From the sequence record NC_054914.1: a DNA stretch of 64,000 nt; one strand, given 5' to 3'. The translations under genes were made by a program, and so were the position numbers. The notes under the pieces are model-generated. The model searched no databases. It was not told where the DNA came from and saw nothing but the letters and a program-made list of their open reading frames with translations. Below, piece after piece: positions 1 through 64,000 of this stretch. Source of the stretch: Escherichia phage vB_EcoM-fFiEco06. The number at the start of each line of letters is the position of its first letter. Position 1 is the first letter of the stretch.

Positions 1-11
1 AATTTTCCTTA

Positions 12-2189
12 TTAGGCCGCAAGGGCCTTCATAGTTTTAGCGATTTGAGAAACTTCATCATCACTTAAAGAGTTGCGATATCCGATGAAGTCGGAAACAA
101 TACGGAATTTCTTGGTAAACTCAGCAACCATTTTATCACTGTTTTTTGAAGCATTATTTGATAATACATCAAAAAGATTAGTTACTGTCCAGATGTCATG
201 ACCGATGGTATCTTTTCCACCATTAAAATATACACCGCGCAATGAACTAACTATATTAGCGAGTCGTGTATATTCTTCAGAAACTTCATCTGTACTGAAG
301 TACTTCATCATAAAATCTAGTTCAGGATACTTGATAATTTTATCAATATATCGTTGAGCTGAACTTGAATAACCTACGTACTTATCATAATCTACATCAT
401 CAAAAGCATCTACATATAAATCACGCAAAGCTTCAAAAATACATTGGCACTGACCGAGTTCTTTTACCTTTTTCTGTAAAAGCGGACGAATAACATAAAA
501 TTCATTAATGCCAATAAGATTAGCCATACGAATCAAAATATTCATAGATGGATGACAAAGAGATGTAGTACCATCCATAGAGAAAATATCAGAACGATGC
601 ATATACGCTACATAACCAGTAATTTCATCTGCTTCTGATGTGAGCGTAAATAGTTCCTCTTTTTCCCAGCGTCCGTCTTTAATTTCAAACTTAAATGCTG
701 TAGCAGCTTTAGGACGAGGAGCTTTACTTTTAACTACCTTTGGAATATAGCTTTTAACTAAAGCTTCAATTTCTGACAAATAATGAATGTTAACTTCATC
801 ACTTTCAAACATCGCCATAATATCAGGAAGTAAATCAATCTGCGATTCTACTTCTGGATTAATAAACAGAAGACGCTCATTATGATGAATATTCAAAGTG
901 TTATTAAATTCACTATCATCTAACGCTCGTGCTAATCCACGGACAATATTAACACGATTTTTAATATTATCAATAACGATATTAATTTTTGTTGTATTAA
1001 TACCAAACAGACGATAACTTGATGCAACGGCTGAAGTTTCATGGCTTTGCTTAATGCGTTTCAGTCGAGGGTCAAGATTTACTTCATACACAACTCCCGC
1101 GTTGCATAACTTACTATCAGGTTCAAACATGCTTTGCATCTTCTTATATGACAGATTTTTAGTCGTAAATTTGACTGAATTACTAATCATATAATCTCGA
1201 GCAGAATACCCCATCTTCATCAATTCACGATATGTATGACGGGGAGATGTGGATTCTTTAAATCGTTTTACATCTTCATTAAATGCTTTCTCACTGAGTT
1301 CTTTAACTCGTTCAATAATATTTTTACGAGTACGATCATCCAGTGAAAGAGCCTCGCGAGATGGAGCAATATCAAGTGAACCCATTGGAAACTTAATGTA
1401 ATTCACTTCATTGCGAATGCTTAGCCAGTTACGGTCTCTAATAACACCATCGATAGGATAAACAATACCGCCATAGATAGCATATAATCCACCACGATCT
1501 GGCCAGTATCTTTCTGGATTTACGCCATAATAATCATCAAAATCCGGAAAATAATCAATTTCGCGGTCAAGACCATTAATGATAGCCAAATCTTTGAACG
1601 GTCGCATGATATAAGAAACTTCATAAGCAAAGTTTCTAAAGTCTTTTTCTTCAACTGGAACTACGATTTCAATACCAGTTTTATCATCTGGACCCATTTC
1701 TTTTACGAATGTAGGTTTAATCTGTGGGCCATCACCATCCATGTAAGCTACATAACCACGAATTTCACCTTTATGATACGAAGTAATACTAAATGTATCA
1801 GTATAACTAAACGGAGATTTAGAACCTAAACCAAACCCGCCAATAAAGTCATTAGATTCAGCCTTAGATGAACTGAAGTATGAATTATATAACCCAGGAG
1901 AATTATCATCACCCTGAATATCAAAATCACTCATACCCGGACCAAAATCTCGACAAACAAATCGCGGATCTAATCGTCCTGGAACTTGTATGATAAATTT
2001 TTCAGGATTTCCATTAAGTGCATGGGCATCAATCATATTAGTAATTAATTCACGGACTACTGCACGAATCTTGTTTGTATACAAATCAGATGACAGAATT
2101 TTAAATACTTTAGGAGATGCTGTGATGCTAAATGCTTTTGATTTAGAACCATTGCCAAGAATTGTTTCTTTTTCAGTGGTGATAATCAT
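12..2189 (-). CDS. rIIA: rIIA membrane-associated protein (rapid lysis / Rex exclusion locus)
   Basis: 725 aa ORF; sequence, length and position recalled as T-even rIIA; ATG at 2187-2189. Confidence 0.9.
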
Positions 2190-2199
2190 AATTTCCTCA

Positions 2200-2403
2200 T
2201 TAATTCATATTACGCTTAATAACTTCAGCAACTTCTAGTAATTCATCTTTAGTTGCAGTGTCGGATTGAATTTTATCTCTAATATCTTTAAAGCGGTTTT
2301 TAAATTCTTCGGCTTCTCCCATATCGAAAAAGCGTTGAATGATTCTATATTCTCGATGAACTGCTTTATCAAAAAGTTCTAAATTTACTTTATATGATTT
2401 CAT
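2200..2403 (-). CDS. rIIA.1: small hypothetical protein upstream of rIIA
   Basis: 67 aa ORF immediately upstream of rIIA and downstream of an early promoter; symbol assigned by position only. Confidence 0.55.
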
Positions 2404-2428
2404 TTCAATATCCTCATTTGCCCAATTA

Positions 2429-2458
2429 ATTATACCACATCCTTGTGGTAAAGTAAAC
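2429..2458 (-). promoter_or_regulatory. early promoter (GTTTAC -35, 18-nt spacer, TATAAT -10) reading toward rIIA.1/rIIA
   Basis: minus strand reads GTTTAC-N18-TATAAT; same architecture recurs upstream of many genes in the window. Confidence 0.6.
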
Positions 2459-4275
2459 TACTGGCTCATCCATTCTTTACGAAGGTCAGCATTATCTCCC
2501 ATGAGCATTTCAAAAAGCTCTTTCCAGTTCTCAGGAAGTTTAACAACATCATATACTGGATTTTGAATCATCTCACGATATTCAGATTTTTCCAAAGAGC
2601 CAAGTCCTTTAATATAACGGATGCTATGTTTAGGTAGAGCATCTTTAGCACTCTCATATTCAGCGACTGTATAAAACCATTCTTGTTTTTTACCGACCTG
2701 AGCGATGATTACAGGAGTTTTGACAAAACGAATTCTTCCTTGCTCAAACAGTTCTGGCCAATTACTAAAAAACCCGAGCAGAGAAGGATAAATGCTTCCT
2801 AGACCATCATGGTCAGCATCAGTCATAATAGCAATATTATGATAATTCAAGTTTTCAGCTTTTTCACCGAGAACTAATCCAGTGATTGCGCAAATATCAA
2901 ATAGTTCTTTGTTTTTAAGCATATCTGCATAAGACATACCCCAACTGTTGAGAACTTTACCGCGCAATGGATAACCACCGTGAAGTTCTTTATCACGAAC
3001 ATCAATAAGATATCCGATAGCCGAATCACCCTCAGTCAAGAAAAGAGTAGTGTCAGCATCTTTACCACAAAGATTCGCTTTGATATGTTTATGAACCTTA
3101 GCTTTAGAAGCCTTTTTAGCTGCTTTAGTTTCTGCTGCTTTTTCTGCCGCCAATTTACGAGCCAAAGCAGCTTCAATAATCGGCATTAGAATTGCTTCAT
3201 TATTTAGAATAGCGCGTGAAATCTTTTTAGCATCAAGTTGAATATGACTACGAATTTCGCCAAATGGAGAAGTCAAACGCTCTTTAGTTTGAGAATCAAA
3301 TCGCATGTTTTTCATATCACGAACAAACATAACGATAGTCAAACATTCTTTAACACGCGCTTTAGTTACATCAATTTTGAACTTACGTTTGATTTGTGGA
3401 ATAAGGTCTTCACAAATATCATCCATAACACAGTCAATGTGATGGCCACCATTCTTAGTGTGAATGTTATTGACGTATGTTAATTGACGAAAACCATCCG
3501 GTGAACGACCAACCGCAATAGAACAATTTTCTTGTTCTTGAACAATAGCATGCTCATCATATTGGCGTGCATATTTCTTAAAATTGCCCTGAACCTTTTT
3601 ACCATTAAAGGTAAATTGAATATCAGGATAAACTACTGCAAGTGTCTGGAGACGATCTAGTGTAATGTCAAGATAAACTTGGGACAGCTCATTAGTTTCA
3701 AATGACATAAAATCAGGAATGAAAGTAACACGAGTTCCTTTCCATTTTCCAGGAATAGTTTCCCACGATTTATTTTCCATGCCATTTGAACAACGAACTA
3801 CAATATTATTTTGACCATCACCAGTTTCACCGACAAACATCACAGAAAAAATGTTTGTCAAACTAGAACCAACACCATTCATACCGCCAGTGACGCGTTC
3901 TTTATCATCACCGAAGTTACCACCTGCTTTTGGAATAGTCCATGCAGCAACAGGACCAGGAATTTCTTCACCGGTAGGTGTTTTAACCATCGCCTGCGGA
4001 ATACCACGACCGTTATCTTCAACTGTTACTTGATTGTTTTTAATAGTAACATTAATTTTATTTGCGAATTTAAACTTAGTACGAATACCTTCATCTACTG
4101 AGTTATCGATAATTTCATCAATAAGCTTAACAAGACCAGGTACATACTGAACACTTTCCCATTTACCAAACAGAAAGCGCTCATGCATTTCATTAGCAGA
4201 AGAGCCAATATACATGCCGCTACGCTTTTTGATATGTTCAATATCGCTCAGAATTTTAATTTCATTCTTAATCAT
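2458..4275 (-). CDS. 39: DNA topoisomerase II large subunit, GyrB-like ATPase plus Toprim, continuous (fused 39+60 form)
   Basis: GHKL motifs EDNGRGIP and GMNGVG, Toprim motifs LTEGDSA and IMTDADHDG; ATG at 4273-4275, track start 4278 is GTG; about 605 aa. Confidence 0.9.
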   Translation of the reverse strand: MIKNEIKILSDIEHIKKRSGMYIGSSANEMHERFLFGKWESVQYVPGLVKLIDEIIDNSVDEGIRTKFKFANKINVTIKNNQVTVEDNGRGIPQAMVKTPTGEEIPGPVAAWTIPKAGGNFGDDKERVTGGMNGVGSSLTNIFSVMFVGETGDGQNNIVVRCSNGMENKSWETIPGKWKGTRVTFIPDFMSFETNELSQVYLDITLDRLQTLAVVYPDIQFTFNGKKVQGNFKKYARQYDEHAIVQEQENCSIAVGRSPDGFRQLTYVNNIHTKNGGHHIDCVMDDICEDLIPQIKRKFKIDVTKARVKECLTIVMFVRDMKNMRFDSQTKERLTSPFGEIRSHIQLDAKKISRAILNNEAILMPIIEAALARKLAAEKAAETKAAKKASKAKVHKHIKANLCGKDADTTLFLTEGDSAIGYLIDVRDKELHGGYPLRGKVLNSWGMSYADMLKNKELFDICAITGLVLGEKAENLNYHNIAIMTDADHDGLGSIYPSLLGFFSNWPELFEQGRIRFVKTPVIIAQVGKKQEWFYTVAEYESAKDALPKHSIRYIKGLGSLEKSEYREMIQNPVYDVVKLPENWKELFEMLMGDNADLRKEWMSQ

Positions 4276-4327
4276 CACTTATCCTCGTTTGGTTTCGGGA
4301 ATATTATACTCCGGTAATCATAAAGCT

Positions 4328-4347
4328 AAAGGCCCGAAGGCCTTTTA
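4328..4347 (-). terminator. C(UUCG)G-type hairpin between 39.1-like ORF and gene 39
   Basis: plus aaaggcc-cgaa-ggccttt; RNA stem AAAGGCC loop UUCG; weak U tract. Confidence 0.45.
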
Positions 4348-4614
4348 TTTAAAACGAATAGTCGAATCCTTGAAGAATAGTCCAGAACATACTGTTCCTT
4401 CTACTTTCTGCCCAGTAGGTCCAATAGCACGAAATCCAGTATGCTGGAAATCATTTTCAGAGCAACCGAACCAATTATATCCAGTGATTTCAATATTAGT
4501 AAAACCACTTGAAGACAAAACTTTGGTTGCATTATCAGCATCAGTACATCCTATTAAAGACACTGCTAATACTAATGCTGCGATAGAACGATTAATATAT
4601 TTCATAATTTTCAC
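4345..4614 (-). CDS. putative lipoprotein
   Basis: 89 aa; N-terminal signal with lipobox-like LIGC. Confidence 0.6.
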   Translation of the reverse strand: MKIMKYINRSIAALVLAVSLIGCTDADNATKVLSSSGFTNIEITGYNWFGCSENDFQHTGFRAIGPTGQKVEGTVCSGLFFKDSTIRFK

Positions 4615-4982
4615 TTAAATTTAATGGCTTGAAGAAGACTAATAACTCTCAAGCGGCTTCTTTCATCTTTAACTGTAAAAGAAAGAGGGTCACCAGATTT
4701 CATAGTGATAGTGCATTCAAAAGCAAAACCTTCGGGAACTTCTTCGAAGAAGTCAAATTCTTCATCATATATTAGAACATTACTCTGAAAACTGTGAAGA
4801 ATTTTTCCGTCATTTCCAGATGCTGTACTAATCATTGTAACGTTATTACCTTTCATATCTTCAACGATAAATTCGCTTGTAGATATTACAGCATTAATAG
4901 AACCATTCCTATAAATAGCAGAAAATAGATATTTCTTTTCTTCACCTTCGCGAATGCGATATTTCTTACCGATTTTAAACAT
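4611..4982 (-). CDS. hypothetical protein
   Basis: 123 aa ORF; ATGA overlap with downstream ORF. Confidence 0.6.
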   Translation of the reverse strand: MFKIGKKYRIREGEEKKYLFSAIYRNGSINAVISTSEFIVEDMKGNNVTMISTASGNDGKILHSFQSNVLIYDEEFDFFEEVPEGFAFECTITMKSGDPLSFTVKDERSRLRVISLLQAIKFK

Positions 4983-4984
4983 AA

Positions 4985-5161
4985 TTACCCTTTAAGTAAG
5001 TCGTAAAATCCGCCATTCACATGCTTAGGGGCAGAGACTAACCGAATAGCAATCCGATGACAATCAGGACATACATCAGTATCTCTTTCAGAAATTTTCT
5101 TGATTTTTTCGTATTCTTTTGCGCAGTCTTTTGATTGACATTTATAATCATAAAGCGGCAT
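4985..5161 (-). CDS. FmdB-like zinc-ribbon small protein
   Basis: 58 aa ORF absent from the track; begins MPLYDYKCQSKDC and has a second CPDC pair; start 2 nt after upstream stop. Confidence 0.5.
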   Translation of the reverse strand: MPLYDYKCQSKDCAKEYEKIKKISERDTDVCPDCHRIAIRLVSAPKHVNGGFYDLLKG

Positions 5162-5163
5162 AA

Positions 5164-5577
5164 TTATTCCTTAAAGTGAGCTTTCAACATCTGATACAAG
5201 GACCATGCCTGTTCATCATTTTCAATAGTAACTTTCATTACAGGGAATTTAGATTGATCAGTTATCGGTGCAGATTCTTCCTGCTCTTCAGCTGCCTGGT
5301 ATGGATTTTCAACTTCATTAAAGAATTCAGCTTCATTCGATGAAAGCCAAATAAAATCTTCATCCAAAATATCTTTACCAGAAGATAGTACTAAATTTCC
5401 AGCAAATGACATAATTTTAATAGGACGCCCAAGAGCATCCACATCTAAAATTTTAAAAGGATGCATACCTAAACGGCGTGCATAGATTCCGTTATCAGTA
5501 TGGTCTTTAATAAAATTTTCTTGAGCTTGTTTATTTTTAAATTGATACCATTTATTAACTTCAAATTTAATAGCCAT
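5164..5577 (-). CDS. hypothetical acidic protein
   Basis: 137 aa ORF. Confidence 0.6.
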
Positions 5578-5795
5578 TAATAAATTTCCTTCCAGTAAGT
5601 TGTACCATCTTCAGTGATTTCACGAAATACACCGTAAATTGGTTGTTTATCACCGACTTTCTCATATACATAAACCGAAGTCAAGTGAGTAAACTTGATA
5701 GTGTGTTCCTTTTGAACTACTACCAAATCTGGATCGAATAATACATCTTCAAATTCATCATTAGTGCAATTCTGAACAATTTTACGTTTCATCAT
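5577..5795 (-). CDS. hypothetical protein
   Basis: 72 aa ORF; overlaps downstream ORF by 1 nt. Confidence 0.55.
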
Positions 5796-5893
5796 AATTT
5801 CCTCATTAATTGAACATTGGAGCGATGCGTTTCAGAAGAGTATCAGCGCACCTTTAACGAATTATCCATTTTATTCTTCAAGTTGTTTTCTGT

Positions 5894-5936
5894 ATCAGTA
5901 GTTGATATTGATATAGTACCATAATCAACTACTGAT
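5894..5936. repeat. 13-bp perfect inverted repeat (stem-loop) in a 170-bp intergenic gap
   Basis: atcagtagttgat ... atcaactactgat separated by 17 nt. Confidence 0.7.
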
Positions 5937-5966
5937 GTATATAGTTTTATGAAAAAATTTTAAACT

Positions 5967-6458
5967 TTATGCAAAGCGAGCTTTGCTGTAGTGTTTAATC
6001 CAACTTTCAGGAATGACTTTGTATGTTCCTAAAAATACCGCGTTGTATAACTTAACGCCATCTTCTACCCATTGATCAGTAATGTATGCACACATAGCGC
6101 GAGTACGCTGAGGAAGTGGTTGTCCACCTTCGGTAAATTCAAACTCATAAGGAGCAATGAACTTGATAGCTTGACCAAGTTTCCACTTAAAGTCTACACC
6201 TACATGCGAAGTATCAATCGTTTCAATTCCTTTAGCAGGAACAGCTTTCAAAAACGCAGGCTCAAGAAATTTCCATCGAACATAACCAAACTGGGGCTTA
6301 GACATTCCATCTTTAGCAATGATACGTACTTTTACTTCAGAATCTTCATCTTTAACACCGTGTTTAAGCTGAATGCTTACAACTTCGACCAATTTTCCTG
6401 CTGCTTTAGAACGGGATTTATCAGATACACGAGCAATTTCACCGATATTAATATTCAT
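5967..6458 (-). CDS. motB: MotB-like protein (modifier of transcription)
   Basis: 163 aa; assigned by size and position between cef-region ORFs and dexA; shares C-terminal domain with the next ORF. Confidence 0.5.
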   Translation of the reverse strand: MNINIGEIARVSDKSRSKAAGKLVEVVSIQLKHGVKDEDSEVKVRIIAKDGMSKPQFGYVRWKFLEPAFLKAVPAKGIETIDTSHVGVDFKWKLGQAIKFIAPYEFEFTEGGQPLPQRTRAMCAYITDQWVEDGVKLYNAVFLGTYKVIPESWIKHYSKARFA

Positions 6459-6531
6459 AATTATCTCTCACTTGTTAAAAAGATTTTATACTCCACAGGA
6501 CCATTATACTCTGGTCCCAAGAGTTTGTAAA

Positions 6532-7080
6532 CTAGCTTACACGAACATTAATCACTGCGCTACGAGGAACTACAGAGTATTCTCCAGCATGAACTACGTT
6601 CAGAAGTTCAACGCCATCTTCAATCCACTGGTCTGTTACCCAACCACAGATAGGATTATCAAAAGGACGACGGATAGACACAGCAGCACACAACAGGTCT
6701 GTAGGGTCTTGTTCTTCAACTTCTTGGAACAGGATGAACTCATCTTCATAAACCAGGTTTTTCTTTATTTTGTTATTATCTAACCGGCGACCGTGGATGA
6801 CGTAAGATTTGTCAAACCACTCACTTTTGGCAAATTCTTCAACAATAAATTCGCCTTCGCCAAAAACATCAGTCAGAGTTTTATGACCAGAAATCAAGGC
6901 ATTAGTTTTAATTTTAGGTTCAACCAGTTTGTAGGTTTTGCCGATTTCAATAGCGGTAGTCATAGTAGGTTCCTTAATTTCCAGTGGTTTAACAGGGCAT
7001 ACATAAGTGCTTACAACATCAAAATCAATCAGTTTAGCTACCGGATTTGGTATGTATTCAGGATTATAATTAAATTTCAT
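6532..7080 (-). CDS. hypothetical protein, paralog of MotB-like C-terminal domain
   Basis: 182 aa; motif VTDQWIEDGVELLNVVHAGEYSVVPRS parallels ITDQWVEDGVKLYNAVFLGTYKVIPES in 5967..6458. Confidence 0.6.
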   Translation of the reverse strand: MKFNYNPEYIPNPVAKLIDFDVVSTYVCPVKPLEIKEPTMTTAIEIGKTYKLVEPKIKTNALISGHKTLTDVFGEGEFIVEEFAKSEWFDKSYVIHGRRLDNNKIKKNLVYEDEFILFQEVEEQDPTDLLCAAVSIRRPFDNPICGWVTDQWIEDGVELLNVVHAGEYSVVPRSAVINVRVS

Positions 7081-7082
7081 AA

Positions 7083-7583
7083 TTATCTCATTTCAATAAA
7101 ATCTACGAGTTCAGCATGCGATTTGCGGAACATTACTTGGTGCCCACCAATGATAACTTCATCTTCAGGAACTTCGTATACAGCGAGATAAAATCCTTTA
7201 GAAGATAATTCTTCCCGCTCTTCTCGTGTGAACCATCTCATCATATCATATTCACTAGCGAAAGCAAAATGATAAAGACCTATAAACCATCCTGGAATAT
7301 GATATTCTACTCCAACATAATCTTTCTTGAACTTAGTATTAATTACTATATTAGCGTTTTTAACTAATAGTTTATCTTCGTGTGGTAAAGGAATTCTTTT
7401 ATTATTATCGCTATGATGCATAAAATTAGGTCTGTCATAACCTACGTGTAATAGCCACTCTTCGCTCCATGAATCTATTATACTCCTGTACGGCGTTATT
7501 TGAACACAAAGATTTCGACGTATTGTTATAGCATCTTCATAATCAAGAATACTAAACGATGATTCAACACGATAAATTTTCAT
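7083..7583 (-). CDS. hypothetical protein
   Basis: track ORF starts at 7622 but the early promoter -10 lies at 7611-7616; internal ATG at 7583 has a GAGGA Shine-Dalgarno. Confidence 0.5.
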   Translation of the reverse strand: MKIYRVESSFSILDYEDAITIRRNLCVQITPYRSIIDSWSEEWLLHVGYDRPNFMHHSDNNKRIPLPHEDKLLVKNANIVINTKFKKDYVGVEYHIPGWFIGLYHFAFASEYDMMRWFTREEREELSSKGFYLAVYEVPEDEVIIGGHQVMFRKSHAELVDFIEMR

Positions 7584-7610
7584 TTTATTATCCTCAGTAG
7601 CTATGGTGTT

Positions 7611-7640
7611 ATAATACCACAACTAACCGAGGAAGTAAAC
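7611..7640 (-). promoter_or_regulatory. early promoter
   Basis: GTTTAC-N18-TATTAT on minus strand. Confidence 0.55.
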
Positions 7641-7646
7641 AACTTT

Positions 7647-8330
7647 TTATCGTTTTGTTGGAAGAGATAGAGGATCGCAATCTTCCTCTGATGGAGCATC
7701 TTCAAGACCCATAGCATATCGCAAAGCATACTTCATCATCAGGATGTCTTTCGCACAGTCATGGATAGAATCATGCGCAACGAATCCATCTAAAGTTCCT
7801 TTTGGAAGAGGACACGTGGTCATATCACGAACAAGTAGAAGTGCTTCAATTCTGGTACGAATATCACGCTGATTCCAGAATTTACATGGTTCTAACTTAA
7901 ATGTGTCAAGCTCATTCTCAGAAACACCATTAAGACGTTGAATATCACGAATGAGATCGACTAAAATTGGAAAATCAAACGACATTCCACGGCACCAGCC
8001 TTGAGATTTCCAAGGATCGATATTATGTGCATTGATGTAATCATTAAATTTTGCAATACCATCGATAGTGCTTACATCTTCATCTGATGGTGCAATATTT
8101 TTTCGAGCTTCAGGAGATTGGTTCTTCCACCATTCAATAGTGCTTTTAGTAAAAAGACGATGTCCTTTTTGGCTTTTTAAATCAAATTTGATTTTAATGC
8201 CGCGTGAAACTAATTCATCAAATGTTTCAACTACTTCTGGGTTAGGGTCAAAAGCAATTACAGCTAAATCAATAACAGCTGCCTTTTCGCCGCTTCCCAT
8301 TGTTTCAAAATCTATAATAAAATCAAACAT
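7647..8330 (-). CDS. dexA: exonuclease A, DnaQ-like 3'-5' exonuclease
   Basis: 227 aa; DFETMG exo motif near N-terminus; size and position match T4 dexA. Confidence 0.85.
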   Translation of the reverse strand: MFDFIIDFETMGSGEKAAVIDLAVIAFDPNPEVVETFDELVSRGIKIKFDLKSQKGHRLFTKSTIEWWKNQSPEARKNIAPSDEDVSTIDGIAKFNDYINAHNIDPWKSQGWCRGMSFDFPILVDLIRDIQRLNGVSENELDTFKLEPCKFWNQRDIRTRIEALLLVRDMTTCPLPKGTLDGFVAHDSIHDCAKDILMMKYALRYAMGLEDAPSEEDCDPLSLPTKR

Positions 8331-8605
8331 TAAATTTTCCTTGCTAAATCGCGAATTTGACCTACAGTATAATCTTGAATATAAACTTTATTAATAGGTT
8401 CATCAATAAATTTTGCCATAGATTCAATATCTTTTTGTATCTCTTCAAGACTGTATACTATCTTTGAAGCTTTTTCGCGAATAGTAATATTATCAGGCCC
8501 CGGATTTTCCTCAATGACAGCTTTAACATTTGTCATAAGAGATTTAAACTGATGCAAACTTAATTCAATCATTAATAACCGCCTTATAAAGATGGCTAAT
8601 TTCAC
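8330..8605 (-). CDS. hypothetical protein
   Basis: 91 aa ORF; 1-nt overlap with dexA start. Confidence 0.55.
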   Translation of the reverse strand: MKLAIFIRRLLMIELSLHQFKSLMTNVKAVIEENPGPDNITIREKASKIVYSLEEIQKDIESMAKFIDEPINKVYIQDYTVGQIRDLARKI

Positions 8606-8825
8606 CTAAAACATAATCACCGATTGTAACAGTTTTTACTTCACCACAAAAGAATTCTAACGCAATCAAATCTCGTTCAATTTCTTCCAATTGAAGCATT
8701 AACTTACCAGATTCAATTTTTACATTTCTACGATTTTTACTATAAGCTATTTCATAAATTTCGCTCACTTTATCTTGAAGAAGATAAAACTGATCTTTAG
8801 TTATTTCCACGAATAGCTTCCTCAA
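8565..8825 (-). CDS. hypothetical protein, paralog of 8330..8605
   Basis: 86 aa; TVTIGDYVLGEISHL resembles YIQDYTVGQIRDL in neighbour; start uncertain (41-nt overlap). Confidence 0.5.
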   Translation of the reverse strand: MRKLFVEITKDQFYLLQDKVSEIYEIAYSKNRRNVKIESGKLMLQLEEIERDLIALEFFCGEVKTVTIGDYVLGEISHLYKAVIND

Positions 8826-9057
8826 ATTTAATTAGTAATTTACAGACACTTTCATCTAATGTAATTACTGTATCTGTATTACTATGATATGATTGTTTTT
8901 CAATTCGTTTAATTGCTAATATAGTATCACTTATAAGATAAAGCTTATGAAGGAGCTCAGCTCCTGTTACCATAACATTAAGATTATCTTGCTTATTAGT
9001 ATGCTTCCTTATACCATCTATTAGACGATTTAAATATTTTGAATTGATGTTAATCAT
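8797..9057 (-). CDS. hypothetical protein
   Basis: 86 aa ORF between dexA-region ORFs and dda. Confidence 0.5.
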   Translation of the reverse strand: MININSKYLNRLIDGIRKHTNKQDNLNVMVTGAELLHKLYLISDTILAIKRIEKQSYHSNTDTVITLDESVCKLLIKFEEAIRGNN

Positions 9058-9063
9058 ATATCC

Positions 9064-10383
9064 TCACACATAAAATACGTCATAACGACCACGGGTAACA
9101 CCAACATAAAGAAGTTGTTGAGCTAATTCAGCATCTGCATAATGAATGCAAGGCGTATAAATGAAAGCACGGTCTACAGACATACCCTGAGCTTTATGGA
9201 ATGTTGATGCAGGAAGTGCTTTCACTTTACTAAACTGTGATTTAGCATCCCAAAAATCACTCCATGGAGCTTTTCCGCCTTTGTTCCAATTTTTATAAGT
9301 TTCTGCCGTTTTACCTAAAAATAGGTTAAACTTATACAGTTCTTCATCAGATGAAATTATTTTAATCTTTTCACGATAATATTCATCATCGCCATAAGTT
9401 TCTACTGTTAAATCCCAATGACGAATTAGATATTCTCCAGGAACACCACGAGCTTTAACAAACGTCGATGTATACTCTGCTTCTATAATACGAACTAATT
9501 GTCCGTTATTAAAAATAATTTCTGACACAGGCTTTCCATCAATTTTATATGTTTTAATTAATGGTTCCTGCATTACAATAATTTCACCGACAATAAAATC
9601 TTTATCAGTTTCAAAAATCTTTTTACGAATAATGCTATTTAACTTGTCAACAGATTTATTCGTAAATGCCATTACGCGATTTTCAAACAAATCATCTAGT
9701 GATTTGACGATTGAAAAATAATTTACCATAAAATCGCGTAAAGCGGTATCACCAGTAAATCCACGTACTCCATGACCGTCAACAACTTTATCATAAATCC
9801 ACTTACCGTTGCGAACATCAGTAGCTACATCAATAATAGGAGCATTACTGCGTTTAACTTCAGTAAGTTCACACTGATAAAAATCTTTGTGTGTAAAGAA
9901 TGGACTGATATAAGCAGTATTTTCTCCTGGATCAACAGGTCTAATTTGCTTATTATCACCTATTCCAATTATAGTACACCAAGGTGGAATAGTTGAAAGC
10001 AGAATTTTAAATAGCTTTCTATCATACATTGACACTTCGTCGCAGATTAATACCCTGCATTTAGCTAAATCTGGTACTTCCTTCTGTTCAAAAAGAACGT
10101 TTTCTTCATACGTAACTGGGTTAATTTTAAGAATACTGTGAATAGTACTCGCTTCTTTCCCCGACAGTTTTGAAAGAATCTTTTTAGCTGCATGTGTAGG
10201 AGCTGCCAAAATGATACCAGTTTCGCCTGTTGATATTAAAGCTTCAATGATGAACTTAGTAAGAGTAGTCTTACCAGTACCAGCAGGTCCATTAATAGTT
10301 ACATGATGTTTCTTTTCTTTAATAGCCCTCATAACGATGTTAAAGGCATTTTTCTGGCCTTCGGTCAAATCATCAAATGTCAT
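9064..10383 (-). CDS. dda: Dda DNA helicase (SF1B)
   Basis: 439 aa; Walker A GPAGTGKTT; sequence recalled as T4 Dda. Confidence 0.9.
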   Translation of the reverse strand: MTFDDLTEGQKNAFNIVMRAIKEKKHHVTINGPAGTGKTTLTKFIIEALISTGETGIILAAPTHAAKKILSKLSGKEASTIHSILKINPVTYEENVLFEQKEVPDLAKCRVLICDEVSMYDRKLFKILLSTIPPWCTIIGIGDNKQIRPVDPGENTAYISPFFTHKDFYQCELTEVKRSNAPIIDVATDVRNGKWIYDKVVDGHGVRGFTGDTALRDFMVNYFSIVKSLDDLFENRVMAFTNKSVDKLNSIIRKKIFETDKDFIVGEIIVMQEPLIKTYKIDGKPVSEIIFNNGQLVRIIEAEYTSTFVKARGVPGEYLIRHWDLTVETYGDDEYYREKIKIISSDEELYKFNLFLGKTAETYKNWNKGGKAPWSDFWDAKSQFSKVKALPASTFHKAQGMSVDRAFIYTPCIHYADAELAQQLLYVGVTRGRYDVFYV

Positions 10384-10691
10384 CGTAAATTCCCTGCAAT
10401 TGGTATACTAACAATACGCCCAGTATCTAAAATTCGCTGATATAATCTTTGTGTGTCTACGTCAGGCTTAACATGTTTAACTTCTATTTTATTAAACCAA
10501 AACTTGCGTGGAGTCTCAACTAATCTTGGAATTCCCTTACCTAAAGCTAATCGATACTGCTCTTTAAGAGTAGTAAATACTTTATCAGCAATATTCCATT
10601 CAAAAAATACAGCAGGACGATGTTCATCAAGCGGAACTGGCGCCGTAAATCCGTCTTTGTCTCGGTAAACTATCGCATATACATAAACCAT
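10380..10691 (-). CDS. hypothetical protein
   Basis: 103 aa; ATGA overlap with dda. Confidence 0.6.
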   Translation of the reverse strand: MVYVYAIVYRDKDGFTAPVPLDEHRPAVFFEWNIADKVFTTLKEQYRLALGKGIPRLVETPRKFWFNKIEVKHVKPDVDTQRLYQRILDTGRIVSIPIAGNLR

Positions 10692-10692
10692 A

Positions 10693-11439
10693 TTATCCTC
10701 GGATAAGTTTAAAAATTGAACAATTTAGCGGATATCCTCTTTTCAGTTTAAGTTTATCAATAAAAGACAAGTTTTGATACCGCTCTACACCTTGAATAAT
10801 TTTATCACACATATCATATTGCATTTCTGCTTCTGACAACTTTTTCACAATTTTCCAATCCGAGCCTTTAAGAAGAACGTTCAATTTAACAACTTCAGCG
10901 CCTTCTGCTATGCGAGAACCATCAATACGAGCTTTAAGTGCTATAATCCTTAGCTTAATGTCAGAGGTCTGTTTTGATTTAGAAAGCTGAGAAATGTGTT
11001 CAATTCGGTTTTCACGTTTTTTCTGTATAGCTTTAATTTGATTATAAGTCTTTTTGATTTTAGCCCATTTCTTTTCATCTAAATTTAGTTTATGAACTTT
11101 TTTCGCAGATGAACGACCAATTCGCAAAGCAAATAAATCACGCTTTTCAATCAACTCCTCTAAAGTATAATCAGAACGAAATGTATTATACTTTTTCTTT
11201 ACTGCAATAACATTCCCTTTAATGTATCCAACGTTATTATCAAAACGTTCTAATGATAATTTCTCTCCTTCAATACGATTATCAAAAGGTTCTCCTGAAT
11301 AGGCACAAACTTTTTGTTCTAAAATATTCTTAATATAATTGAAGTCTAAGTTAAAATCTTTAGAACGTCTTTTTGCAGATGCCTGAGTATGCTCTAGACG
11401 ACGTTTAATTTTACGAATTTGGTTATTAGACAGCTTCAT
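10693..11439 (-). CDS. srd: Srd-like protein
   Basis: 248 aa basic protein; symbol by size and position upstream of dda. Confidence 0.55.
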   Translation of the reverse strand: MKLSNNQIRKIKRRLEHTQASAKRRSKDFNLDFNYIKNILEQKVCAYSGEPFDNRIEGEKLSLERFDNNVGYIKGNVIAVKKKYNTFRSDYTLEELIEKRDLFALRIGRSSAKKVHKLNLDEKKWAKIKKTYNQIKAIQKKRENRIEHISQLSKSKQTSDIKLRIIALKARIDGSRIAEGAEVVKLNVLLKGSDWKIVKKLSEAEMQYDMCDKIIQGVERYQNLSFIDKLKLKRGYPLNCSIFKLIRG

Positions 11440-11475
11440 ATTTTTCTCACATCTTACGGACGGTTAACTACTTAT

Positions 11476-11505
11476 ACTATAACATTTTTACCTTAACTTG
11501 TAAAC
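11476..11505 (-). promoter_or_regulatory. early promoter upstream of srd
   Basis: GTTTAC-N18-TATAGT on minus strand. Confidence 0.55.
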
Positions 11506-11562
11506 AACTTTATGTAAAAATGCTTTAAAACTTTCATGGTATAATGAATCTAAGTCCTTCCA

Positions 11563-12165
11563 TTATAGATTAAATCCTTCAAAATCAAGAGTATAGATAG
11601 TGTATGTTGAATACTTTTTGTACTCATATCTATCTGCAATTCTAAATACACTTCCAGCTGGTATCATTACTTCTTGTTCATCTGAAACTAATTCCATATT
11701 ACGATAACGATGGCTATCCGGAAACTTAAAGTTTGGATTGTATTCTTTACAACGTAGAGCTTTTATAGCATACTCCTGGAAATTGAATACCATAGGAGCT
11801 TTGAATTCAAAAATAACTTGTGTGTTATACTCTAAACCGGAAGCAAAATGTAGAGCTATATTTTTATCATATGAAGCTGATACGACTTTATCAAATGTAA
11901 TAATATCAATTCCTTGATTTAATACTTGCTTAGTCTCAGCTGGAACACCTCTCCAAAGAGGTTTATCGTTTGGTTCCAAACGAGATTTGATTATTTCATT
12001 TAACCAAGTATGGTCATCTGGTTTATTAGTAATACAATGAATTAAAAGTTCAATTTCAGATAAATTAAACCCTTCAGAAAGTAATTCTTCACGAATAGAA
12101 GCACGCACCGATGCATCCATTGATTTTATTTTAAAATCTTTTAGTTGCATTATTGAGTATTTCAT
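11563..12165 (-). CDS. modA: ADP-ribosyltransferase ModA
   Basis: 200 aa; R-S-E type ART signature (LWRGV, SASY, EQEVMIP); size matches T4 ModA. Confidence 0.75.
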   Translation of the reverse strand: MKYSIMQLKDFKIKSMDASVRASIREELLSEGFNLSEIELLIHCITNKPDDHTWLNEIIKSRLEPNDKPLWRGVPAETKQVLNQGIDIITFDKVVSASYDKNIALHFASGLEYNTQVIFEFKAPMVFNFQEYAIKALRCKEYNPNFKFPDSHRYRNMELVSDEQEVMIPAGSVFRIADRYEYKKYSTYTIYTLDFEGFNL

Positions 12166-12785
12166 TCAACTACCTCAATATCATAAACTTTAAATGTTCC
12201 AAATGAATCGTGTAATTTTTCTTTTGAAATAGAAGTTATTCTATACTTTCCAATTGGAATCATCCATTCTTGTTCACGCACAATCATCATTAAGTTATCA
12301 GTACGCTCTGAATCTAGCCCATCAGTATCTTCATACGTGTACTTAAACTCAGTATTAGGAGAAGAAAGTATAATATCGCTGATATGGTCAGAATAATTAA
12401 AAGCTTTATCAGTTTTTAAGCGAAATATTATTTCAGTGAAATACTCAACATAAGAAAAACCACATGCTGTGTGCAAACTAGTAGTAAATGAATCTACTCT
12501 GTTCGTTGAAAACACTTCTCCGACTTGTAAATCTTTAATGAGTTCTTTTGTCGATTTTGATATACCACGATATAGCTGATAAGGCGATTTAGTTAAATGC
12601 TTTTTAACGATTTTATTCAACTGCCGATGAAGAGCTTCATTCTTTTTGGCTTCCATACACTGCCAAAGAACTGACTGTTCAAAGTCAGTAAATTTTTCAC
12701 AGACCTTTTTGTACATATCATATTGAAAATCAACACTTTCAGCTTTTATAGATAACTGTTCAACATCTGCGAGATTAATAATCAT
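12162..12785 (-). CDS. modB: ADP-ribosyltransferase ModB
   Basis: paralog of modA (YRGIS, STN, EQEWMIP); ATG at 12785 gives 207 aa, track start 12797. Confidence 0.75.
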   Translation of the reverse strand: MIINLADVEQLSIKAESVDFQYDMYKKVCEKFTDFEQSVLWQCMEAKKNEALHRQLNKIVKKHLTKSPYQLYRGISKSTKELIKDLQVGEVFSTNRVDSFTTSLHTACGFSYVEYFTEIIFRLKTDKAFNYSDHISDIILSSPNTEFKYTYEDTDGLDSERTDNLMMIVREQEWMIPIGKYRITSISKEKLHDSFGTFKVYDIEVVE

Positions 12786-12811
12786 GATAGCCTCCATATA
12801 CTTCAGAAGCT

Positions 12812-12841
12812 ATCATATCATTGTTAGGAAGGAAAGTAAAC
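12812..12841 (-). promoter_or_regulatory. early promoter upstream of modB
   Basis: GTTTAC-N18-TATGAT; GGAGG Shine-Dalgarno follows. Confidence 0.6.
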
Positions 12842-12852
12842 AACTTTTTGAA

Positions 12853-13035
12853 TTATTTTGCCCAGGGAGCCCAAGGCGGAGGGTCAAGATGGTATGAAGC
12901 TAGTTCTTCTAGAAGAGCATCTGGGGCTTCAATTCCATAATTCTGTAATACTATACGGTACTCTTTCTTATAATCACTAGAATCATTCTGGGTATTCGTA
13001 GAATGATTATCTTCTAACATCTCAAATAAATCCAT
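12853..13035 (-). CDS. hypothetical protein
   Basis: 60 aa ORF. Confidence 0.5.
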   Translation of the reverse strand: MDLFEMLEDNHSTNTQNDSSDYKKEYRIVLQNYGIEAPDALLEELASYHLDPPPWAPWAK

Positions 13036-13043
13036 ATTAATTC

Positions 13044-13526
13044 CTAGCGATAAAAACCAAAATAACGATTAGCTTCAATAATCTTTCTTTCTTCTTCAGA
13101 TATTCTCCAGCGTAGTCCAACATCAAAATGAGCCCAGACCATCTTAACAAATGCATTTATATCTTTAATATCTTCAATAATGAATGTTTTACTTTTAGAA
13201 GGTTGACCTGCTAAATTAAGTGCTAATTTAACTTTATCGTCTTCAAACAGGGCAAAAAGACCATATTCATGAGCTCTTTTATAGCCTTTAATAGTTAAAG
13301 CTTCAGAAGAAGAAAACGGTGAATCAGTATTCTGTAAAATATCTTCAGTATGCTTTATAATTAGAATAACATTTTCTGGATATTTTCTTTCTTTTATATC
13401 TTTAATTAAAAGATCCGGATTTTCTGCTAAAGGAATAATTAATGAGCATTTTTTATCAAGTGCATTTACTGATTTACCTTCTTTAGACATAAATTCTATT
13501 GAATAATGTTTTGCTACTTCAATCAT
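13044..13526 (-). CDS. hypothetical protein
   Basis: 160 aa ORF. Confidence 0.6.
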
Positions 13527-13683
13527 GTGATTTCCTTTTGCCTACTAATGGGCCGTCAGGAATTTTGTTTTCCTGGATATATTTCTCATTTTCTTCCATC
13601 ATTTTACTGCCAATTTTAAGAAGCAAATCCAGTGCTTCATTTGCTTTAGCCTTGGCCTCTTCTAGCGTCATATCTCTGTTCAT
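13519..13683 (-). CDS. small hypothetical protein
   Basis: 54 aa ORF not in track; ATGA overlap with upstream stop, ends just inside next gene. Confidence 0.4.
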
Positions 13684-13883
13684 GATTTATCACCATAGAT
13701 ATCTCTCATCAATTTAAGCGCTGAGCGTTCTAATTTCTTTTCTTTCTCAGCACTAATCATTGATTTCATCCATTCTTCTGATTCGTTCTGCATTTCTTTA
13801 TTTGCTTGTTCAACCCAACCATCATCAATATACATCGAATTTGGTCTATTGAACCATTCAAGCATCTTCTTCAGAGCTTTCAT
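13680..13883 (-). CDS. hypothetical protein
   Basis: 67 aa ORF. Confidence 0.5.
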
Positions 13884-14355
13884 TTGTTTTACCTAAAACA
13901 ACAGTAGGAGCATCATCAAATTCATGAATTTTGAGCAAATTTGGATTTAACTTATTCCATAAAGAGGTAATAAAATATGATAGCGCACTTTCGTCCGTAA
14001 TTATAAATTTATTTCCTTTATCTATTTTCCAATCATATATTGAATCATATGAATAGAAGGATAACGGTTTATTATTATAATATGCTTCACTAACATCAAT
14101 ATAGTTAGATTTAGTAAATGCTTGAATTGCCATAAATGGAGAATTTTGTACAGTTTCAATAATTCCGATCTTTTTAAGTTTTATTTCAACATCTTCTGGA
14201 ATTGGCATTGAAATAAAATCTTCTACTAGATACATGTTATTGTCATATCTTTTATCAATCATTACTGCTACGGTAATTGGAACATCCTTGACAAACGCCA
14301 TACTAATACTATTGATAAACATTTCAAACAAAATTGCTTCCATAATTTTCCTCAA
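13858..14355 (-). CDS. hypothetical protein
   Basis: 165 aa ORF. Confidence 0.6.
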
Positions 14356-14690
14356 TCACAAGATGTAGATGAACAACTAGAATCACAAGAACTTCCACAT
14401 GAATCGCCCGTCCATACATGAACAGGAACATTAGTATCATATGAATCAGAACTAGACTGTGTATTCTGCGTATTAGATGATGTAGGTGTTGACCAACGCC
14501 AAGGATTTTTATAATATTCCTGGGCTTCTTCATAAGTCATAGTAACCGCTTCTACTGTTCCATCTCCCATATAAACATATTCAACTACAGTTAAAGGAAG
14601 GTAGTCATTTGAAATAGGAACTACACCTTCTCCGGGAGTTGTAGAGAAAAAATCCGTAAAGAAACTTTTAAACCAATTAAAGATAAACAT
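14352..14690 (-). CDS. hypothetical protein with Cys/Ser-rich C-terminal tail
   Basis: 112 aa; C-terminus [17 protein letters not shown]. Confidence 0.55.
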
Positions 14691-14896
14691 TACAAAAAGC
14701 CTCTTTTGAATTCAACTTGCTTCTCGCCATAATCATATCGAATCTCTGCATTAAATTCAACAGAACCATCTGCGTACATCATAAATGAATGCACAACAAC
14801 TTCTGTAGACCATGGCTGTAGTTCATATTTCTTCATTACATGCCGTGAAATGATAATATCTAAATCTTCATTCGGTTTAATCCAACGATTTAACAT
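14690..14896 (-). CDS. hypothetical protein
   Basis: 68 aa ORF downstream of an early promoter. Confidence 0.5.
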   Translation of the reverse strand: MLNRWIKPNEDLDIIISRHVMKKYELQPWSTEVVVHSFMMYADGSVEFNAEIRYDYGEKQVEFKRGFL

Positions 14897-14922
14897 AGCG
14901 CTCTCCTCTATAAGATAATTCT

Positions 14923-14952
14923 ATTATACCATACTCATTTTGGAAAGTAAAC
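14923..14952 (-). promoter_or_regulatory. early promoter
   Basis: GTTTAC-N18-TATAAT on minus strand. Confidence 0.6.
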
Positions 14953-14962
14953 CATTTAAATG

Positions 14963-14988
14963 AAAAAAGGACTCCCGAAGGAGTCCTT
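14963..14988 (-). terminator. rho-independent terminator after soc (UUCG tetraloop hairpin plus U-run)
   Basis: RNA AAGGACUCC-UUCG-GGAGUCCUU followed by UUUUUU. Confidence 0.7.
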
Positions 14989-14994
14989 GAATTA

Positions 14995-15240
14995 TTAACC
15001 ACCAGTTACTTTCCACAAATCTTCGTTTGCAGCAATCCATTCAGTACGCTGATTTTCTTCATATACAGTAGTATATGCTGCTTTTTCTGAAGGGAACGTC
15101 TGGTAATGAGCACCAGAAATTTTGTGAACGTCAGAATAAAGAGGGAAAGCTACTGAAATTTCCTTTCCTTCAATTTTCTTATTTCCATCTAATTTCTGCT
15201 CAAATGTTTTGATATTAACATAACCGCGAGTACTAGCCAT
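14995..15240 (-). CDS. soc: small outer capsid protein Soc
   Basis: 81 aa; MASTRGYVNIKTFEQKLDGNKK recalled as T4 Soc. Confidence 0.9.
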   Translation of the reverse strand: MASTRGYVNIKTFEQKLDGNKKIEGKEISVAFPLYSDVHKISGAHYQTFPSEKAAYTTVYEENQRTEWIAANEDLWKVTGG

Positions 15241-15270
15241 GTAATTCTCCTTTTATTTAAATTACATGAT

Positions 15271-15278
15271 TATTTATA
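15271..15278 (-). promoter_or_regulatory. late promoter TATAAATA upstream of soc
   Basis: minus strand TATAAATA about 30 nt upstream of soc ATG, followed by AAGGAG. Confidence 0.6.
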
Positions 15279-15308
15279 ATAAATTCTCGCGGCTTTTAAG
15301 ACGAGCTG

Positions 15309-15827
15309 TTAATAACCTCGGTCTTGACGAGCGAAATTTTCAGCATTTTTCAGATAATAAAGTTTAAAGATTTCTTCAGCCGTAAGACCGAGGCCTTGGA
15401 ACATGTTCAGAACGAAATGAAGAATATCAATCATTTCGAATTTAATTTCCAACTGGTCTTGTGGAGACAAATCAGTAATCAGAGTTTCACGTCGTTCACC
15501 ATGTTGAGCTTTCCAAGGCTTCCATACAGCAGATGCATCTTTTTCACCATTGCTCATACCACCAAGAGAAGTCAGAAGTTCGCGGAATTCATCATCAATA
15601 TAATCTTTCTGATTACGCAGCCAATCAACAACTTCACCTGCAGTAGCCAAATCATCAGGATGACGGTTATATTCAGGTTTATCTTTAGCTAAACGAATCT
15701 GCAGAGATTTCTGCATGTCAAGCATTACCTGCAGCGGGTCTTTTTCATCACCGAGAATATCCCAATATTCATTTTGAGCTTTATCAGCGCCTTCGATCAG
15801 TTGACTACATTCGTTAAAGTAAGCCAT
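15309..15827 (-). CDS. 56: dCTP pyrophosphatase (dCTPase-dUTPase)
   Basis: recalled as T4 gp56; ATG at 15827 gives about 172 aa. Confidence 0.85.
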   Translation of the reverse strand: MAYFNECSQLIEGADKAQNEYWDILGDEKDPLQVMLDMQKSLQIRLAKDKPEYNRHPDDLATAGEVVDWLRNQKDYIDDEFRELLTSLGGMSNGEKDASAVWKPWKAQHGERRETLITDLSPQDQLEIKFEMIDILHFVLNMFQGLGLTAEEIFKLYYLKNAENFARQDRGY

Positions 15828-15887
15828 TATTTTTCCTTTCAATTCATCAATAAGTTAAATAATTATATCATTTGAGTATGTAAGCAA

Positions 15888-17227
<1,340 letters not shown>

Positions 17228-17252
17228 TATATCATCCTCAGCAATTTATTTT

Positions 17253-17282
17253 ATAATACCATAACAAGCTGAGAAAGTAAAC
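17253..17282 (-). promoter_or_regulatory. early promoter upstream of the 186-aa ORF and dam
   Basis: GTTTAC-N18-TATTAT. Confidence 0.55.
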
Positions 17283-17326
17283 AAATTTATGAAATTTGTG
17301 ATAAATATTAATTTAAAGGAGGACAT

Positions 17327-17527
17327 ATGGCACAAAAATTAATGGCACTTGTTAATGCCATAAAAGGTAATAAAAAACGTATAGCTTTTACTATTTCTGC
17401 TATGGTAGGAATTTTACTCTGGAACTTTATTTTATCACCAATTGCAATTGCGCATGGTGTTAATATTCCAGTAGTTACTCTTGATACATTCGTAGATCTA
17501 GCATTTGCTTTAGTTGGGTTAATTTAA
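17327..17527 (+). CDS. small hydrophobic membrane protein (plus strand)
   Basis: 66 aa; AGGAGG Shine-Dalgarno 5 nt upstream of ATG; two hydrophobic helices; convergent with primase. Confidence 0.55.
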   Translation: MAQKLMALVNAIKGNKKRIAFTISAMVGILLWNFILSPIAIAHGVNIPVVTLDTFVDLAFALVGLI

Positions 17528-18552
17528 ATCTTGGCATATTTAGATAACCGCATTTTAGCCATTAACCCCTGGGCAATATTATTTTTCATATATTCCATAA
17601 TTTGTTCAGGGGTTGCACCTTCCTTTCTAATCATATCATTAACATCTTTTGATTTCCAGGGAGATTTATCCCAAAACATAACCCTTTCTCCTGCATCAAC
17701 TAATTTAGTCATTCGCTTGATAGTGTCAGGGTGACGAGGCTCATTATCTAAAACCCACACTCGTCTATCTTTAAATGGAACAACTTCTAGGTCTAATTGA
17801 CCACCCGTAATAGCTATACCATTTTCAATAAAAAGTGAATCTATAGGTCCTTCTAGAACATATACATCACCATCTTTAACTCGTTCGACTCCATATATTT
17901 TTGTTGCCTCAGGATAAGCTTTGATGGTGATATATTTTTGAGGAGCATCTTTCTTTAATGCACGTCCTTGAAAAGACTCAGCTTTTCCATTAGCATTATA
18001 AATTGGAATAACAAGACGAGGCTCAGAAATTTCCTTTTTGTATGTTCCCGGTGCTATGCTATTAACTAATTTAGGCCATTCGGTTGTAAACCAAAGATAT
18101 TTCCATTTATCCTTTGGAATACAACGAGCTTTTACATATTTTATAATTGGATGGTCTTCCGCCAGTTTATCTAATCTAACACATGACGGAAGAGATTTAA
18201 TTATTTTCTTCTCAGGATGTTTAGGAAGTTCTTTAGGTTTTTCTACTGGACGACTTTTACCTTTTTCTTTTCTTATTTCAAAGATATACTCACGATATAA
18301 ATCAGGTTCAAACTCCTTTAAATATATTCCGATTGGCGCATGATAGTTACAGTTATAACAATGAATATTTCCTTCATTATTATCACCATAATACCATCCA
18401 CGCGCTTTATTTTGGTCGGTTTTTGAATCTCCACAAACTGGGCATCTAAACCGTAATTTAAAAGTTGAACTATTATTTACTTGTGTGAATTTAGGTAAAT
18501 GAGCTAATGCACGATATGCAAACTCATTATCAATCCAAGCTATTGATGACAT
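17524..18552 (-). CDS. 61: DNA primase
   Basis: 342 aa; zinc ribbon CPVCGD ... CYNC and Toprim region; recalled as T4 gp61. Confidence 0.9.
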   Translation of the reverse strand: MSSIAWIDNEFAYRALAHLPKFTQVNNSSTFKLRFRCPVCGDSKTDQNKARGWYYGDNNEGNIHCYNCNYHAPIGIYLKEFEPDLYREYIFEIRKEKGKSRPVEKPKELPKHPEKKIIKSLPSCVRLDKLAEDHPIIKYVKARCIPKDKWKYLWFTTEWPKLVNSIAPGTYKKEISEPRLVIPIYNANGKAESFQGRALKKDAPQKYITIKAYPEATKIYGVERVKDGDVYVLEGPIDSLFIENGIAITGGQLDLEVVPFKDRRVWVLDNEPRHPDTIKRMTKLVDAGERVMFWDKSPWKSKDVNDMIRKEGATPEQIMEYMKNNIAQGLMAKMRLSKYAKI

Positions 18553-18555
18553 TCT

Positions 18556-18720
18556 TTACTCTTCTTTTTCTTTAGATTCCTCTTTTTTCTTTTTAGGAAT
18601 CTGTTCAGGACCTTTATTTACTACAGCACCTGATGTTGTTCCAGTAGAGATATTTTCAGGATTACCACCTGAATCTCCAGCAACCATATCTTCTTTAATA
18701 AATTCTTTATATGTTTTCAT
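18556..18720 (-). CDS. small hypothetical protein
   Basis: 54 aa ORF not in track (MKTYKEFIKEDMVAGDSGG, lysine/glutamate-rich tail); closely spaced to flanking genes. Confidence 0.45.
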   Translation of the reverse strand: MKTYKEFIKEDMVAGDSGGNPENISTGTTSGAVVNKGPEQIPKKKKEESKEKEE

Positions 18721-18721
18721 A

Positions 18722-19078
18722 TTAACCTCTATTCATAAAAGCATTAAAAATTTGGTCATCAATAGATGGAATAGCAACCTTTTCGGCATCATTTAGCAAA
18801 TCATTAATTTCATCAGATAGCATAACACATGTGCCTTTATTTCCTGTAATTGTTACTGCACAATTACGAACGTTTTCTTTATTAAATTTTAGGTTAATAT
18901 TTTCGTAATGAAAATCCTTTAATGCTGAATATATTTTTAAAATAAAATTGTCTTTTACTACAATAAACCCAACCTCACTATTAAAACGTGGTTCATGGAA
19001 ACTGTAATAAACCTTTTCATCTATAAAATCGTATGAAATTTTTTCCATTTTTAAATATGAAAATTCAGAACTATACAT
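18722..19078 (-). CDS. hypothetical protein
   Basis: 118 aa ORF. Confidence 0.6.
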   Translation of the reverse strand: MYSSEFSYLKMEKISYDFIDEKVYYSFHEPRFNSEVGFIVVKDNFILKIYSALKDFHYENINLKFNKENVRNCAVTITGNKGTCVMLSDEINDLLNDAEKVAIPSIDDQIFNAFMNRG

Positions 19079-19090
19079 ACTAACCTCTAA

Positions 19091-19384
19091 TTACTCACCT
19101 ACCACTTCAGCGATGATATTTTTATTATTAAAGTTTTTATCGCAATACAGAACATAATTATACTGCATTACACCACCAGATTTAAGTTGTTTTTGCACTT
19201 CAGCTTTCATTTCAGGACGATCACGTTCAACGATATTCATAATATCCGCTTCAATTTGAATTTCAACTTCAGTCTGATCTGCAGTCATAGACCATTCGCA
19301 CAAATCTTTGTCATAACCCGCCATAGCAGGCTGAGCAGCGCAAGAAGATAAAGCAAAAATTGCAGCAAAGATAAATTTTTTCAT
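19091..19384 (-). CDS. sp: Spackle periplasmic protein
   Basis: 97 aa with signal peptide; size and position match T4 sp. Confidence 0.75.
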   Translation of the reverse strand: MKKFIFAAIFALSSCAAQPAMAGYDKDLCEWSMTADQTEVEIQIEADIMNIVERDRPEMKAEVQKQLKSGGVMQYNYVLYCDKNFNNKNIIAEVVGE

Positions 19385-19412
19385 GATAATCTCCTCAGTA
19401 GTTTATGTTTAT

Positions 19413-19442
19413 ATAGTATCTCAATTTCCAATAAAAGTAAAC
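19413..19442 (-). promoter_or_regulatory. early promoter upstream of sp
   Basis: GTTTAC-N18-TACTAT. Confidence 0.5.
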
Positions 19443-19444
19443 AG

Positions 19445-19702
19445 TTATTTTAAAACTTCTGCATAATCACATGTTACAAACTGTTTCTCTAACTTGGCGA
19501 TTTTACGAAAGTATCTTTTGCATTGACGAATCTGTCGCTTTGTAGGGCGCACAGCAAACTTAATAAATTCCACTCGACCAAATGGAGGGCTTTCTTCTGC
19601 CGGAATATCTAATACTAATTCCCACGTATCTGCAATAAGTGCTTTGAATTGAGTATTTTTCCTGACATTATACGGAGTAGGTTTAAATAAAACGATATGC
19701 AT
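19445..19702 (-). CDS. hypothetical basic protein
   Basis: internal ATG at 19702 has GAGGA Shine-Dalgarno and sits 1 nt after upstream stop; track start 19744. Confidence 0.5.
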   Translation of the reverse strand: MHIVLFKPTPYNVRKNTQFKALIADTWELVLDIPAEESPPFGRVEFIKFAVRPTKRQIRQCKRYFRKIAKLEKQFVTCDYAEVLK

Positions 19703-19703
19703 A

Positions 19704-19886
19704 TTATCCTCGGCAATCCACTTCACATACCTTCTTGTCATCAATGAAAGCTTTAACTAGTGCTTTATTAACTTCAGCATATTGAGTAGTAGCCCATTGA
19801 ACGTCATCTTTCATCATTGTGATCTCTTTAGTAAACATGCTTTCGTTCTTAAACCACCCCATAAAAACTACCTTTACCAATTCCAT
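19704..19886 (-). CDS. dmd: Dmd-like antitoxin candidate
   Basis: 60 aa ORF directly downstream of gene 41; symbol by size and position only. Confidence 0.5.
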   Translation of the reverse strand: MELVKVVFMGWFKNESMFTKEITMMKDDVQWATTQYAEVNKALVKAFIDDKKVCEVDCRG

Positions 19887-19915
19887 AACAATCTCCTCAT
19901 TTAACCAACAAGACT

Positions 19916-19945
19916 ACTATACCATAGTCTTGTCAGCTTGTAAAC
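19916..19945 (-). promoter_or_regulatory. early promoter
   Basis: GTTTAC-N18-TATAGT with palindromic spacer. Confidence 0.55.
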
Positions 19946-21372
19946 TAAAATTTTAATTCATTTGCCAAAGCATCTAACTGAGCTCGAGCGGATTCGTTTC
20001 TTTGATAGCGATTCTGTTCAGCCTGAATTTGCTGTGAACCTGCTACTTCGTTCACTTCAGTTGGAGTAGAATCTTGTTCAATTTCTACCCATTTCTGATT
20101 TCCTTTTTGAACACCCATCAAAAACTTATTCCATTTATTCTTATCACCGTATCGTGATTTGATTTGCTTAATGAGTTGTTGTTCAGCAGCTGCTAGCTCC
20201 TCGGTTTCAATGACCGCAAGCATAAAATCAGCTGTTGCTGGAAGACCGGCAGATTCTGCAATATCGCTCATGTTAACATCAGAAGAATCCCAAGCTTGTT
20301 TACCAACCTGTGCTGCAGTCCAAAGAACAGTTTCGGTTTCAACAGCAAGAGCACGTAATTCCTCTGCAATGGCTTTAACAGTTGTGTAACTATTTTCTGA
20401 GTAAACTCTAATGCGGCAAGATTTACAAATACCCAGATAGTCGACAATAATGATTGTTGGAACAAAATTCTTCTTGAGCTTTAATTCGTTTAAAAGCGAT
20501 CGAAATGTATTAGCATCTGCTCCACCAGTAGGATACTGTTTAACTATTAAACGACCGAGAGTAGATTTCTCGCGCCATTTTTCCATTTTTCCTTTATACT
20601 CAGCGTAAGAAATATGCCCGTCATCAATGTCATCAAGAGAAACATCAAGCATATTAGCATCAATACGCTTAGCACAGACTTCTTCTGCCATTTCCATGGA
20701 AATGTAAAGAACATTATGTCCGAGCTGCAAATAATCTGCTGCCAATGAACACAGACCTAATGACTTACCGACGTTAACACCAGCCATTAAAACGTTCAGT
20801 GTTCCAGTTTCAGCTCCACCTTTAGTAATTTTATTTAGAATTTTGAGTCTAAATGGAACCTTACGAGCTTTATTCATATAAGATAGCCAACGTGCTTCGT
20901 AGTCATCCATCCAATCATGACCAACGTAACTATCAAATGAAATTGATAATGCTTGGCGCATGATGTCAGGAATAGCACCTACATCTGGCATTTTCTTATT
21001 TCGTTTTTCCGGAGGAAGCTCAGCATTAGTTTGAATTTCGATTATTTTAGACGTAGCATTAAACATCGCCCTTTGCTGAACATATTTTTCTGTTTCTTTT
21101 ATTAACCAACTGTGGTCTTCCGGAGAATCAGCCAGTTTTGAAATAAGTGTTTTTACACCAGAATATTCTGTTTCAGTAAATGAACTATTTTCTAATGCAA
21201 CATTTAACGCATTAATAGATGGAACGCTATGATACTCATTAACATGAGATTTAATTAATTTGAATGTATTTTTAGCTGGACCACTTTCAAAATATTCTGA
21301 ATCCATATATGGCCAAACTTTTGAAAAATAAGCTTGATCAAATATGAGATGAGAAAGAATAATTTCTACCAC
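19945..21372 (-). CDS. 41: replicative DNA helicase (DnaB-like)
   Basis: 475 aa; Walker A GVNVGKS; recalled as T4 gp41; track start codon is GTG. Confidence 0.9.
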   Translation of the reverse strand: MVEIILSHLIFDQAYFSKVWPYMDSEYFESGPAKNTFKLIKSHVNEYHSVPSINALNVALENSSFTETEYSGVKTLISKLADSPEDHSWLIKETEKYVQQRAMFNATSKIIEIQTNAELPPEKRNKKMPDVGAIPDIMRQALSISFDSYVGHDWMDDYEARWLSYMNKARKVPFRLKILNKITKGGAETGTLNVLMAGVNVGKSLGLCSLAADYLQLGHNVLYISMEMAEEVCAKRIDANMLDVSLDDIDDGHISYAEYKGKMEKWREKSTLGRLIVKQYPTGGADANTFRSLLNELKLKKNFVPTIIIVDYLGICKSCRIRVYSENSYTTVKAIAEELRALAVETETVLWTAAQVGKQAWDSSDVNMSDIAESAGLPATADFMLAVIETEELAAAEQQLIKQIKSRYGDKNKWNKFLMGVQKGNQKWVEIEQDSTPTEVNEVAGSQQIQAEQNRYQRNESARAQLDALANELKF

Positions 21373-21381
21373 ACTTACTCC

Positions 21382-21744
21382 TTAAAAGAATTTAAACTTT
21401 TTCTTTGACCTTTTATTGAATGCATCTTGCAGTTGCATTGTAATACATTTTTCTACATGAGGAGCTAACTCAGCTTTTCTTTCTTGGTCAAGAACAGCAA
21501 AGTCCATTACAACCTTTCCATCAACCCAATCCAGTTTAGTTACATACACTATATGTGTAGAACCATCTTCTAGTTTAATGACAATCTCCTGGATAACATT
21601 TTCCATAGCGGATTTAATTATCTTAAGAGACTCATTAAAAAGACGTTCTTTTCTTTCTTCTTCCCCCTCCGAAGAGGGGGATTCATCGATAATTTCTAGA
21701 TCTAAATCTAAATCATCTTTATTCATTAAATTCTTCCATATCAC
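21382..21744 (-). CDS. 40: hypothetical protein (gene 40 position)
   Basis: 120 aa acidic ORF between uvsX and 41; symbol by position. Confidence 0.5.
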   Translation of the reverse strand: MIWKNLMNKDDLDLDLEIIDESPSSEGEEERKERLFNESLKIIKSAMENVIQEIVIKLEDGSTHIVYVTKLDWVDGKVVMDFAVLDQERKAELAPHVEKCITMQLQDAFNKRSKKKFKFF

Positions 21745-22900
21745 TTAACTGTTCGAGGTCAGTTTCTAAATCAGCTGCTGATTTACTTTTACTTTCTGGA
21801 GATTTAAATTTTTCAACCTTTGAGTTAATCAATTCATCAACTTCAGCTTCAACAATTTCATTACTATCAATAGCACCTAACTGATAAGCACGTTTAATAG
21901 CATCTCGGAATGGTTGATGCTTAAATAAAGGACCCCAGAATGTAGTACAGTTAGTATCTTTTGCACGCCAAGATTTTTCTTCGCGAATCATCTCGCCGGT
22001 TTCTTCGTCAAGAAATTCACGAGCATACCAGCCATTTTTTGGTTTTACTACAAATCCTAATTCTAGAGCCATATCTAACAATCCAGAATAAGGATCGATA
22101 CCACCGTCAAATTTAACATCAATAAAGAATTTACTTTTTTCTTTAACGGTACGAGATTTTTCTACATTTAGAACAAATTGATACCCCTGAAGATCAGAAC
22201 CATCTTTAATCTGGCGCTTACCGATAATGAATACAGTATCAGCCGAATACATTACGCCTGTACCACCTGTCATCACGGTTTTACTAAACATTTCAATTGT
22301 TTCAATTGTATGGTTAACCGCAACACATGGAATATTTTTAATGCTAAAATAAGGAGTAACAATACGGAATAATGACTTCAGTGATTTAGCACGAGTCATA
22401 TCTGCCACAGATTTTTCATTCAAGGCATCTTCCGTTTCTTTCTTGGAAGCCATATTACCAATTGAGTCGATGAATACAATAACCTTTTCACCACGCTCAA
22501 TAGCTTCAAGCTGATTCACCATATCAATTTTCAGTTGTTCAACTGACTGGATTGGTGTATGAATTACTCGTTCCGGGTCAACTCCCATGGATCGCAAATA
22601 AGCTGGAGTAATACCAAATTCGCTATCATAGAATAGACAAACCGCGTCAGGATATTTGTTTAAATATGCCGCAACCATAGTCAAAGACATATTTGATTTA
22701 AAGTGTTTAGAAGGCCCTGCGAAAATAGTTAAACCAGACTGCATACCGCCATCAATCGCACCAGAAATAGCAATATTAAGCATTGGGATTTTTGTACGGA
22801 TTACATCCTTTTCATTAAAGAATTTAGATGTAGTCAGTTCAGCAGTCATTTTAGAAGTGGAAGCTTTAATCAAACGGGATTTTAAATCTGCAATAGACAT
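21719..22900 (-). CDS. uvsX: UvsX RecA-like recombinase
   Basis: 393 aa; RecA fold Walker A GPSKHFKS; recalled as T4 UvsX. Confidence 0.9.
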   Translation of the reverse strand: MSIADLKSRLIKASTSKMTAELTTSKFFNEKDVIRTKIPMLNIAISGAIDGGMQSGLTIFAGPSKHFKSNMSLTMVAAYLNKYPDAVCLFYDSEFGITPAYLRSMGVDPERVIHTPIQSVEQLKIDMVNQLEAIERGEKVIVFIDSIGNMASKKETEDALNEKSVADMTRAKSLKSLFRIVTPYFSIKNIPCVAVNHTIETIEMFSKTVMTGGTGVMYSADTVFIIGKRQIKDGSDLQGYQFVLNVEKSRTVKEKSKFFIDVKFDGGIDPYSGLLDMALELGFVVKPKNGWYAREFLDEETGEMIREEKSWRAKDTNCTTFWGPLFKHQPFRDAIKRAYQLGAIDSNEIVEAEVDELINSKVEKFKSPESKSKSAADLETDLEQLSDMEEFNE

Positions 22901-22977
22901 TCATTTTTTCCATAGGCATCATTATATTTTCCTCACTGGTTAAAGATAGAGTAATTATAACACAATAAATTTAGGCA

Positions 22978-23826
22978 TTAATCAACTGCTATTGGATGAA
23001 TAGCATTAAACTTATGAAATGCTTCTGATTTTTCTTTACGCGAAACGCACATGCGAAGAACCTTTAATGGCTCGTCTTCTTCACCCAACGATTTTCGTTT
23101 TTCAATATTAGAAGTTTTCCAACGAGCTTGCTCTGGAAACTCTCTATTGATTTGCTCAAGCGCTCTATTATGTTTAGAATTACTACGAATTGAACTACAC
23201 CCGCCAGGAGCTTGTGCTTTTCCAGATACAACTAGATATTTGAACAAGGCCAAATGCGGATAACCTTGATTAATTAAATTGAGAAATGCATACATATCTT
23301 CGCATAAATCAATTTTTCCATACCCAATTTGTTCTGTCGTAAGTTTTCCGAGGTCATACCATGTATTCGTGAATCCATATGAATTTTCACGATAATTACC
23401 CCAAGATGAAGTAATTTTAAAAATTGGTAGACGAGCATGACCGTGATAATACCCGCAATCCATGGCATCTTCAACATATTGAATCAATTCATAGAACTGT
23501 TCACGAGTTAATTGATTAATTTTATCTACGCGCCGTTTATCGTCTCTCTTTCGTATTGAACTCATACGGATAGTAGTATCATCGTCAATCATCCAGATTC
23601 GTTGACCTGCATACATATCAGTAATTGCTTTACGAGTACCGGCAATTCCATTAACATCATCAGGAATAGTTACAATTTTAGCTCTAGACCCATAGGCATC
23701 ATAATAAGCTTTTTCTTCGTGTTCACGCACTATAATATGCGGTTCATAATCAGTCGGAAACATATCAAGGGCAGAAACTGCCCCGACACGTTGATAACTT
23801 GGAATTACGAATTGAATCATTTCCAC
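22978..23826 (-). CDS. GT-A-like glycosyltransferase, candidate beta-glucosyl-HMC-alpha-glucosyltransferase
   Basis: 282 aa; DDD (DxD-like) motif in IWMIDDDTTI; occupies the locus where T4 has beta-gt but is unrelated to it. Confidence 0.5.
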   Translation of the reverse strand: MEMIQFVIPSYQRVGAVSALDMFPTDYEPHIIVREHEEKAYYDAYGSRAKIVTIPDDVNGIAGTRKAITDMYAGQRIWMIDDDTTIRMSSIRKRDDKRRVDKINQLTREQFYELIQYVEDAMDCGYYHGHARLPIFKITSSWGNYRENSYGFTNTWYDLGKLTTEQIGYGKIDLCEDMYAFLNLINQGYPHLALFKYLVVSGKAQAPGGCSSIRSNSKHNRALEQINREFPEQARWKTSNIEKRKSLGEEDEPLKVLRMCVSRKEKSEAFHKFNAIHPIAVD

Positions 23827-24557
23827 TCACCTTTATAGTCTTTTTTCACAATATGAGTTTCGCCAGTATTCCACCAATGATCAACCAAATAAAAATGACG
23901 AGAATATACATGAAGACTTCCAACATTCCATATAATAGAACCTGCTTTATACTGACGAGTTGAATCGCCTGCATTCAAATCAGATACTAATTTATCTAAT
24001 ACGTATTTTTGCCATGCATAATCATTACGGAATCCGAAGACCACGTCATTTGAGCGCATGCTTACTACCGCATTGACTTTCTTATCACGAATCAAGTACT
24101 GTACTGTATTAGTACACATGAAATCTGACATACCATCTTTATTGTAGTCAAACTGCATAGATGGACGAGTATAAATCATGATACCACGTCGAGAATCAGG
24201 ATTTTGACCAAGTTCAGCTAAACACATATCATACTGGGCATAGTTATCTTCTGACCAGATAGCCCAACCATAATTCGAGTTAATTTCACCTTTAGAAGAT
24301 GCTACTTGTTGCCAAATCTTCGGTGTTTCACCCGGAATATCTTTAACGAACAAGCTCTTAGATTTATACCATTCAAGTTCACGCTGAATGTATTCATCAT
24401 TAAGAGCGCCAAAAATAAACGGTTCATCTGCTACAAATGATGCGCCAATAATTTCAATAGTTTTAACGCCAGTTTTATCAACTACGAAATCTTTTTCCTT
24501 TAATGCAAGCCCCAAATGAAGACGGATTTCTTCAACTGTCATAGAGTCACTAATCAT
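23817..24557 (-). CDS. 42: dCMP hydroxymethylase
   Basis: recalled as T4 gp42; ATG at 24557 gives 246 aa (MISDSM), track start 24578. Confidence 0.9.
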   Translation of the reverse strand: MISDSMTVEEIRLHLGLALKEKDFVVDKTGVKTIEIIGASFVADEPFIFGALNDEYIQRELEWYKSKSLFVKDIPGETPKIWQQVASSKGEINSNYGWAIWSEDNYAQYDMCLAELGQNPDSRRGIMIYTRPSMQFDYNKDGMSDFMCTNTVQYLIRDKKVNAVVSMRSNDVVFGFRNDYAWQKYVLDKLVSDLNAGDSTRQYKAGSIIWNVGSLHVYSRHFYLVDHWWNTGETHIVKKDYKGEWK

Positions 24558-24565
24558 TTTAAACC

Positions 24566-24715
24566 TCAATTGATACATTCATATTTAACTTGTAACAGTA
24601 ATAAACTCCAACCTAAAACAATAGTTGGAATCATAAGAGGAACCGTTACACTATAGTATATACTTATTATAACCATCAAGATTAAAAGCAATGCTGCTAT
24701 AATTTTGCTTTTCAT
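24566..24715 (-). CDS. small hydrophobic protein
   Basis: 49 aa ORF not in track; ATGA overlap with imm stop. Confidence 0.4.
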   Translation of the reverse strand: MKSKIIAALLLILMVIISIYYSVTVPLMIPTIVLGWSLLLLQVKYECIN

Positions 24716-24963
24716 TCCTTCTCTCTGATGATAATTACCTGATTTGGCTGCGCAGACTTTTTAGTTTCACCTGCAATTGACCAAATAAATGTAATAAACC
24801 AACCAATAATTGACCAGTTAAACAGTAAAGATGTGAAAAAGATTCCTACTGTTGATTTTGACCCACGCATCAAAGCAATAAACCATGGAAGCATGTATAT
24901 AATAATAGCCAACACACCCGAAACTAAAACCATAAAAATTGAACCTGCTACTAAAGTTTCCAT
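24712..24963 (-). CDS. imm: immunity to superinfection membrane protein
   Basis: 83 aa, two transmembrane helices; size and position match T4 Imm. Confidence 0.8.
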   Translation of the reverse strand: METLVAGSIFMVLVSGVLAIIIYMLPWFIALMRGSKSTVGIFFTSLLFNWSIIGWFITFIWSIAGETKKSAQPNQVIIIREKE

Positions 24964-24970
24964 GTTTTCC

Positions 24971-25351
24971 TCACTTAGTCAAATTTTTTACACATGAATT
25001 ATAAGAATTCACTACATACTCCATCGGAGCATTTTTACCTGTGCGCCATTGGTAATTATTAGCCCAATTTGCCCAAAGTTCAGCGCAGTAATTTTCAATT
25101 TTTTCTTCGCGTGTAATTACATCCGAATTACGATATGCTTGAGCGGATTCATCTGGACGAATAGCCTCGTCAAAATTCGCCTGCATTTGTTCGACTGTTT
25201 GCTTTGGAGCTTCTTTATAACACTTGACATTAGGATTATAAAATTTGCTTGAACAGTTTACAATTTTTCCTGCATCAGACTGATTTACTACCGGTCCTTG
25301 AGCTACACAACCAGTAAGACCTAATGCAATAACCAAAATAGCGATTTTCAT
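24971..25351 (-). CDS. putative lipoprotein
   Basis: 126 aa; signal peptide with lipobox LTGC. Confidence 0.6.
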   Translation of the reverse strand: MKIAILVIALGLTGCVAQGPVVNQSDAGKIVNCSSKFYNPNVKCYKEAPKQTVEQMQANFDEAIRPDESAQAYRNSDVITREEKIENYCAELWANWANNYQWRTGKNAPMEYVVNSYNSCVKNLTK

Positions 25352-25361
25352 AATAATTTCC

Positions 25362-25610
25362 TCAAATGCAAGTAGTAATTACTCCAGTAGTGCTTATGCA
25401 GGTATTACCCATTTGCACACCTAAAGATCCATTTGTATTCACATGAAGATTATCATCAATTTTAACTGATATTTTACCATTAGTGTGAATAACAGTGCTA
25501 GATTCAATCACAGGTTGAGTATCATTTTCAACACTAACAAATGGAACTGCTGCTAATGCAACTAAACAAACTGCTAAGCATCCCATAACAATTTTCATTT
25601 TATTCTCCAA
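25362..25610 (-). CDS. putative secreted protein
   Basis: 82 aa with N-terminal signal peptide. Confidence 0.55.
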   Translation of the reverse strand: MENKMKIVMGCLAVCLVALAAVPFVSVENDTQPVIESSTVIHTNGKISVKIDDNLHVNTNGSLGVQMGNTCISTTGVITTCI

Positions 25611-25632
25611 ATCCGTATTAGTTGATAGTTGT

Positions 25633-25662
25633 ATAGTACCACAGAGGAACAGTCTTGTAAAC
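25633..25662 (-). promoter_or_regulatory. early promoter inside a repeated promoter cassette
   Basis: GTTTAC-N18-TACTAT; surrounding 42 nt identical to 51338..51379. Confidence 0.6.
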
Positions 25663-25744
25663 AGTTTTGTGAAAAATTTTTAGGGAATTCTAAAGGTCCA
25701 GAATCATCTGTTTTTCATAAGTATAGATTTATATTACTTGTATG

Positions 25745-25767
25745 AAAAAGGGACCCGGAGGTCCCTA
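25745..25767 (-). terminator. rho-independent terminator after gene 43
   Basis: RNA GGGACC-UCCG-GGUCCC followed by UUUUU. Confidence 0.7.
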
Positions 25768-25778
25768 GATTTATTCTA

Positions 25779-28475
25779 TCAGCCAAACAGGAAGTCTAAC
25801 GAAGCTTTTTCTTCATAGTCCATACCAGCCGATTCACACATACCCGCAAGCGGTTTAACAAACGATTTTTGGAACAAAGTTGAGTAGTCAATCCAAGACA
25901 GTACGTCAGAACGAATTTCTTTTGGAAGTTCTGTACCCGATGGCCAAGCAATGCACTTATCACCAAATGGATTTCCTTCACGTAATGGAAGAACCATTAC
26001 TTTATTTCCATCCAAAATTGGAGCTACACCTAAACCGCTAACAGCTCGACGATAAGTTAGCACACCGCGAATATGGAACGGGCATTTAAATCCTGGCCAA
26101 CCTTTATCATCATATTTCGCTATATCGTTCGCAGTTTTTACTTCAGCAATAACTTTATAGTCAAGTTGACGATATTCTTTCTCGAAGTTCTTGTAGTATT
26201 CTTGGACAGACTCTTCACCTTCCTGAAGAATACGACGAATACTTTCTTCGAGAGCTTCTTGCACTGCTTTTGGTGTTGAACTCTGCTGAGTTTCCATACC
26301 CATGATTTTTAGATGTGGTTCAGCAAATCGCTTATCTTCCATATCATAAACGTTCAGAGCATAACGTTTTTTCGCTTTCCAAAATCCACCAACGCCCTTT
26401 GAACCAAGCGGAGGGCAAGAAATAGCTTCACGGTCCATATGCATCAGATGCTCGCGGTTATTCATATAATCACATAACTCACGATATGCAACATCAATCA
26501 TAGGTTCCATCTTTTTCTTACCGAACTGATTCATGAATTCAACTAAATCGTTCTGCTCTTTGAATCGGTCAAGACCAACTTTTTCAATAACTTTATCTAC
26601 ACAAACATATACCGAATCAGTATCACCTGCTGCAATGAAATCTTCACCATTAGTTCCGCATACTTTATTCAGATATTCATTAATTTTACGAGCAATCCAC
26701 TGAATACCGACTTGACCAAAAATTGTGATAGCAGTAGCATTTCGCAAATCATAGTAACGGAAATGAATATTACCAAGAGCACCATAAAGACTGTTAATGA
26801 GAATTTTACGGTTCAGCTGATTTGTGTTAGCAAGTGTAGCAGCTTTTTCACATTCCTCAATCAAACTATTGAGAACAGATTCAGTATAATTCGACAGTTC
26901 ATTTAAGAAATCATCACTGAACTTAACATATCGTTCAACTTCTGGTTTAGTTGAACAAGACCCTGCGCCTTTCATAATAATCTTTTTAATAGCTTCGGCA
27001 TTCATTTCTTCAGCGAACATTTTCTTTTTCCAATCTTTACGCTGGAAAAATACTTTAGCGATTTCCTTTGGAATGATACCTTCTTGATGCTTATCATACA
27101 TCCATCCATTCGGAGAACAAGAATATTCATCACTTGGTTTAGGAGCTGTTCCTGCGATATATTCATGAATTGGATGAACTTTAAACTGACCACGAATAGT
27201 TTCAGGACTAATGTTAACCTGACGAATAATGCTCGGATACAGAGACGTCAAGTCAAAACTCATAATATATCGACGAGCAATTGGTTTAGGTTCAAATACA
27301 AATGCACCCGGAAAACTCTGTTTAACATGCGAACCTTGCTGAGGAATAACCTTGTGTTCACCTTTCAATGAGTTAAAAATAATAGCATCCCAAGTTTTAA
27401 TAGGACTCATTACACCAGAAAAAGGCATTTTAGCATAATAAGACATACTTAAAACTAGATCGATAAACCCGCGAATTTTATCAATTGCTTGAACTGATTC
27501 TACGTCAATGATGTTATAACTAATGTATCGTTGATGATTAGTCTCACGGAGTTTATTAATAGGACCGTCGTATGGTAATTTACCTTTTTTGGTTTCATGT
27601 TGAGCAACTGATTCCAAAGAGAATGACGGCAAATTAGTAAAAGCAAATTTCTTGTACAAATCTAAATAATCAAGAATAGATACGCCATCAATAGAATAAA
27701 TTTCTTTGCTACCGTACATATTTTGAATTAGTTTAGATTTTACCCGACCGATTGGAGAGAAGCGTTTCATACTACGTTCACCGAGAACCATTTTAACGCG
27801 ATTCATGATATACGGAACGTCAAATCCCTCAATATTCCAACCAGTAAAAATAGCAGGTCGTTTCTGTTCCCAAAGATTGATATATTCCATGAGCATATCA
27901 CGCTCATTATCGAATGGCATATAAATTACTCGGTCAAGAATTTCCTGAGGAACTTCATCACCACCTTCACAGTCAAGCTTAGCAGCTAACTTTGCATCCC
28001 ATTTTGATACTGAACCATACATTGAATTCAAAAGGTCGAAAACATAAAAACGATCGTCAATTGAATCATAATGAGTGATAGCATCAATTTCATATTCAGC
28101 TTTCATTGGGTCAGGAAATTTATCACCAGTAACCTCAATGTCACAGTTAGCTACACGAACAAATTTTCGGTCATAAACAATTTCTGAACCATATGTATCA
28201 CTGATATAAGCGAGTTTAAAATCGTTCATACCGAGAGCTTCGAGACCGATGTCTTCCATTCGCTTCATCCAATCTCGAGCATCTTTCATTGATGGAAATT
28301 TTTGAGGAGCGCAATTTTTACCATAGATGTCTTTGTACTTTGACTCTTCCTTACAATGCCTAAACATAGTTGGAAGATATTCTACTTCACGAGTACGTTC
28401 CTTTCCGTTTTCATCAATATAACGTTCAACAATGTTATTTCCGACTGTTTCAATAGAGATATAAAATTCTTTCAT
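25779..28475 (-). CDS. 43: DNA polymerase (family B)
   Basis: 898 aa; polymerase motifs DxxSLYPS and YGDTDS; recalled as T4 gp43. Confidence 0.95.
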   Translation of the reverse strand: MKEFYISIETVGNNIVERYIDENGKERTREVEYLPTMFRHCKEESKYKDIYGKNCAPQKFPSMKDARDWMKRMEDIGLEALGMNDFKLAYISDTYGSEIVYDRKFVRVANCDIEVTGDKFPDPMKAEYEIDAITHYDSIDDRFYVFDLLNSMYGSVSKWDAKLAAKLDCEGGDEVPQEILDRVIYMPFDNERDMLMEYINLWEQKRPAIFTGWNIEGFDVPYIMNRVKMVLGERSMKRFSPIGRVKSKLIQNMYGSKEIYSIDGVSILDYLDLYKKFAFTNLPSFSLESVAQHETKKGKLPYDGPINKLRETNHQRYISYNIIDVESVQAIDKIRGFIDLVLSMSYYAKMPFSGVMSPIKTWDAIIFNSLKGEHKVIPQQGSHVKQSFPGAFVFEPKPIARRYIMSFDLTSLYPSIIRQVNISPETIRGQFKVHPIHEYIAGTAPKPSDEYSCSPNGWMYDKHQEGIIPKEIAKVFFQRKDWKKKMFAEEMNAEAIKKIIMKGAGSCSTKPEVERYVKFSDDFLNELSNYTESVLNSLIEECEKAATLANTNQLNRKILINSLYGALGNIHFRYYDLRNATAITIFGQVGIQWIARKINEYLNKVCGTNGEDFIAAGDTDSVYVCVDKVIEKVGLDRFKEQNDLVEFMNQFGKKKMEPMIDVAYRELCDYMNNREHLMHMDREAISCPPLGSKGVGGFWKAKKRYALNVYDMEDKRFAEPHLKIMGMETQQSSTPKAVQEALEESIRRILQEGEESVQEYYKNFEKEYRQLDYKVIAEVKTANDIAKYDDKGWPGFKCPFHIRGVLTYRRAVSGLGVAPILDGNKVMVLPLREGNPFGDKCIAWPSGTELPKEIRSDVLSWIDYSTLFQKSFVKPLAGMCESAGMDYEEKASLDFLFG

Positions 28476-28533
28476 AGATATTCCTTAGTTTATAGCCCGA
28501 GTTATTAGGCTCTTGATATATTATACTCCAAAT

Positions 28534-28551
28534 AAGGGGCCGAAGCCCCTT
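28534..28551 (-). terminator. C(UUCG)G hairpin after regA
   Basis: RNA AAGGGGC-UUCG-GCCCCUU; weak U tract. Confidence 0.45.
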
Positions 28552-28553
28552 GC

Positions 28554-28922
28554 TTAATTACCAATCGTATATTTAGGAACGAGTTTCCATTCATGTTTTT
28601 GTTTAAAAGAAATAACTCGGAAGTTATTAGTTAAATCTTTCATAAAAGTTCTTTGACCAGGAACGATTTCAATCAGTCCCCAATCTTCTAATAGCCATGC
28701 AATCGAATCACGACGAACTTCATCTTCTTCTGTCATTTCAACTTGGCGACCATCCATACGAAGCATTTCTTTAAAATGAACGATATAATATAGTCCTTTT
28801 TTCTGAAGAATATGACAGGACTGATACAGAACTTTATCTTTATTATTAGCAATTCCCATACGAGTCAAAGTTTCTTTTACTTTCAGAAAATCTTCAGGTT
28901 TTTTAAGAGTAATTTCAATCAT
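28554..28922 (-). CDS. regA: RegA translational repressor
   Basis: 122 aa; recalled as T4 RegA. Confidence 0.9.
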   Translation of the reverse strand: MIEITLKKPEDFLKVKETLTRMGIANNKDKVLYQSCHILQKKGLYYIVHFKEMLRMDGRQVEMTEEDEVRRDSIAWLLEDWGLIEIVPGQRTFMKDLTNNFRVISFKQKHEWKLVPKYTIGN

Positions 28923-28923
28923 T

Positions 28924-29487
28924 TTACCATTCCAATGCTAGTTTTTTGAGTTGTTTCTGTTCTTTTACGTTCTTAGTCACTTCTTTCAAAAAATCATCCG
29001 TGACTAAACCTTTTAGTTCTTTTAATACTAAAGGAAGTTTTCCATTTTTAGTAAGAATTGATTTATAGTTAATTGCATCATTTGTATTAACTTGATACCG
29101 CTTAGCAAGTAACTTAATAATCAATACTTCGGTGGAATCTTCAACCAGTTTTGCCCATTTACCATATCTTTTACCACGAGGAACTGCAGCCATTAGATAA
29201 TTAAAATGAGCTTCATCACTTAATCCAGAACCGATTAAATTCATAGCATATACAGCTGGCATGCACTCTGGAAATTGTGATAATGCATTTTCAACCATGA
29301 ATTTTGAATAATCTTTTTGAGCAATAGAGCATTTAGTTTTATTATTAATAGCTCCAATTATTTCAAAAAATTCATTTTCAGCTTTTTCTTTAAAAGAATC
29401 AGCAGCGGATTGGACAGCTGTCCAATCTTTTGAATACCAAGCAACTTGATGCTCGTTTAATTGAATATCATCTTCAAATAAGCTCAT
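28924..29487 (-). CDS. 62: clamp loader small subunit
   Basis: 187 aa; size and position match T4 gp62. Confidence 0.85.
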
Positions 29488-29488
29488 A

Positions 29489-30448
29489 TCACTTCCACTG
29501 CATTTCGCATGCTAATTGAATGAAAAGATAAGCTAAATGCAATTCAGTATTAGCTGCAATACCATGATACTGATTATTTTCGCCTACAATTTCGTACATA
29601 CGAATAATACTCTGCGGAGTTACACGTGAATAGATTTCTTCGGCAAGTTTACCAACGAACCACGAATAATCAGCTGCATATTTTGGTGCTAAAGCTCTGA
29701 GTTGTTTAACATCTTTATTTTTGAGAGACTCAAGAACATCATCAATAGCACCACGATCGTTAGTAACCAGTGATAAAATACCAGCATCCAAAACACCTTT
29801 AGATGAATAACTATCGAGCTCGCCAATAGTTTTACGAAAATCAGGAAAATTCTTTTTAACCAAAGCTGCTACAACTTTCATATCAGCTATAGCAATTCCT
29901 TCATGCTTACAGATTTCAGTCAATCGACGAATCATCTGCTTCATCATTTCAATTTTATCTTCATCGGTCGGTTGACCGAACGTAATAACTCGGCAGCGTG
30001 ACTGAAGTGGTTTAATAATACCATCAATATTGTTAGCAGTAATAATAATACTACAGTTTGAACTATAAGCTTCCATAAAGGAACGAAGATGTCGCTGAGA
30101 TTCTGCTAAACCTGAACGGTCAAATTCATCAATAACGATTACTTTTTGACGACCATCAAATGAAGCGGCGCTGGCAAAATTAGTCAAAGGACCACGAACG
30201 AAATCAATTTTACAATCTGAACCATTCACAAACATCATATCAGCATTTACATCATGACACAATGCTTTTGCTACAGTTGTTTTACCTGTTCCTGGAGAAG
30301 GAGAATGAAGAATAATATGTGGAATCTTACCTTTACTTGTAATAGATTTAAAGGTTTCTTTATCAAAGGCGGGAAGAATACATTCATCGATAGTAGATGG
30401 ACGATATTTCTGTTCAAGAATGTGTTCTTTTTCATTTACGGTAATCAT
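29489..30448 (-). CDS. 44: clamp loader ATPase subunit (AAA+)
   Basis: Walker A SPGTGKTT; ATG at 30448 gives 319 aa, track start 30463 is TTG. Confidence 0.9.
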
Positions 30449-30481
30449 AATTTCCTCATTCAAGTTTTAGTGTAAATTATA

Positions 30482-30496
30482 AAGGGCCGAAGCCCT
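30482..30496 (-). other. C(UUCG)G hairpin in the 45-44 intercistronic region
   Basis: RNA AGGGC-UUCG-GCCCU; no U tract. Confidence 0.45.
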
Positions 30497-30499
30497 CTA

Positions 30500-31186
30500 T
30501 TAAAAATCATGGGTAGAATCAGCTTCAAGAGCTACTACATAATTCGCATGTTCACCTTCAAATTTAGCAGCGCCTTGTTTACCTTTTGCCCAAAGCAGAA
30601 GTTTATAATTTCCTGGTTGCATTTTCATATTTGCCATATTGATAATGAAATTAAATGTGTTTTCACCATCATAATCACCAAGAGTCAAAGAATATTTAAC
30701 ACGAGTCAAAGCAGAATCTTCTACTTTATTAAAACCGTTAATTACGATTTTACCTTCTTTTACTGTGATAGCAATTGTATCAATCTGCAGACCGCGAGAT
30801 ACACGCAACAACTGTTGAAGGTCTTCAGCTTTAATTTCGGTAACAACAGATGCTACCGGGAATGGAATTGGTTTATTAGGAGCAACTACTGTACTCGGAT
30901 CGGCTGCTGGCCAAAAAATTGTTGAACGGGCATCAGCAATTTTAATATTTCCATCTTCTGACTGGGAAATTTCTGCATCATCATTAACTAGCGACAGAAT
31001 ACCGAGAAAACCGTTCAAATCGTAAATTGCTACATCAAAATCAATAACGTCAGAAATATTTGCTTCCGCGTAAGTTGTACCATTAACTGCGCGAGTCATA
31101 ATAAATTGACCGGATTTAAGCATAATGCCAGAGTTAATAGTAGCGAAATTTTTAAGCAGAGCAGTAGTATCTTTAGACAGTTTCAT
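30500..31186 (-). CDS. 45: sliding clamp
   Basis: 228 aa; recalled as T4 gp45. Confidence 0.9.
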   Translation of the reverse strand: MKLSKDTTALLKNFATINSGIMLKSGQFIMTRAVNGTTYAEANISDVIDFDVAIYDLNGFLGILSLVNDDAEISQSEDGNIKIADARSTIFWPAADPSTVVAPNKPIPFPVASVVTEIKAEDLQQLLRVSRGLQIDTIAITVKEGKIVINGFNKVEDSALTRVKYSLTLGDYDGENTFNFIINMANMKMQPGNYKLLLWAKGKQGAAKFEGEHANYVVALEADSTHDF

Positions 31187-31241
31187 GTAATTTCCTTCAA
31201 TTCAAATGAGATTTAATTTTATAACTAATTTAATAAAGCAA

Positions 31242-31631
31242 TTAACGATTAAAATCAGCCGCAATTGTTTCCGCAACAATTTGAGCAGCAACAATTAGAC
31301 GTTCATCTGCATTACCGCAATAATCATCTTCAAGACGTTCACCACATGAAGTCATAATAAATTTAGCACCGGCGTTTAGGGATTCTGTAGTATGTTTGCG
31401 CATTAGTTCAATCCATTTATTACTTACTTCACGATCGATAGCTTCATAATACGCATGACGAGCAGGTGCAGATTTAATTTTGTTCTGAATAACTTCCATT
31501 GCGTTATCAGAAAGAGACAAAACCCATGCTCGACGAATTTTATTTTGGTTTTGTGGATTTGATTCAGAACGCACGTGTTTTGGCTGAATATCTTTTACAT
31601 CAACAGTATAATTCACAGTAATTTTAGTCAT
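31242..31631 (-). CDS. rpbA: RpbA-like RNA polymerase-binding protein
   Basis: 129 aa; symbol by size and position next to gene 45. Confidence 0.55.
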
Positions 31632-31640
31632 AATACACCT

Positions 31641-31832
31641 TTAGTCATAATAATCAGTAACAGTCCAAGCTTCATTTCTATTGGACATTATTTTTGTATA
31701 TTCTGCTTTAAATGCATTCCTAAGCATAGATTCAGTAACTATATGCTCTTCATTAGAAAAATTATTTCTCAGAATATATCGTTTTATTTCAGGAATAGTT
31801 AATAGATGCTGTCCAGTTGAATATTCTGCCAC
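31641..31832 (-). CDS. hypothetical protein
   Basis: 63 aa ORF. Confidence 0.5.
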   Translation of the reverse strand: MAEYSTGQHLLTIPEIKRYILRNNFSNEEHIVTESMLRNAFKAEYTKIMSNRNEAWTVTDYYD

Positions 31833-31842
31833 AATTCCTCCG

Positions 31843-31850
31843 TATAAATA
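31843..31850 (+). promoter_or_regulatory. late promoter TATAAATA (plus strand) upstream of HNH endonuclease
   Basis: exact TATAAATA 34 nt upstream of ATG, followed by AAGGA Shine-Dalgarno. Confidence 0.6.
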
Positions 31851-31883
31851 TGTTTATCACTCGCTGTATCAAAAGGATATGTT

Positions 31884-32600
31884 ATGAATTATAAACTAAT
31901 TTATGAAAAGTTAATCTCTAATGCTAAATCTCGAAAACTTGATTGCTATACTGAATCTCATCACATTATACCACGCTGTTTAAATGGCAGCGATGATGCT
32001 TCAAACTTAGTAGATTTAACACCAGAAGAGCACTATGTAGCTCATCAACTTTTAGTAAAAATTTATCCTTCTGAACCAAAATTAGTCTATGCTGCTAACA
32101 TGATGACAGTTTCCACGAAATACGCTAAACGCAACAATAAAACTTTCGGTTGGATTCGTCGTAAACTCTGGGAAATAGAAAAGAACAAAGAATTCTCCCA
32201 GGAGACACGAAAGAAAATGTCTGATGCAGTAGCTAATAAAGCAAGACTAACTTGTCCTCATTGCGGTAAGTCTGGATTAAGCGGGAATATGAATCGTTGG
32301 CATTTTGATAACTGTCCAAATCACCCTAATCCTAAAGTTAGACCACCAATGTCTAAAGAACACAGAAATAATATCTCAAACGGGCTTAAAGCAATCGTTC
32401 TTGAAGAAACATCCTGCGAATTCTGCGGAATGATAGGCAAGAAATGCGTTATCGCAGCGCATAGAAATTTCTGCAAGAAAAATCCAAATGGACGCAAGAA
32501 AACTGAAAAGACTGGTACTTGCGTCCATTGTGGTAAAGTTACCACTTTCGGAAATTTATCAAGATGGCATAATGATAACTGTAAATATAAACCTAGCTAA
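31884..32600 (+). CDS. HNH homing endonuclease with three C-terminal zinc-finger-like repeats
   Basis: 238 aa; HNH motif ESHHIIPRCLNGSDDASNLVDLTPEEHYVAH; three CxxC...H..C repeats; only long plus-strand gene, convergent with gene 46. Confidence 0.8.
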   Translation: MNYKLIYEKLISNAKSRKLDCYTESHHIIPRCLNGSDDASNLVDLTPEEHYVAHQLLVKIYPSEPKLVYAANMMTVSTKYAKRNNKTFGWIRRKLWEIEKNKEFSQETRKKMSDAVANKARLTCPHCGKSGLSGNMNRWHFDNCPNHPNPKVRPPMSKEHRNNISNGLKAIVLEETSCEFCGMIGKKCVIAAHRNFCKKNPNGRKKTEKTGTCVHCGKVTTFGNLSRWHNDNCKYKPS

Positions 32601-34281
32601 TCTTAGCTAAACTAAATCTACCAACTTTTTCCATTTGAATATGCTGACCATATTCTTGTGGGTCATGGTCTTTATGCGAAATTATGAAGAAGTTGGTATC
32701 CTTCAAACCATCTAAAATTTTAGCTACATTTTTAATACCTTCAGCATCAAATGCACCGTCATACACTTCATCAAGAAATAAACAACTTATTTTAACACCT
32801 GAAACTTTTTCAGCAATATCACGCCAAGTAAATAAAAGAGCAATATCAATTCGTGCTTTTTCACCTTGACTGAATGAAGCATAACTAAAATCTTCGCGAC
32901 CACGGGATTTAATTGTCTCATTAAATTCTTCATCTAATGTAAACACATAATCCGCTTCCATTATTTTAAGATAATGGTTAATCTGCTTATTAAATAATGG
33001 AATGTACTTTTTAATAATAGCACCTTTAATACCAGAATCTTTGAGCATATCAGTCAAAATTCCTCGGTGGTATTTTTCCATTACTAAATTAGTTTTTGTC
33101 TTAACAATTTTATCAAGTTCTTCTTGAAGCAGTGCTATTTCATCAGCATGGTCAATAAACTCAGAAGATGCTTTTTCTATAGCCGCTTTAACCTTTTTAG
33201 CTTTATCTACTGCTGCGATCAGAGATTGCTTTTTATTGCGAATATCATTTGCTAACGACTGTTGGGTTTTAATATTATCTCGGTATTCATCAACAAGAAC
33301 TTTTAAATTATCACGATGTGTTGAAAGCTGTTCAAACGAATGCGTACATTCAGAAACTTTATCTTTAATTTTAGAAACAACTTTATCACCGGAACTCAAT
33401 TGTGACAAACAGGTTGGACATAATCCACCTTCGTGATACATATTAATGACTTTATTATACGAGTCAATTTTTGATTTAATTAAAACTGCTTCTTGACCGA
33501 TTTTATTAAATGCATCAGTCGGGTCTTCATCTAAAACAATATTAACTAATCTTTCATTAGCTTCTTCTATTTCCGATTTTAGCGTTCTAGCTTCTTTTGC
33601 CAAATCATCATACATATTTTGCAGACGAGTAAGATTGTCACCCGTTAATTTTTTCTGGCGTTCAACGTTATCATTATATATTTTAATTTGTTGGATAATA
33701 CTATCTTTTTTAACGTCAAGCACTTGGTTTTGTGAATTTAATTCACGTATTAGTGCTTTATTAAGCTTATCCATTTCAGCTAATGTTCCTACCTCAAGCA
33801 GGTCTTCCACAAGCTTTCTTCGCGCAGGGGTCGACAAACCCATGAAAGGGGTATACCCTGCTGTACCAAGGACAACAATCTGCTTGAAACTGGCATATGA
33901 CATTCCGATAAGCTGTTCAAATTCTGCTTGGAAATCTTTACTGCTGGCAGATTCATTAAGACGTGTACCGTTAACGGTGATTTCAAAAACGTTCGGTTTT
34001 TGTCCTCTTTTGATATAGTACTTTTTCTCATCATATTCCATCCACAGTTCAACTAAAAGTTCTTTCTTATTTGTGCTGTTTATTAATTGACCTTTCTTTA
34101 CATCACGAAATGGCTTGCCAAAAAGCCCAAATGTGATGGCTTCTAGCATAGTAGACTTACCACCGCCATTTCGTCCAGTAATAAGAGTTTTTTGAACCTT
34201 ATCTAATTGAATGTCAATAGGATTTCCACCTACTGACATTATATTTTGATACCTAACTCGGTTTAGTTTAAAATTCTTCAC
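32593..34281 (-). CDS. 46: recombination endonuclease subunit (Rad50/SbcC-like)
   Basis: 562 aa; Walker A GRNGGGKST; recalled as T4 gp46; track start codon GTG. Confidence 0.9.
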   Translation of the reverse strand: MKNFKLNRVRYQNIMSVGGNPIDIQLDKVQKTLITGRNGGGKSTMLEAITFGLFGKPFRDVKKGQLINSTNKKELLVELWMEYDEKKYYIKRGQKPNVFEITVNGTRLNESASSKDFQAEFEQLIGMSYASFKQIVVLGTAGYTPFMGLSTPARRKLVEDLLEVGTLAEMDKLNKALIRELNSQNQVLDVKKDSIIQQIKIYNDNVERQKKLTGDNLTRLQNMYDDLAKEARTLKSEIEEANERLVNIVLDEDPTDAFNKIGQEAVLIKSKIDSYNKVINMYHEGGLCPTCLSQLSSGDKVVSKIKDKVSECTHSFEQLSTHRDNLKVLVDEYRDNIKTQQSLANDIRNKKQSLIAAVDKAKKVKAAIEKASSEFIDHADEIALLQEELDKIVKTKTNLVMEKYHRGILTDMLKDSGIKGAIIKKYIPLFNKQINHYLKIMEADYVFTLDEEFNETIKSRGREDFSYASFSQGEKARIDIALLFTWRDIAEKVSGVKISCLFLDEVYDGAFDAEGIKNVAKILDGLKDTNFFIISHKDHDPQEYGQHIQMEKVGRFSLAKIS

Positions 34282-34541
34282 AAAAGATTCCTTTTAATGT
34301 ATCTTTTAGACCATTCTATCATATCATCATAATCTAAAAAGTATTCATCAAATTCAGCCATGCAAACAACGCCTTGTGCTGTTTTTGATGTAATATAAAT
34401 TATTCCAACATATCTAGAATCTTCTTCGGTGTAATCAATATTTGCTATGAATTCATCATTAATGTCAAATGTCGAAAACTTCACAGTATGCATCCTTAAT
34501 ACAAGATACGGCCATATCTCGTAATGATTTAGGTGTGTCAT
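34278..34541 (-). CDS. hypothetical protein
   Basis: 87 aa ORF; start uncertain (overlaps next ORF). Confidence 0.5.
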   Translation of the reverse strand: MTHLNHYEIWPYLVLRMHTVKFSTFDINDEFIANIDYTEEDSRYVGIIYITSKTAQGVVCMAEFDEYFLDYDDMIEWSKRYIKRNLL

Positions 34542-34728
34542 TATCTAAAATGTTGAAGTTAAAGGATACAGCCCAGTCAGTGCAGACCGTAACCTTTTTA
34601 ATACAATTATCTTCAACCTCTAGCGGTTCAAACCAATATTCAATAATTTCTTTATGCCCAATATCATCTTTTACTTCGCATTCAAAATGCTGACTCATCA
34701 TAACATTTTTAAATTCATCAAAAGTCAT
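34465..34728 (-). CDS. hypothetical protein
   Basis: 87 aa ORF; ATGA overlap with gene 47. Confidence 0.5.
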   Translation of the reverse strand: MTFDEFKNVMMSQHFECEVKDDIGHKEIIEYWFEPLEVEDNCIKKVTVCTDWAVSFNFNILDNDTPKSLRDMAVSCIKDAYCEVFDI

Positions 34729-35744
34729 TGTGTTGCCTCTACATATAGCTGATTTGCATATTGAATAAGTGCTTCACGGTCAGAATCAGTGATGTCTGGA
34801 ATTGCATTAATATACTCTTCCATTAATGTCTGAAGCGATTGGACTTCAACTTCTTCACTGTCATCTGACTCGACAGAGTTATCAATCTTTGACACAACTC
34901 GTAATGAATGCACAACTTTCTCTAGTTCAGATTCAAACTTCGTCAGATTTTTGTCTACTTCAGTTACTATAACACGTACTGATAGATTTGTAAAATCTTT
35001 ATAGTCAATTTTTCCTTTAAATGGATAATGAATTCTACGATGCCAGGTAGTATTGTTTGGAATAAATTCCATTCGTTCTGTTTCTGTATCAAACATCCAG
35101 AACCCGCGAGGGTCATTCTCGTCACCTGCAGTTAGTGTCCATGGTGTCCCAATATATCTGACGTTAGCAGCCTCAGAGATAGTATGGAAGTGACCAGACC
35201 ACACTTCTTTATAAGTCTTAAGGAAATCAGGTTCAAGACCATGAGATTTCATTCCTTTATAAAAATAAAATCCATTCAGTTCCCAGTGACCAACACAAAA
35301 AGAAGCAGATGAAGTTTTGATGTGTTCAAGAATTTCACCAGTATTTTCTTCACACATCCAAGGAATTAAATCAATCAAACATCCGTCAAAATCTACTGTA
35401 GTAGGCTTATCATACACTTTAACATTAGGATATTTAGCCAAAAGCTCAGTAGAGGCATTTGGATGCATTACATTTTTATAGTGGAGATCGTGATTTCCTA
35501 CAATAGTGTGTAATGTAATTCCAGCATCATCAAGCGTTTGAACTATTTCACGGGCAAACTCCATAGTTTTATGTGTGATCGCTTTTCGCACATCAAAAAT
35601 ATCACCGTATTGAATCCAGGTAGTAATTCCATTTTTCTTAGAATATTCTATTGCTTGTTTAATTCCATCAATTTGAATACCGCGAATCCACTCATCATCA
35701 GCTTTAACGCCTAAATGCCAATCACCTAAATTTAAAATTTTCAT
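34725..35744 (-). CDS. 47: recombination endonuclease subunit (Mre11/SbcD-like)
   Basis: 339 aa; phosphoesterase motifs DWHLG, GDIFD, GNHD; recalled as T4 gp47. Confidence 0.9.
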   Translation of the reverse strand: MKILNLGDWHLGVKADDEWIRGIQIDGIKQAIEYSKKNGITTWIQYGDIFDVRKAITHKTMEFAREIVQTLDDAGITLHTIVGNHDLHYKNVMHPNASTELLAKYPNVKVYDKPTTVDFDGCLIDLIPWMCEENTGEILEHIKTSSASFCVGHWELNGFYFYKGMKSHGLEPDFLKTYKEVWSGHFHTISEAANVRYIGTPWTLTAGDENDPRGFWMFDTETERMEFIPNNTTWHRRIHYPFKGKIDYKDFTNLSVRVIVTEVDKNLTKFESELEKVVHSLRVVSKIDNSVESDDSEEVEVQSLQTLMEEYINAIPDITDSDREALIQYANQLYVEATQ

Positions 35745-35881
35745 ATATCAAGAACCGTCATTGAAATGCAAAATAAAATTATTGAAATAAACCCATCTGG
35801 TGTGCTAAAGAAACCAATCCAGCATGCTCTAGTGAATAGATAAAATGCAAGAAAAAGTATCACATATCCAAAAAATATCAT
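35741..35881 (-). CDS. small hydrophobic protein
   Basis: 46 aa ORF not in track; stop overlaps gene 47 start. Confidence 0.4.
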   Translation of the reverse strand: MIFFGYVILFLAFYLFTRACWIGFFSTPDGFISIILFCISMTVLDI

Positions 35882-35905
35882 TATATCAAACTCCGTATAA
35901 AGCTA

Positions 35906-35923
35906 AAGGGCCGAAGCCCTTTA
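35906..35923 (-). terminator. C(UUCG)G hairpin at end of a-gt
   Basis: RNA AAAGGGC-UUCG-GCCCUUU overlapping the a-gt stop codon. Confidence 0.5.
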
Positions 35924-37123
35924 TTTTGTAATAATGTCAAACTGTTCTTTAAAGCAGAAGCTTGAATCTTGATGCTGATACAAAAATTCATATGCTTTTT
36001 CTCGCTCACGGTCATAAAGAGCTCGGTCAGATGACAGTTCTTTAATACGTTCAAACGTTGATTCCATATCATTTTCATCAAACCAAATGATACCGCTATC
36101 ATGCGAGGTCAAAGGAGTATTATCAACACGGAATTTTAAATTTTCGCCAGTAGATTTCCAAAATACCGGAATTGTTCCACATGCACCAAGCTCGAGATGA
36201 GTATATTCTAAAGAACGTTGCAGATATTTTTTATCCAACTTACTCAACTGATAACCAAATCCGGATTTACTCATGCGTTCAAGCATTTCGCTATTTACAT
36301 AACGGTCAAGAATTTGCGTTGGCAAATTAGGAGCAATTTTAATTTGGTCTACTTGATGAAGACGATAATACTCGTATGGAATTCCTTTTTCTTTAATAGG
36401 AATGAACGCTGGAGAACGTTCCAGACCTTCCATAATAGTACTTAGTCCTGCAGGTTTAAGATGTTTTTCATGAAAATCAAACATCTGATAAAAACCTTTC
36501 CATGTAGTCGTACGACCAATCCAACGGTTGATATTCATGTTAATTTCAGAAACATCTTTCCAGTAGGTTGACCGAACCTTCGCAATATCCATAGGAGGCT
36601 GAAAGTTATATACTGTCGGTGCTTCTTCAATATCATCAAACAGAGAAACAGTTTCTGGATACCATTCTTTCATCAGAACTTTATTAAAATCACCATTATC
36701 AGAATGACTAAAAATAACATCAGCTCGACGAACAGTTTCTTCTAATCCCAAATTTCGACGCAAAGAAAGAGAAGAATGGTCATGTTGATAAACTACAACA
36801 CGAACAGAAGGTTTAATGTTATCAATAATTTTTTTATAGTTATTAATAGTGTCTTCTTCAACCGAAGTAGCAGGAACTGAATTGATAATTAGAATATCAC
36901 AATCATTTACCAGCTTAAGTGTTTTATCATATTCTTTTGCCAATAAAACCGGAATTGAAAATGATTTATAATCATGCGCGCAATTACGAGTAAATGATTT
37001 ATCTTTAGCATAAACCAAAGTTACTTCATGACCATTTTTAATAAACCAATCACGTTGCTCGAGTGAGAATTTTGTTACACCACAACCTTCAAGACCTCGA
37101 GCCATAAAAATACATACTTTCAT
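35921..37123 (-). CDS. a-gt: alpha-glucosyltransferase
   Basis: 400 aa; size and position after gene 47 match T4 alpha-gt. Confidence 0.8.
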   Translation of the reverse strand: MKVCIFMARGLEGCGVTKFSLEQRDWFIKNGHEVTLVYAKDKSFTRNCAHDYKSFSIPVLLAKEYDKTLKLVNDCDILIINSVPATSVEEDTINNYKKIIDNIKPSVRVVVYQHDHSSLSLRRNLGLEETVRRADVIFSHSDNGDFNKVLMKEWYPETVSLFDDIEEAPTVYNFQPPMDIAKVRSTYWKDVSEINMNINRWIGRTTTWKGFYQMFDFHEKHLKPAGLSTIMEGLERSPAFIPIKEKGIPYEYYRLHQVDQIKIAPNLPTQILDRYVNSEMLERMSKSGFGYQLSKLDKKYLQRSLEYTHLELGACGTIPVFWKSTGENLKFRVDNTPLTSHDSGIIWFDENDMESTFERIKELSSDRALYDREREKAYEFLYQHQDSSFCFKEQFDIITK

Positions 37124-37173
37124 TTAATATCCTCTTTGTTTTGGTTTATTTTACCAAAAATTTATAAAGCAAT

Positions 37174-37193
37174 ATAGGAGCCGAAGCTCCTAT
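37174..37193 (-). other. C(UUCG)G hairpin upstream of a-gt
   Basis: RNA AUAGGAGC-UUCG-GCUCCUAU. Confidence 0.45.
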
Positions 37194-37381
37194 CCACATA
37201 ATACGCCATACAGAGGCTCGTTAGAACTTTTAAATTTTATGCGCTTATATTTTATAGTTCCTTCTGCTTTAGCTTTATCATGAGACTCTTTAAAGCGTCT
37301 CATCATTTCCTCTTGAGAGGAACGAATTTTATTATAATCTATTTCAGAAGTCTGGTGTTCATCTTTCATAACTGCCACCAT
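37190..37381 (-). CDS. hypothetical protein
   Basis: 63 aa ORF. Confidence 0.45.
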   Translation of the reverse strand: MVAVMKDEHQTSEIDYNKIRSSQEEMMRRFKESHDKAKAEGTIKYKRIKFKSSNEPLYGVLCG

Positions 37382-37572
37382 TTTTTGACTTGATAAGAAT
37401 CAACCCACACTTTCATATTGGGGTCTGCTCTTACAATAGGAGGATTAACTTCTTTAATTGAACTATCATGGTATTCTTTTTCAGAAATTTTCACACAAAG
37501 ATGACCATTCAAAGATTCAGTAAATCCTGCATTAATTTTAAGACGCTTGAATTTTACGTGTGTAAGCATCAA
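37366..37572 (-). CDS. hypothetical protein
   Basis: 68 aa ORF. Confidence 0.45.
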   Translation of the reverse strand: MMLTHVKFKRLKINAGFTESLNGHLCVKISEKEYHDSSIKEVNPPIVRADPNMKVWVDSYQVKKWWQL

Positions 37573-37855
37573 TCATATCCTCAATCTGCGATCTAGTAGT
37601 CTTCCAAAGAATACTGATGAGTTCATCGTTATATGGCTGTTTCAGAATATCCCGACTTTTCTTGATAGCATATTCGTATTGAGCAAAATTATTGTTTTCA
37701 GCTGCGATCTGAGCGTGCTTATAAAGACGATTCAGTTCGCGTTTGTTTTTAGACAATAACTTATTTGCTTTTCTTTCTGCTTCAAGACGGTTCTTTTCTT
37801 CAATAGAAGAAATAAGCTTTTCCACTTCATCATTAATTTCGGGTTTATCAGTCAT
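37538..37855 (-). CDS. hypothetical protein
   Basis: 105 aa ORF. Confidence 0.5.
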   Translation of the reverse strand: MTDKPEINDEVEKLISSIEEKNRLEAERKANKLLSKNKRELNRLYKHAQIAAENNNFAQYEYAIKKSRDILKQPYNDELISILWKTTRSQIEDMIDAYTRKIQAS

Positions 37856-37856
37856 A

Positions 37857-38075
37857 TTATTTCTCTAATATAAAATAAAAATCATCATCTGTTAAATGAT
37901 ACCTGTAATTTAATTCTACACCATTAGATTTAAAAGCGGTATCATACGGATTTTCTGGATCAATATCAATGTCAAGAGCTAAAACTTCCCTGAGATACAT
38001 TTTAAGTAAATAGGGAATAGCTTCAACTTCAGGTATTTCTTCCAAGAATCCGGAGAGGTTAATCGTTAGCCTCAT
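37857..38075 (-). CDS. hypothetical protein
   Basis: 72 aa ORF. Confidence 0.5.
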
Positions 38076-38616
38076 ATAAAAAATCCAAACTAGGAGAATC
38101 GTCTACAACACTTTTCTTTTCAGCCCCCGGTGTTCTATAGGTCGATTCTTCGTAATGCGTCATTTTATCGTAGATGTCTTGAATAAAAGTTTCATCTACT
38201 AACGCAACCATATCGTCGTCACGGCTGTCATAGACATTGTGAACGAAGTAACTGTATTTCTTTGCAACTTCCTTACGTTCTTTTTTAATACGTTGGACGA
38301 ATGCATTAAAACAAGCTTGAGTTATATATGCATGCGGGTTTTTATATTTCGTTTCATCAAAATTGTGAAGCCCCTTAATAGAAGCTTCTATACCATCTGC
38401 AATCATTTCTTGTTTCCAAGACTGGGTGTATCCTGAAAAGTTGAAACGTTTAGATAAGCCTTCTGCAATAAGCATAATGGCTAATCCGATAGTATCATTC
38501 TGACGAACTACTTTATTTGGGTCTTTATTATTTGCTAATTCTGTTTTCCAATCAATAATAGCTTGTAAAAGCTCTTTATTGTTTACGTAATTATATTTAG
38601 GCTTAGTTTCTGACAT
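38059..38616 (-). CDS. 55: late-transcription sigma factor gp55
   Basis: ATG at 38616 gives 185 aa ([11 protein letters not shown]), track start 38622 is GTG; recalled as T4 gp55. Confidence 0.9.
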
Positions 38617-38637
38617 TTTCACCTCTTAGCTCAATTC

Positions 38638-38672
38638 ATAGATCTATTATATCATAATATTTGAAGATCTAT
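38638..38672. repeat. nested palindrome upstream of gene 55
   Basis: atagatct ... agatctat arms with inner tattat/ataata arms. Confidence 0.6.
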
Positions 38673-38694
38673 CTTAAAGCATAGAGGATATCAG

Positions 38695-38964
38695 TTATCT
38701 AAGTAAACAGTATGCTTGGAACACTTTTTCCATCATCTTTTTAAATTCATGAATATCTATGTAATGACTAGTTAAATCAGCATGATATAAAAAGTCTAAA
38801 AACTTTTCATGTGTACTAACATATTCACTTTCATTTAATTCAGAAACATGGCTTTCCCAATATCCAACACCAGTCTTATTTGGGAAAAATGAAATTTTCA
38901 TGTATTTGTCAACATAGAAAATGCCATAATTTTCAATAGTAATAGAAATATTAATAAATTTCAT
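38695..38964 (-). CDS. hypothetical protein
   Basis: 89 aa ORF. Confidence 0.5.
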   Translation of the reverse strand: MKFINISITIENYGIFYVDKYMKISFFPNKTGVGYWESHVSELNESEYVSTHEKFLDFLYHADLTSHYIDIHEFKKMMEKVFQAYCLLR

Positions 38965-39176
38965 ACATTCATCAACTTAGCCGCTTCAAGAGCTGCATCT
39001 AGTGAATCAAATTGATCAACATATTCAATCAATTCGCCGTAATTAGCATATAACCACCATTGGCTAAATTCATACTCAAGGATGAATCCGTTTCCTTCAA
39101 TTTGAGTTAAACCAATGCCATTTGTATTTACTTCATACCCAGCAAGACGTAAATCGTTAATAAGAGCTTCGTTCAT
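38961..39176 (-). CDS. hypothetical protein
   Basis: 71 aa ORF. Confidence 0.5.
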   Translation of the reverse strand: MNEALINDLRLAGYEVNTNGIGLTQIEGNGFILEYEFSQWWLYANYGELIEYVDQFDSLDAALEAAKLMNV

Positions 39177-39178
39177 AA

Positions 39179-39505
39179 TTATACCTTAGTAATTTTCAGG
39201 TCTACAAATTTTTTCTTGCGTTGATTTTTCATGCGACGAATAGTTTTATCGGAAATTTCATGCTTTTGATAAGCTTTAGATTCTACACCAAAAGCTTTAA
39301 CATCAAATTCTGACAAGATATATTGAACCAACAATTCACGGACAGTATTGCGTCCAATCTTCTGATCATTCTGTTTCATCGTCTGATGAAGCTCTTTTTC
39401 CCATTTATCCAAAATTTGAGGAGTTACAATATCGCCTTTTTCTAGCAAAGAAACTACTTTATCATATGCGTAAGAATTAATGACGTTTTTAATTTGAATA
39501 GTCAT
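39179..39505 (-). CDS. hypothetical protein
   Basis: 108 aa basic ORF. Confidence 0.55.
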   Translation of the reverse strand: MTIQIKNVINSYAYDKVVSLLEKGDIVTPQILDKWEKELHQTMKQNDQKIGRNTVRELLVQYILSEFDVKAFGVESKAYQKHEISDKTIRRMKNQRKKKFVDLKITKV

Positions 39506-39543
39506 ACATTATCCTCAATTACGTTAAAATTTTATTATCCAAA

Positions 39544-39559
39544 AAGGGCCGAAGCCCTT
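39544..39559 (-). terminator. C(UUCG)G hairpin with U-run
   Basis: RNA AAGGGC-UUCG-GCCCUU then UUUUGGAUAAUAAAAUUUU. Confidence 0.6.
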
Positions 39560-39758
39560 AGCTAAACTTTTTGGCACCCTTCCAGCCTTCGTACATCATT
39601 GCGACTGACAATGACAAAGCTCCTTCACATGCTGCATACTTATTATTCCAGAACCAATTTAGAAAAACTTCATCCTCAATACCATTGTGTTTCATGTTCT
39701 GGAAAAATTTGGCGCGTTCTTCAGCAATTCGCTGCGATAATTTAGATTCAGGATTCAT
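39558..39758 (-). CDS. hypothetical protein
   Basis: 66 aa ORF. Confidence 0.5.
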   Translation of the reverse strand: MNPESKLSQRIAEERAKFFQNMKHNGIEDEVFLNWFWNNKYAACEGALSLSVAMMYEGWKGAKKFS

Positions 39759-39974
39759 TTAAATTTCCCAATTGCCATTTTCATCAATAAATTTAATCCA
39801 GTCATTTACTGACCACTTAGTTGTATCGCCTTTTGGAGTAACATTTAAAGTATATAACCCCTGCTTAAAAAGCATTCGTTTGATATTCATATTTTCCTCA
39901 GCTATAACGATAACACTCGTTTGATTTACGTTTAGCAACTCGTTGAGAAGTATTATAATCAAAATCATCGTCAA
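39759..39974 (-). CDS. hypothetical protein
   Basis: 71 aa ORF. Confidence 0.5.
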   Translation of the reverse strand: MTMILIIILLNELLNVNQTSVIVIAEENMNIKRMLFKQGLYTLNVTPKGDTTKWSVNDWIKFIDENGNWEI

Positions 39975-40191
39975 TGTAAACTGATTTTTTCAACTTTCTT
40001 ACTTCACCGCGTAATTGACGATTTAACTCATCTTTAACTTCTGAATCAATACCTTTCATTCTACGCCATTTATCTGAGCGAAAAATGTTTTCAACCATAT
40101 CTTTATGACTTACACCATCAGGAGCTTTACGCTTTCCGAAATAGTCATAATCACGAACTTTCAAGTCTTTACGACGATACGTTTTACCCAT
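39898..40191 (-). CDS. hypothetical basic protein
   Basis: ATG at 40191 sits beside upstream stop; track start 40230. Confidence 0.45.
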   Translation of the reverse strand: MGKTYRRKDLKVRDYDYFGKRKAPDGVSHKDMVENIFRSDKWRRMKGIDSEVKDELNRQLRGEVRKLKKSVYIDDDFDYNTSQRVAKRKSNECYRYS

Positions 40192-40366
40192 GGAGTTTAA
40201 TTTCCTTAGCAACTGAACTAAATGCAGCACGATCGCAAATCATGCGTTTATGTAACTTGAGTATAATATAGCAAACTTCAAAACTATTTACATGAGTAAC
40301 ACGAACAGCATTACCATTAATGAGATAATACTGTCCCTTTTTAATTTCTTTATCAACCATAACCAT
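40184..40366 (-). CDS. hypothetical protein
   Basis: 60 aa ORF downstream of an early promoter. Confidence 0.5.
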   Translation of the reverse strand: MVMVDKEIKKGQYYLINGNAVRVTHVNSFEVCYIILKLHKRMICDRAAFSSVAKEIKLHG

Positions 40367-40396
40367 ATCAATTCCTCAAAGGCAATTCATATGTTA

Positions 40397-40426
40397 ATAA
40401 TACCACAGTTTGAGCTCGTTGTAAAC
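40397..40426 (-). promoter_or_regulatory. early promoter
   Basis: GTTTAC-N18-TATTAT. Confidence 0.55.
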
Positions 40427-40524
40427 AACTTTGTGAAAATTATTTTAGGGAATGATAAGAAGGGAACGATAGCTTAGAATGGTAATATACAGAATGTGAG
40501 AAAGAAGGACCCAGAGGGCCCGTC

Positions 40525-40848
40525 TTAGTCTTCTATGATATCTCTATCATATCCAAGTGAAATGAGAGTTTCTTTGAAATGTTTAATGTTCTTTTGTCTA
40601 GAATCATTAATGAAAATGACTGGATAACGAATGTTAAGAGATGTGAATCCAGCGCGTTTAGCAAGAGATACAATCAGTGGACGATCATACTCAATCTTAC
40701 CGTTATTTGTAAGAACTTTATAGAAAGTAAAAGGAGCATTGAGCTCCTTTAGAAGTTTTGTAACTGATTGACATCCAGGACAACGACCTACTTCTTCGGG
40801 GATGCCATAGATTTCAATCTTATTCTTTAAGTTCGAGTTTTGTTCCAC
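40525..40848 (-). CDS. nrdH: NrdH-like glutaredoxin
   Basis: CPGC active-site motif; no in-frame ATG near the domain start, possible GTG at 40846-40848; N-terminal 50 codons of the track ORF overlap the upstream gene. Confidence 0.55.
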   Translation of the reverse strand: MEQNSNLKNKIEIYGIPEEVGRCPGCQSVTKLLKELNAPFTFYKVLTNNGKIEYDRPLIVSLAKRAGFTSLNIRYPVIFINDSRQKNIKHFKETLISLGYDRDIIED

Positions 40849-41131
40849 GAGAAATAATTCCTTGATAAGCCCAGTATGGCGGGTTAACAGAATCCTCACC
40901 AGAGTTTTCTTCAGGAAAATAAACCTGGATAACAAATCCAGATGCATCAAAGGTAAAATAAACCGTAGGCAGTTCACCTAACAATTCGGCACGAGCATTA
41001 ATTTCTTCGAGATCTCGTTCACGTCCAGCCCAAAAACTAGGATTTAGACTACATTCGTAAAAATAATAGTCATTACCGAACATATCAAAACCCTTCCAAC
41101 TCTCTACCACATACCGCTCAAAACTAATCAT
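40820..41131 (-). CDS. hypothetical protein
   Basis: 103 aa ORF. Confidence 0.5.
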   Translation of the reverse strand: MISFERYVVESWKGFDMFGNDYYFYECSLNPSFWAGRERDLEEINARAELLGELPTVYFTFDASGFVIQVYFPEENSGEDSVNPPYWAYQGIISRGTKLELKE

Positions 41132-41133
41132 AA

Positions 41134-41349
41134 TTAAGCCTTTTTATCAAGAACAGAATTCAGCTTGTTAGTAATTTTATCCAGACGCTCATTGAACTCG
41201 CTAGAAGATAAACCCTTTTCTGGAGAAATCAAACTAATCACGAAAAATATAGCAATAAAAGGAATAAGGAAAATAGCTCCAACTGCCATAAACAGAAAGA
41301 ATGTTACAGTTGTAAGAAAATCAGCTAAACCTTTACGAAATTTATACAT
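41134..41349 (-). CDS. small membrane protein
   Basis: 71 aa with one long hydrophobic segment. Confidence 0.5.
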   Translation of the reverse strand: MYKFRKGLADFLTTVTFFLFMAVGAIFLIPFIAIFFVISLISPEKGLSSSEFNERLDKITNKLNSVLDKKA

Positions 41350-41464
41350 ATTTTACCCTTAATTGATTAACCAAGCATTGATAAGCACTAAACTATACTG
41401 CGAATAAAATTCTGGACCAAAATGAAAAATCATATCATTTATAGTATCCATAATGTAATTCAAT

Positions 41465-41935
41465 TTAATCATGTGTCCACACCCCATCGGTATTTGACCA
41501 AAGCCGCTGATTATCTGATCCTCTCCACAGCTTTTTGGTCGGAAGATTTTTCTCATACTTCCCATCAATAATAACATCAACATATTTAAGCATTTCTAGT
41601 TGTTTAATATCTTCAAACTTATATCCTGTCCACAACCAAATGCTTTTATTTGGATAAAGATTTTTTACTGTTTGAACAATGCAATGAATAACATCTCGAT
41701 TATCAGGATAGAGAGGGTCTCCTCCAGTTATAGTTAATCCTTCTATATAATCATTATTCAAACATTCAATTAATTGTTCTAGTGTTTCACCAGTGAATGG
41801 AATACCATTTCTAGCATTCCATGTTGATTTATTATAACACCCTTCGCATTTATGCAAACAACCTGTAACGAAAAGAACGACCCTGCAACCAGGGCCATTC
41901 ACAAAATCGCAAGGATAAAATCTATCATAATTCAT
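41465..41935 (-). CDS. nrdG: anaerobic ribonucleotide reductase activating protein (radical SAM)
   Basis: 156 aa; CxxxCxxC cluster in GCLHKCEGCYN. Confidence 0.85.
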   Translation of the reverse strand: MNYDRFYPCDFVNGPGCRVVLFVTGCLHKCEGCYNKSTWNARNGIPFTGETLEQLIECLNNDYIEGLTITGGDPLYPDNRDVIHCIVQTVKNLYPNKSIWLWTGYKFEDIKQLEMLKYVDVIIDGKYEKNLPTKKLWRGSDNQRLWSNTDGVWTHD

Positions 41936-43749
41936 TGATGCTTAACCCTATGCATGATTTCTTTATTTTTGCCGAGATTAAATCCGCGTTCGTTCGGATT
42001 TCCCAAATAACCACATGTTCTTCTTATTGTATTCATCTTTTTAGGATCAGTTTCTCCACAAATAGAACAAACAAATCCGTTTTCAGTAGGAGTCATTTCA
42101 TGGGTACTTCTGCATGTAAAACATTTATCCACTGGCATATTAACACCAAAATAATCTAAATGTTGTGCAGCATAATCCCATACGGCCTCAAGACCTTTCA
42201 AGTTATTTTTCATATCAGGAAGTTCAACATAAGAAATGTGACCACCTGTCGCAATGAAATGATATGGCGCTTCACGAGAAATCTTTTCAAACGGAGTAAT
42301 ATTTTCTTCTACTGAGACATGGAAACTGTTAGTGTACCAGCCTTTATCGGTAACATCTTTTACGCTTCCATATTTTTCTGTATCGAGTTTACAGAAGCGA
42401 TAACAAAGGTTTTCAGCAGGAGTCGAATATAAACTAAAAGCAAATCCGGTTCTTTCAGTCCACTGTTTAAGATGAGCATTCATTTTAGTTAAAATTTCTC
42501 GTCCAATATCACGACCGACAAGAATATTCAATTCGTGAATACCAATGTATCCTAAAGACACTGAACTTCTACCGTTTTTAAATAACTCAATTATATCGTC
42601 ATCAGGTTTAAGACGAACCCCAAATGCACCTTCTTGGTAAAGAATAGGAGCAACAGTAGCTTTAACTCCTTTTAAGGAACTAATTCTACACATCAAAGCT
42701 TCAAAACATAAATCCATTCGTTCATTGAACAATTCAACAAATTTCTGTTCATTGAACTGTGTTCCAATATAAGAATCTAACGCGATGCGAGGAAGATTCA
42801 GTGTTACAACACCAAGATTATTACGTCCATCAAGAATTTCATTACCAGTCGAATCTTTCCATACGCCCAAGAAACTACGGCAACCCATTGGAGAAACAGG
42901 AACAGATGAACCAGTGATAGCTTTATTGTTCTTAGCTGAAATAATATCAGGATACATCCTTTTGCTTGCACACTCTAGAGCAAGCTGCTTAATATCATAG
43001 TTCGGATCGTCTTTATAAAGATTAACACCTTCTTCAACGAACATAACAAGCTTAGGGAAAATAGGAGTTATTCCATCACGACCAAGACCTTTAATACGAT
43101 TTTTCAGAATTGCTTTCTGAATCATTCGTTCAGTCCAGTCAGTTCCTGTACCAAATGTAATTGTTACAAAAGGTGTTTGTCCGTTTGAACTAAAGAGAGT
43201 ATTTACTTCATATTCATAAGCTTGGAATGCATCGTATACATCTTTTTCTGTTTTAGATTGAGCATAATTCAACGCATCAGCGATTTGCCATTTTTCTGCA
43301 TCCTCAATATGTTTTGCATAGGTGCGTTTAACATAAGGAGAAAGTACTTTATCGACATTAGCAAATGTAGTTCCGCCATATTGGTGAGAAGCAACCTGTG
43401 CAGTAATTTGTGCCATAATTGCAGTAGCAACACCGATTGATTTAGGAGTTTCAATCTGTGCATTACCAAGCTTAAATCCGTTCTCAAGCATTCCTTTTAA
43501 ATCTACTAAACAACAATTAGTAAATGGAAGAGCAGGGGAATAATCAATATCGTGGAAATGGATAATTCCGCTTTCATGCGCTTTCATAATAAAAGACGGG
43601 ACCATATTTTTGGCAATGTGTTTAGACACAATACCAGCCATAAGGTCCCGTTGAGTTGGAAAAACACGAGAATCTTTATTAGCATTCTCGTTTAAAAGGT
43701 CTTTATTAGTTTTATGAATCAATCCTTCAATTTCTTTTTCAATTGTCAT
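41932..43749 (-). CDS. nrdD: anaerobic ribonucleoside-triphosphate reductase, uninterrupted
   Basis: 605 aa; C-terminal glycyl radical motif RTCGYLG and CxxC zinc site; single continuous ORF. Confidence 0.9.
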   Translation of the reverse strand: MTIEKEIEGLIHKTNKDLLNENANKDSRVFPTQRDLMAGIVSKHIAKNMVPSFIMKAHESGIIHFHDIDYSPALPFTNCCLVDLKGMLENGFKLGNAQIETPKSIGVATAIMAQITAQVASHQYGGTTFANVDKVLSPYVKRTYAKHIEDAEKWQIADALNYAQSKTEKDVYDAFQAYEYEVNTLFSSNGQTPFVTITFGTGTDWTERMIQKAILKNRIKGLGRDGITPIFPKLVMFVEEGVNLYKDDPNYDIKQLALECASKRMYPDIISAKNNKAITGSSVPVSPMGCRSFLGVWKDSTGNEILDGRNNLGVVTLNLPRIALDSYIGTQFNEQKFVELFNERMDLCFEALMCRISSLKGVKATVAPILYQEGAFGVRLKPDDDIIELFKNGRSSVSLGYIGIHELNILVGRDIGREILTKMNAHLKQWTERTGFAFSLYSTPAENLCYRFCKLDTEKYGSVKDVTDKGWYTNSFHVSVEENITPFEKISREAPYHFIATGGHISYVELPDMKNNLKGLEAVWDYAAQHLDYFGVNMPVDKCFTCRSTHEMTPTENGFVCSICGETDPKKMNTIRRTCGYLGNPNERGFNLGKNKEIMHRVKHQ

Positions 43750-44219
43750 TTTAAACTCTTTCTAAGCTGCTTCTTAAATGAAGCTATTAACTGTGTTTTG
43801 GTGTCAGATTCATTATATTCAAATCCTCTTTGAAGCATCTCGGCCATCATTTCCTCTTTTCCTAAACGAGAAAATTCCTTTGATTTATCTCCAACAAAGT
43901 TAGGGTGAATATTATTTTGGGTGTAATCGGATTTTAAATAAGTAAGTAAATTTTCTAACCATTCAAGATAATCAACACCTTGTCCCTTTAAGCCAGAACG
44001 ATTAAATTTATGCTTCATTTGACCTTCTGCAGCATTGCAGAGATTACAAAGCAATCCACGTATCTTTCCTGCTTTTGGTCCATTTAATTCATGGTCATGG
44101 TCGAGGTGATTAGCTTGAACATCAGGATTTAGTTCTCGTTGGCAAATTAAGCATTTACCGTTTTGTGCATTATAAAATTTTTGTTTTTCTTCTTTGTATA
44201 ATTTGCCAGTCAATAACAT
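43746..44219 (-). CDS. 49: endonuclease VII (Holliday junction resolvase)
   Basis: 157 aa; recalled as T4 gp49. Confidence 0.9.
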   Translation of the reverse strand: MLLTGKLYKEEKQKFYNAQNGKCLICQRELNPDVQANHLDHDHELNGPKAGKIRGLLCNLCNAAEGQMKHKFNRSGLKGQGVDYLEWLENLLTYLKSDYTQNNIHPNFVGDKSKEFSRLGKEEMMAEMLQRGFEYNESDTKTQLIASFKKQLRKSLK

Positions 44220-44260
44220 AATAAAACCCTTACCTTAAATAGATAAGGGTATTTATTATT

Positions 44261-44306
44261 TTTAAGTATTGTAAAACATTCGATGCAATCGTTTATACTG
44301 TCGAAT
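44261..44306. repeat. direct repeat copy A (about 45 bp)
   Basis: aagtattgtaaaacattcgatgcaatcgtttatactgtcgaatc; 4 mismatches to copy B at 44476..44521. Confidence 0.8.
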
Positions 44307-44438
44307 CATCTTTTTAGTAGGACGAGAATAGGTTCCTACGCAAGTGGTCATATGAGGGTCCGTAGAATGTCCTTTAATAAAAAGTTTCCAAACCTTACCG
44401 CCATTTAACTTTTCAGTATAAACCAATTCGGTTTTCAT
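44262..44438 (-). CDS. small ORF sharing its C-terminal 14 residues with the pin-like protein
   Basis: 58 aa ORF not in track; ends IRQYKRLHRMFYNT, encoded by repeat copy A. Confidence 0.4.
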   Translation of the reverse strand: MKTELVYTEKLNGGKVWKLFIKGHSTDPHMTTCVGTYSRPTKKMIRQYKRLHRMFYNT

Positions 44439-44474
44439 TAAAATGTCCTGTCAGAAAAAGAATTTTGAGTTTTT

Positions 44475-44960
44475 TCAAGTATTGTAAAACATTTGATGCA
44501 ATCGCTTATATTGCCGAATCTTTTGGTCAGAAAAAGAAATTTGAGTTTCAAGCCATTCAATGTACTCTGCGGCAGCTTGCATCAGGTTACCTTCATAGCC
44601 ATCGTTATTTTCTTGCGCAGCTAATTTAGCTAATGCGTATGAAATACGTTCACCTTGAAAAGCGGCTTTAGGCTTCTGAACATCTTGGCTAGTTCTCTCT
44701 ACAACTTCTTCAATTTCGCCATTTTCAACGGATTCAGTATTCCACAAACACCAGTATGTAATTGGCTTATCATAGATGTTAATAATCTTTCCGTCGGAAA
44801 GTTCAATTTCAATAATTCCAGTATCAGGTTCTATATCATCTTCGCATTCTTTTGCAAGTTCACGAACTTTAAAGACAGTACCTGCACTAAGTTCCGGCCA
44901 GTAATTACATAGCCCTGTATCAACACGATTAATTCTAAACCACTTATCTACTGTAATCAT
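44475..44960 (-). CDS. pin: Pin-like protein (candidate protease inhibitor)
   Basis: ATG at 44960 gives 161 aa; track start 44978 is TTG; symbol by size and position after gene 49. Confidence 0.5.
   Translation of the reverse strand: MITVDKWFRINRVDTGLCNYWPELSAGTVFKVRELAKECEDDIEPDTGIIEIELSDGKIINIYDKPITYWCLWNTESVENGEIEEVVERTSQDVQKPKAAFQGERISYALAKLAAQENNDGYEGNLMQAAAEYIEWLETQISFSDQKIRQYKRLHQMFYNT
44476..44521. repeat. direct repeat copy B
   Basis: aagtattgtaaaacatttgatgcaatcgcttatattgccgaatc; encodes C-terminus of the pin-like ORF. Confidence 0.8.
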
Positions 44961-45111
44961 GTCCCATCTCCATATCAATTAAGTCATTTATCGTTGGTTC
45001 ATTATATACTGTTTCTTCATCAGTGTAAACCGGTTCTTCCGGCTCTGGCTCTACAGTTTCCCATCTAGCCGCCCACCAAGGTTTAACCCCGAAGCTTATT
45101 AAGTTCTTCAT
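44944..45111 (-). CDS. small acidic hypothetical protein
   Basis: 55 aa ORF not in track; overlaps neighbours. Confidence 0.3.
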   Translation of the reverse strand: MKNLISFGVKPWWAARWETVEPEPEEPVYTDEETVYNEPTINDLIDMEMGHDYSR

Positions 45112-45253
45112 AATCAATCCAGGATTCTAATCCTGATGGCAAATCAGATTCAATTTCCCAAAGAAGCTCTTCAATTTTCTGAAGACGATCTAGTTCTTCG
45201 GCTGGAATAGTAACCATTGACGGAGCTCGTGATACATTAATATCGTAAATCAT
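45083..45253 (-). CDS. small acidic hypothetical protein
   Basis: 56 aa ORF not in track; start 2 nt after upstream stop. Confidence 0.35.
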   Translation of the reverse strand: MIYDINVSRAPSMVTIPAEELDRLQKIEELLWEIESDLPSGLESWIDYEELNKLRG

Positions 45254-45255
45254 AT

Positions 45256-45471
45256 TTACCCCAATTTAACCATACAATCGCCGTATTTCCACTTAGAAAT
45301 AGACTTTTCACCATTAGAATAATAAACTTCGAGTTTAGCACGATTATTTTTAATTTGAATAACCTTGGCTGTCATCAAAGTTCCATACCCATAATAAACT
45401 GCAACTTCATCACCTACATATACCGCGCTTCCGCGGTAATCATGAATATAGTCAGTTCCTTCAAGCATCAT
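45256..45471 (-). CDS. hypothetical protein
   Basis: 71 aa ORF; ATGA overlap with nrdC. Confidence 0.5.
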   Translation of the reverse strand: MMLEGTDYIHDYRGSAVYVGDEVAVYYGYGTLMTAKVIQIKNNRAKLEVYYSNGEKSISKWKYGDCMVKLG

Positions 45472-45731
45472 TTAAAATATTCTCGCAGTTGGTCAAATCC
45501 ACCAATATGACTTCCATCAGGAGCAAATACCTGGGGCATTGTCAAGCCGATTTGAGTATCACGACCTAGTTTAGTCAGAAGCTCAGCAATTTTCTCATCA
45601 TCAAAAACACCTTTTTCCGGCATAATGTTGATAAATTCAAACGGCTGTTTCTTCACGGTCAAAAGACGTTTTGCATTATCGCAATACACACATTTATGAA
45701 TGTTGCTATCATAACCATATACTTTAAACAT
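45468..45731 (-). CDS. nrdC: thioredoxin/glutaredoxin
   Basis: 87 aa; active site CVYC; recalled as T4 thioredoxin. Confidence 0.85.
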   Translation of the reverse strand: MFKVYGYDSNIHKCVYCDNAKRLLTVKKQPFEFINIMPEKGVFDDEKIAELLTKLGRDTQIGLTMPQVFAPDGSHIGGFDQLREYFK

Positions 45732-45732
45732 A

Positions 45733-45975
45733 TTATTCCTTAATTCCTAGTACTTGTTTAAAAGTCTCGTCGTAATCAAGACTTTGGCCCGTTTGTTCTT
45801 TATGTTTGTATATAATATCACTTACTTCTGATAGCATATTTTTATATGAACGAGTTAAAGCAGATTTAAGCACGCTGTATCTATCAGGAAATTTACCATG
45901 TTCATTATAATAAGCTATTGCTAATTCACGGACTGCCTTTTCAGCAGCCTCCATATATTCTTTACGCTTGGTCAT
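45733..45975 (-). CDS. hypothetical protein
   Basis: 80 aa ORF. Confidence 0.5.
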
Positions 45976-45977
45976 TT

Positions 45978-46367
45978 TTAATCCAAAATATTATTAGGCA
46001 TTGGTTGAACACTCACAAGTTCTTTAAAGAACTCAGTAGAGTCAGGCAATTTAACCATTTCCGGAGCATGCTTACTGAATTTATGTTTACATTGACGGCA
46101 TTTATATTCAAGCTCTGGTTTACGCCAGTTAATCAATTGAACTTGTTCAGTTCCACATTCAGGGCAATTAGGAACGTTTTTAGAAGCCCTTTCACGTCGT
46201 TCAACCATAGCCATAATAGCATCCCATGCTGGAGGTTTAAAATCTAAATCGTCGCAGCCGTGAATCTTTCCACGCATTTCCATATCATCTTCCTCACCAG
46301 CCATAATAATTTTAATTAAACTGGAATTACTTGAAGCTGCAATGTCTTCTAATAGACGCTTTTTCAT
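45978..46367 (-). CDS. hypothetical protein with zinc-ribbon motif
   Basis: 129 aa; CPECG ... CRQC. Confidence 0.55.
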
Positions 46368-47293
46368 TTCAATACCTCAATAGCATTACGTAAACCATTT
46401 GCTTTTGCATTAAGAGCTTTTAACAATTTGGTGTGTTCTGCAATTTGGGCTTCAACTTCAATCAAACGAGCATTGAGATATTCGCGTTCTTCACTCAGAT
46501 TATCAGCCTTTTCTGCTTTAGGTTCTTTTACAACTTGCTTATATGTATTAGGGTTCTTCAGTTTAATTAGAATGCGTGAACTGTACAGCATTGAATCATT
46601 ATCTTCGGTTTCGTCATACATTTCCACTACGTCCATCATCTCCACCATCGTGCAGAGTTTATAAGACAACGAACGAATAATTTTGTTGTGCTTATTAATT
46701 TCTCTAGCTGTCATGGTGCCGAGATTACGTGAGTAATAATAAGGAACCTGGATATTAATTAATACTGATGAACCACCTGGCTTGTGTGTTACTTCATCAG
46801 CAATAACCCAATCCTTAACATGAACTGTATTTGTACGGTCATCGCCCGCGGTAAATAGTTTACGAGCATGCTTAAAAAGCATATTCACTTGGTCATTGAA
46901 TTGACAAGCGAATTTATCAGCAAATTTAGTTTCGGGAATGGTAGATAACCAATCAGCCAAATGGGTCTTTTTAACATCGTTAACAATAGTAAATTCAACC
47001 AAATCGGTTATAGATGTCGCAGTTTTAATGAATCTCGGCTTCATAAAGTTTTTAATGTTATCGCGAGCTACAGTAGAAGATAACATACGAGAACGTTTAA
47101 ACCATTCAAGTAAATTGCCTAACGAATGAGAATAAGCGTTCTGAGTATCTTTACAGATATGATTTTCCTGGCCAACATACTGAAGGAAATCACGAAGAAT
47201 ATTATTGATTACTGCTCTGTGTCCTATCTGATAATCACGATGTTTAGTAATAAGACTGTCAAAATAATCAATATAATGTTTACGAGTTTTCAT
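46364..47293 (-). CDS. hypothetical protein with C-terminal coiled coil (paralog family member)
   Basis: 309 aa; C-terminal heptad-like region. Confidence 0.6.
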   Translation of the reverse strand: MKTRKHYIDYFDSLITKHRDYQIGHRAVINNILRDFLQYVGQENHICKDTQNAYSHSLGNLLEWFKRSRMLSSTVARDNIKNFMKPRFIKTATSITDLVEFTIVNDVKKTHLADWLSTIPETKFADKFACQFNDQVNMLFKHARKLFTAGDDRTNTVHVKDWVIADEVTHKPGGSSVLINIQVPYYYSRNLGTMTAREINKHNKIIRSLSYKLCTMVEMMDVVEMYDETEDNDSMLYSSRILIKLKNPNTYKQVVKEPKAEKADNLSEEREYLNARLIEVEAQIAEHTKLLKALNAKANGLRNAIEVLK

Positions 47294-47347
47294 GTTCTTC
47301 TCACTTGGTTAATGGTTTATACTCCGAGCCATCCTTGGCTTTAAATT

Positions 47348-48379
47348 TTACTTAATTAACTGTAAAGCTTGTTCAAGACGATCCAGGCGATTAACAGATT
47401 CTTCCCAAATCCTTTTAGCCTGCTCATATTCTTTCTGTGCTTTATTAGAAATTTCTAGAACTTCTTTATAAGCTTTTTCTAATGCAATAACTTCTGGACG
47501 AATTTCTACCGATTCAGGTGAATCATCAAGATTATCCATTAGTTCCTCAAGGGTAGTTTCTTCTTTAGGGGTATTCACAATTTCTTCACATTTTTGTTGA
47601 TAAATTTCTTTATTAGTAGGTGAGTACGCGCACTTTACTTCACGAAGACTAACTACAATTTTATATCCTTCCCAACCGCATATATTCTTAAAAGGATAAG
47701 TATGAATATTTTCTACCGTTTCCATACAAAGTAATGCAGTCTCTAACTGACGAGTTGTATCACTAGCAATTGAGAAAAATTTATTAATGTTCTTTTGATT
47801 AGCTTCTGGTGTAAAAAATTCATAATTCACAAAAATAGCTGCTTTATTTTTATCAAGTTCATATTCTTTTATGATAATCATATCAGAAGCCAAAGGATGA
47901 ATTTGACGATAATCGCCATAACATAATTTAGAAGCTGATTTTAGAATTTGCTTCTTGAAAAGTCTAAAATTACTAATCCAACGACGAGTAAAAATATTCT
48001 CAGGGTCTTCTTTATTATTAAGATGATAAGAATTAACATCACCGAACCAACTGTATCCTACTACATCTTTGGTTCGTTTAATTTCTTTCCCAAAATTACT
48101 AAGAATATCTTGATTAACTAAATATGAAAGAAGACGAGACCCTTTAAAGGTTTCCTTAATATCATCTTTATCTACACGACTAGAAATTTTATGAACTTCA
48201 TGAATAAATTTGCTGGAAGAAACAATACTTGCATCAGTATTGTTGAGCCACTGATTGATAATAGAAAGAACACTATTCTGACTAGACATAGGTTTAACTT
48301 TATCATCAATAACGCTATTGAATGATTTGATATATTCGTTACGAGTCATATTAATCTCCTCAGTAGAAAGTAAGAACAT
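47348..48379 (-). CDS. hypothetical protein with C-terminal coiled coil (paralog family member)
   Basis: 343 aa; RRWISNFRLFKKQILKSASKL aligns with the next ORF. Confidence 0.6.
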   Translation of the reverse strand: MFLLSTEEINMTRNEYIKSFNSVIDDKVKPMSSQNSVLSIINQWLNNTDASIVSSSKFIHEVHKISSRVDKDDIKETFKGSRLLSYLVNQDILSNFGKEIKRTKDVVGYSWFGDVNSYHLNNKEDPENIFTRRWISNFRLFKKQILKSASKLCYGDYRQIHPLASDMIIIKEYELDKNKAAIFVNYEFFTPEANQKNINKFFSIASDTTRQLETALLCMETVENIHTYPFKNICGWEGYKIVVSLREVKCAYSPTNKEIYQQKCEEIVNTPKEETTLEELMDNLDDSPESVEIRPEVIALEKAYKEVLEISNKAQKEYEQAKRIWEESVNRLDRLEQALQLIK

Positions 48380-48407
48380 TATACCACATCCTTGTGGTAA
48401 AGTAAAC
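48378..48407 (-). promoter_or_regulatory. early promoter, near-identical to the rIIA.1 promoter
   Basis: GTTTAC-N18-TATAAT; ttataccacatccttgtggtaaagtaaacta shared with 2431..2460. Confidence 0.6.
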
Positions 48408-49426
48408 TAGTTCAGCGCATTTAGTGCATTGTTCAATTTAGAACGTTGCTTCGTGAGATTTTTGACTTTTTCTTGAGCTTTTTCTAGCATCTTTTCAGCT
48501 TCTAGCACTTCATTAGTTGCTTTAACGAGTTCATCATCTACTGCCTTGATAGACTTCTCAATCGCATCCGCGTGCCATTTTTCAACAGGTTTAAGACTCG
48601 GATTTTCAATAGGAAGAAAATTCACTTTATTGAATTTCCATGCATCTTTATTACCTGAGCTATACATCCAAAATTTAGGATCGTTTGATGAGCAATTAGA
48701 TAAATTTAAGTTATCTTGCACTTCCTGCTTTTTCTCTTGCGGGACTTCATCCTTTCTCAAAAAATCGTATTTAAATGAAACGATCATATCAAGTTCATAC
48801 GTTGTTGTATGTTCCCAATTTCGCTCAAAATGAGGTAAAATCTTAGACTGAACAGCGGCAACAACATCCATATACTTAAATGCTTCTGTCAACTGTGATT
48901 TAAGGCATTCACAAATTGAAAGAGAATTTTTTGTATTAGGTTTAAAGCTAATTCGTGCAGTTCTATTATTTTCTTTTAATGGTCTTACTTCCATCTGAAG
49001 AGTATAACCATCAAATTTCAGGTTCTTTAAGTTAATGTCAGAACCTTTTAATCGACTAGCCGTCGACAAAATTTGCTTTAATTGTTTACGGAATAGAGCA
49101 ATAAATCTCCATTCAAGACGGTAATGATTTGGATTAAAAAATCCTGTTGATAAATCAACCTTACTCTGACCAACGCCTTGAACAAATAGAGGATTTTTAT
49201 AATCAATAGTTTTACAGAAATCGGTGAGCTGTTCGCGAGCAGTCATTTGCGTAATATATCCAGCTTTATCAAAATGTCGCAGCCATTCACTGCTATTCAT
49301 ATACTTAAAGTGAATGGAACTATTAACTCTATCAGGGTCTAAATTATTTTGGCACAAAAATGTCATAACATCACGAGTATAACTGGCATTACGAACCATA
49401 TCTTCAATTTGAGAACGAGTTTTCAT
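48407..49426 (-). CDS. hypothetical protein with C-terminal coiled coil (paralog family member)
   Basis: 339 aa; RLEWRFIALFRKQLKQILSTASRL. Confidence 0.6.
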   Translation of the reverse strand: MKTRSQIEDMVRNASYTRDVMTFLCQNNLDPDRVNSSIHFKYMNSSEWLRHFDKAGYITQMTAREQLTDFCKTIDYKNPLFVQGVGQSKVDLSTGFFNPNHYRLEWRFIALFRKQLKQILSTASRLKGSDINLKNLKFDGYTLQMEVRPLKENNRTARISFKPNTKNSLSICECLKSQLTEAFKYMDVVAAVQSKILPHFERNWEHTTTYELDMIVSFKYDFLRKDEVPQEKKQEVQDNLNLSNCSSNDPKFWMYSSGNKDAWKFNKVNFLPIENPSLKPVEKWHADAIEKSIKAVDDELVKATNEVLEAEKMLEKAQEKVKNLTKQRSKLNNALNALN

Positions 49427-49434
49427 GGTGTTCC

Positions 49435-50337
49435 TTAAAATTTAAGTAAATCAACGATTTTAATTAATTTTTCACGCTCAGATTTAGCTTTACTACTCAA
49501 TCCAGATAGTCTGAAAATTTCATCATCATATTGCTGAATAGAAATATTTAGCTCTTCAATCTGCTTATTAAAATAAGCAATTTGTTCAGAATGTTTTTCA
49601 TTACTGCGAACTGGTACAGGTTTTGTAGGTAATTTAGATGAACTGGATTCATTCGGGCGATAAATTAAAATACAACTTGAACCAATCGGACATTTAGCAC
49701 CAGATGAATATTCTAATGTTCCAGCTTCTTTTAAAACTTCAAAAGCTAAACAGAGATGATGCCCCATATTGACATAATCTGTAGAGTGAGCTCTGATGTA
49801 ATAATCATCTCCACGAGTACTAAATTTAAAGCATTTAAGGTCTTCTGTATTATTGGTCTTAAAAATCATTTGTTTATCTAGACCTTTAGCTAATCGAGCG
49901 CCTAATGCTAATAATCGTCGTTGATTTTCCCACAAATCCACAATCATTTGGTCAAATGATAATTTCGGCATTAGTCGACCATAAAGGTCATATCCTTTAT
50001 TATAATTGCGAAGGATTTCACTCGCATTAATACGAGACAACGCTCCAATTTTATTAAGGGCTTTCATGATGCGATTAGATAAACCCATTCCAGATCCGTT
50101 TGTTCGTTGCAAATGTTTATCTAATCCAAACCCAATATCAACTTTAAATTTATCTAAAATTTCAGCATGAACATCTCTGTCAATAACATTCAAATCCAAA
50201 GTTGGGTTAAATCTATGAAAAAATTTATCTGGCTCTCCACGACGAAGTACAGTCCATTCATTTAATTTTTTATTAACTAAAGATTTAATTACTGCATTGA
50301 CATTATTAATTACTACTGACATATTTTTCTCACTCAA
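49435..50337 (-). CDS. hypothetical protein with C-terminal coiled coil (paralog family member)
   Basis: 300 aa; LWENQRRLLALGARLAKGL. Confidence 0.6.
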   Translation of the reverse strand: MSEKNMSVVINNVNAVIKSLVNKKLNEWTVLRRGEPDKFFHRFNPTLDLNVIDRDVHAEILDKFKVDIGFGLDKHLQRTNGSGMGLSNRIMKALNKIGALSRINASEILRNYNKGYDLYGRLMPKLSFDQMIVDLWENQRRLLALGARLAKGLDKQMIFKTNNTEDLKCFKFSTRGDDYYIRAHSTDYVNMGHHLCLAFEVLKEAGTLEYSSGAKCPIGSSCILIYRPNESSSSKLPTKPVPVRSNEKHSEQIAYFNKQIEELNISIQQYDDEIFRLSGLSSKAKSEREKLIKIVDLLKF

Positions 50338-50738
50338 TTTTCAATTTTACTAAATACACAGAATATGATGGAAAAGACTATATAAGCACCGCATACAGAT
50401 TGAACTAATACCATTCCAAAGAACCAAACAATATTATCAAACAATGTCTGTTTTACGTCGAAAGGACGTAAACTTACAGTAATATTATCGCCTTTTTCTA
50501 TTGATGAATACATCTCTGGTGAAATATATTCACTAAATCTATAACCGTCTTTGAGTTCATATACGGCAATAAACGATAAACTAGACCCCTTTCCTTGAGT
50601 TCCTGTAAGGGTATTAACTACAGTAACATCATAATCTTTATAATGCATATAATCATTAATTGCATAATAACCATATGCAACTACTACACATAAACAACAT
50701 ATCAATAAATTCAATCTTTTAATTATCAACTGTTTCAT
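50334..50738 (-). CDS. membrane protein
   Basis: 134 aa with N- and C-terminal hydrophobic segments. Confidence 0.55.
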   Translation of the reverse strand: MKQLIIKRLNLLICCLCVVVAYGYYAINDYMHYKDYDVTVVNTLTGTQGKGSSLSFIAVYELKDGYRFSEYISPEMYSSIEKGDNITVSLRPFDVKQTLFDNIVWFFGMVLVQSVCGAYIVFSIIFCVFSKIEN

Positions 50739-50793
50739 AATAATCTCAATTAAAAGGGCTTAGAACCATTATACCATCCTTGGTATAAAGCGG

Positions 50794-51321
50794 TTATGCG
50801 AGTACCGTCTTTAACCGTTCTTCAAACTTCCGAAGAGTATTTTGGCGTTCAGCTCTTTGCTTTTTGTAAGTTTCAATACGCTCTGAAATGAGAGTGTATC
50901 GTTCATTTACTGATTCTTTCATAAAATCAGGAATTTCACGAGAAGCTTTAATCTCGTCAAATTTATCAATAACTGCTTGCTCTTCAGCAATTAAGTTATC
51001 ATACATCAAAATATCTTTCTTGATGAACTCAATATCTTCTTGAGTTACACGAGATAATTTAGATGCTTTATCCTTTTTGTACTGTTCGTTAGTATCACGA
51101 GACCAGTGTAATGTACGATTTTTATTCGTATTCTTGTAAATTTCTACAATACCAATCTCATCGATAATAACGATCCAATTCCAACGAGATTTGTAAATTT
51201 GTCCTCCGTCAACCGTGATTTCACCTCCGATTGAGATGTCATTAAAGAACTTGCTTTGTGCTTCAGATTTAAATTTACCATCGTTGTAATTTACCAGGTT
51301 GAAAATATCTTTAGCGTTCAT
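50794..51321 (-). CDS. hypothetical protein
   Basis: 175 aa ORF downstream of an early promoter. Confidence 0.55.
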   Translation of the reverse strand: MNAKDIFNLVNYNDGKFKSEAQSKFFNDISIGGEITVDGGQIYKSRWNWIVIIDEIGIVEIYKNTNKNRTLHWSRDTNEQYKKDKASKLSRVTQEDIEFIKKDILMYDNLIAEEQAVIDKFDEIKASREIPDFMKESVNERYTLISERIETYKKQRAERQNTLRKFEERLKTVLA

Positions 51322-51349
51322 TTTGTGTTCCTCCGTAGTTGATAGTTGT

Positions 51350-51379
51350 ATAGTACCACAGAGGAACAGTCTTGTAAAC
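51350..51379 (-). promoter_or_regulatory. early promoter (second copy of repeated cassette)
   Basis: GTTTAC-N18-TACTAT; 42 nt identical to 25621..25662. Confidence 0.6.
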
Positions 51380-51381
51380 CA

Positions 51382-51696
51382 CTAAAAGAAACTTCTTTCA
51401 CAATTTTTTCCACTGAACCATGCGCTTACCGCTTTCTTAGTCTCAGGAGCAGTGTTATCCATAAACCATTCAAAGGCAGCCTTTTTATGATTCTGGAGGG
51501 CTTCTCGGGCTTTAATCTGCTCACGGTCTATTAACACTAACATATGAGCCTTTCTTGTCACCATGGGCTTCTTATGATTTTTTGAATACTCCCAGTCATT
51601 TGTCCATCGCATTGTCGTTGCGAACTTAAATACTGCTTCTTTAATTTTAGTTTCGTAAATTTCACGAGCCTTTGAGTATAACATCATTACCTCCAT
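51382..51696 (-). CDS. hypothetical protein
   Basis: 104 aa ORF. Confidence 0.5.
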   Translation of the reverse strand: MEVMMLYSKAREIYETKIKEAVFKFATTMRWTNDWEYSKNHKKPMVTRKAHMLVLIDREQIKAREALQNHKKAAFEWFMDNTAPETKKAVSAWFSGKNCERSFF

Positions 51697-51786
51697 TCAC
51701 CAGTTTAATTCTAGTCATCTTTTTAATGGCAGTCCATATAATCTATTTCTGAACTGCCTTTTTGTCATAGAAGTCCTCTTATGAAT

Positions 51787-52755
51787 TTATTTCAGAAGAG
51801 TAACCTCAGCGATTTCTTCCCAACCGTTTTTGTCGGTCATAATAAAGTCAGCAAGATAAAGAGCAGTACGCAGTGAAACATTGCGTAAACGATTAACATT
51901 AACTTTCATCCATGATAATGCTTTATAAGTTTCTTCATCAGAAAGACCGCGCTTTTGCATCATGTCGGTTGAAAGAATAACATCTTCAACCCTGACCATA
52001 ATTTCTTCATTAGTGTGAACACCCAAATCTAAATAAACTGAGCGGGACACTAATGCTTGTAAATGTGGAGCAAGTTTAGTACCACGGTCTAATTCGCGGT
52101 CAATATCAACGTTTGTGATAAAAACAATCGTTCCTTTAAATTCAAACTCACGCTCAATGCCTTTTTCTTCTAAGTAAGAAGATGCAGTGCTCCAGCAGAC
52201 TTTACGGGTCTCTCCAGTGTCCAGAGCAGCTTTCAGAAGATTAAGAATGTCCATATCAGAGAAAACATCCACATCATCAATCAAAAGGACAGAATTCTCT
52301 TCACGATTATTCCAAAGTTGTTCATAAAGACCGATACCGGAGATTTTACCGTTAATGCTTTTATATTCAATGTATCCATTATCATTTGCTTTATTCAAAG
52401 CTTTATCTAAAGAATACGTTTTACCAATACCCGCCGCACCAGAGATAATTAATGAACGAATGTTTCCGTTAATAATACCATTCGTCATCATTCCCATAAC
52501 ATTAAATCTTTTATTAATGCGGGTTTTCATATCTTCATATGATTCTTTAACTTCTTCAACTTTTACACCATCATATGAAATGTCTGATTTGTAAACCCAA
52601 ACACCGCGACGCTTACCGTCAATTTCAACAAAAACTTTACCATCTCCTTGTGCATCTACCGGAGCATTATCTGGGAACCATTCACCTAAGAGCTCAAAAG
52701 TTCCAGAGATTTCTTTACCGAAGTAGATACCCTTATTGATAGTTACAGTTTTCAT
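51787..52755 (-). CDS. P-loop NTPase (AAA-like ATPase)
   Basis: Walker A GAAGIGKT and Walker B LLIDDVD; ATG at 52755 with GGAG Shine-Dalgarno, track start 52773 is GTG. Confidence 0.65.
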   Translation of the reverse strand: MKTVTINKGIYFGKEISGTFELLGEWFPDNAPVDAQGDGKVFVEIDGKRRGVWVYKSDISYDGVKVEEVKESYEDMKTRINKRFNVMGMMTNGIINGNIRSLIISGAAGIGKTYSLDKALNKANDNGYIEYKSINGKISGIGLYEQLWNNREENSVLLIDDVDVFSDMDILNLLKAALDTGETRKVCWSTASSYLEEKGIEREFEFKGTIVFITNVDIDRELDRGTKLAPHLQALVSRSVYLDLGVHTNEEIMVRVEDVILSTDMMQKRGLSDEETYKALSWMKVNVNRLRNVSLRTALYLADFIMTDKNGWEEIAEVTLLK

Positions 52756-52791
52756 TTTATTCTCCAATCTCACATTTGTTTTGATAGGGTA

Positions 52792-52821
52792 ATAGTATCA
52801 CACTACTACCCTTCTGTAAAC
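52792..52821 (-). promoter_or_regulatory. early promoter upstream of the ATPase
   Basis: GTTTAC-N18-TACTAT. Confidence 0.55.
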
Positions 52822-52824
52822 AAT

Positions 52825-53088
52825 TTATTTTAACGTTCGCCAAATTTTTACTGCTTCACGGCGAGATACTTCTACAGCTCCAAGTTCTACAGCTTTTTGG
52901 CGTCGGCGAGCGTGTAAGTCATAATGTTTAATGCGTTTATCTTGAAACCAAGAACGTTTCATTCCTATTGCTTCTGCCATTTCATGAAGCTCTTCAATAT
53001 CTCCATCAGTGAACATATGACAATTTTTAGTTGGATGACCGCGAAGTTTCCATCCATGATTCATTAAAACATCTACGTAAACTGTCAT
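52825..53088 (-). CDS. hypothetical protein
   Basis: 87 aa ORF. Confidence 0.5.
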   Translation of the reverse strand: MTVYVDVLMNHGWKLRGHPTKNCHMFTDGDIEELHEMAEAIGMKRSWFQDKRIKHYDLHARRRQKAVELGAVEVSRREAVKIWRTLK

Positions 53089-53234
53089 TGATTCTTCTCC
53101 AAATAAGTTTCGATAATTTTCTGAGCGAGATAAACTGCATTATCTTCAGTTGCATCTTCTAAGAAACTTTCAAAACACTCTGAAATTTCTTCTGTATCAA
53201 TCAACTTTTTTACTTCAATTGGTGTAATTTTCAT
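53085..53234 (-). CDS. small acidic hypothetical protein
   Basis: track ORF begins upstream of the promoter -10 at 53272; internal ATG at 53234 gives 49 aa. Confidence 0.4.
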   Translation of the reverse strand: MKITPIEVKKLIDTEEISECFESFLEDATEDNAVYLAQKIIETYLEKNQ

Positions 53235-53271
53235 TTTGTTTTTCCGTTTAAGTGTTTGTTTTGATAGTTGT

Positions 53272-53301
53272 ATAGTACCATAAAGCTTTATGCTTGTAAA
53301 C
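53272..53301 (-). promoter_or_regulatory. early promoter (partial copy of repeated cassette)
   Basis: GTTTAC-N18-TACTAT. Confidence 0.55.
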
Positions 53302-53330
53302 AATTTTGTGAAAAATTTTTGAAATAAAAA

Positions 53331-53350
53331 AGGGAGCCCGAAGGCTCCCT
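53331..53350 (-). terminator. rho-independent terminator after the nucleotidyltransferase gene
   Basis: RNA AGGGAGCC-UUCG-GGCUCCCU followed by UUUUUUAUUU. Confidence 0.7.
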
Positions 53351-53351
53351 A

Positions 53352-54365
53352 TCATTTATAATAACTTCGGTGGTTTTCAAGATAAACCCTCTCAAGGAAG
53401 TCATCCCAAAAACCCATGTCTACTTTTTGCTGCATACCGTTCTTAGAAGCTTCAGTAGATGCTGCTTCTACTTGATCGACCACATCTTCCAAAAACTCTT
53501 GAACCGTTTTAAATGGATGTTTACCCAACTTCACGTCGAGAATAAATGGAGCATCTTGGAGTGGATAAACCAAGTCACCAGTTTTGTAAATTTCCAATAG
53601 TTGGAGTCCACCACGGCAAGCATGACTCAGAGCTTTCCAGTCAATACCTTCATTGGCTTCGGCCTTACGAGCACGTTCACCGTATTCAGCATCTAATTTG
53701 TTCAGTGACTGCTTAAGCTCAATAAGAGAAAGCGTTGTCTGATATTTACGACCCAACACTGTGTAGAACGTCTGTGGGCCTGTTTTCTCATGATTATGGA
53801 ACACCCATTCACAGAATTCGTTTTCTGGAAGACGATGCTTAATATCTTCAACTTTAGTACGACGCTGCTTAATAGAACCATCTTCTTGGTAATCAACCCA
53901 TTGCTCAGGGATTTGATTAACTACTTTCAATACATCACGTAATGCAGCCAAACGAGAACCCTTAACGCCGTATTTAGAAGCTTGCTTACGGACATATCCT
54001 AAATAGGATTTCATGTTAGTCGTATAAAAACGAGAACGGTTGTCTTGAATAAACTTCCACACATCAGGCAAATCAGATTTAACCACTAGTTCAGGTGGAG
54101 TGTGAAGCATATCTAACGCTACAGTTTCACCATCTGCTGCTAATTTAAAGAAATATTTAAGACTGTATAGTTCATGGTCAATATCATCTTTAGTGTTTTT
54201 AGATGATGTGTTGTTAGTGTTTTTACTCATGTGCTCTTTAACATTTCCGATAAGAATATCACGAGCAGGAGGAACAAAGATTTCTTTAAAATCTACATCA
54301 GATTCTGGGGTAGAAGTTCCATAAAGATGACTACCAAAATAGCTTTTCATTACTGTTTTCATCAT
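53352..54365 (-). CDS. Pol-beta-superfamily nucleotidyltransferase
   Basis: 337 aa; N-terminal GS-x11-DVD in YFGSHLYGTSTPESDVDFKEIFV. Confidence 0.6.
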   Translation of the reverse strand: MMKTVMKSYFGSHLYGTSTPESDVDFKEIFVPPARDILIGNVKEHMSKNTNNTSSKNTKDDIDHELYSLKYFFKLAADGETVALDMLHTPPELVVKSDLPDVWKFIQDNRSRFYTTNMKSYLGYVRKQASKYGVKGSRLAALRDVLKVVNQIPEQWVDYQEDGSIKQRRTKVEDIKHRLPENEFCEWVFHNHEKTGPQTFYTVLGRKYQTTLSLIELKQSLNKLDAEYGERARKAEANEGIDWKALSHACRGGLQLLEIYKTGDLVYPLQDAPFILDVKLGKHPFKTVQEFLEDVVDQVEAASTEASKNGMQQKVDMGFWDDFLERVYLENHRSYYK

Positions 54366-54823
54366 TCAGCCTTATATTCAATAACAGGACATACTTTAGC
54401 TTTACGAGCTTTTAAAAATTCAACGATAATCGATTTCTTGGGTTGAATAGGAGGTAAACCTTTATACGCCCTATCAATATTTTCTACGTGTAAAGCATAA
54501 TCCTTTTTCCATTTATAATCTTTATATTTTTCACGCAGTTGTGCAGGAATAACAAATGAACCGATAATAAGTAAAACAAGCAAAATGGCAAGTATAAATG
54601 CTGATGGAATAAGAGTCCATAAACTACCAAAAATAAGCCATTTCTGTATGATTTCTGCGCAGATGATAGTTAGACCTACGAGTATAGTACATCCGAAAAA
54701 AGAAACGAAAAATGTAGGGATAACAATAGACCAAAAGTATGCGCACAGCGTCTTAGGTCGTTGCCATTCATCGTTAAACAATTTGAATAATTTATAGTGC
54801 CAAGAGTTTTCATTAATAATCAT
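54362..54823 (-). CDS. membrane protein
   Basis: 153 aa with several hydrophobic helices. Confidence 0.55.
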   Translation of the reverse strand: MIINENSWHYKLFKLFNDEWQRPKTLCAYFWSIVIPTFFVSFFGCTILVGLTIICAEIIQKWLIFGSLWTLIPSAFILAILLVLLIIGSFVIPAQLREKYKDYKWKKDYALHVENIDRAYKGLPPIQPKKSIIVEFLKARKAKVCPVIEYKAE

Positions 54824-54825
54824 AA

Positions 54826-55347
54826 TTATCCTTTCATTGAAGGTGTAACAGTTGTTAAATACTTAATCATAGCTTCAGCTTCTGATTTTGATAATGAAAT
54901 TTCTTCATTGTTTTGACGAATAGAAATAAAATCCGGATGACGGTCACCACCAGCTTTTAAAACACACATATAAGTATCAGTTTCATCTTCAATATCTGAA
55001 ATGATTGAAGCAGTTCCACATGAATGCGGTTTTTGATAAATCAATACAGCTTTTCTTCCGCCATTTGACTGTTCATAAACTTTTAATACATCAAACAAAT
55101 CACTTCTTTTATCAATAGCTAAAATGTTATTTTCATCTTCAATGTTAAATCCTTCGGATACTTCATAAAGTGTCACCCATAAATCGCCAATATCAATAAC
55201 AGCGTTCACTTTTCCATGACTTTCAAGAGCATGACAAATTTTCTTGATTTCGTCATAACTCATTTTAATAATATCATCTCCTTGAATAAGAAAGATGTCA
55301 TTTTTAAATTCAACACGAATTAAACCACTTCCACTTGAAATAAACAT
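54826..55347 (-). CDS. hypothetical protein (paralog pair member)
   Basis: 173 aa; C-terminus ISLSKSEAEAMIKYLTTVTPSM parallels next ORF. Confidence 0.55.
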   Translation of the reverse strand: MFISSGSGLIRVEFKNDIFLIQGDDIIKMSYDEIKKICHALESHGKVNAVIDIGDLWVTLYEVSEGFNIEDENNILAIDKRSDLFDVLKVYEQSNGGRKAVLIYQKPHSCGTASIISDIEDETDTYMCVLKAGGDRHPDFISIRQNNEEISLSKSEAEAMIKYLTTVTPSMKG

Positions 55348-55353
55348 ATTTCC

Positions 55354-55911
55354 TCACTTTGAAATCATAGTTGGAATGACAGAATCGAGATAAGTCTTTA
55401 GCGCAATAGCTTCGTCTTTGGTAAATGTGACAATATACGATCGAAAATCATCAATTTGACGAATAGTTAAGACATCACCATCTTCATAGCATTTTGATAC
55501 GTTTAAAACAGTTTCATCATTCTGATTGCAAGCGTTAGTAATAATAGCATTGCAATTTTTGAGCCATTTTAAACTATGTTTTCTTTCATTAGAATAATAA
55601 AAATATTTAATCTTATCTATAAAACTATCCCAATGGATAACTGATAAACACATTGACTCACTTTTAATATTAAATCCTGGGCATGAAGAATAAAAATGAA
55701 TTTTGTGCTCATCATTGATGCTTACTATTTTATCAGTATAAGGATATTCAATTTGGGTTAAATGAATGATTTCACTAGGCGTAAAATATAGCATATCGTC
55801 TTCTTGTGTCAAACGATACATATTATTTACTTTTTCTATAGCTAATTCACCAAAAAGCGGACTAACTTCTAATACTAATCGTTTCATATTGATTCTCTTC
55901 GACTCACCCAC
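55354..55911 (-). CDS. hypothetical protein (paralog pair member)
   Basis: 185 aa; C-terminus VTFTKDEAIALKTYLDSVIPTM. Confidence 0.55.
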   Translation of the reverse strand: MGESKRINMKRLVLEVSPLFGELAIEKVNNMYRLTQEDDMLYFTPSEIIHLTQIEYPYTDKIVSINDEHKIHFYSSCPGFNIKSESMCLSVIHWDSFIDKIKYFYYSNERKHSLKWLKNCNAIITNACNQNDETVLNVSKCYEDGDVLTIRQIDDFRSYIVTFTKDEAIALKTYLDSVIPTMISK

Positions 55912-56034
55912 AATTACATACTCCTTTGAATAATATCAATAATGTTGTTCACCAGATTATAAGTAAACATTGGATAATTATATTGAATCATCACATACAC
56001 AACAAACAAAACTTTCATTCTCTTCTCCTTGGCA

Positions 56035-56068
56035 GTTGACAAGATTACTATATCATAATCTTGTCAAC
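56035..56068. repeat. 13-bp inverted repeat within an early promoter spacer
   Basis: gttgacaagatta ... taatcttgtcaac with 8-nt loop. Confidence 0.7.
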
Positions 56069-56076
56069 TTGTAAAC
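56047..56076 (-). promoter_or_regulatory. early promoter
   Basis: GTTTAC-N18-TATAGT. Confidence 0.5.
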
Positions 56077-56078
56077 CA

Positions 56079-56252
56079 TTAAATGACGTTTTCAATAAAA
56101 TTCTGAAGCTTTGTGTGAGCATCAACCATGATTTTCATTTCTTCTTTGGCGAAAGCTGTACCTCTTTCCCGAGAAGAACACTCATAGTCAGAAACTGCAT
56201 TAGCATATTCTTCAATTAGTTTCATTAAAAACATCTGCTTTTCAGTTTTCAT
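56079..56252 (-). CDS. small hypothetical protein
   Basis: 57 aa ORF not in track; start ambiguous (11-nt overlap with upstream ORF). Confidence 0.3.
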   Translation of the reverse strand: MKTEKQMFLMKLIEEYANAVSDYECSSRERGTAFAKEEMKIMVDAHTKLQNFIENVI

Positions 56253-56436
56253 TGTTCCACCTAATCATTTCAAGATATTGAACTAACTTAGCTTTAGATT
56301 TATCCAAATCCTTTTTAGCTGCTTCTATACCATCGTATGAATATCCTTCACAATGCTCAACTGCTAATTGATATGAATCTATTTCAATATCACGTGCTAA
56401 TTTAATGATTTTTTCAAACTGTTCGCGTGTTAGCAT
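56242..56436 (-). CDS. hypothetical protein
   Basis: 64 aa ORF. Confidence 0.5.
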   Translation of the reverse strand: MLTREQFEKIIKLARDIEIDSYQLAVEHCEGYSYDGIEAAKKDLDKSKAKLVQYLEMIRWNNEN

Positions 56437-56438
56437 AC

Positions 56439-56642
56439 TTACACTCTCGTATTATGATCGATAATTTCATCAAGAAACATATCTAACGCTTCTATAGCAT
56501 TATCAACTTTAGCTTCAAGTTCTTCAGCGCCTTTATTTGCAATGCCTGCCGAAAACCAAGCAAAGTCACTAAGTTCCTCATCTGCTTTGCGAATTAAAGC
56601 TACCAATTCTTTAATTTTATCTGCTTGTTCAATGCTAGTCAT
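56439..56642 (-). CDS. hypothetical acidic protein
   Basis: ATG at 56642 shares a base with upstream stop; track start 56678. Confidence 0.45.
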   Translation of the reverse strand: MTSIEQADKIKELVALIRKADEELSDFAWFSAGIANKGAEELEAKVDNAIEALDMFLDEIIDHNTRV

Positions 56643-56830
56643 TATTCCACCACATATGAAAGAGAGAATATTGCACACGCCATATGAGTTGCAGCTTCAT
56701 CACACATATCATAACGTTTCTTAAGAAGTTCTACAAGTTCTTCACTAGTAACTTCATCCATGTCGACGAAAAAATCACCATTAATGATGACGTAGATATT
56801 TCCTTCTTGATTAAGTGCTTCAATTTTCAT
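56642..56830 (-). CDS. hypothetical acidic protein
   Basis: ATG at 56830 with AGAGGAG Shine-Dalgarno, downstream of promoter; track start 56875 lies upstream of the -10. Confidence 0.45.
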
Positions 56831-56858
56831 GATGTTCTCCTCTTTATCCGATAGTTGT

Positions 56859-56888
56859 ATAGTATCACAGCTCAAACGGAAAGTAAAC
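56859..56888 (-). promoter_or_regulatory. early promoter
   Basis: GTTTAC-N18-TACTAT. Confidence 0.55.
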
Positions 56889-56903
56889 CGGTAAAATGAA
56901 AAA

Positions 56904-56921
56904 AGTCTCCCGAAGGAGACT
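56904..56921 (-). terminator. rho-independent terminator downstream of the rI cluster
   Basis: RNA AGUCUCC-UUCG-GGAGACU followed by UUUUUUCAUUUU. Confidence 0.7.
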
Positions 56922-56925
56922 AATG

Positions 56926-57312
56926 TTATTCGAGGGAAAGAAGATACTTACTCTGGTAAAACATTCCAGTAATATCATCTATCGTGCTTTGAATGGCTGG
57001 AGGCATTTCTTTATAAATGCTGTTAGATTGGTCTAGTATGCGATCAATCATTTTAATTGTGTCGGTAGGAAGTTTACTGGCATCTGGAATTGAAGGCGTG
57101 TATTTTCTACCAGAATACCCCAAATATTGCTCACCAAATTTATCAATCAAATCTGGCAATTCGGAGAAAATAAAATCGTATGCTTTGTGTCTAGCATAAC
57201 TTTTAGTTTCAAAATGCGCAGAATGAAAATAAGCTTGTGCAGCCATTAATAAACCTAAGTATTCATCTGCCTTTGAAGGTTTTCCACTTTGTGAAAAGTC
57301 GCTGAATTTCAT
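56926..57312 (-). CDS. hypothetical protein downstream of rI
   Basis: 128 aa; ATGA overlap with rI. Confidence 0.6.
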
Positions 57313-57602
57313 TCAGTCTCCAATTTAATGTTCATAATTCTAGCGTATGATTGTGCCATCTCCGCGCCTCGTTCTATACATTCAAAATCAGAAGAGCACG
57401 GGTCATTTTTATAGGTCGTTCTCATAAAACTATAGAACTGTTCAGATGATTCTACGCTTTTATTTTCAAAAAGCATATAAACATGTCTAATACCAGATTC
57501 CATAAATTTATCAAAATGAGGATCGACATTCGCTTCAATCGATGGAGATAAAACAAATGACAATCCTAGCATGGCAAATAGTGCCGTTGCTTTTAAGGCC
57601 AT
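57309..57602 (-). CDS. rI: lysis inhibition regulator RI
   Basis: 97 aa with signal-anchor; recalled as T4 RI. Confidence 0.85.
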   Translation of the reverse strand: MALKATALFAMLGLSFVLSPSIEANVDPHFDKFMESGIRHVYMLFENKSVESSEQFYSFMRTTYKNDPCSSDFECIERGAEMAQSYARIMNIKLETE

Positions 57603-57614
57603 AAAGGCCTCCTA

Positions 57615-57827
57615 TCATTTTTGTCCTGTATTTACTTTATGCCGATGCACGGCCTTAACTTTATCAAGGTATTTTTCAAAATTTCGCAATCTAGTATAGT
57701 CTGCCGGAGATTGATTGAGTGATACTTCTCGACGCAAAGCTGAAATGATATTTCCAACTTCCCTACGAATTTCATCTAATTGAAGCACAGTAAGATTGCG
57801 AAGTTGCTTTTCAGTTAATTGTAGCAT
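57615..57827 (-). CDS. hypothetical protein
   Basis: 70 aa ORF upstream of rI. Confidence 0.5.
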
Positions 57828-57852
57828 ATATACCCCTTTAGTTAGATAAACC

Positions 57853-57860
57853 TATTTATA
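57853..57860 (-). promoter_or_regulatory. late promoter TATAAATA upstream of rI cluster
   Basis: minus strand TATAAATA 26 nt upstream of the ATG at 57827. Confidence 0.5.
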
Positions 57861-57869
57861 ACTTTTGCA

Positions 57870-58451
57870 CTAACCGAGCTTTTTAGTTAATTCATTCCAA
57901 TGTTTTCTACACAAAGAAACATAAATTTCATCACCAATACAGATTTGATTACCTTCTTTAACTGGTGTTCCATCTTCCATTAATCGAGCTGTCATAATCG
58001 CTTTTTTACCACAATGACAAACTGCTTTTAATTCAATAAGTTTATCTGCAATCGCTAAAAGTTCTTTAGAACCTTCAAATAATTTTCCAGCGAAATCAGT
58101 CCTTAATCCATAAGCCATAACAGGAACATTATATGTATCAACAATTCGACTTAATTGATGCACTTGTTCAGTTTTTAAAAACTGAGCTTCATCTACAAAT
58201 ACGCAATGAATATCTTTTTGTGCTTCAGCCCATTTATAGAACTCGAAAATATCCATATCATCTGTAATAATATTCGCTTCCTGTTTAATTCCAATGCGAG
58301 AAACAACTTCACAGACAGAATCGCGAGTATCAATAGCAGGCTTAAGAACTAATACACTCATTCCACGTTCTTTATAATTATGTGCAGCAGTCAAAAGAGA
58401 AGCAGATTTTCCAGCATTCATTGCTGCATAAGTAAAAATTAAACTCGCCAT
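57870..58451 (-). CDS. tk: thymidine kinase
   Basis: 193 aa; P-loop YAAMNAGKS and C-terminal zinc cysteines; recalled as T4 Tk. Confidence 0.9.
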   Translation of the reverse strand: MASLIFTYAAMNAGKSASLLTAAHNYKERGMSVLVLKPAIDTRDSVCEVVSRIGIKQEANIITDDMDIFEFYKWAEAQKDIHCVFVDEAQFLKTEQVHQLSRIVDTYNVPVMAYGLRTDFAGKLFEGSKELLAIADKLIELKAVCHCGKKAIMTARLMEDGTPVKEGNQICIGDEIYVSLCRKHWNELTKKLG

Positions 58452-58460
58452 ATCACCTTC

Positions 58461-58646
58461 TTAAAGCGTATTCACATAAGCTATTAATTCGTTTTCTTTC
58501 TTATCAAACCGATCAGCAAATTCTTCCTGCTGTTCTGGAGATAGCGGGCCGTATTCATCATAAAAGGTGTTTGCTTCTGTATGCTCATCTAGAAGTTCAT
58601 GGATAAGCTCAAACAATTTATCTTTTTGTTCTTTACTCAGACTCAT
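58461..58646 (-). CDS. hypothetical acidic protein
   Basis: 61 aa ORF. Confidence 0.5.
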   Translation of the reverse strand: MSLSKEQKDKLFELIHELLDEHTEANTFYDEYGPLSPEQQEEFADRFDKKENELIAYVNTL

Positions 58647-58812
58647 ATATTAATTTCCAGGAGTTTTAAAATAATTCGCTTTTGCTTAAATATTTCCATA
58701 GTTAAATGACCAGTATCTTTTTGACCGATTCCAATGGCAAAACCTTTATTGACAGCGAGTTCAATTAAATTATCAAGCTCACGTAACACTTCATACTGTA
58801 ACTCAAAACTAT

Positions 58813-59025
58813 TCATTTCGGTTTACCTTCTTTAACGAAATCTGGATAAGGATAAAATCCCGAATAAAATCCTTCACCTTTATGATTGATGCATCCTTTA
58901 TTAGAACAATAGCACCAATAATCGAAATCACAAGCCATTTCATCGTTGCATAAAGCAAAAACAACTGGCCATTTACACTTTTCACAATGGGCATTTTTAA
59001 GAATACTAGTTTGGCTCATAACCAT
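58813..59025 (-). CDS. Cys-rich hypothetical protein
   Basis: 70 aa; HCEKCK ... CNDEMAC ... CYCSNKGC; preferred over the overlapping 58809..58994 frame. Confidence 0.45.
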   Translation of the reverse strand: MVMSQTSILKNAHCEKCKWPVVFALCNDEMACDFDYWCYCSNKGCINHKGEGFYSGFYPYPDFVKEGKPK

Positions 59026-59243
59026 GTAACCTTTAAGCAGTATTCTTCTACATGCTGTTTACGACCTTTCTTATCAATAAAGGTATATTCAACGAATGTT
59101 CCAATGTAGTCTTTATCTACATCATGCGGACTATTAATTGGACATTTAGTACGGCAAATGCGTTCCCATTGACGAATAATTACTGCCTTATTCTTTGGGT
59201 CATATGGATGTGGATAATGTATATTCATAATAACGGTTCCCAA
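59016..59243 (-). CDS. hypothetical protein
   Basis: 75 aa ORF. Confidence 0.5.
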   Translation of the reverse strand: MGTVIMNIHYPHPYDPKNKAVIIRQWERICRTKCPINSPHDVDKDYIGTFVEYTFIDKKGRKQHVEEYCLKVTWL

Positions 59244-59692
59244 TCAACAATCACAATTTCTAATTTAGAGGAATATGTATCTAAAATCCCCTCAATAATA
59301 TCCCAGTTCCCTTTACCTATGCCTGCACCAATCCTAGGCATATAGATTGTAGGTTTAATCAGTTTATTTTCACCAAACTCATTTAATTCTAACATACAAT
59401 TCATTAAAGCGGAATACTCAAAATTTGGCCCTGGTTGAAATTGAGTATAAAGGTTGAAGCAATACGCTTTATGAGTCCTAAAGTATTTTTCATAGACTGA
59501 GTAAGAACCGAGTTTAGTTACATCACCCCATTCAGTCTGTAATTTATCAGCTTCCAAAATTTTAGGGAAAGCTTTGGTTAATTGACCCGCTACGCCTGAA
59601 CCCATAGTATGAAAACAATTGCATCCATGCGCAATATTTTTACCTTCAGCGAAAAGGGCGACAATATCGCCCTTGATATATTTTACAATCAT
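59225..59692 (-). CDS. macro domain protein (ADP-ribose binding or processing)
   Basis: 155 aa; GDI ... NIAHGCNCFHTMGSGVAGQ and IYMPRIGAGIGKGNWD resemble macro-domain signatures. Confidence 0.6.
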   Translation of the reverse strand: MIVKYIKGDIVALFAEGKNIAHGCNCFHTMGSGVAGQLTKAFPKILEADKLQTEWGDVTKLGSYSVYEKYFRTHKAYCFNLYTQFQPGPNFEYSALMNCMLELNEFGENKLIKPTIYMPRIGAGIGKGNWDIIEGILDTYSSKLEIVIVDWEPLL

Positions 59693-60030
59693 CTAGTACT
59701 CAATCCTCGATTATAAGAATCTACCAAACGGTCAACCATTGAATGACAAGCGGCTTTATCTTTCTCCTCCGCAACTGAACATTCTAAGGTATTCCACTTT
59801 TTAGCATATCGTTTTAATAATGTATCGTTTTTGTATCTGCTTGATTTATCTCTTTCTCCGTCTTTATATGCATATATTAATTTCTGCGCAAATTCAGCTT
59901 GGCATGCTTTATTTTTCCCACAATAATCTGCCGCAGTGCGATTTACATATTCTCTAATTTCAGTATATGATGTATCTGCTAACGCAGAAAATGAAATTAA
60001 TCCTATACATAAAACCAAAATTTTAGTCAT
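59689..60030 (-). CDS. secreted hypothetical protein
   Basis: 113 aa with signal peptide and four cysteines. Confidence 0.55.
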   Translation of the reverse strand: MTKILVLCIGLISFSALADTSYTEIREYVNRTAADYCGKNKACQAEFAQKLIYAYKDGERDKSSRYKNDTLLKRYAKKWNTLECSVAEEKDKAACHSMVDRLVDSYNRGLSTR

Positions 60031-60568
60031 TTACTATTTCCAAAAGTTTATTATTTTTAAGGTAATTAGCCTTTTCTAGGACTTCAGAAGCATATTTAGA
60101 ACCTGCTTTAACATTCCATCCCGAATTATAAGATGATATTGCTTTTCTTATATCGCCCTTATGTATATTTAACCAATAAGAAAGTTCAATGTACGCCCAG
60201 GAAGCTGAATTGGATCGTTTATTCAACATTCTTTTTATTTCAGCATCGGTCATATTATAACCAAGTTCCTTAACTCTTGCTCGCATAGTAGGCAAATAAT
60301 TTTGGAACATTCCATAAGCGTGATGCTTTGGTTTAGATTTTAAATTAACTCCGCCAGAGCTTTCTTGCCATAAAATGGCTGCCATTATATGGCCTAATCC
60401 GCTCTTGTGGATGTTTTTGTGTGTTTTATATTTTCCATCCTTAGAAAATTGTTCCCCGAATTGATACGCGTAACGCATGTTATCGAGTTGGACATTACTG
60501 AAAGTATGCTCGGAGCTATGTGCCATCATTGAAATGGCCAATAGACCAGCGAGTAGTGCTTTTCTCAT
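60023..60568 (-). CDS. secreted lytic transglycosylase-like protein
   Basis: 181 aa with signal peptide; WQESSGG and YGMFQ resemble SLT-domain catalytic region. Confidence 0.55.
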   Translation of the reverse strand: MRKALLAGLLAISMMAHSSEHTFSNVQLDNMRYAYQFGEQFSKDGKYKTHKNIHKSGLGHIMAAILWQESSGGVNLKSKPKHHAYGMFQNYLPTMRARVKELGYNMTDAEIKRMLNKRSNSASWAYIELSYWLNIHKGDIRKAISSYNSGWNVKAGSKYASEVLEKANYLKNNKLLEIVND

Positions 60569-60575
60569 GCTTACC

Positions 60576-61037
60576 TCATTGAGTTTTAATTACTGCTTTA
60601 GAAGCCTTTCCTGGTAAACGACGACTGTTGATAATTGCCATCCTGCATTGAAGTGACGGGTTTTTGAACTTCTCATTAGGCTTACAAACCGTAAATCCAA
60701 GCCAAAGATTTCCATCTGTGATTTCTAAACGTCCAGGACGATATTCAACCCCATCAATAAAATCCTCGTCAATGTCAGGACGCGGAGGCATACTCAGGAA
60801 TTCATTAACTTCTAAAACATGGTCTTTTATTTTATGGAATAATTCAAAAACATATGTCTCATCAATCTCCCGTTGAATTGCACGATCAAGAAGATGTTGA
60901 GAATATTTTAGATGAAACGATGAGACTCCTGCTGCTTTTGATGCCTCACGAATCTCATTGTTAATTTGACGAAACTCCGACTCAAAATGACGACGAAGCT
61001 TATTTCGACGGATAAAAACTTCTGTATTGATAGTCAT
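60576..61037 (-). CDS. regB: RegB site-specific endoribonuclease
   Basis: 153 aa; recalled as T4 RegB. Confidence 0.85.
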   Translation of the reverse strand: MTINTEVFIRRNKLRRHFESEFRQINNEIREASKAAGVSSFHLKYSQHLLDRAIQREIDETYVFELFHKIKDHVLEVNEFLSMPPRPDIDEDFIDGVEYRPGRLEITDGNLWLGFTVCKPNEKFKNPSLQCRMAIINSRRLPGKASKAVIKTQ

Positions 61038-61064
61038 GTTGTTCTCCTCTTAACTGATAGAAAA

Positions 61065-61094
61065 ATTATACCACAGTCAAGAGGAAAAGTAAAC
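61065..61094 (-). promoter_or_regulatory. early promoter upstream of regB
   Basis: GTTTAC-N18-TATAAT. Confidence 0.6.
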
Positions 61095-61096
61095 AG

Positions 61097-61417
61097 TTAT
61101 TCTTTAAATCTAATCAATTTATTCATAGACTTTGAAACTTCTGCACGAACCTCATGTAGATTTTTGAGCTGTTCAAGACGCTGCGTATAGTAAGCAATTT
61201 CATCTTCTTCGAGACAGTCCTGTGAATCTTCTTTAAGATACCGTGCATAGTCCTGGAAAGCGTTACGGACTACTTCCTGGAAGTCATCAAGACTTTGAAT
61301 TTTCTTAGGAGCAGCAGACACACGACGAGGGGCAGTATAATACTCATAACCAAACCCTGCGCTTAATTGAGCCATTAGTATTTTTCCTCTGGTTGGAACA
61401 CAGCACGACAAGCCCAC
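61097..61417 (-). CDS. hypothetical protein
   Basis: 106 aa ORF. Confidence 0.5.
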
Positions 61418-61677
61418 ATACTGGCTTCTTTGAGTTTCGTTTTAGCAATAGCTAACTGATCGAGGCTTTCAGCATAATTCTTCGCGAGTTCAAAGTCTTC
61501 GCAATTATCTAGTGCTTCCCAGAATTCATCATATAAAGCATCAAAGATAAGTCCTAAACGAACTTCAGCGTCTTTAATAGCATTTACTTTACCGATTTTT
61601 TCGTCGGTATGTGGCTTATAACCTTTAATATCTTCAATCATATTTGACTTCCTCACCAGTACATAAATCGTATTCAA
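61375..61677 (-). CDS. hypothetical protein
   Basis: 100 aa ORF; start uncertain. Confidence 0.5.
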
Positions 61678-61855
61678 CTAAACGAATAGGTTCATGAATG
61701 CCATATCCCTGAACAGAAATTTCTGTCGTAGGATAAATTCCACTAATATCACCCATATTCCACGCTTCATTAAATTGATGTTCGCCTGAATTACTAAACC
61801 ATTCTGCGAAAGCATTTAACACATCTTTAGAACCTTCAATAATTATCTTTGCCAT
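61634..61855 (-). CDS. hypothetical protein
   Basis: 73 aa ORF. Confidence 0.5.
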   Translation of the reverse strand: MAKIIIEGSKDVLNAFAEWFSNSGEHQFNEAWNMGDISGIYPTTEISVQGYGIHEPIRLVEYDLCTGEEVKYD

Positions 61856-62217
61856 TACAAGCTCTCAGTAAAGGTACGAGCGATAACGTCGCGCTGCTGT
61901 TCCGGAGTCAGAGAGTTAAAGCGAACTGCATAACCGGATACACGGATGGTCAGCTGCGGATATTTTTCCGGATGCTTAACTGCATCTTCCAGAGTTTCAC
62001 GACGCAGAACGTTAACGTTCAGGTGTTGACCACCTTCAATTTTAACTGTAGGCTGTGTCTCAATTTCAATTTCACGGGCATGCAAACCATAGAAAATTTC
62101 TGGGTCTACAAAAGAGTCCTCTTTAAAGGTTTTAGAGACAATAATTCGTGCTTGAATACCATCTTCAAAATAAATAGTACCTTTATGTGTGCCTTCAAGA
62201 ATTTGATATGCTTTCAT
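61855..62217 (-). CDS. GrcA/YfiD-like autonomous glycyl radical cofactor
   Basis: 120 aa; C-terminus [29 protein letters not shown] matches the glycyl-radical domain of pyruvate formate-lyase / E. coli YfiD; local GC content visibly higher. Confidence 0.8.
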
Positions 62218-62223
62218 ATAACC

Positions 62224-62604
62224 TCAATTAGAAAATAAATTTATCCAAGATTGTTCTTTAATTAAAAATGGCTCAGAATCATATGCCATTAAACTCTGTG
62301 TGATTAGTCCTTTAAAAGGCCCATCAATAAATTCCATGGTAAAATATGGAATTTTATTCATTAGCCGTGCATTAGGAGCCGTGCACAAAACTCTGCATCC
62401 TTTGAATACGCCTTTTTGTAATTTGTATTGCTTGGGATAAAATTCGCTCAAAATGTTATTTTTTGCCAAAATTTCAAAATGATTCACCAATTTATTTTTA
62501 ATAGTTTTTGGCGAAAAATAAAGATATTCGAAAAGCTGAGTGTCTGTCATCATTGCATTCCGATTACGAAAAACTGTGGACGAGTAATACCACCAATGCA
62601 ACAT
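62224..62604 (-). CDS. hypothetical protein
   Basis: 126 aa ORF; alternative ATG at 62550 would abut upstream stop. Confidence 0.5.
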   Translation of the reverse strand: MLHWWYYSSTVFRNRNAMMTDTQLFEYLYFSPKTIKNKLVNHFEILAKNNILSEFYPKQYKLQKGVFKGCRVLCTAPNARLMNKIPYFTMEFIDGPFKGLITQSLMAYDSEPFLIKEQSWINLFSN

Positions 62605-63089
62605 TTAATATTACAGCAGCAGTGTACAGTGTCAATATGGACACTATAAATCTTATCCATATCAGGAGATTTGACAGGCTCATCAATTATATACAAAATT
62701 CGCGAAAGCGATAAACCTCTGAACTTGCTTCCTTTATTACCAATAAAACTGCGTACAGAATCAGTAAATAAACGAAAACGTATATCATCATTAGAATAAC
62801 GTGAAAATTCCTTTTTAATGTTATTTGCAGAAATTTTAGCGTAAGCTGAAGTATTAGAAAGAACAATAACTGTTCCGCCATCATACAACCAATTAGCAGC
62901 AAAGTTAGTCACAGCAATTGATTTACCAGATTGACGTCCACCGTCTAGTCGAAGTGTGCAATACTGTTTAAGTAAGTCTTCAAATGGCGGGATATATTCG
63001 TTTTTACAAATTTCTTCTACTCTAGCATCAGAATGGTGTGTAAAAGCATTCATCAGGGATAGATAAGGACCAGTTAAAAATGTTCTCAT
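62550..63089 (-). CDS. P-loop protein with C-terminal cysteine cluster
   Basis: Walker A GGRQSGKS; C-terminal HCCCNIKCC; ATG at 63089 preferred over track start 63137. Confidence 0.45.
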   Translation of the reverse strand: MRTFLTGPYLSLMNAFTHHSDARVEEICKNEYIPPFEDLLKQYCTLRLDGGRQSGKSIAVTNFAANWLYDGGTVIVLSNTSAYAKISANNIKKEFSRYSNDDIRFRLFTDSVRSFIGNKGSKFRGLSLSRILYIIDEPVKSPDMDKIYSVHIDTVHCCCNIKCCIGGITRPQFFVIGMQ

Positions 63090-63234
63090 TTTGTTCTCTC
63101 TAGGTTTGGGCCATTCCATGGCGCATGAATTGTCCATTTCTGTATTTACCCATTACCGCACTTGGGCTCGACCTTATTACAGGTTGGCGGGAATCCCTCA
63201 CAGAATCATGAGGTCCAGGTTATTCCCATGTTAT

Positions 63235-63651
63235 TTAAATGTAAATATTTTTGCCGTAATACTTATACCAGTGTGGCTTCATTAAAATTTTTTCATCGAG
63301 TCGTTGTTGACTCAACTTAATAGCTGATTTACATGGATTATAATCATTTTTCCATTCTACTGGAATATCGCTGATGTCAGGAACTTCAGTATCTTTTATA
63401 CTGAACCCGCGTTTTAAGCATTCCGTTATAATGTCCGATTGACGCTTTCGCAAAAATTCTAACTTATCGTAAAAGAAAGTAACATGACCAGAACCTAAAA
63501 TAAATTTAGAAGATATTTTAAAATCTTTAACGCGCTTACCGTTTGCCACATGCTTACGAACTATACCAAAAACACGCGGCAATTCACGGTATTCTGCGAT
63601 TAAATGTTGATCAGCAAGTTCAGATACTAAAGTCAAATTAATACGAGTCAT
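63235..63651 (-). CDS. denV: endonuclease V (pyrimidine dimer DNA glycosylase)
   Basis: 138 aa; [17 protein letters not shown] recalled as T4 DenV. Confidence 0.9.
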
Positions 63652-63676
63652 TTTATCCCTCCAAGTAACTGTGAAT

Positions 63677-63706
63677 ATACTATCACAATTCTAGGAGAAA
63701 GTAAAC
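63677..63706 (-). promoter_or_regulatory. early promoter upstream of denV
   Basis: GTTTAC-N18-TAGTAT. Confidence 0.55.
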
Positions 63707-63710
63707 AACT

Positions 63711-64000
<290 letters not shown>

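Follow-up and report, generated by a model that had tools for sequence, protein, structure and literature searches.

A small plus-strand gene convergent with primase gene 61 is conserved in T4-type phages and may encode a late inner-membrane protein

The 64,000-nucleotide stretch of Escherichia phage vB_EcoM-fFiEco06 DNA analysed here (hereafter, the window) contains a 66-codon open reading frame (ORF) on the plus strand, placed tail to tail with the primase gene. We conclude from comparative data that this ORF is almost certainly a true gene, which is conserved among the T4-type phages of Enterobacterales. Hydropathy and a structural model make it very probable that the product is a membrane protein. 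As an overall explanation, we favor a late inner-membrane protein gene with an envelope role linked to lysis, and the probability that we assign to this reading is about 0.4. The ORF as such is already known: most T4-like genomes list it as a predicted hypothetical protein, and there is a PHROG for it. New here are the selection on the protein, the conserved late-promoter signal, the fixation beside primase across genera, the two paralog types, the homologs in prophages and the omission of the gene from the T4 reference annotation.

Results

A plus-strand ORF shares its stop with the primase gene

The window is Tequatrovirus DNA, and its positions 16600-18600 are 100% identical to Tequatrovirus fHoEco02 and to several other Tequatrovirus genomes. 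In the fHoEco02 annotation (MG781191), the CDS is listed with the same coordinates as hypothetical protein HE2_031. Between 13.6 and 21.6 kb of fHoEco02, the genes srh, mrh, 56, dam, 61 (primase), sp, dmd and 41 (helicase) lie on the minus strand, and HE2_031 is the sole plus-strand gene among the 17 annotated features. A sequence-only reading of the window had proposed a plus-strand ORF of 66 amino acids, convergent with primase and with overlapping stops. The ORF is present as proposed (Table 1), and the stop codons of the two genes overlap by 2 nt within a TTAA that is common to both. The same reading had described a strong ribosome-binding site 5 nt before the ATG. The AGGAGG is indeed there; however, its spacing to the ATG is 4 nt, not 5. 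The combination AGGAGG-N4-ATG occurs as a single copy in the window, as compared with 0.13 copies expected, and a GGAGG or GGAG motif is retained in all orthologs that we examined.

Table 1. Features of the small gene and its surroundings, in positions of the window
Feature	Position	Strand	Basis or remark
Early-type sigma-70 promoter, TTTACT-17-TATTAT with upstream TG	17253..17281	-	Scan; T4 early promoter in the ASO78A annotation
Late-promoter-type octamer GATAAATA	17300..17307	+	T4 consensus TATAAATA, G at -13; ends 19 nt before the ATG
Shine-Dalgarno sequence AGGAGG	17317..17322	+	4 nt ahead of the ATG
CDS, 66 aa and stop, MAQKLMALVNAIKGNKKRIAFTISAMVGILLWNFILSPIAIAHGVNIPVVTLDTFVDLAFALVGLI	17327..17527	+	ATG at 17327, TAA at 17525-17527
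N-terminal amphipathic helix (residues 2-14, predicted) and basic cluster K13, K16, K17, R18	17330..17380	+	AlphaFold2 model, charges
Terminator-like hairpin and T-run within the small gene's 5' end (doubtful)	17332..17361	-	Pattern scan; terminator in the ASO78A annotation
Predicted transmembrane helix, residues 19-42, with invariant W32, N33 and P38	17381..17452	+	Hydropathy, model, alignments
Predicted periplasmic tail: loop HGVNIPVVT, then amphipathic helix 52-66	17453..17524	+	Model, hydropathy
TTAA, shared stop codons of the small gene (+) and primase (-)	17524..17527	.	Sequence and ORF list
Primase gene 61, 342 aa, convergent neighbor	17524..18552	-	PHROG 47 DNA primase, E = 1.2e-106; annotation

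The gene is fixed beside primase and its product is under purifying selection

By tblastn, the ORF was found in 691 phage records, in 685 of them at near full length. Identity to the ORF product was 89-100% in Tequatroviruses and approximately 44-56% in Mosigvirus and Gaprivervirus. The 66-aa protein gave a significant full-length match to the profile of PHROG 2024 (E = 1.6e-31), in which residues 3-66 cover profile positions 2-65 of 65. It is a full-length member of this family (RB32ORF030w, VR7ORF033w, fHoEco02 HE2_031), from which it differs in nothing. All A-type, B-type and distant relatives that we scanned also fall into PHROG 2024, whose label is "unknown function" and for which Pfam has no family. 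A profile search of 1.84 billion representative proteins returned only 16 clusters (50% identity), all of 33-70 aa and most of 57-70 aa, and these have the core W-N-[FY]-x3-P-x-A-x3-G-x2-L-P in common.

The family has two paralog types. Subtype B (approximately 22-25% identity) occurs in T4-like phages of the JS98 type and in those of Klebsiella, Enterobacter, Pectobacterium, Citrobacter, Kosakonia and Edwardsiella. Gapriverviruses carry an A and a B paralog in tandem, and in several of them the B copy contains a nonsense codon or a frameshift; this decay suggests that the A and B types are redundant.

We compared 14 T4-like loci from at least seven lineages, in which the primases are 59-99% identical to that of the window. 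At all 14, the small ORF lies on the strand opposite to primase and tail to tail with it; where the two are adjacent, it overlaps, abuts or stops a few nucleotides from the primase 3' end. The same arrangement is found in genomes that possess a single paralog, be it of the A-type or of the B-type. In DK-13 a homing endonuclease and in VR25 the tandem paralog is inserted between the ORF and primase. On the other side, the neighbor in T4-type phages is dam, the 186-aa ORF or gene 56.

The protein product is under purifying selection. Overall dN/dS is approximately 0.07-0.4 and second codon positions vary least. For example, the window and Mosigvirus G53 (pS 0.705, pN 0.331) differ at 30, 13 and 39 first, second and third codon positions, respectively, and the B copies of VR25 and JS98 differ at 17, 11 and 40. 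The dN/dS values were 0.07-0.10 for JS98-type pairs and 0.07-0.24 for close pairs.

It should be mentioned that the doubtful hairpin at 17342-17361 on the minus strand (Table 1) could terminate primase transcripts. Its marginal fold (-9.4 kcal/mol, z = -1.96) and the absence of an equivalent from the Mosigvirus, Gaprivervirus and JS98-type loci that we scanned rule it out as the cause of the regional conservation.

The gene is intact in T4 and is omitted from the T4 reference annotation

In the reference genome of T4 (NC_000866 / AF158101), a 309-bp gap between dam (end 17625) and gene 61 (start 17935) carries no annotation. The ORF is found there at 17738..17938 on the plus strand (97% identical), with a GATAAATA box at 17709..17716. 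T4 does not possess the 186-aa gene that is located upstream in the window, and the deletion ends just before the box. Box, Shine-Dalgarno site and ORF are all intact after the deletion of this neighbor. The ORF is likewise unannotated in T2, PP01 and another T4 record.

If the ORF were a chance product of an intergenic gap and not a gene, its omission from the T4, T2 and PP01 records would be natural. Plus-strand ORFs of similar length do arise by chance in an AT-rich genome: in the ORF list of the window, plus-strand ORFs of 67-101 aa sit antisense to neighboring genes, and therefore the length of the ORF by itself is not above chance. However, its conservation, the selection at the codon level, its fixed position and the rarity of ATAAATA in the genome (see below) raise it above that level. 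Together with the conserved expression signals, the comparative data effectively refute the chance reading, and the weight that we leave to it is negligible. Thus, the plus-strand ORF of the sequence-only reading stands as a real gene by conservation and selection.

Upstream signals point to late expression

We compared the octamer GATAAATA upstream of the ORF with the T4 late-promoter consensus TATAAATA. Seven of the eight positions match, and the mismatch is at the first base, position -13. By the yardstick used for T4 late genes, whose transcription depends on gp55, gp33 and gp45, the octamer is of the late-promoter type; the late-promoter-like box that had been noted upstream of the ORF is confirmed at this site. 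An equivalent octamer was found 14-22 nt upstream of the orthologous start at 14 of 14 loci, as GATAAATA, AATAAATA, CATAAATA, ATTAAATA or the perfect TATAAATA. These boxes agree with TATAAATA at 6-8 of the eight positions, their form is G/A/C-ATAAATA where it is not ATTAAATA or the perfect TATAAATA, and a GGAG-type ribosome-binding site precedes the start codon at every one of the 14 loci. The box persists although the surrounding sequence and the upstream neighbor vary between lineages. Because all but two of the boxes (12/14) deviate from the consensus, the promoter may be a weak one. In the list of T4 late promoters given by Geiduschek and Kassavetis (PMC2988020), 32 of 50 have the perfect TATAAATA and nine have A at -13; deviations are commonest at this position, and a TA-to-AT variant is also known.

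The heptamer ATAAATA is six-fold depleted in the window, with 7 copies on both strands of the 64 kb versus 41.6 +/- 6.4 expected. Five of the seven copies lie 19-33 nt before a Shine-Dalgarno sequence and ATG. The genes behind these five are soc, an endonuclease VII homolog, a plus-strand HNH-like ORF, a 70-aa ORF and the 66-aa gene. In T4, soc is a known late gene, and gene 49 (endonuclease VII) presumably has a late promoter as well.

A scan of the plus strand upstream of the gene for sigma-70 promoters gave only a weak 9-of-12 match (17208-17235), which was no better than in shuffled sequence. The early-type sigma-70 promoter on the minus strand (Table 1) serves the 186-aa ORF and dam and points away from the small gene. 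Our literature searches yielded no publication on this ORF and no report of a transcript, a ribosome footprint or a protein for it. The conserved octamers, the depletion and placement of ATAAATA, and the lack of a good plus-strand sigma-70 match make a late gene most likely, and we consider late expression probable on the basis of these signals. The sequence-only reading had placed the gene in an early region. This is correct for the location, whereas the gene's own signals indicate late expression.

We propose the following scheme. Because the early and middle genes around it are all on the other strand, the gene would be readable only from its own promoter. This promoter would be GATAAATA, a variant of the gp55-type late promoter. 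Transcription would begin near 17313 and give a 14-nt leader that holds the strong Shine-Dalgarno site.

In the plus-strand sequence between the ORF and the primase gene, we found no terminator, and a late transcript would therefore enter gene 61 in the antisense direction. In other words, the plus-strand late RNA might be an antisense silencer of primase mRNA and the ORF incidental. There is a precedent in T4, in which both strands are read into RNA at separate times at a number of sites (PMC2988020). However, the purifying selection acts at the protein level with a codon-position bias; the start codon, the Shine-Dalgarno sequence and the frame are retained at approximately 25-55% amino-acid identity; and the prophage homolog described below has no adjacent primase gene. 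We regard an RNA with an incidental ORF as highly improbable. An antisense effect could be an additional consequence of the late transcript.

The product is predicted to span the membrane once

The AlphaFold2 model of the 66-aa protein (pLDDT 78) contains helices at residues 2-14, 16-42 and 52-63. The helix at 16-42 has a pLDDT of approximately 86, and the best 19-residue hydropathy windows begin at residues 19-24, with a mean Kyte-Doolittle value of approximately 2.0. All five lysine and arginine residues are within positions 4-18, and D53 and D57 are the sole acidic residues. In the alignments, W32, N33 and P38 in the putative transmembrane helix and G44 and P48 in the following loop are invariant. 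The C-terminal helix at 52-66 has a hydrophobic moment of 1.44. Because it comprises only 15 residues and carries the two aspartates, it is not expected to span the bilayer. A small plus-strand membrane protein with two hydrophobic helices had been proposed from the sequence. The membrane protein is borne out by hydropathy and the model, with one transmembrane helix; the second helix is not, since only residues 19-42 form a full transmembrane helix and residues 52-66 form a 15-residue amphipathic one.

The positive-inside rule and the placement of the lysine and arginine residues suggest that the N-terminus is cytoplasmic and that the last ~24 residues are periplasmic. Thus, the 66-residue product would insert in the inner membrane by a single transmembrane helix, with its basic N-terminus in the cytoplasm. 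About 24 residues would then be in the periplasm, and the terminal amphipathic helix would probably lie on the outer face of the membrane.

The N-terminal half could also be read as a cleavable signal peptide of 42 residues, from which a 24-residue hydrophobic peptide would be freed into the periplasm. A basic N-region, a hydrophobic core, P38 and the sequence A40-I41-A42 before H43 fit this idea in the window, T4 and the Gaprivervirus A-type. However, the A-x-A is not kept: Mosigvirus has L-V-A at this place, and the B-type and distant members have A-A-T or A-A-S. Moreover, conservation peaks within the hydrophobic core, an uncommon pattern for signal peptides, and a core of approximately 24 residues is long for one. 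Cleavage is very unlikely, and we retain the single membrane anchor.

A Pfam scan of the 66-aa protein gave no match at E <= 1, and NCBIfam gave no informative family. In a fold search of the AlphaFold2 models against viral structures, meaningful scores were obtained only for members of the same family.

Longer homologs are present in Enterobacterales prophages

Pattern scans of viral contigs detected proteins of 91-104 aa, in which the C-terminal core is the same and the N-terminal part is polar and longer. Relatives of 91-104 aa are common in Enterobacterales chromosomes and are all named "hypothetical". When the T4-type family was compared with a 96-aa prophage protein by profile-profile alignment, the probability was 96.9% (E = 2e-10, 43 columns). 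Judged by this alignment, the T4-type protein is homologous to the 96-residue Enterobacterales prophage protein. When bacterial genomes and metagenomes were scanned for bridging relatives, the only sequences recovered were close copies from Enterobacterales prophages.

In E. coli, the prophage block begins with a tail-tip protein, DUF8377, an 88-aa membrane/coiled-coil protein and a T4-type lysozyme. A SegE-like GIY-YIG endonuclease, a 186-aa protein and a 103-aa protein follow, and the 96-aa homolog closes the block, approximately 1.4 kb from the lysozyme gene with three genes between. Beyond the block lie variable cargo genes and then host genes. Two of 5,426 complete E. coli genomes matched this block, and in the matched part nearly all genes are annotated as "hypothetical protein". 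The tail and lysis neighborhood of the prophage homolog points to a link with lysis, which is suggestive only.

The resemblance of the prophage relatives to holins is below threshold

Pfam PF11351 (GTA_holin_3TM) was the top match for 14 of 15 prophage relatives. The best match had E = 6.6e-4 and 20.6 bits, so that the relatives from prophages and viral contigs (92-104 aa) all stay under the PF11351 gathering threshold of 24.8 bits. The 15 representatives are 64-79% identical to the first member, and because they are so closely related the 14 matches are not independent. In a control with reversed sequences, 12 of the 15 matched an unrelated family, DUF2244, at E = 0.0013. NCBIfam gave a spurious transporter match for 7 of the 15 relatives (E = 8.6e-4). 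One short relative matched a PHROG holin family below threshold (E = 5e-4), and Foldseek returned four proteins named "Holin of 3TMs" among 12 weak matches.

We also aligned the family by hhalign with ICP1 TeaA and with ORF26 of Oceanospirillum phage PD0307, and neither alignment was significant. It should be mentioned that TeaA and PD0307 ORF26 themselves scored under the PF11351 threshold here; the literature places both in or near PF11351, TeaA by remote homology only. Another example of PF11351 in the literature is the holin of the Rhodobacter capsulatus gene-transfer agent, and the holin activity of ICP1 TeaA is known from expression assays (PMC7182436). Given the sub-threshold scores, the equal performance of the reversed control, the non-independent sequences and the null result of hhalign, we do not claim homology to holins.

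At the level of architecture, 3TM holins and the 66-aa protein are alike in being small, phage-encoded inner-membrane proteins. The 96-aa relatives also have a common layout with 3TM holins, namely a hydrophobic or amphipathic N-terminus, a polar Q/E-rich linker, a W-R motif and membrane helices. In contrast, 3TM holins have three membrane helices; the T4-type protein has one full transmembrane helix by prediction and gives no match to PF11351. Moreover, in T4-type phages the gene is not adjacent to an endolysin gene, as would be expected of a PF11351 member.

Discussion

Our best guess for the function of the small gene is a late envelope role tied to lysis, in which the product would be a holin-like helper or a modulator of lysis timing. 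The sequence-only reading had named superinfection exclusion and lysis timing as frequent roles of such proteins. Taken by itself, a lysis-related function is somewhat unlikely and is put forward tentatively. Against it, the gene adjoins primase in T4-type phages and no lysis gene. T4 already has a full lysis set (t, e, rI, rIII and the spanins), its main holin is gpT, and mutants of t or e do not lyse. Furthermore, the near-saturating screen for rapid-lysis mutants by Burch et al. in 2011 reportedly yielded no locus at this site. Judged by the phenotype of the t and e mutants and the outcome of this screen, the protein does not suffice as a holin and is dispensable for lysis inhibition in laboratory hosts. 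In PHROG and Pfam scans, the 66-aa protein matched none of the Imm, Sp, holin T and RI families.

Nevertheless, the known small envelope proteins of T4 are a useful comparison. Imm, Sp and RI act in the membrane or the periplasm, as is predicted here, and RI is built in a similar manner, with an N-terminal helix as anchor and a periplasmic C-terminus. However, the periplasmic domain of RI is folded and comprises approximately 70 residues, as compared with approximately 24 in the 66-aa protein. None of the three proteins has a detectable sequence relationship to it. Imm and Sp are early proteins encoded on the minus strand, whereas the small gene is on the plus strand and has late-type signals only. 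A good early or middle promoter, as expected for genes of the Imm and Sp kind, was not found for the small gene, which runs opposite to the surrounding early and middle units.

These differences bear on a second possibility, superinfection exclusion or envelope protection. Here, the product would block DNA entry or wall attack by later phages, or guard the envelope of the infected cell, like T4 Imm and Sp or prophage Cor. A small inner-membrane protein whose conserved loop is predicted to face the periplasm is compatible with this, and the restriction of the family to phages and prophages of Enterobacterales suggests a target in the host envelope. In addition, the prophage homolog is located at the far end of the tail-gene region, which is a frequent site of accessory genes such as cor and lom. 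However, no match to the Imm or Sp family was found, the T4 exclusion proteins are early, whereas the signals of the 66-aa gene are all of the late type and the early promoters point away from it, and the prophage copy lies in a late operon of tail and lysozyme genes, presumably without an evident promoter for expression in lysogens. Because T4 Imm and Sp are early, the late timing suits lysis better than exclusion, and we consider an exclusion role rather unlikely.

Modulation of a host membrane protein, or anti-defense, is a third possibility, in which the peptide would act late in infection by binding an inner-membrane protein of the host, for example a protease, a transporter or a membrane-bound abortive-infection effector. 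The most conserved residues, W32, N33 and P38, lie within the putative transmembrane helix and fit recognition between helices, and the host range of the family is narrow. The two interchangeable paralog types and their lineage-specific loss may also reflect a pattern that is common for genes of host interaction. On the other hand, neither sequence nor context links the gene to a known defense or anti-defense system, and the gene is stably syntenic across genera, outside variable accessory islands. We consider this role quite unlikely.

Returning to a lysis-linked envelope role, we can word a more specific version for the T-even phages, T4 included. These phages may possess an overlooked late inner-membrane protein, a trimmed derivative of a 3TM holin, which would tune lysis timing or membrane energization alongside gpT, RI and RIII. 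This version is doubtful. Such a derivative could have escaped notice for want of an annotation in the T4 reference genome.

For phage lysis, lysis inhibition and late transcription, T4 serves as the reference organism. Its reference annotation omits this gene, and adding the gene is a small, concrete correction. RNA-seq counting, proteomics databases, knock-down libraries and similar genome-wide work on T4 are usually built on annotated genes and therefore probably miss this one. The gene is one more candidate for envelope or lysis functions. If its product acts on the lysis machinery, this would add an extra component to a textbook system; otherwise, it would be one among many conserved small membrane proteins of phages.

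A 186-aa ORF beside dam and its loss from T4

The 186-aa ORF directly adjoins the gene for the GATC methylase Dam and belongs to PHROG 8706, a family of unknown function. In Pfam, this ORF gave weak, sub-threshold matches to two restriction endonucleases, DpnII, which cuts GATC (E = 0.0045), and BanI (E = 0.0093), and its counterpart is named "putative restriction endonuclease" in the genome record of one relative. No relative of the ORF was found in the PDB. T4 (NC_000866) does not possess this gene: the 3' end alone remains, in the gap between dam and gene 61. Read by eye on the reverse strand, the T4 remnant yields a stretch of 15 residues. The deletion stops a short way before the GATAAATA box that precedes the small gene, the one encoding the 66-aa predicted membrane protein.

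Relatives of the small gene in Gapriverviruses and prophages

In Gapriverviruses, the small gene is present as two tandem paralogs, A and B. One genome has a B copy interrupted by a nonsense codon at position 2, and in a second genome the B copy is frameshifted. In the case of DK-13, a homing-endonuclease gene stands in place of the B copy, inserted between the small gene and the primase gene. The 96-aa homolog of the small gene lies in a prophage block, which is rare (2/5,426 complete E. coli genomes). Because a T4-type lysozyme and a SegE-like GIY-YIG endonuclease accompany the homolog, the block carries several T4-related genes. The lysozyme orientation is inverted in some copies of the block.

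Features in the window and in retrieved loci (L numbers)
Feature	Location	Strand	Remark
soc	window 14995..15240	-	intact, 81 aa; perfect late promoter-type box ahead
TATAAATA	window 15271..15278	-	predicted perfect late promoter of soc
186-aa ORF	window 16667..17227	-	between dam and small gene
TATAAATA	window 31843..31850	+	perfect; 33 nt ahead of ORF starting near 31884 (+)
AATAAATA	window 44250..44257	-	upstream of 157-aa endonuclease VII-like ORF
TATAAATA	window 57853..57860	-	upstream of 70-aa ORF
Remnant of 186-aa gene	T4 about 17626-17700 (L002 about 2627-2700)		
Gaprivervirus small-gene paralogs	L005 1995-2401		VR25
Gaprivervirus small-gene paralogs	L015 about 2700-2899		
Gaprivervirus small-gene paralogs	L006		TH40
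Gaprivervirus small-gene paralogs	L007 2372-3121 (B copy replaced)		DK-13
Prophage block with 96-aa homolog	L044-L046 3887-6291		E. coli chromosomes, beside mipA

Late-promoter-type boxes in the window

At the position of soc, no CDS is annotated in the nearest GenBank record (MG781191, phage fHoEco02). The segF gene, which lies between soc and gene 56 in T4, is missing from the window. The ORF near 31884 (238 aa) is another plus-strand gene within a minus-strand region; it carries an HNH-like motif and probably encodes a mobile endonuclease. The two minus-strand boxes at 44250 and 57853 look like additional late promoters within the early region. In the whole window (both strands), VATAAATA octamers are ten-fold depleted (3 observed versus 29.8 expected) and the ATAAATA heptamer six-fold (7 observed versus 41.6 +/- 6.4 expected). 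The depletion of ATAAATA fits with stray late promoters being selected against.

Follow-up and report, generated by a model that had tools for sequence, protein, structure and literature searches.

Judged by orthology, the open reading frame (ORF) between uvsX and gene 42 of Escherichia phage vB_EcoM-fFiEco06 is the well-known T2/T6-type beta-glucosyl-HMC-alpha-glucosyltransferase gene (ba-gt, also named ggt), which encodes the second-glucose enzyme. We consider it very probable that its product has a GT-A fold and adds a second glucose to the product of the DNA alpha-glucosyltransferase a-gt, giving gentiobiosyl-5-hydroxymethylcytosine (gentiobiosyl-hmC), likely as an inverting, GT2-like enzyme. 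The basis of this reading is orthology, genomic position, predicted fold, motif conservation, the presence of a-gt and the absence of the T4-type beta-glucosyltransferase gene b-gt, and the product and biological effect would be those to which published genetics and LC-MS tie the orthologues. The identification in the earlier note was thus right, and the gene is no newcomer: the fFiEco06 copy is ordinary, already annotated and with nothing unusual about it, and ba-gt is covered by a Pfam family, by a PHROG and by recent genetic studies. The genome announcement for this phage makes no mention of DNA modification. All positions given below are those of the window, i.e. the whole stretch of 64,000 nucleotides that was analysed (NC_054914.1).

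The gene and its locus

An uninterrupted ORF of 282 codons, counted from a GTG, is present at 22978..23826 on the minus strand both in the ORF list and in the sequence, with uvsX downstream and gene 42 upstream (Table 1). Its 280 codons from the ATG, in a genome of 34% G+C, and its thousands of homologues mean that the ORF is not a product of chance. The earlier note on this DNA had described a 282-aa frame between these two genes; the frame is real, and its start is corrected to the ATG at 23820, which leaves 280 aa. We regard this ATG (23820..23818) as the likely start rather than the GTG at 23826, and the same CDS, 22978..23820 with 280 aa, is given in GenBank for the near-identical record MG781191.1. 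The GTG was rejected as a start; the codon falls within the Shine-Dalgarno-like AAGGTGAG (23833..23826). The ATG and the stop codon of gene 42 overlap as ATGA (23820..23817), and the overlap suggests that translation of ba-gt may be coupled to that of gene 42.

Along all of its 280 aa the protein shares 97% identity with the T2 and T6 orthologues, whose genomes carry a gene of 280 or 279 aa in the identical slot, named ggt, beta-glucosyl-HMC-alpha-glucosyl-transferase, in MH751506 (T2) and MH550421 (T6). This is the alignment that the earlier note had proposed as a check on its suggestion of a T2/T6-type enzyme at the b-gt locus, and the suggestion is borne out by the identity, the shared slot, the predicted GT-A fold, the presence of a-gt and the absence of b-gt. 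The best homology is to glycosyltransferase families: PHROG 842, which bears the same name, matched at 2.4e-88, and Pfam PF20691 (TAGT) scored 39.3 bits (gathering score 27.5), covering model positions 2–205 of 205 and being the only Pfam match at E ≤ 1. No NCBIfam model matched the protein. In published work the T2/T6 ba-gt is equated with TAGT (PMC13216743, PMC13390438). By megablast the gene was present in 477 phage records, with at least 80% of its length in 473 and at least 90% DNA identity in 473 of the 477; they are mostly T4-like phages of Escherichia, Shigella and Yersinia, and many already use the name beta-glucosyl-HMC-alpha-glucosyltransferase. The T2 and T6 genes were reportedly cloned by Winkler and Rueger in 1993 (NAR 21:1500). 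A paralogue search of the window and of the remaining genome detected no second copy.

The window was compared by blastn with positions 20000–30000 of T4. A cassette of 946 bp stands in place of 1941 bp of T4, comprising segA and b-gt; segA, which adjoins b-gt in T4, is missing from the fFiEco06 locus, and 96.7% DNA identity is found to the T4 segment 25497–27013, covering the gene 42-imm-imm.1 region. A tblastn search with T4 b-gt, covering the window and positions 64001–164000 of MG781191, gave nothing better than E 3.5, and no b-gt is annotated anywhere in MG781191.1. The resemblance of the ORF product to T4 b-gt, which the earlier note could not see, is indeed lacking (best BLASTP E 4.1), and the a-gt gene that it had placed elsewhere in the window is genuine (Table 1).

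Table 1. Coordinates of the features discussed, as positions in the window
Feature	Coordinates	Strand	Details
dam	15888..16667
186-aa ORF	16667..17227	-	adjoins dam; 1-base overlap with the dam start
uvsX	21719..22900	-	downstream neighbour of ba-gt; supported by Pfam
Replacement cassette	22889..23834		T4 DNA homology ends at 22888 (5' end of uvsX) and restarts at 23835 (3' end of gene 42)
MotA-like element	22954..22977	-	between the ba-gt stop and uvsX
ba-gt (ggt, TAGT) CDS	22978..23820	-	280 aa and TAA stop (22980..22978); beta-glucosyl-HMC-alpha-glucosyltransferase
E174-D175 codons ('ED' motif)	23296..23301	-	GAA GAT; opens helix 174–184 in the model
D79-D80-D81 codons (DxD motif)	23578..23586	-	GAC GAT GAT; at the end of strand beta4 (IWMI); follows strand 74–78 in the model
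R11 codon	23788..23790	-
Gene 42, dCMP hydroxymethylase	23817..24557	-	upstream neighbour of ba-gt; Pfam thymidylate synthase family and annotation; makes the 5-hydroxymethyl-dCMP precursor
Shine-Dalgarno-like AAGGTGAG	23826..23833	-	5 nt upstream of the ATG at 23820; read from the sequence
HNH endonuclease gene	31884..32600	+	lies between gp45.2 and gp46 in opposite orientation (annotation of the near-identical record)
a-gt, DNA alpha-glucosyltransferase	35921..37123	-	Pfam PF11440, 1.8e-237; makes alpha-glucosyl-hmC, the ba-gt acceptor

Escherichia phage vB_EcoM-fHoEco02 (MG781191.1) and the window are collinear, with seven single-base differences in the first 50 kb and none at the ba-gt region. 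The differences, at 10112, 14297, 15198, 31162, 38143, 38637 and 49940, are all transitions, and there are no indels; the window is therefore that of a sibling isolate or variant of this record. The HNH gene is probably a homing endonuclease insertion. The 186-aa ORF next to dam has weak, sub-threshold similarity to the DpnII and BanI restriction endonucleases (E 0.005–0.009), and dam and this neighbour are common to the window and to phage EL, the 186-aa protein being identical at 186 of 186 residues.

In a generic sigma-70 scan of 21600–25000, promoter-like sites were less numerous than in shuffled sequence; terminator-like sites in the same interval were at chance level, one of them inside the ba-gt ORF (23784..23768). 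Within ba-gt there are no homopolymer runs of the sort reported to act as contingency loci in T2 agt. In the stretch between the ba-gt stop and uvsX, TGCCTAA follows directly on the TAA, and after a further 11 nt comes TGTTATAAT. The arrangement resembles a MotA box with an extended -10, the T4 middle-promoter consensus, and may be the middle promoter expected for uvsX; it was not among the sites found by the generic sigma-70 scan.

Predicted fold, conserved residues and likely mechanism

In the structural model, the ba-gt protein has a GT-A fold with one Rossmann-like nucleotide-sugar-binding domain and is structurally similar to solved GT-A enzymes. An AlphaFold3 model of T6 TAGT in a 2026 paper is likewise of the GT-A type and was placed as a sister group to GT2 (PMC13216743). 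PDB sequence searches returned no solved structure of any ba-gt/TAGT family member. An exhaustive profile search at E ≤ 0.001 collected 2147 sequences, each representing a cluster at 50% identity, and 130 of them, reaching down to approx. 18% identity, were aligned for the analysis of conservation. R11, D80, D175, G186 and G207 are invariant in these 130 sequences, at least 90% of which also share I6, P7, R63, D79, D81, L180, G206, R212 and P229. The DDD motif that the earlier note had pointed out is thus present, at residues 79–81, with its middle residue invariant in the alignment and the two flanking ones among the conserved positions, and its place behind strand 74–78 is where a DxD motif canonically lies. 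The E174-D175 pair is conserved as well.

No significant sequence match to GT2, either to Pfam PF00535 or to solved members, was found. The best match of the family profile among PDB sequences was weak (E 0.085) and stood among chance matches to polycystin; it was to the GT2 beta-1,3-glucosyltransferase 9jma_A. The single-protein search of PDB sequences gave nothing meaningful (E > 1). The pieces aligned with 9jma_A are GT2 signatures, IPsYkR against IPTYNR and lmlDDD against FLDDDD (the LDDDD motif), and E174-D175 falls in an alignment of meD with EED whose stretch scores below significance. With so weak a sequence link to GT2, the roles assigned to residues rest on the analogy of fold and motif: D79-D80-D81 is the predicted ligand of a divalent metal and of the UDP diphosphate, and D175 is the predicted catalytic base, by comparison with GT2 enzymes.

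In the mechanism that we propose, a-gt would act after replication and place an alpha-linked glucose on 5-hydroxymethylcytosine of the phage DNA, and ba-gt, with UDP-glucose as donor, would join a second glucose to the first by a beta-1,6 bond, giving gentiobiosyl-hmC, the product known from orthologues. The enzyme must invert the anomeric configuration, because the donor UDP-glucose is alpha-linked and the known product of the orthologues is beta-1,6. D79-D80-D81 and a divalent metal would hold the UDP leaving group, if the roles and the metal dependence are as in the enzymes compared, and D175 would deprotonate the 6-OH of the acceptor, with direct displacement at C1 converting alpha-UDP-glucose into a beta product. 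The virion DNA would then be expected to hold a mixture of hmC, alpha-glucosyl-hmC and gentiobiosyl-hmC, free of beta-glucosyl-hmC.

Alleles, extent of modification and rival readings

According to their description, ten Durham Tequatrovirus phages carry a-gt and TAGT and lack b-gt, and LC-MS of their DNA detected hmC, alpha-glucosyl-hmC and alpha-gentiobiosyl-hmC, the beta-glucosyl form not being detected (PMC13390438). The proportions vary widely among relatives with this gene pair. T2 DNA is given in the literature as approx. 25% bare hmC, 70% alpha-glucosyl-hmC and 5% gentiobiosyl-hmC, and T6 DNA as approx. 25%, 3% and 72%, respectively. In phages EL, BGP and Geo the three forms stand as 1:2:2 parts (approx. 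40% gentiobiosyl), and in the Solly group (Solly, CP and TB37) about one third is hmC, alpha-glucosyl-hmC is present in traces and about two thirds (approx. 67%) is gentiobiosyl-hmC (PMC13390438).

Alleles and phenotypes were tabulated for these six of the ten Durham phages (NR1, QOTSP, Some and EH2 were left out). EL, BGP and Geo carry V50, I89, K95, R97, I101, S202 and H203; Solly, CP and TB37 carry I50, M89, R95, C97, V101, A202 and Q203, with A30 in CP; and the window carries V50, I89, K95, R97, I101, A202 and Q203, together with an I30 unique to it. By sequence, therefore, the fFiEco06 allele is a mosaic, of EL type at 50, 89, 95, 97 and 101 and of Solly type at A202 and Q203. It differs from the EL/BGP/Geo allele at three residues (I30V, A202S and Q203H in EL), from that of Solly and TB37 at six, from T2 at eight and from T6 at about ten. 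Residues 202 and 203 adjoin the invariant G206-G207 loop.

The a-gt of the window is identical to that of Solly and differs from that of T2 at two residues (99.5% identity) and from those of T6 and EL at 32. Two a-gt alleles, approx. 8% apart in protein, are seen, one in T2, Solly and the window and the other in T6 and EL. The alleles of a-gt and ba-gt assort independently, which points to recombination between the two glucosyltransferase loci, approx. 12 kb apart. T6 and Solly carry different a-gt types and yet both reach nearly complete conversion, so that the outcome does not follow the type of a-gt.

R11 is found in the window, in T6 and in all Durham phages compared. Codon 11 of T2 ba-gt encodes H11 in both independent records (at 4283–5125 of the AP018813 sequence and 1786–2628 of the MH751506 sequence compared), and the T2 allele otherwise equals that of Solly except for P251S. 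Since R11 is invariant in the family and the Solly allele gives approx. 67%, R11H is a candidate cause of the 5% gentiobiosyl-hmC of T2. The two sequenced T6 records differ in their lesions: AP018814 (4135–4974 of the sequence compared) lacks one Asp of the DDD and encodes 279 aa, whereas in MH550421 (2138–2980 of the sequence compared) codon 10 is a stop (Q10*) and the annotated CDS begins at M20. Comparative studies have used this truncated form as the RefSeq 'T6 TAGT'. From these sequences, ba-gt may have been lost or weakened in some laboratory T6 stocks. A rather doubtful idea is that the window holds a natural chimera of alleles that track different outcomes, next to a Solly-type a-gt, and that it could, with R11H of T2, help to explain the 5% of T2 versus the 72% of T6. 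If the ba-gt allele sets the completeness of conversion of alpha-glucosyl-hmC, the ratio in fFiEco06 DNA would place the determinant in one of two regions. Correlations of allele with ratio follow phylogeny and come from six phages only; they are leads, not findings.

The same data bear on whether the gene, although an orthologue, is a weak allele that leaves virion DNA nearly all mono-alpha-glucosylated, as in T2. T2 has an intact 280-aa gene and yet approx. 5% gentiobiosyl-hmC, its a-gt is 99.5% identical to that of the window, V50, I89, K95, R97 and I101 match the allele of the EL group, in which conversion is only partial, and the lesions in sequenced laboratory T6 records imply that selection on ba-gt can relax. 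Against this, the window retains every invariant residue, including the R11 that is H11 in both sequenced T2 stocks; Solly, with an identical a-gt, converts nearly all of its alpha-glucosyl-hmC to gentiobiosyl-hmC, and even the EL allele gives approx. 40%. We therefore judge a weak allele to be improbable.

A donor sugar or an acceptor other than that of the T2/T6 enzyme, as suspected for distant TAGT homologues without a-gt and b-gt, appears very improbable here. TAGT proteins form a large and varied family, as the number of cluster representatives attests, and solitary TAGT homologues, of unknown product, occur in 288 of 753 phage genomes (PMC13216743); but the fFiEco06 protein is 97% identical to those of T2 and T6 and three residues away from that of EL, for which gentiobiose was measured, its locus and its a-gt partner are those of T2/T6-type phages, and genes of sugar-nucleotide biosynthesis are not among the nearby annotations. 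That the enzyme substitutes functionally for b-gt and places beta-glucose directly on bare hmC can hardly be credited, for although it occupies the exact b-gt slot and an inverting GT-A enzyme would form a beta linkage, beta-glucosyl-hmC went undetected in the Durham phages with a-gt and TAGT that were analysed, approx. 20–33% of their hmC is unglucosylated, which is unexpected if bare hmC is the substrate (PMC13390438), and the DNA of T6 delta-ba-gt was read by its authors as containing alpha-glucosyl-hmC only (PMC11078745).

With ba-gt taken as the second-glucose enzyme, the earlier prediction that the gene pair would reveal the hypermodification pattern holds for one part and is overstated for the other. 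From the sequences, the kinds of modification may be predicted with confidence. Gene content does not reveal their proportions, which in relatives span 5% to 72% gentiobiosyl; a quantitative answer needs chemistry. The yields of intact-looking orthologues differ greatly (approx. 5% in T2), so that an intact gene is no guarantee of substantial gentiobiosylation. By its gene content fFiEco06 belongs to the common, T2/T6-like class of Tequatrovirus with a-gt and ba-gt and not to the rare T4 class with a-gt and b-gt, both of which are encoded in only 6 of the 753 phage genomes carrying a GT homologue (PMC13216743).

The practical value, in what is otherwise routine annotation, lies in predicting how sensitive this phage, which is of therapeutic interest, would be to defence systems. 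In vitro, gentiobiosyl-hmC is resistant to the Brig1 glycosylase, and T6 delta-ba-gt is more sensitive to Brig1, which can degrade the DNA of the mutant (PMC11078745). The BapA deglucosylase removes no glucose from gentiobiosyl-hmC; DNA of T6 delta-ba-gt is its substrate, whereas that of wild-type T6 is not, and both Brig1 and BapA act on alpha-glucosyl-hmC. Gentiobiosyl-hmC is still recognised by enzymes of the GmrSD and BrxU types (PMC13390438, PMC13216743). The fraction of alpha-glucosyl-hmC would stay sensitive to Brig1, and that of bare hmC would be a potential target of McrBC.

Comparison with known systems

The closest systems are those of T2 and T6, in which ba-gt is the same gene and shares with the window the slot, the a-gt partner and the ATGA by which it overlaps gene 42. 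Set against individual records, the fFiEco06 gene has R11 where T2 has H11, the full DDD where AP018814 retains two D, and none of the Q10* of MH550421. In comparison with EL, BGP and Geo on one side and Solly, CP and TB37 on the other, the window allele mixes both, its dam and 186-aa neighbour being EL-like and its a-gt Solly-identical.

The score against Pfam TAGT, the TET-associated glycosyltransferase family, is above the cut-off, but the window system has no TET/JBP dioxygenase. Here gene 42 supplies hmC already as a nucleotide, and what ba-gt would glucosylate is the sugar that the base carries and not the base. With inverting GT-A enzymes of the GT2 type (AvpGT, 9jma; TarP, 6h1j; BcsA, 4p00; SpsA, 1h7l) ba-gt has no significant sequence match, and it is unlike them in its acceptor, glucosylated DNA, and in being soluble and single-domain. 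By analogy it likely works in the manner of such an enzyme, while standing outside GT2 by sequence. With T4 b-gt it shares the genomic slot, the UDP-glucose donor and the beta linkage; the two differ in sequence, with no similarity between them, in fold (GT-B in b-gt, predicted GT-A in ba-gt) and in acceptor, which is bare hmC for b-gt and alpha-glucosyl-hmC for ba-gt.

Follow-up and report, generated by a model that had tools for sequence, protein, structure and literature searches.

The closest described systems are found in phage T4 and among intron endonucleases. MobE, encoded between nrdA and nrdB, nicks nrdB on one specific strand near the mobE gene; the host is protected by polymorphisms at the site, and the flanks are co-converted (Wilson & Edgell 2009, PMC2790892). 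The mobE gene has no promoter, runs in the same direction as nrdA and is restrained by an internal terminator, and attempts to clone it in several expression vectors failed (PMC2790892). According to a review of T4, segD is the only reversed homing endonuclease gene of that phage; it has no identifiable promoter and was proposed to be silent (PMC2988022). I-HmuI, an HNH intron endonuclease with NUMOD modules (PDB 1U3E), is a precedent for nicking. It belongs to group 2 of the His-Me finger enzymes, and the Mob proteins belong to group 1 together with McrA and Cas9 (PMC5714182).

Here we describe a gene, referred to below as HEG, in a 64,000-nucleotide stretch of Escherichia phage vB_EcoM-fFiEco06 (NC_054914.1); this whole stretch is the window. 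Like T4 MobE, to which tblastn aligns it with 35% identity over its full length (238 aa), the HEG protein has its HNH domain at the N-terminus and a DNA-binding region at the C-terminus. Like mobE, the gene lies between conserved genes, is variably present in T-even phages and has a polymorphic essential gene beside it. Unlike mobE, it is reversed, has its own conserved late promoter and encodes a predicted C2HC zinc-finger array; its site is 45.2/46, its presumed target is gene 46, and its ORF overlaps the stop of that host gene. HEG resembles segD in its orientation against the surrounding genes. However, segD belongs to another nuclease family (GIY-YIG), and no promoter could be identified for it, whereas HEG is preceded by a canonical late promoter, which is conserved, and by a good ribosome site. 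The reversed orientation combined with its own TATAAATA departs from a typical, but not a defining, Mob-type trait. With I-TevI it shares an endonuclease-specific late promoter immediately upstream and a modular tail with zinc-binding elements, which in HEG are predicted; unlike I-TevI, it does not lie in an intron, and neither a homing-site-like operator over the promoter nor a predicted hairpin sequestering the ribosome-binding site (RBS) was found. In I-TevI the finger is one Cys4 spacer element, whereas a finger array is predicted for HEG. The arrangement of an HNH domain followed by an extended modular DNA-binding tail is also that of I-HmuI, which was not recovered in sequence or fold searches with HEG.

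Position and predicted late expression of HEG

The gene and its immediate surroundings comprise the following features.

31843..31850, + strand: T4-type late promoter element TATAAATA, a gp55-dependent -10 box; exact match, predicted transcript start ~6-8 nt downstream
31851..31883, + strand: 5' leader with Shine-Dalgarno AAGGA (31873-31877), 6 nt between AAGGA and ATG
31884-32600, + strand: HEG ORF, 238 aa, ATG start, stop TAA at 32598-32600; GenBank HE2_053, orthologue of RB32ORF054w
32593..32600, convergent strands: overlap of the HEG and gene 46 ORFs, 8 nt

The first-pass annotation had singled out HEG as the only long gene on the + strand, and this is borne out: the runner-up among + strand ATG ORFs is a 138-aa shadow ORF within gene 45, and the first 50 kb of the GenBank record contain one other + strand CDS (66 aa, 17327-17527). 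No HEG paralogues were found within the window. An insertion between the gene 45 region and gene 46 had also been proposed. The gene 46 side of this placement is correct, but the left neighbour is 45.2 and not gene 45, which is set apart from HEG by rpbA and 45.2; HEG lies on the strand opposite to both 45.2 and 46. Similarly, the claimed overlap of the two stops holds for the reading frames (32593-32600), and gene 46 ends within the HEG frame, its final two sense codons and its stop included, but the stops themselves are adjacent rather than superimposed (gene 46 stop CTA, = TAG, at 32593-32595; HEG TAA at 32598-32600). Annotated overlaps with gene 46 of 4-14 nt are also present in RB68, MHG19, F2 and Klebsiella phage Squirrel. 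No terminator was detected on either strand around 32600, where HEG and gene 46 converge. There is just a TAGCTA-ATCT-TAGCTA palindrome, and on the + strand a terminator-like site next occurs at 33215-33229. A GC-rich hairpin is located where HEG and gene 46 converge in the F2 and L006 lineages.

Since it is on the opposite strand, HEG cannot use the early/middle transcripts of its neighbours. An exact late-promoter motif had been reported 34 nt upstream, and the distance from the last base of TATAAATA to the A of the ATG is indeed 34 nt. By count alone the motif is not more than chance, because both strands of the window contain 4 copies against 10.4 +/- 3.3 expected, a depletion. This absence of enrichment would suit a silent ORF, with TATAAATA arising by chance in AT-rich DNA and a reversed gene going unexpressed without co-directional transcription, for which the reversed segD, with its lack of an identifiable promoter, is a precedent (PMC2988022). 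What speaks against silence is that three diverged orthologous loci (L004, L005 and L006) have kept TATAAATA ahead of the ATG, at a distance of 41-53 nt, and that in orthologues whose proteins are 58-64% identical its conserved distance is accompanied by the leader and the Shine-Dalgarno sequence. The leader common to the orthologues reads TTTATC..GCTGTATCAAA(T)AAGGA. In addition, the coding sequence is under purifying selection, and genome-wide depletion of the motif makes each remaining copy likelier to be functional. We consider a silent ORF very improbable. In Klebsiella-type loci, CTTAAATAG or CCTAAATAG is found in place of TATAAATA, and the assignment of a T4 late promoter to HEG is supported by conservation of TATAAATA in the orthologues of the closer lineages. 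HEG would thus be expressed late, from its own TATAAATA promoter.

Two kinds of control known from related genes were also considered. When the promoter and leader (31836-31886) were compared on both strands with the T4 empty site for an I-TevI-style operator, the best match, 14/20, equalled that of shuffled controls. For an RBS-sequestering hairpin of the mobE or I-TevI type, the likely late transcript gave a weak structure of -2.8 kcal/mol only.

HNH nuclease core and predicted zinc modules

The following elements were assigned in the HEG protein.

31941..32048, + strand: HNH (beta-beta-alpha-Me) catalytic core, aa 20-55, with E24, H26, H27, N41, H50 and H54
32190..32234, + strand: NUMOD3-like helix, aa 103-117, SQETRKKMSDAVA; Pfam NUMOD3 sub-threshold, 12.6 bits
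32253..32315, + strand: predicted zinc module 1, CPHCGKSGLSGNMNRWHFDNC, aa 124-144, C124-x2-C127-x12-H140-x3-C144
32355-32393, + strand: second similar helix, aa 158-170, from the model
32415..32474, + strand: predicted zinc module 2, CEFCGMIGKKCVIAAHRNFC, aa 178-197, degenerate, C178-x2-C181-x11-H193-x3-C197
32520..32582, + strand: predicted zinc module 3, CVHCGKVTTFGNLSRWHNDNC, aa 213-233, C213-x2-C216-x12-H229-x3-C233

Sequence comparison identifies HEG as a free-standing HNH homing endonuclease gene of the T4 Mob family (MobA-E). Its product matches PHROG 655, 'homing endonuclease', with E = 8.6e-69, has 2278 homologues at E <= 1e-10 and, besides the alignment with MobE, shows 53% identity to the N-terminus of MobD over the first 70 aa (tblastn). 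The overall plan is Mob-type: the N-terminus is formed by a homologue of the Mob HNH domain, and a distinct DNA-binding region is joined to it at the C-terminal side. The HNH catalytic motif that had been pointed out earlier is intact, ESHHIIP...SNLV...EEHYVAH, and its residues E24, H26, H27, N41, H50 and H54 are invariant among 29 homologues. In profile comparison the protein aligned to the HNH of McrA (EcoKMcrA) with E = 5.8e-4. An AF2 model (mean pLDDT 88) forms the HNH core from strands 24-27 and 42-45 followed by helix 47-60; structure searches with the whole model returned no significant match. The Pfam HNH family (PF01844) scored 16.9 bits, below its gathering threshold of 21.4, and the orthologues P0002, P0016 and P0023 also fell below that threshold. 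PF01844 is a poor fit to the Mob clade, and HNH membership rests on the motif together with the PHROG and PDB matches. Purifying selection on HEG is indicated by a dN/dS ratio of 0.08-0.2 for the entire protein, DNA-binding tail included. HEG is a real gene and probably an active one.

C-terminal to the HNH domain, three tandem CxxC...RWH.DNC repeats had been described. Three modules are present, but the RWH.DNC signature occurs in modules 1 and 3 only and is missing from module 2. The spacing of the presumed ligands is that of the classical beta-beta-alpha finger, C-x2-4-C-x12-H-x3-5-(H/C), with x11 in module 2. AF2 predicts a beta-beta-alpha fold for all three (pLDDT 85-95): in module 1, strands 121-123 and 130-132 and helix 133-143 (pLDDT around 90), and in module 2, strands 175-177 and 184-186 and helix 187-199. 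The four ligands of module 3 (C213, C216, H229 and C233) are invariant among the 29 homologues, and this module is conserved across the wider family. Foldseek placed the CTCF and ZFAT finger arrays at the top of its list, weakly (E >= 0.05), and there is a weak sequence match to the Nanos CCHC (E = 0.0056). Pfam zf-C2H2 did not match the HEG protein, and in the orthologue P0023 it remained sub-threshold. The model further contains helices at 106-117 and 158-170, and many HEG homologues carry PF07460.

The predicted domain order is therefore HNH, NUMOD3-like helix, zinc finger, second helix and two more zinc fingers. One may speculate that HEG is a natural zinc-finger nuclease, in which three C2HC fingers alternating with NUMOD3-like helices would steer an HNH nickase to the Walker B/D-loop segment of gene 46. 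We offer this model tentatively and think it somewhat doubtful. We found no description of C2HC finger arrays in Mob proteins in the literature searched.

Insertion polymorphism and the linked gene 46 patch

Two features border the insertion, one on each side.

31827..31842, - strand: left junction, replaced start codon and ribosome site of 45.2; GTG GCA GAA here vs ATG GAA in T4
32601..32896, - strand: diverged, HEG-linked 3' end of gene 46, coding for the Walker B / D-loop / H-loop region of the Rad50/SbcC-like gp46

The suspicion that HEG was inserted as a mobile element agrees with its distribution: it is absent from T4, where a 55-bp spacer separates 45.2 and 46, and variably present among otherwise near-identical genomes. 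The first-pass annotation had recommended a comparison of the rpbA-46 interval across T-even genomes, and HEG is present in about 58 of roughly 499-531 matching records. The full 2-kb region is present in 58/531 matching GenBank records, mostly Tequatrovirus, and a HEG protein at least 95% identical occupies the same site in about 58 GenBank records (RB33, RB51, RB68, slur07, teqhad and others). RB68-type copies depart from this just in their final few codons and at the junction, where the overlap measures 4 nt instead of 8 nt. Among 36 T4-like loci selected from IMG/VR by gene 46, 45.2 directly follows gene 46, with no HEG, in 35. In Yersinia MHG19, Escherichia F2, IME281-like and Klebsiella phages, orthologues 42-64% identical are found at the same site; they too are reversed, and their ORFs run over the stop of gene 46. 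A second filled/empty pair is formed by F2, whose HEG is 58% identical, and its HEG-less relative L093. The gene itself is not a new discovery: many records, beginning with RB32 in 2006 (RB32ORF054w), carry it as a homing endonuclease, and one label in use is 'homing endonuclease, similar to mobB'. A literature search for it yielded database annotations only, with no experimental study of cleavage, nicking, inheritance or transcript.

On the left, the sequence matches T4 at 100% over 31560-31826 and diverges after that, with a sharp edge at codon 2 of 45.2. The F2/L093 pair breaks at this point as well and likewise shows the additional Ala codon. HEG has replaced the spacer upstream of 45.2, and the T4 spacer looks like a MotA-type middle promoter.

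The right flank is diverged. A patch of ~250 bp in gene 46 differs from T4 by 17-21% and is followed by near-identical sequence: there are 9-14 mismatches per 50 nt inside the patch and 0-2 elsewhere, with the heaviest divergence at about 32690-32840. In gp46 this amounts to 26 amino acid changes relative to T4 in the last ~90 residues. The allele at the end of gene 46 is bimodal in GenBank: 58 records show >=95% identity, and all others <=82.5%. In 57 records patch and HEG form one contiguous stretch. KMB22, a recombinant without HEG, has retained the patch. In the F2/L093 pair the divergent patch extends from 61 to 208 nt from the gene 46 stop. Whether a linked patch also occurs in the IME281-like lineage (L102/L006) was examined, but the best HEG-less locus among those compared was 72% identical and so not a close relative. 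The gene 46 polymorphism is thus linked to the presence of HEG, as in Mob-type systems, where such linkage reflects target immunity or co-conversion.

The annotation of RB32/RB33 as 'site-specific intron-like DNA endonuclease', and a match of the C-terminal 70 residues to PHROG 12324, 'intron-like DNA endonuclease', raise the question of whether HEG is encoded in a group I intron interrupting a host gene. No Rfam family, group I introns included, was found in 31000-33600, where a chance match reached 21.5 bits against a gathering threshold of 86.7, and 45.2 and 46 are complete, uninterrupted and on the opposite strand. As far as sequence analysis reaches, a group I intron context is refuted, and we assign this explanation a negligible probability.

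A different question is whether HEG still moves. A Mob-like nuclease that is no longer mobile might be retained because it was domesticated, for phage exclusion or as a DNA-binding regulator, or because its deletion damages gene 46. In every lineage gene 46 terminates within the HEG ORF, which takes in its last codons and its stop; this would put deletion at a selective disadvantage. The HEG-less KMB22 indicates that plain recombination occurs in the interval. What is more, since the left and right boundaries of the patch are identical in all Tequatrovirus carriers, the patchy distribution could reflect one old acquisition and ordinary recombination rather than ongoing homing. Against loss of mobility are the invariant catalytic residues, the low dN/dS that extends into the DNA-binding tail, and the conservation of HEG's own late promoter. 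Moreover, two HEG alleles only 58% identical occupy one site in one genus, each with its own gene 46 patch, as predicted by repeated invasion of a conserved target. Overall, we regard an immobile, retained nuclease as unlikely.

Proposed homing via gene 46

Taken together, we favor the interpretation, with a probability of roughly 0.78, that HEG is a free-standing Mob-family homing endonuclease gene, comprising an HNH domain and a modular tail and bringing its own late promoter, that homes via the HEG-less allele of gene 46. By analogy with MobE and MobA, the enzyme would nick or cut the HEG-less allele during co-infection with a related HEG-less phage. Recombinational repair from the HEG-carrying genome would then copy HEG, together with the linked diverged end of gene 46, into the recipient, resulting in super-Mendelian inheritance, and the sequence differences within the patch would protect the HEG-carrying genome from cleavage.

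The most likely target lies somewhere in the last ~60-250 bp of gene 46, which code for Walker B to the H-loop. A target at the extreme 3' end was also considered. The sequence ATGAAGAAAGT, located there, is present in 0/7 HEG-containing loci and 26/36 HEG-less loci (Fisher p = 6e-4, for loci that are not independent of each other). However, this location is weakened by the F2/L093 pair, which has that stretch in common and differs further in, and by KMB22.

HEG is an ordinary kind of element and leaves the current understanding of homing endonucleases unchanged. It adds an uncharacterised, well-delimited member with a proposable target to the small set of free-standing T-even genes, and, as a homing endonuclease gene in reversed orientation bringing its own late promoter, it makes a clean example. 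Two independent filled/empty pairs and the natural recombinant KMB22 are ready substrates for mapping the cut site, which is probably in gene 46, a gene itself needed for break repair. If the predicted C2HC array is real, the tails of Mob-family proteins may be of interest as compact modular DNA-recognition units. Two more features would add to the tentative zinc-finger nuclease model: late transcription of the reversed HEG from its conserved promoter would run antisense into gene 46, and HEG would be locked in place by its overlap with the stop of that gene, which is also conserved.

Gene layout and signals at the HEG locus

The homing endonuclease gene (HEG) lies on the plus strand with a minus-strand neighbour on each side. 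The features of the locus are listed below; gene names follow GenBank MG781191.1, the record of the Tequatrovirus Escherichia phage vB_EcoM-fHoEco02, whose first 64,000 bases equal the window.

31641-31832, minus strand: HE2_052, gp45.2 homologue
31843-31850, plus strand: TATAAATA, exact match to the T4-type late-promoter motif
31873-31877, plus strand: AAGGA, 6 nt ahead of the HEG ATG
31884-32600, plus strand: HEG ORF, 238 aa (HE2_053, 'HNH endonuclease')
32593-34239, minus strand: HE2_054, gp46 homologue
32593-32600: convergent overlap of gene 46 (stop CTA, i.e. TAG, 32593-32595) and HEG (TAA, 32598-32600)

The start codon is fixed by the N-terminus MNYKLIYEKL, which is common to all homologues, with M1, Y3 and Y7 invariant in a 29-sequence alignment. 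The first-pass annotation had described the only long plus-strand gene, preceded by a perfect late-promoter motif and overlapping the end of gene 46, and all three points hold. HEG is the longest plus-strand ORF of the window, the second (138 aa) being antisense within gene 45, and the first 50 kb of MG781191.1 contain one other plus-strand CDS, of 66 aa. The placement between the gene 45 region and gene 46 is right on the gene 46 side, but the immediate neighbour on the other side is the gp45.2 homologue.

With four copies on both strands of the window against 10.4 ± 3.3 in shuffled sequences, TATAAATA is under-represented, and its count alone gives no significance; such scarcity is consistent with stray late promoters being selected against. 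Antisense to annotated genes, at 4910, is the other plus-strand copy, and the minus-strand copies are at 57853 and 15271. The latter (15271-15278) is 31 nt upstream of an intact soc gene (14995-15240, minus strand, 81 aa, MASTRGYVNIKTFEQKLDG...), in a region, 14897-15308, that has no annotation in MG781191.1.

A search 3' of the HEG ORF found no terminator. In the window lineage, the HEG/gene 46 junction shows no more than a weak palindrome (TAGCTA-ATCT-TAGCTA, 32594-32609). At the same junction, phage F2 (L005, 3195-3235) and an IME281-like phage (L006, 3700-3740) carry a GC-rich 7-bp hairpin, AAGCCTC-ATTAA-GAGGCTT, with T-rich runs on either side, which looks like a bidirectional terminator.

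Family and predicted architecture of the protein

By homology, the HEG product is a member of the T4 Mob family. It matches phrog_655 'homing endonuclease' in PHROGs (E = 8.6e-69) and, in tblastn searches of phage genomes, aligns over its full length with T4 MobE at 35% identity and with the N-terminus of MobD at 53%; a large protein collection yielded 2278 homologues at E ≤ 1e-10. The Pfam matches are sub-threshold, both for HNH (16.9 versus 21.4 bits) and for NUMOD3 (12.6 versus 20.4 bits). The HNH motif noticed at first pass is nevertheless borne out, since E24, H26, H27, P30, G35, N41, H50 and H54 are invariant across the 29 homologues and the HEG profile aligns with the EcoKMcrA HNH over the conserved stretch (E = 5.8e-4). 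The IscB HNH region in NCBIfam is matched only partially. These matches agree with a published classification that puts MobA-E in His-Me finger group 1, together with McrA and Cas9, and not with I-HmuI (PMC5714182).

The following elements are predicted by an AlphaFold2 model derived from this alignment (mean pLDDT 88).

Residues about 1-100: N-terminal HNH domain
Residues 106-117: NUMOD3-like helix, SQETRKKMSDAVA
Residues 121-143: beta-beta-alpha module
Residues 158-170: helix
Residues 175-199: beta-beta-alpha module
Residues 210-232: beta-beta-alpha module

The ligand spacing of the predicted zinc modules, C-x2-C-x12(11)-H-x3-C, matches a classical C2H2 finger in which Cys takes the place of the final His. 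Three RWH.DNC repeats had been proposed; modules 1 and 3 carry this motif, but module 2 reads CEFCG...AAHRNFC.

A tblastn search with the HEG protein found no second Mob-type paralogue in the window, and nrdD (41932-43749) is annotated as a single uninterrupted CDS. In T4T, by comparison, five places match genome-wide. The phage thus has far fewer homing endonuclease genes in this region than T4.

Filled and empty sites among T4-like phages

A comparison of the interval across T4-like genomes found HEG to be polymorphic, in keeping with the mobile-element insertion suggested at first pass. T4 lacks the gene, and 55 bp separate its gene 46 stop from the 45.2 start. The window is 100% identical to T4 over 31560-31826, and identity breaks exactly at 45.2 codon 2, the start of 45.2 being GTG GCA GAA in the window versus ATG GAA in T4. 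The whole 2-kb interval is present in 58 of 531 records, and 58 records encode the protein at ≥95% identity. A query with the gp46 C-terminus retrieved 36 IMG/VR loci, and 45.2 directly follows gene 46 in 35 of them, so the empty site is the usual state and presumably the ancestral one.

The T4 spacer replaced by HEG (L002, 5248-5302) reads, in the 45.2 sense, ATGCTTTAA, 11 nt, TATAAT, which by sequence looks like a MotA-box middle promoter, and it contains a 9-bp inverted repeat, AGAGATTAT...ATAATCTCT. Neither is found in the HEG-bearing genome, where 45.2-rpbA must therefore use other promoters. One filled record, PV654520.1 (142 kb, 'Pseudomonas phage vB_PSGBLB0006', host P. aeruginosa), has 100% HEG protein identity and T4-like flanks of ~99%; since the genome is Tequatrovirus-like, the stated host seems questionable.

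The insertion is linked to a diverged 3' end of gene 46, which we call the patch. Gene 46 is nearly identical to that of T4 over about 470 codons, while the last ~90 codons hold 26 amino-acid changes; mismatches reach 9-14 per 50 nt over about 32690-32840, and identity is back by about 32896. In agreement with the counts above, the 240-bp patch is bimodal (≥95% in 58 records, ≤82.5% in all others), and a probe spanning the HEG 3' half and the patch is contiguous in 57 records at ≥95.4%. The sole HEG-bearing record outside this count is Ac3 (L124, OK040907.1, 1601-3908), whose deposited DNA appears to be synonymously recoded. Its HEG protein is identical to that of RB68, but the DNA, from the start of HEG to the end of gene 46, is only 76% identical; the changes are essentially all synonymous and towards GC, as if the sequence had been recoded or back-translated rather than diverged naturally.

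KMB22 (L126, OR539217.1, 1400-1900, corresponding to window 32613-32896) is a HEG-less Tequatrovirus with a HEG-type patch from about 32659 onward. Its spacer and the final ~45 nt of its gene 46 are T4-type, making it a natural recombinant, with the crossover within the conserved coding stretch IISHKDHDPQEYGQH. Two HEG-less T4-like contigs (L089 and L090, 2300-2600) combine a third gene 46 3' allele (…KINTLILDEVFDSATDVEGVKAISTILDSL…) with a T4-type spacer, so the region is mosaic even without HEG.

Orthologues occupy the same site in Yersinia phage MHG19 (63% identity), Escherichia phage F2 (58%), the IME281-like phage (64%) and Klebsiella phages (Squirrel and three IMG/VR contigs, 42-44%). 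All are flanked by the 45.2 and 46 homologues, run on the strand opposite to these, and have an ORF that overlaps the stop of gene 46 by 4-14 nt. In the three closer lineages TATAAATA precedes the ATG by 41-53 nt, and a conserved leader comes after the motif, TTTATC..GCTGTATCAAA(T)AAGGA; in the Klebsiella lineages the motif's position is taken by CTTAAATAG or CCTAAATAG. The leader (window 31851-31883; comparison loci L003-L009) is kept across orthologues of 42-64% protein identity, reads GGTATCTAACGG.C.ATCAAAC in Klebsiella phages, includes two (T/G)TATC repeats, and shows no resemblance to the empty site. HEG dN/dS is 0.08 versus RB68 and 0.13-0.20, with dS near saturation, versus the 58-64% orthologues, indicating that the gene is maintained by selection.

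F2 and L093, a HEG-less contig close to it, provide another filled/empty pair, independent of the first. Their left flanks share 97.6% identity as far as 45.2 codon 2, and the extra Ala codon in 45.2 again marks the HEG-bearing member. F2 (MN864145.1, 4889-5711) also has an annotated 'MobD-like homing endonuclease' immediately beyond the opposite end of gene 46, which is thus bracketed by two HNH homing endonuclease genes.

Probable target and expression of the element

The element is most likely a homing endonuclease, as first proposed, and a free-standing one, on the strength of the phrog_655 and MobE homology, the filled/empty pairs and the population signature. An intron-borne endonuclease was rejected, as no Rfam family, group I introns included, matches 31000-33600. 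The documented precedent is MobE, whose strand-specific nick in nrdB depends on the HNH motif and falls close to the mobE gene; MobE is over-inherited in crosses, and its host is spared via polymorphisms at the nick site (PMC2790892).

An earlier idea located the HEG target right at the 3' terminus of gene 46, where ATGAAGAAAGT is kept in 0 of 7 HEG-bearing loci versus 26 of 36 HEG-less loci. This idea is weakened by the F2/L093 pair, whose members hardly differ over the ~50 nt of gene 46 nearest to HEG but have a patch of 15-17 mismatches per 50 nt at a distance of 61-208 nt from the stop, and about 99% identity thereafter. The probable target is instead the zone at about 32660-32880, encoding the Walker B/D-loop/H-loop part of gene 46, because it differs consistently between members of both pairs and is retained by KMB22.

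Since HEG is reversed relative to the early/middle transcription unit, it must use its own promoter, and late expression from the conserved TATAAATA is the best inference. With no terminator after the ORF, a late transcript would continue antisense into gene 46. Imprecise deletion of HEG would truncate or alter gp46, given the overlap with its stop, and this may help to retain the gene.

Of the T4 homing endonuclease genes, segD alone is not oriented like its neighbours, and no promoter could be identified for it, according to a 2010 review of the mobile elements of T4; HEG differs from the T4 mob genes in its reversed orientation. Unlike I-TevI it shows no I-TevI-like operator, and no RBS-sequestering hairpin was found at HEG. 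The family itself is not new: RB32ORF054w is labelled 'similar to mobB' in GenBank, and many records label the gene 'homing endonuclease'. HEG is absent from the 2010 review, and no experimental study of it turned up in the literature searches. To specialists in phage homing endonucleases nothing in HEG would be surprising; worth a look are its reversed placement, coupled with a late promoter of its own, and the array of C2HC fingers predicted in its product. The two filled/empty pairs and the natural recombinant KMB22 make HEG a good experimental substrate.

Follow-up and report, generated by a model that had tools for sequence, protein, structure and literature searches.

Illegitimate deletions between short or absent homologies are established in phage T4, as is the modular shuffling of hyperplastic regions in T-even genomes. 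Two families of small proteins from these phages are relevant to the locus considered here. The first is represented by PinA of T4 (P07068), an inhibitor of the Lon protease that belongs to PF10465. The second is DUF7279 (PF23945), which comprises phrog_3272 (RB69 ORF087c, RB32 ORF078c, JS98 orf76) and, in its wider sense, also T4 gp61.4 (phrog_2375). In a literature search by the names of the family, DUF7279 or PF23945 was mentioned nowhere, and the sole match to "ORF087c" was an unrelated gene of Aeh1. As far as the PinA mentions in PMC8835725 go, binding and inhibition of E. coli Lon are known for T4 Pin only (Hilliard et al. 1998, cited there), and the work on Lon was done with the 161-aa T4 protein (PMC8835725). 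As judged by sequence comparison, T4 PinA is a chimera, in which an Inhibitor_I24 core is followed by 15 residues of a DUF7279 protein. The foreign origin of these last 15 residues is unmentioned in the literature found under the names of the small gene and in the PinA mentions of PMC8835725.

The window, that is, the whole stretch of 64,000 nucleotides of Escherichia phage vB_EcoM-fFiEco06 (NC_054914.1) that was analysed, contains both families side by side. In a 1.6-kb part of the window (43700-45300), identity to Escherichia phage vB_EcoM-fHoEco02 (MG781191.1) is 100%, and the coordinates agree; this phage is a Tequatrovirus and a close relative of T4. All genes near the repeat lie on the minus strand, and their order of transcription is the 49.1-like gene, pin, the 58-aa ORF, gene 49, and nrdD. 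The features are as follows.

44944-45111, minus strand: 49.1-like gene, the first in the local order of transcription.
44475..44960, minus strand: pin, 161 aa from its ATG, made up of the Inhibitor_I24 core (1 to ~146), the junction codons, and the putatively captured tail.
44526..44548, minus strand: D2b, the codons for (E)TQISFSD in pin, where the Pin core stops; it pairs with the repeat in the relic.
44520-44525, minus strand: junction codons Q146 and K147 of pin.
44475..44519, minus strand: repeat copy B, the putatively captured DUF7279 tail, i.e., the last 14 codons and the TGA of Pin (IRQYKRLHQMFYNT and stop).
44473..44474, minus strand: the novel joint, a portion of the A-run between the pin stop and the relic.
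44438..44472, minus strand: the relic, 35 non-coding nt matching the 3' end of an unfused pin; it includes D2a (44450-44472).
44262..44438, minus strand: the 58-aa ORF, an intact small gene of the DUF7279 family (PF23945, phrog_3272).
44262..44306, minus strand: repeat copy A, in its native place, comprising the last 14 codons and the TAA of the DUF7279 gene (IRQYKRLHRMFYNT and stop).
44221..44259, minus strand: the translational-control hairpin of gene 49, with the late-promoter-like AATAAATA (44250-44257) in its 5' arm.
43746..44219, minus strand: gene 49 (endonuclease VII), which anchors the locus on its downstream side.

The preliminary description had singled out a 45-bp direct repeat, and this is confirmed as the only such local repeat in 64 kb. 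A repeat search placed it within a pair of 63 nt (44245-44307 and 44458-44520; 83% identity, spacing 213) that contains an identical block of 17 nt. In register, 40/45 bases of the coding core are equal (44262-44306 against 44475-44519). Of the five mismatches, four fall within the 14 codons, and the fifth is in the stop (TAA against TGA); the four differing positions reported earlier are thus correct for the codons. Of the two intervals originally given for the copies, the second (44476-44521) is offset by ~2 nt relative to the first. Translation bears out that the copies encode the ends IRQYKRLH(R/Q)MFYNT plus stop of the 161-aa pin and the 58-aa ORF. When every offset between 45 and 500 nt was scanned through the whole 64 kb, this was the sole pair with at least 38/45 matches, and the best value in each of 30 first-order Markov shuffles was 28-31/45 matches. 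The 45-base repeat is far above chance. A second direct repeat, D2 (44450-44472 and 44526-44548), measures 23 nt with 96% identity and a spacing of 76, and it is the key to the history of the locus. On the minus strand, the repeated parts follow one another as D2b, tail B, D2a, the body of the small ORF, and tail A.

The Pin protein of the window matches PF10465 (Inhibitor_I24) over residues 4-141 with 160.8 bits (cut-off 27, E 2e-47) and phrog_2167, "inhibitor of host Lon protease", over residues 1-146 (E 9e-66). Its gene lies between gene 49.1 and gene 49, which is the conserved T-even position. Residues 147-161 align instead with positions 44-58 of phrog_3272 (E 0.0098), and in the AF2 model of Pin (pLDDT 65), the tail falls below 50. 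Related proteins lack such a tail, as seen from the Pin ends of RB69 (...LERRLS), JS98 (...RFSDEAF), and VR5 (...RFSDKAF), each followed by the stop. The 148-aa form of Pin ends in ...FSDRAF, which is homologous to the ends FSDKAF, FSDEAF, FSSKSF, and FSDRGF of distant Pins. In dozens of T4-like loci, many of them more distant, a tailless pin is located immediately upstream of gene 49.

Among the relatives, the Pin protein clusters form two length classes, 161 aa and 148 aa, with a core identity of 83-99%. Three layouts of the locus can be distinguished, and their frequencies were determined by junction-specific searches of a collection of 50,697 phage records.

Type I, ~140 records (Sa45lw, NiC89, Sso113, ZCEC14): a 148-aa Pin ending in ...WLETQ(K/N/I)SFSDRAF and stop, a TAATG overlap with the small gene, and gene 49.
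Type II, 114 records: a 161-aa tailed pin, a short A-run, the 35-nt relic, and a complete small gene.
Type III, ~251 records (T4, T2, L009-L011, L013): a 161-aa tailed pin directly upstream of gene 49, without the small gene.

The type II joint was found at full length in 114 records and the core-to-tail junction in 365, the latter being types II and III together; the figure of ~251 for type III is the 365 fused junctions minus the 114 type II joints. Approximately 140 further records match only the half with the Pin core, i.e., their pin is unfused. The search for the block of the small gene yielded 246 records, made up of types I and II plus some Dhakavirus. In the type I overlap (TAATG), one A belongs both to the TAA of pin and to the ATG of the small gene. 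The type II sample comprised eight genomes, namely, the window, L012, Pinarejo, F1, APTC-EC-2A, SHFML-26, PYps35T, and OMNI12. OMNI12, for which two matching places were listed, was considered as a carrier of tandem small genes at this locus and rejected; it is an ordinary type II genome.

Comparison with living genomes shows what appears to be the ancestral state (step 1): a 148-aa Pin ending in ...WLETQ(I/N/K)SFSDRAF, the stop codon of which overlaps the start of the small gene (TAATG). From this state, an illegitimate deletion of 137 bp (step 2) would have taken the last 8 nt of pin together with the first 43 codons of the small gene, bringing Pin in frame with the last 15 codons and giving rise to the 161-aa Pin of T4 and T2, ...SFSDR followed by MIQQYKRLHQMFYNT. 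The product consists of Pin(1-145) and Met44-Thr58 of the small protein, the frame of pin being shifted into that of the small gene. The DNA matches this step to the base. T4 reads ...CTGACCGA immediately followed by ATGATTC..., whereas in Sa45lw, NiC89, and Sso113 (type I), the same two sequences are separated by 137 nt. At the junction, T4 has ...TTTCTTTTTCTGACCGA joined to ATGATTCAGCAATATAAG..., and type I has ...TTTCTTTTTCTGACCGA, then GCGTTTTA and 43 codons, then ATGATTCGGCAGTATAAG...; type I minus exactly 137 bp is the T4 layout. The dipeptide at the junction is RM in T4, QM in P0012-P0015 and APTC-EC-2A, and QK in the window, always at equal length, and the respective codons (CGA ATG, CAA ATG, CAA AAG) are single-base steps apart. 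This series fits one putative fusion event followed by point mutation.

For type II, the layout of the window, the most likely origin is recombination between two phages, one of them fused and the other unfused. A phage with a fused pin would have recombined with a ZCEC14-like phage that was still unfused (step 3, inferred). One crossover, illegitimate, would have joined the A-run just after the stop of the fused pin to the last ~35 nt of the donor pin, and the other, homologous, would lie in or beyond gene 49. The whole small gene would thereby be regained, and the resulting order would be pin::tail, relic, small gene, gene 49. The relic itself carries the traces of such a joint. In its former frame, it still reads ...(E)KTQNSFSDRTF and stop, and the TAATG overlap with the ATG of the small gene is retained. 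Its counterpart is the 3' terminus of pin in ZCEC14, where the gene is unfused (...AACTCAAAATTCTTTTTCTGACAGGGCATTTTAATG); the type II phage F1 has exactly that sequence, and over the relic and the N-terminal part of the small gene, 163/166 bases agree with ZCEC14. As for the Arg codon that precedes the old stop, ZCEC14 has AGG, and all sampled relics have AGG or AAG; the fused junction has the CGA/CAA form. The difference between these codon forms within one genome indicates that the two D2 copies differ in ancestry, and separate ancestries favour recombination of type III with a ZCEC14-like type I. The joint is common to 8/8 sampled type II genomes, which points to a single origin. The A-run at the joint varies from 5 to 6 or 7 A among type II genomes, and the exact breakpoints are unreadable from this variable run; the relic itself occurs in the variants AGGACA, AGGGCA, and AAGGCA, all purine-rich and 8 nt before the ATG. 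The markers on either side are mosaic. The pin-tail haplotypes QK, QM, and H/N and the variants GGGTTT/GGGTTTT are each found in both type II and type III, and such shuffled flanking markers mean that the history has been blurred by homologous recombination. The placing of step 2 before step 3 is presumed here; with the markers flanking the block shuffled among the types, this order is unproven. Taken as a whole, the explanation that copy A is native, that copy B was captured by a fusion through deletion, and that the small gene was re-acquired by recombination is considered highly probable.

The same capture might also have taken place in the reverse order. Type II would then have come first, by tandem duplication of a segment made up of the pin 3' end and the small gene in an unfused genome and a 137-bp deletion in copy one, and type III would have followed when recombination between the 45-bp repeats deleted 213 bp of type II. 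The geometry suits such a step, as the repeats are directly oriented and include the 17-nt identical block. Types II and III also have pin-tail haplotypes and flanking markers in common; for example, both F1 (type II) and L009 (type III) have ACC as a codon in D2b, a tail of the Asn variant, and GGGTTTT. However, this order needs three events rather than two, and the AGG/AAG of the relic against the CGA/CAA of the junction would require an extra replacement after an intragenomic duplication. The stop codons also speak against it. TAA follows copy A in 7/8 sampled type II genomes (Pinarejo has TGA), so a crossover in the longest block would usually yield TAA, but all of the sampled type III genomes (6/6) retain the Gln codon of the pin copy and the TGA stop. 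Moreover, two full tandem small genes in one genome were not seen among the fetched loci. The reverse order is an unlikely competitor, though still the strongest one, to fusion followed by recombination. Under the latter reading, the repeat is a by-product that could possibly be used for a deletion of 213 bp, by which the T4 layout would be restored.

Both pin and the small gene are probably expressed in the present arrangement. Pin would be translated with its borrowed tail. The small gene has a predicted unstructured leader (z +0.9), and an AGGA derived from the relic, 8 nt upstream of the ATG, would replace the lost stop/start coupling; the position of this motif fits a role of the relic as the present source of the Shine-Dalgarno sequence after the coupling to pin was lost. 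The promoter scan gave 7 sigma-70-like sites against 6.3 in shuffles, i.e., no excess. The late-promoter-like AATAAATA is found a few bases after the stop of the small gene, with TATAAATA as its counterpart in RB69. The hairpin at 44221..44259 is the known device by which translation of gene 49 from early transcripts is prevented. Its folding energy is -18.2 kcal/mol (z -4.1), and it pairs the Shine-Dalgarno sequence of gene 49 and the bases beside the AUG; a terminator-like match (44250-44226) lies within the same region. The hairpin begins just past the stop of copy A and is kept in T4, RB69, and JS98. It is intact in all the deletions and insertions described here, which is probably why the rearrangements halt at the stop codon of the small gene. 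Control of gene 49 by a hairpin is attributed to Barth et al. 1988 where it is mentioned in PMC2988022.

The proximity of copy A to this conserved hairpin and to the late-promoter-like box could suggest that the 45 nt are kept twice as a cis-acting nucleic-acid element, for example, for the control of gene 49, for RNA processing, or as a recombination site. Such a role is very improbable. The synonymous sites of the tail diverge freely across genera (pS 0.45 to ~1), and it is the peptide that is kept (pN 0.06-0.2). Copy B lies away from gene 49, the hairpin is situated wholly downstream of the stop codon, and in some phages a tailless pin stands directly before gene 49, so neither copy is needed there.

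The direction of the transfer can be read from the small gene. The 58-aa ORF matches Pfam DUF7279 (PF23945) with 62.7 bits (cut-off 24.5, E 3e-17), its residues 7-56 covering the whole profile (1-53 of 53), and it aligns with positions 1-58 of the 59 of phrog_3272 (E 3e-34). The conserved C-terminal basic and aromatic segment of the family, RPTK-x-IR-x-x-KR-x-HR-x-F, is present in it. The residues of this segment, among them I45, R46, K49, R50, H52, R53, and F55 of the tail, do not vary across a family alignment of 10 sequences. A word search at the sequence level yielded 10 clusters of DUF7279 homologues, too few for a tree of the family. The homologues RB69 ORF087c, JS98 orf76, and VR5_076 end in ...RPTKKMIRQ(Y/F)KR(L/F)HR.FY...; the tail is thus found in small-gene homologues of three genera. 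The window contains a DUF7279 paralogue as well, the homologue of T4 gp61.4 (19445-19702, PF23945 E 2e-20), which shares the segment RPTK-x-IRQ-x-KR (RPTKRQIRQCKRYFR), and DUF7279-b, a paralogue in RB69-like phages, also has the C-terminal segment. Pairwise comparison of eight phages gave a pN/pS of 0.07-0.5 for the small gene; taken separately, residues 1-43 gave 0.19-0.51, and the tail gave 0-0.29. The 58-aa ORF is thus a real protein-coding gene under purifying selection, with the tail as its most constrained part. In the best of the AF2 models (pLDDT 81.8; the other four 52-67), strands at 2-9, 15-22, and 31-37 are followed by a helix at 42-56, and this sole predicted helix is the tail. 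By count, the small protein is strongly basic, with a net charge of ~ +9. A Foldseek search of the PDB with this model gave no significant match (best E 0.27, to dsRBD-like and Dicer fragments), and in BFVD, the lone convincing match was the homologue from phage S16.

Profiles, outgroup tails, and purifying selection together identify the 3' end of the small gene as the duplicated piece and pin as the recipient; the tail is evidently native to the DUF7279 gene. Every pin tail has Gln at the position of the DUF7279-invariant Arg53, and some also alter His52 or Arg46. These changes at invariant positions suggest altered or relaxed constraint, though the numbers are small. The preliminary description had proposed the opposite; in that view, the duplicated piece came from the 3' end of pin, and the 58-aa ORF would be a second pin-like copy reduced to a truncated remnant or decoy. 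All that speaks for this is that the two ORFs are neighbours and have a tail of 14 residues in common, and it is hardly credible. Residues 1-43 of the ORF are unlike Pin; neither Pfam nor PHROGs returned a Pin-family match for the ORF, and tblastn with the Pin core found nothing but pin itself at the loci covered. In RB69, JS98, VR5, and ~140 Tequatroviruses, tailed orthologues of the ORF stand beside tailless Pins, and the ORF is a complete, selected member of DUF7279/phrog_3272. What survives of the earlier interpretation is the general idea of a duplication footprint or recombination scar, here in the form of an illegitimate deletion plus recombination. An assembly or sequencing artefact, by which the repeat would have been collapsed or mis-joined, is a merely generic possibility of negligible probability, as the identical junction of pin tail, relic, and small-ORF start is present at full length in 114 independently sequenced and deposited genomes from varied hosts and countries, and the type II layout has polymorphisms of its own (the A-run of 5-7, the relic variants).

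Fusions between Pin and DUF7279 have occurred more than once. In the RB69-like metagenome contig L056, the gene immediately before gene 49 encodes a 141-aa Pin, the end of which reads ...YLERR and then FHRDFYNVY. In RB69, ACGTTT occurs at the end of pin and again inside ORF087c, and the whole stretch between these two copies is missing from L056. L056 thus appears to carry an independent Pin::tail fusion mediated by this 6-nt microhomology, in which the N-terminal part of the small gene was lost. RB69-like phages additionally have a second DUF7279 paralogue upstream of pin (L022), of which RB69 ORF089c is the C-terminal part, so their pin is flanked by two DUF7279 paralogues. This upstream paralogue, DUF7279-b, is fused in full to Pin in a 191-aa protein (P0037) known from two independent metagenome assemblies. 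At least three separate fusions can therefore be counted: the T4 type with a tail of 15 residues, the RB69 type with a tail of 9 residues, and the full DUF7279-b::Pin. The pin and DUF7279 genes are adjacent in at least three genera and coupled at TAATG. Adjacency, coupling, bracketing paralogues, and repeated fusions hint at a shared target or complex. It is a tentative and rather doubtful idea that DUF7279 proteins are functional partners of Pin and that the borrowed helix is not neutral baggage. If this were true, the C-terminal helix, which is basic and aromatic, would serve for docking, e.g., to Lon or nucleic acid, and the biochemistry of T4 PinA would have been carried out with a chimera, the last 15 residues of which contribute to binding. 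The repeated fusions are, in any case, a first, weak functional lead for the family, including T4 gp61.4.

The value of these observations is mainly corrective. Approximately 140 close relatives make a 148-aa tailless Pin, unlike the textbook T4 PinA. In the mapping of the Pin-Lon interface or in models of the Pin family, residues 147-161 should be handled apart. In at least one genome, APTC-EC-2A, the small gene has been automatically annotated as "host protease inhibitor"; this label is wrong and apparently stems from the shared tail. The unfused, fused, and fused plus re-acquired layouts form a natural series for illegitimate deletion and re-acquisition in T-even phages. The locus is a documented new example of a known T-even process, a fusion made by deletion and then modular recombination; it is tidy but ordinary shuffling of phage genomes, of modest specialist interest.

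In comparison with T4, the pin of the window is the orthologue of the PinA gene, with the same length of 161 aa, an equal core (~94% DNA identity), and a C-terminal tail fused on at the identical point; the difference lies in the junction codons (QK in the window, RM in T4). In T4, the fused pin is followed directly by gene 49, whereas in the window, the two are separated by the relic, which stems from an unfused pin, and by a complete DUF7279 gene. Among DUF7279/phrog_3272 proteins, the 58-aa ORF is of full length, has the conserved C-terminus RPTKKMIRQYKRLHR.FY, and occupies the usual place directly upstream of gene 49; nothing sets it apart. With the deletions and shuffling known from T-even phages, the locus shares the in-frame fusion by a small deletion, the mosaic flanks, and the presence/absence polymorphism of a small early-region gene. 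It differs in that neither a homing endonuclease nor a promoter-stem-loop cassette nor any other mobile element takes part, and in that a protein known from biochemical work has here been turned into a chimera that has lasted.

In RB69-like phages, a divergent DUF7279 paralogue (MQVKLLYR...) is found upstream of pin, and pin is therefore flanked by two DUF7279 genes, one on each side. The positions concerned in the comparison loci are the following:

L057 and L058, 1501-2076, RB69-like
L022, 1695-2268, RB69-like
L005, 2141-2257, RB69

The annotated RB69 ORF089c corresponds only to the C-terminal part of this upstream paralogue. In two independent ENA assemblies, the paralogue and Pin are fused in frame into a single protein of 191 aa (P0037).

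The family is also represented elsewhere in the genome of the window, where its second member is a homologue of T4 gp61.4:

19445-19702, - strand, 85-aa homologue of T4 gp61.4, flanked by dmd and sp (PF23945, E 2e-20; phrog_2375)

This homologue carries the RPTKRQIRQCKRYFR motif, as does the small DUF7279 gene next to pin. With this membership and the common motif, T4 gp61.4 is a member of the family from which the tail of Pin came.

Rearrangements of Pin itself were observed in Dhakavirus, in which the protein is split and its halves stand in swapped order (JS98, L004 1715-2190; VR5, L008 1209-1382). In JS98, orf78 (57 aa) matches the helical C-terminal part of Pin, at about residues 102-146, and the gene that follows it, orf77 (100 aa), matches the beta part at the N-terminus of Pin, at about residues 6-79. 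Of these parts, VR5 has retained the C-terminal one alone (1209-1382). Since the halves can be split and swapped, Pin appears to be made up of separable modules. A 142-aa protein from an ENA contig (P0030) matches Pin over its first ~83 residues and Peptidase_S24 (PF00717) over the rest, and is either another true chimera or an assembly chimera.

In the GenBank record of APTC-EC-2A, the small DUF7279 gene (L061 763-939) is labelled "host protease inhibitor", presumably because of the tail that it has in common with Pin. This label is a mis-annotation that can be transferred to other records.

The best sigma-70-like site of the region lies within the 49.1-like gene and precedes the start of pin by about 40 nt:

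45001-45029, - strand, TTTACA - 17 nt - TATAAT, 11/12 match

Early transcription of pin and of the small DUF7279 gene could start from this candidate promoter; the sigma-70-like promoter scan overall gave no enrichment compared with shuffles.

Between pin and nrdC, a short ORF was found:

45083-45253, - strand, 56-aa ORF (phrog_3402, E 3e-40)

The phrog_3402 annotation is "antitoxin from a toxin-antitoxin system". The N-terminus of the ORF shows a weak likeness (PF25708, E 6e-4, below the cut-off; phrog_6234, E 1e-3) to the RecBCD inhibitor gp5.9 of T7.

The pin-nrdC region is hyperplastic between close relatives. The T4 interval (L003 2008-2773) holds 49.2 (106 aa) and 49.3 (102 aa), whereas in the window (44944-45471) these are replaced by the 56-aa ORF and a 71-aa DUF7205 ORF. 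The nrdD alleles also differ:

41932-43749, - strand, nrdD, uninterrupted 605-codon ORF

While T4 nrdD is interrupted by a group I intron carrying I-TevII, the phage of the window has an intron-less allele.
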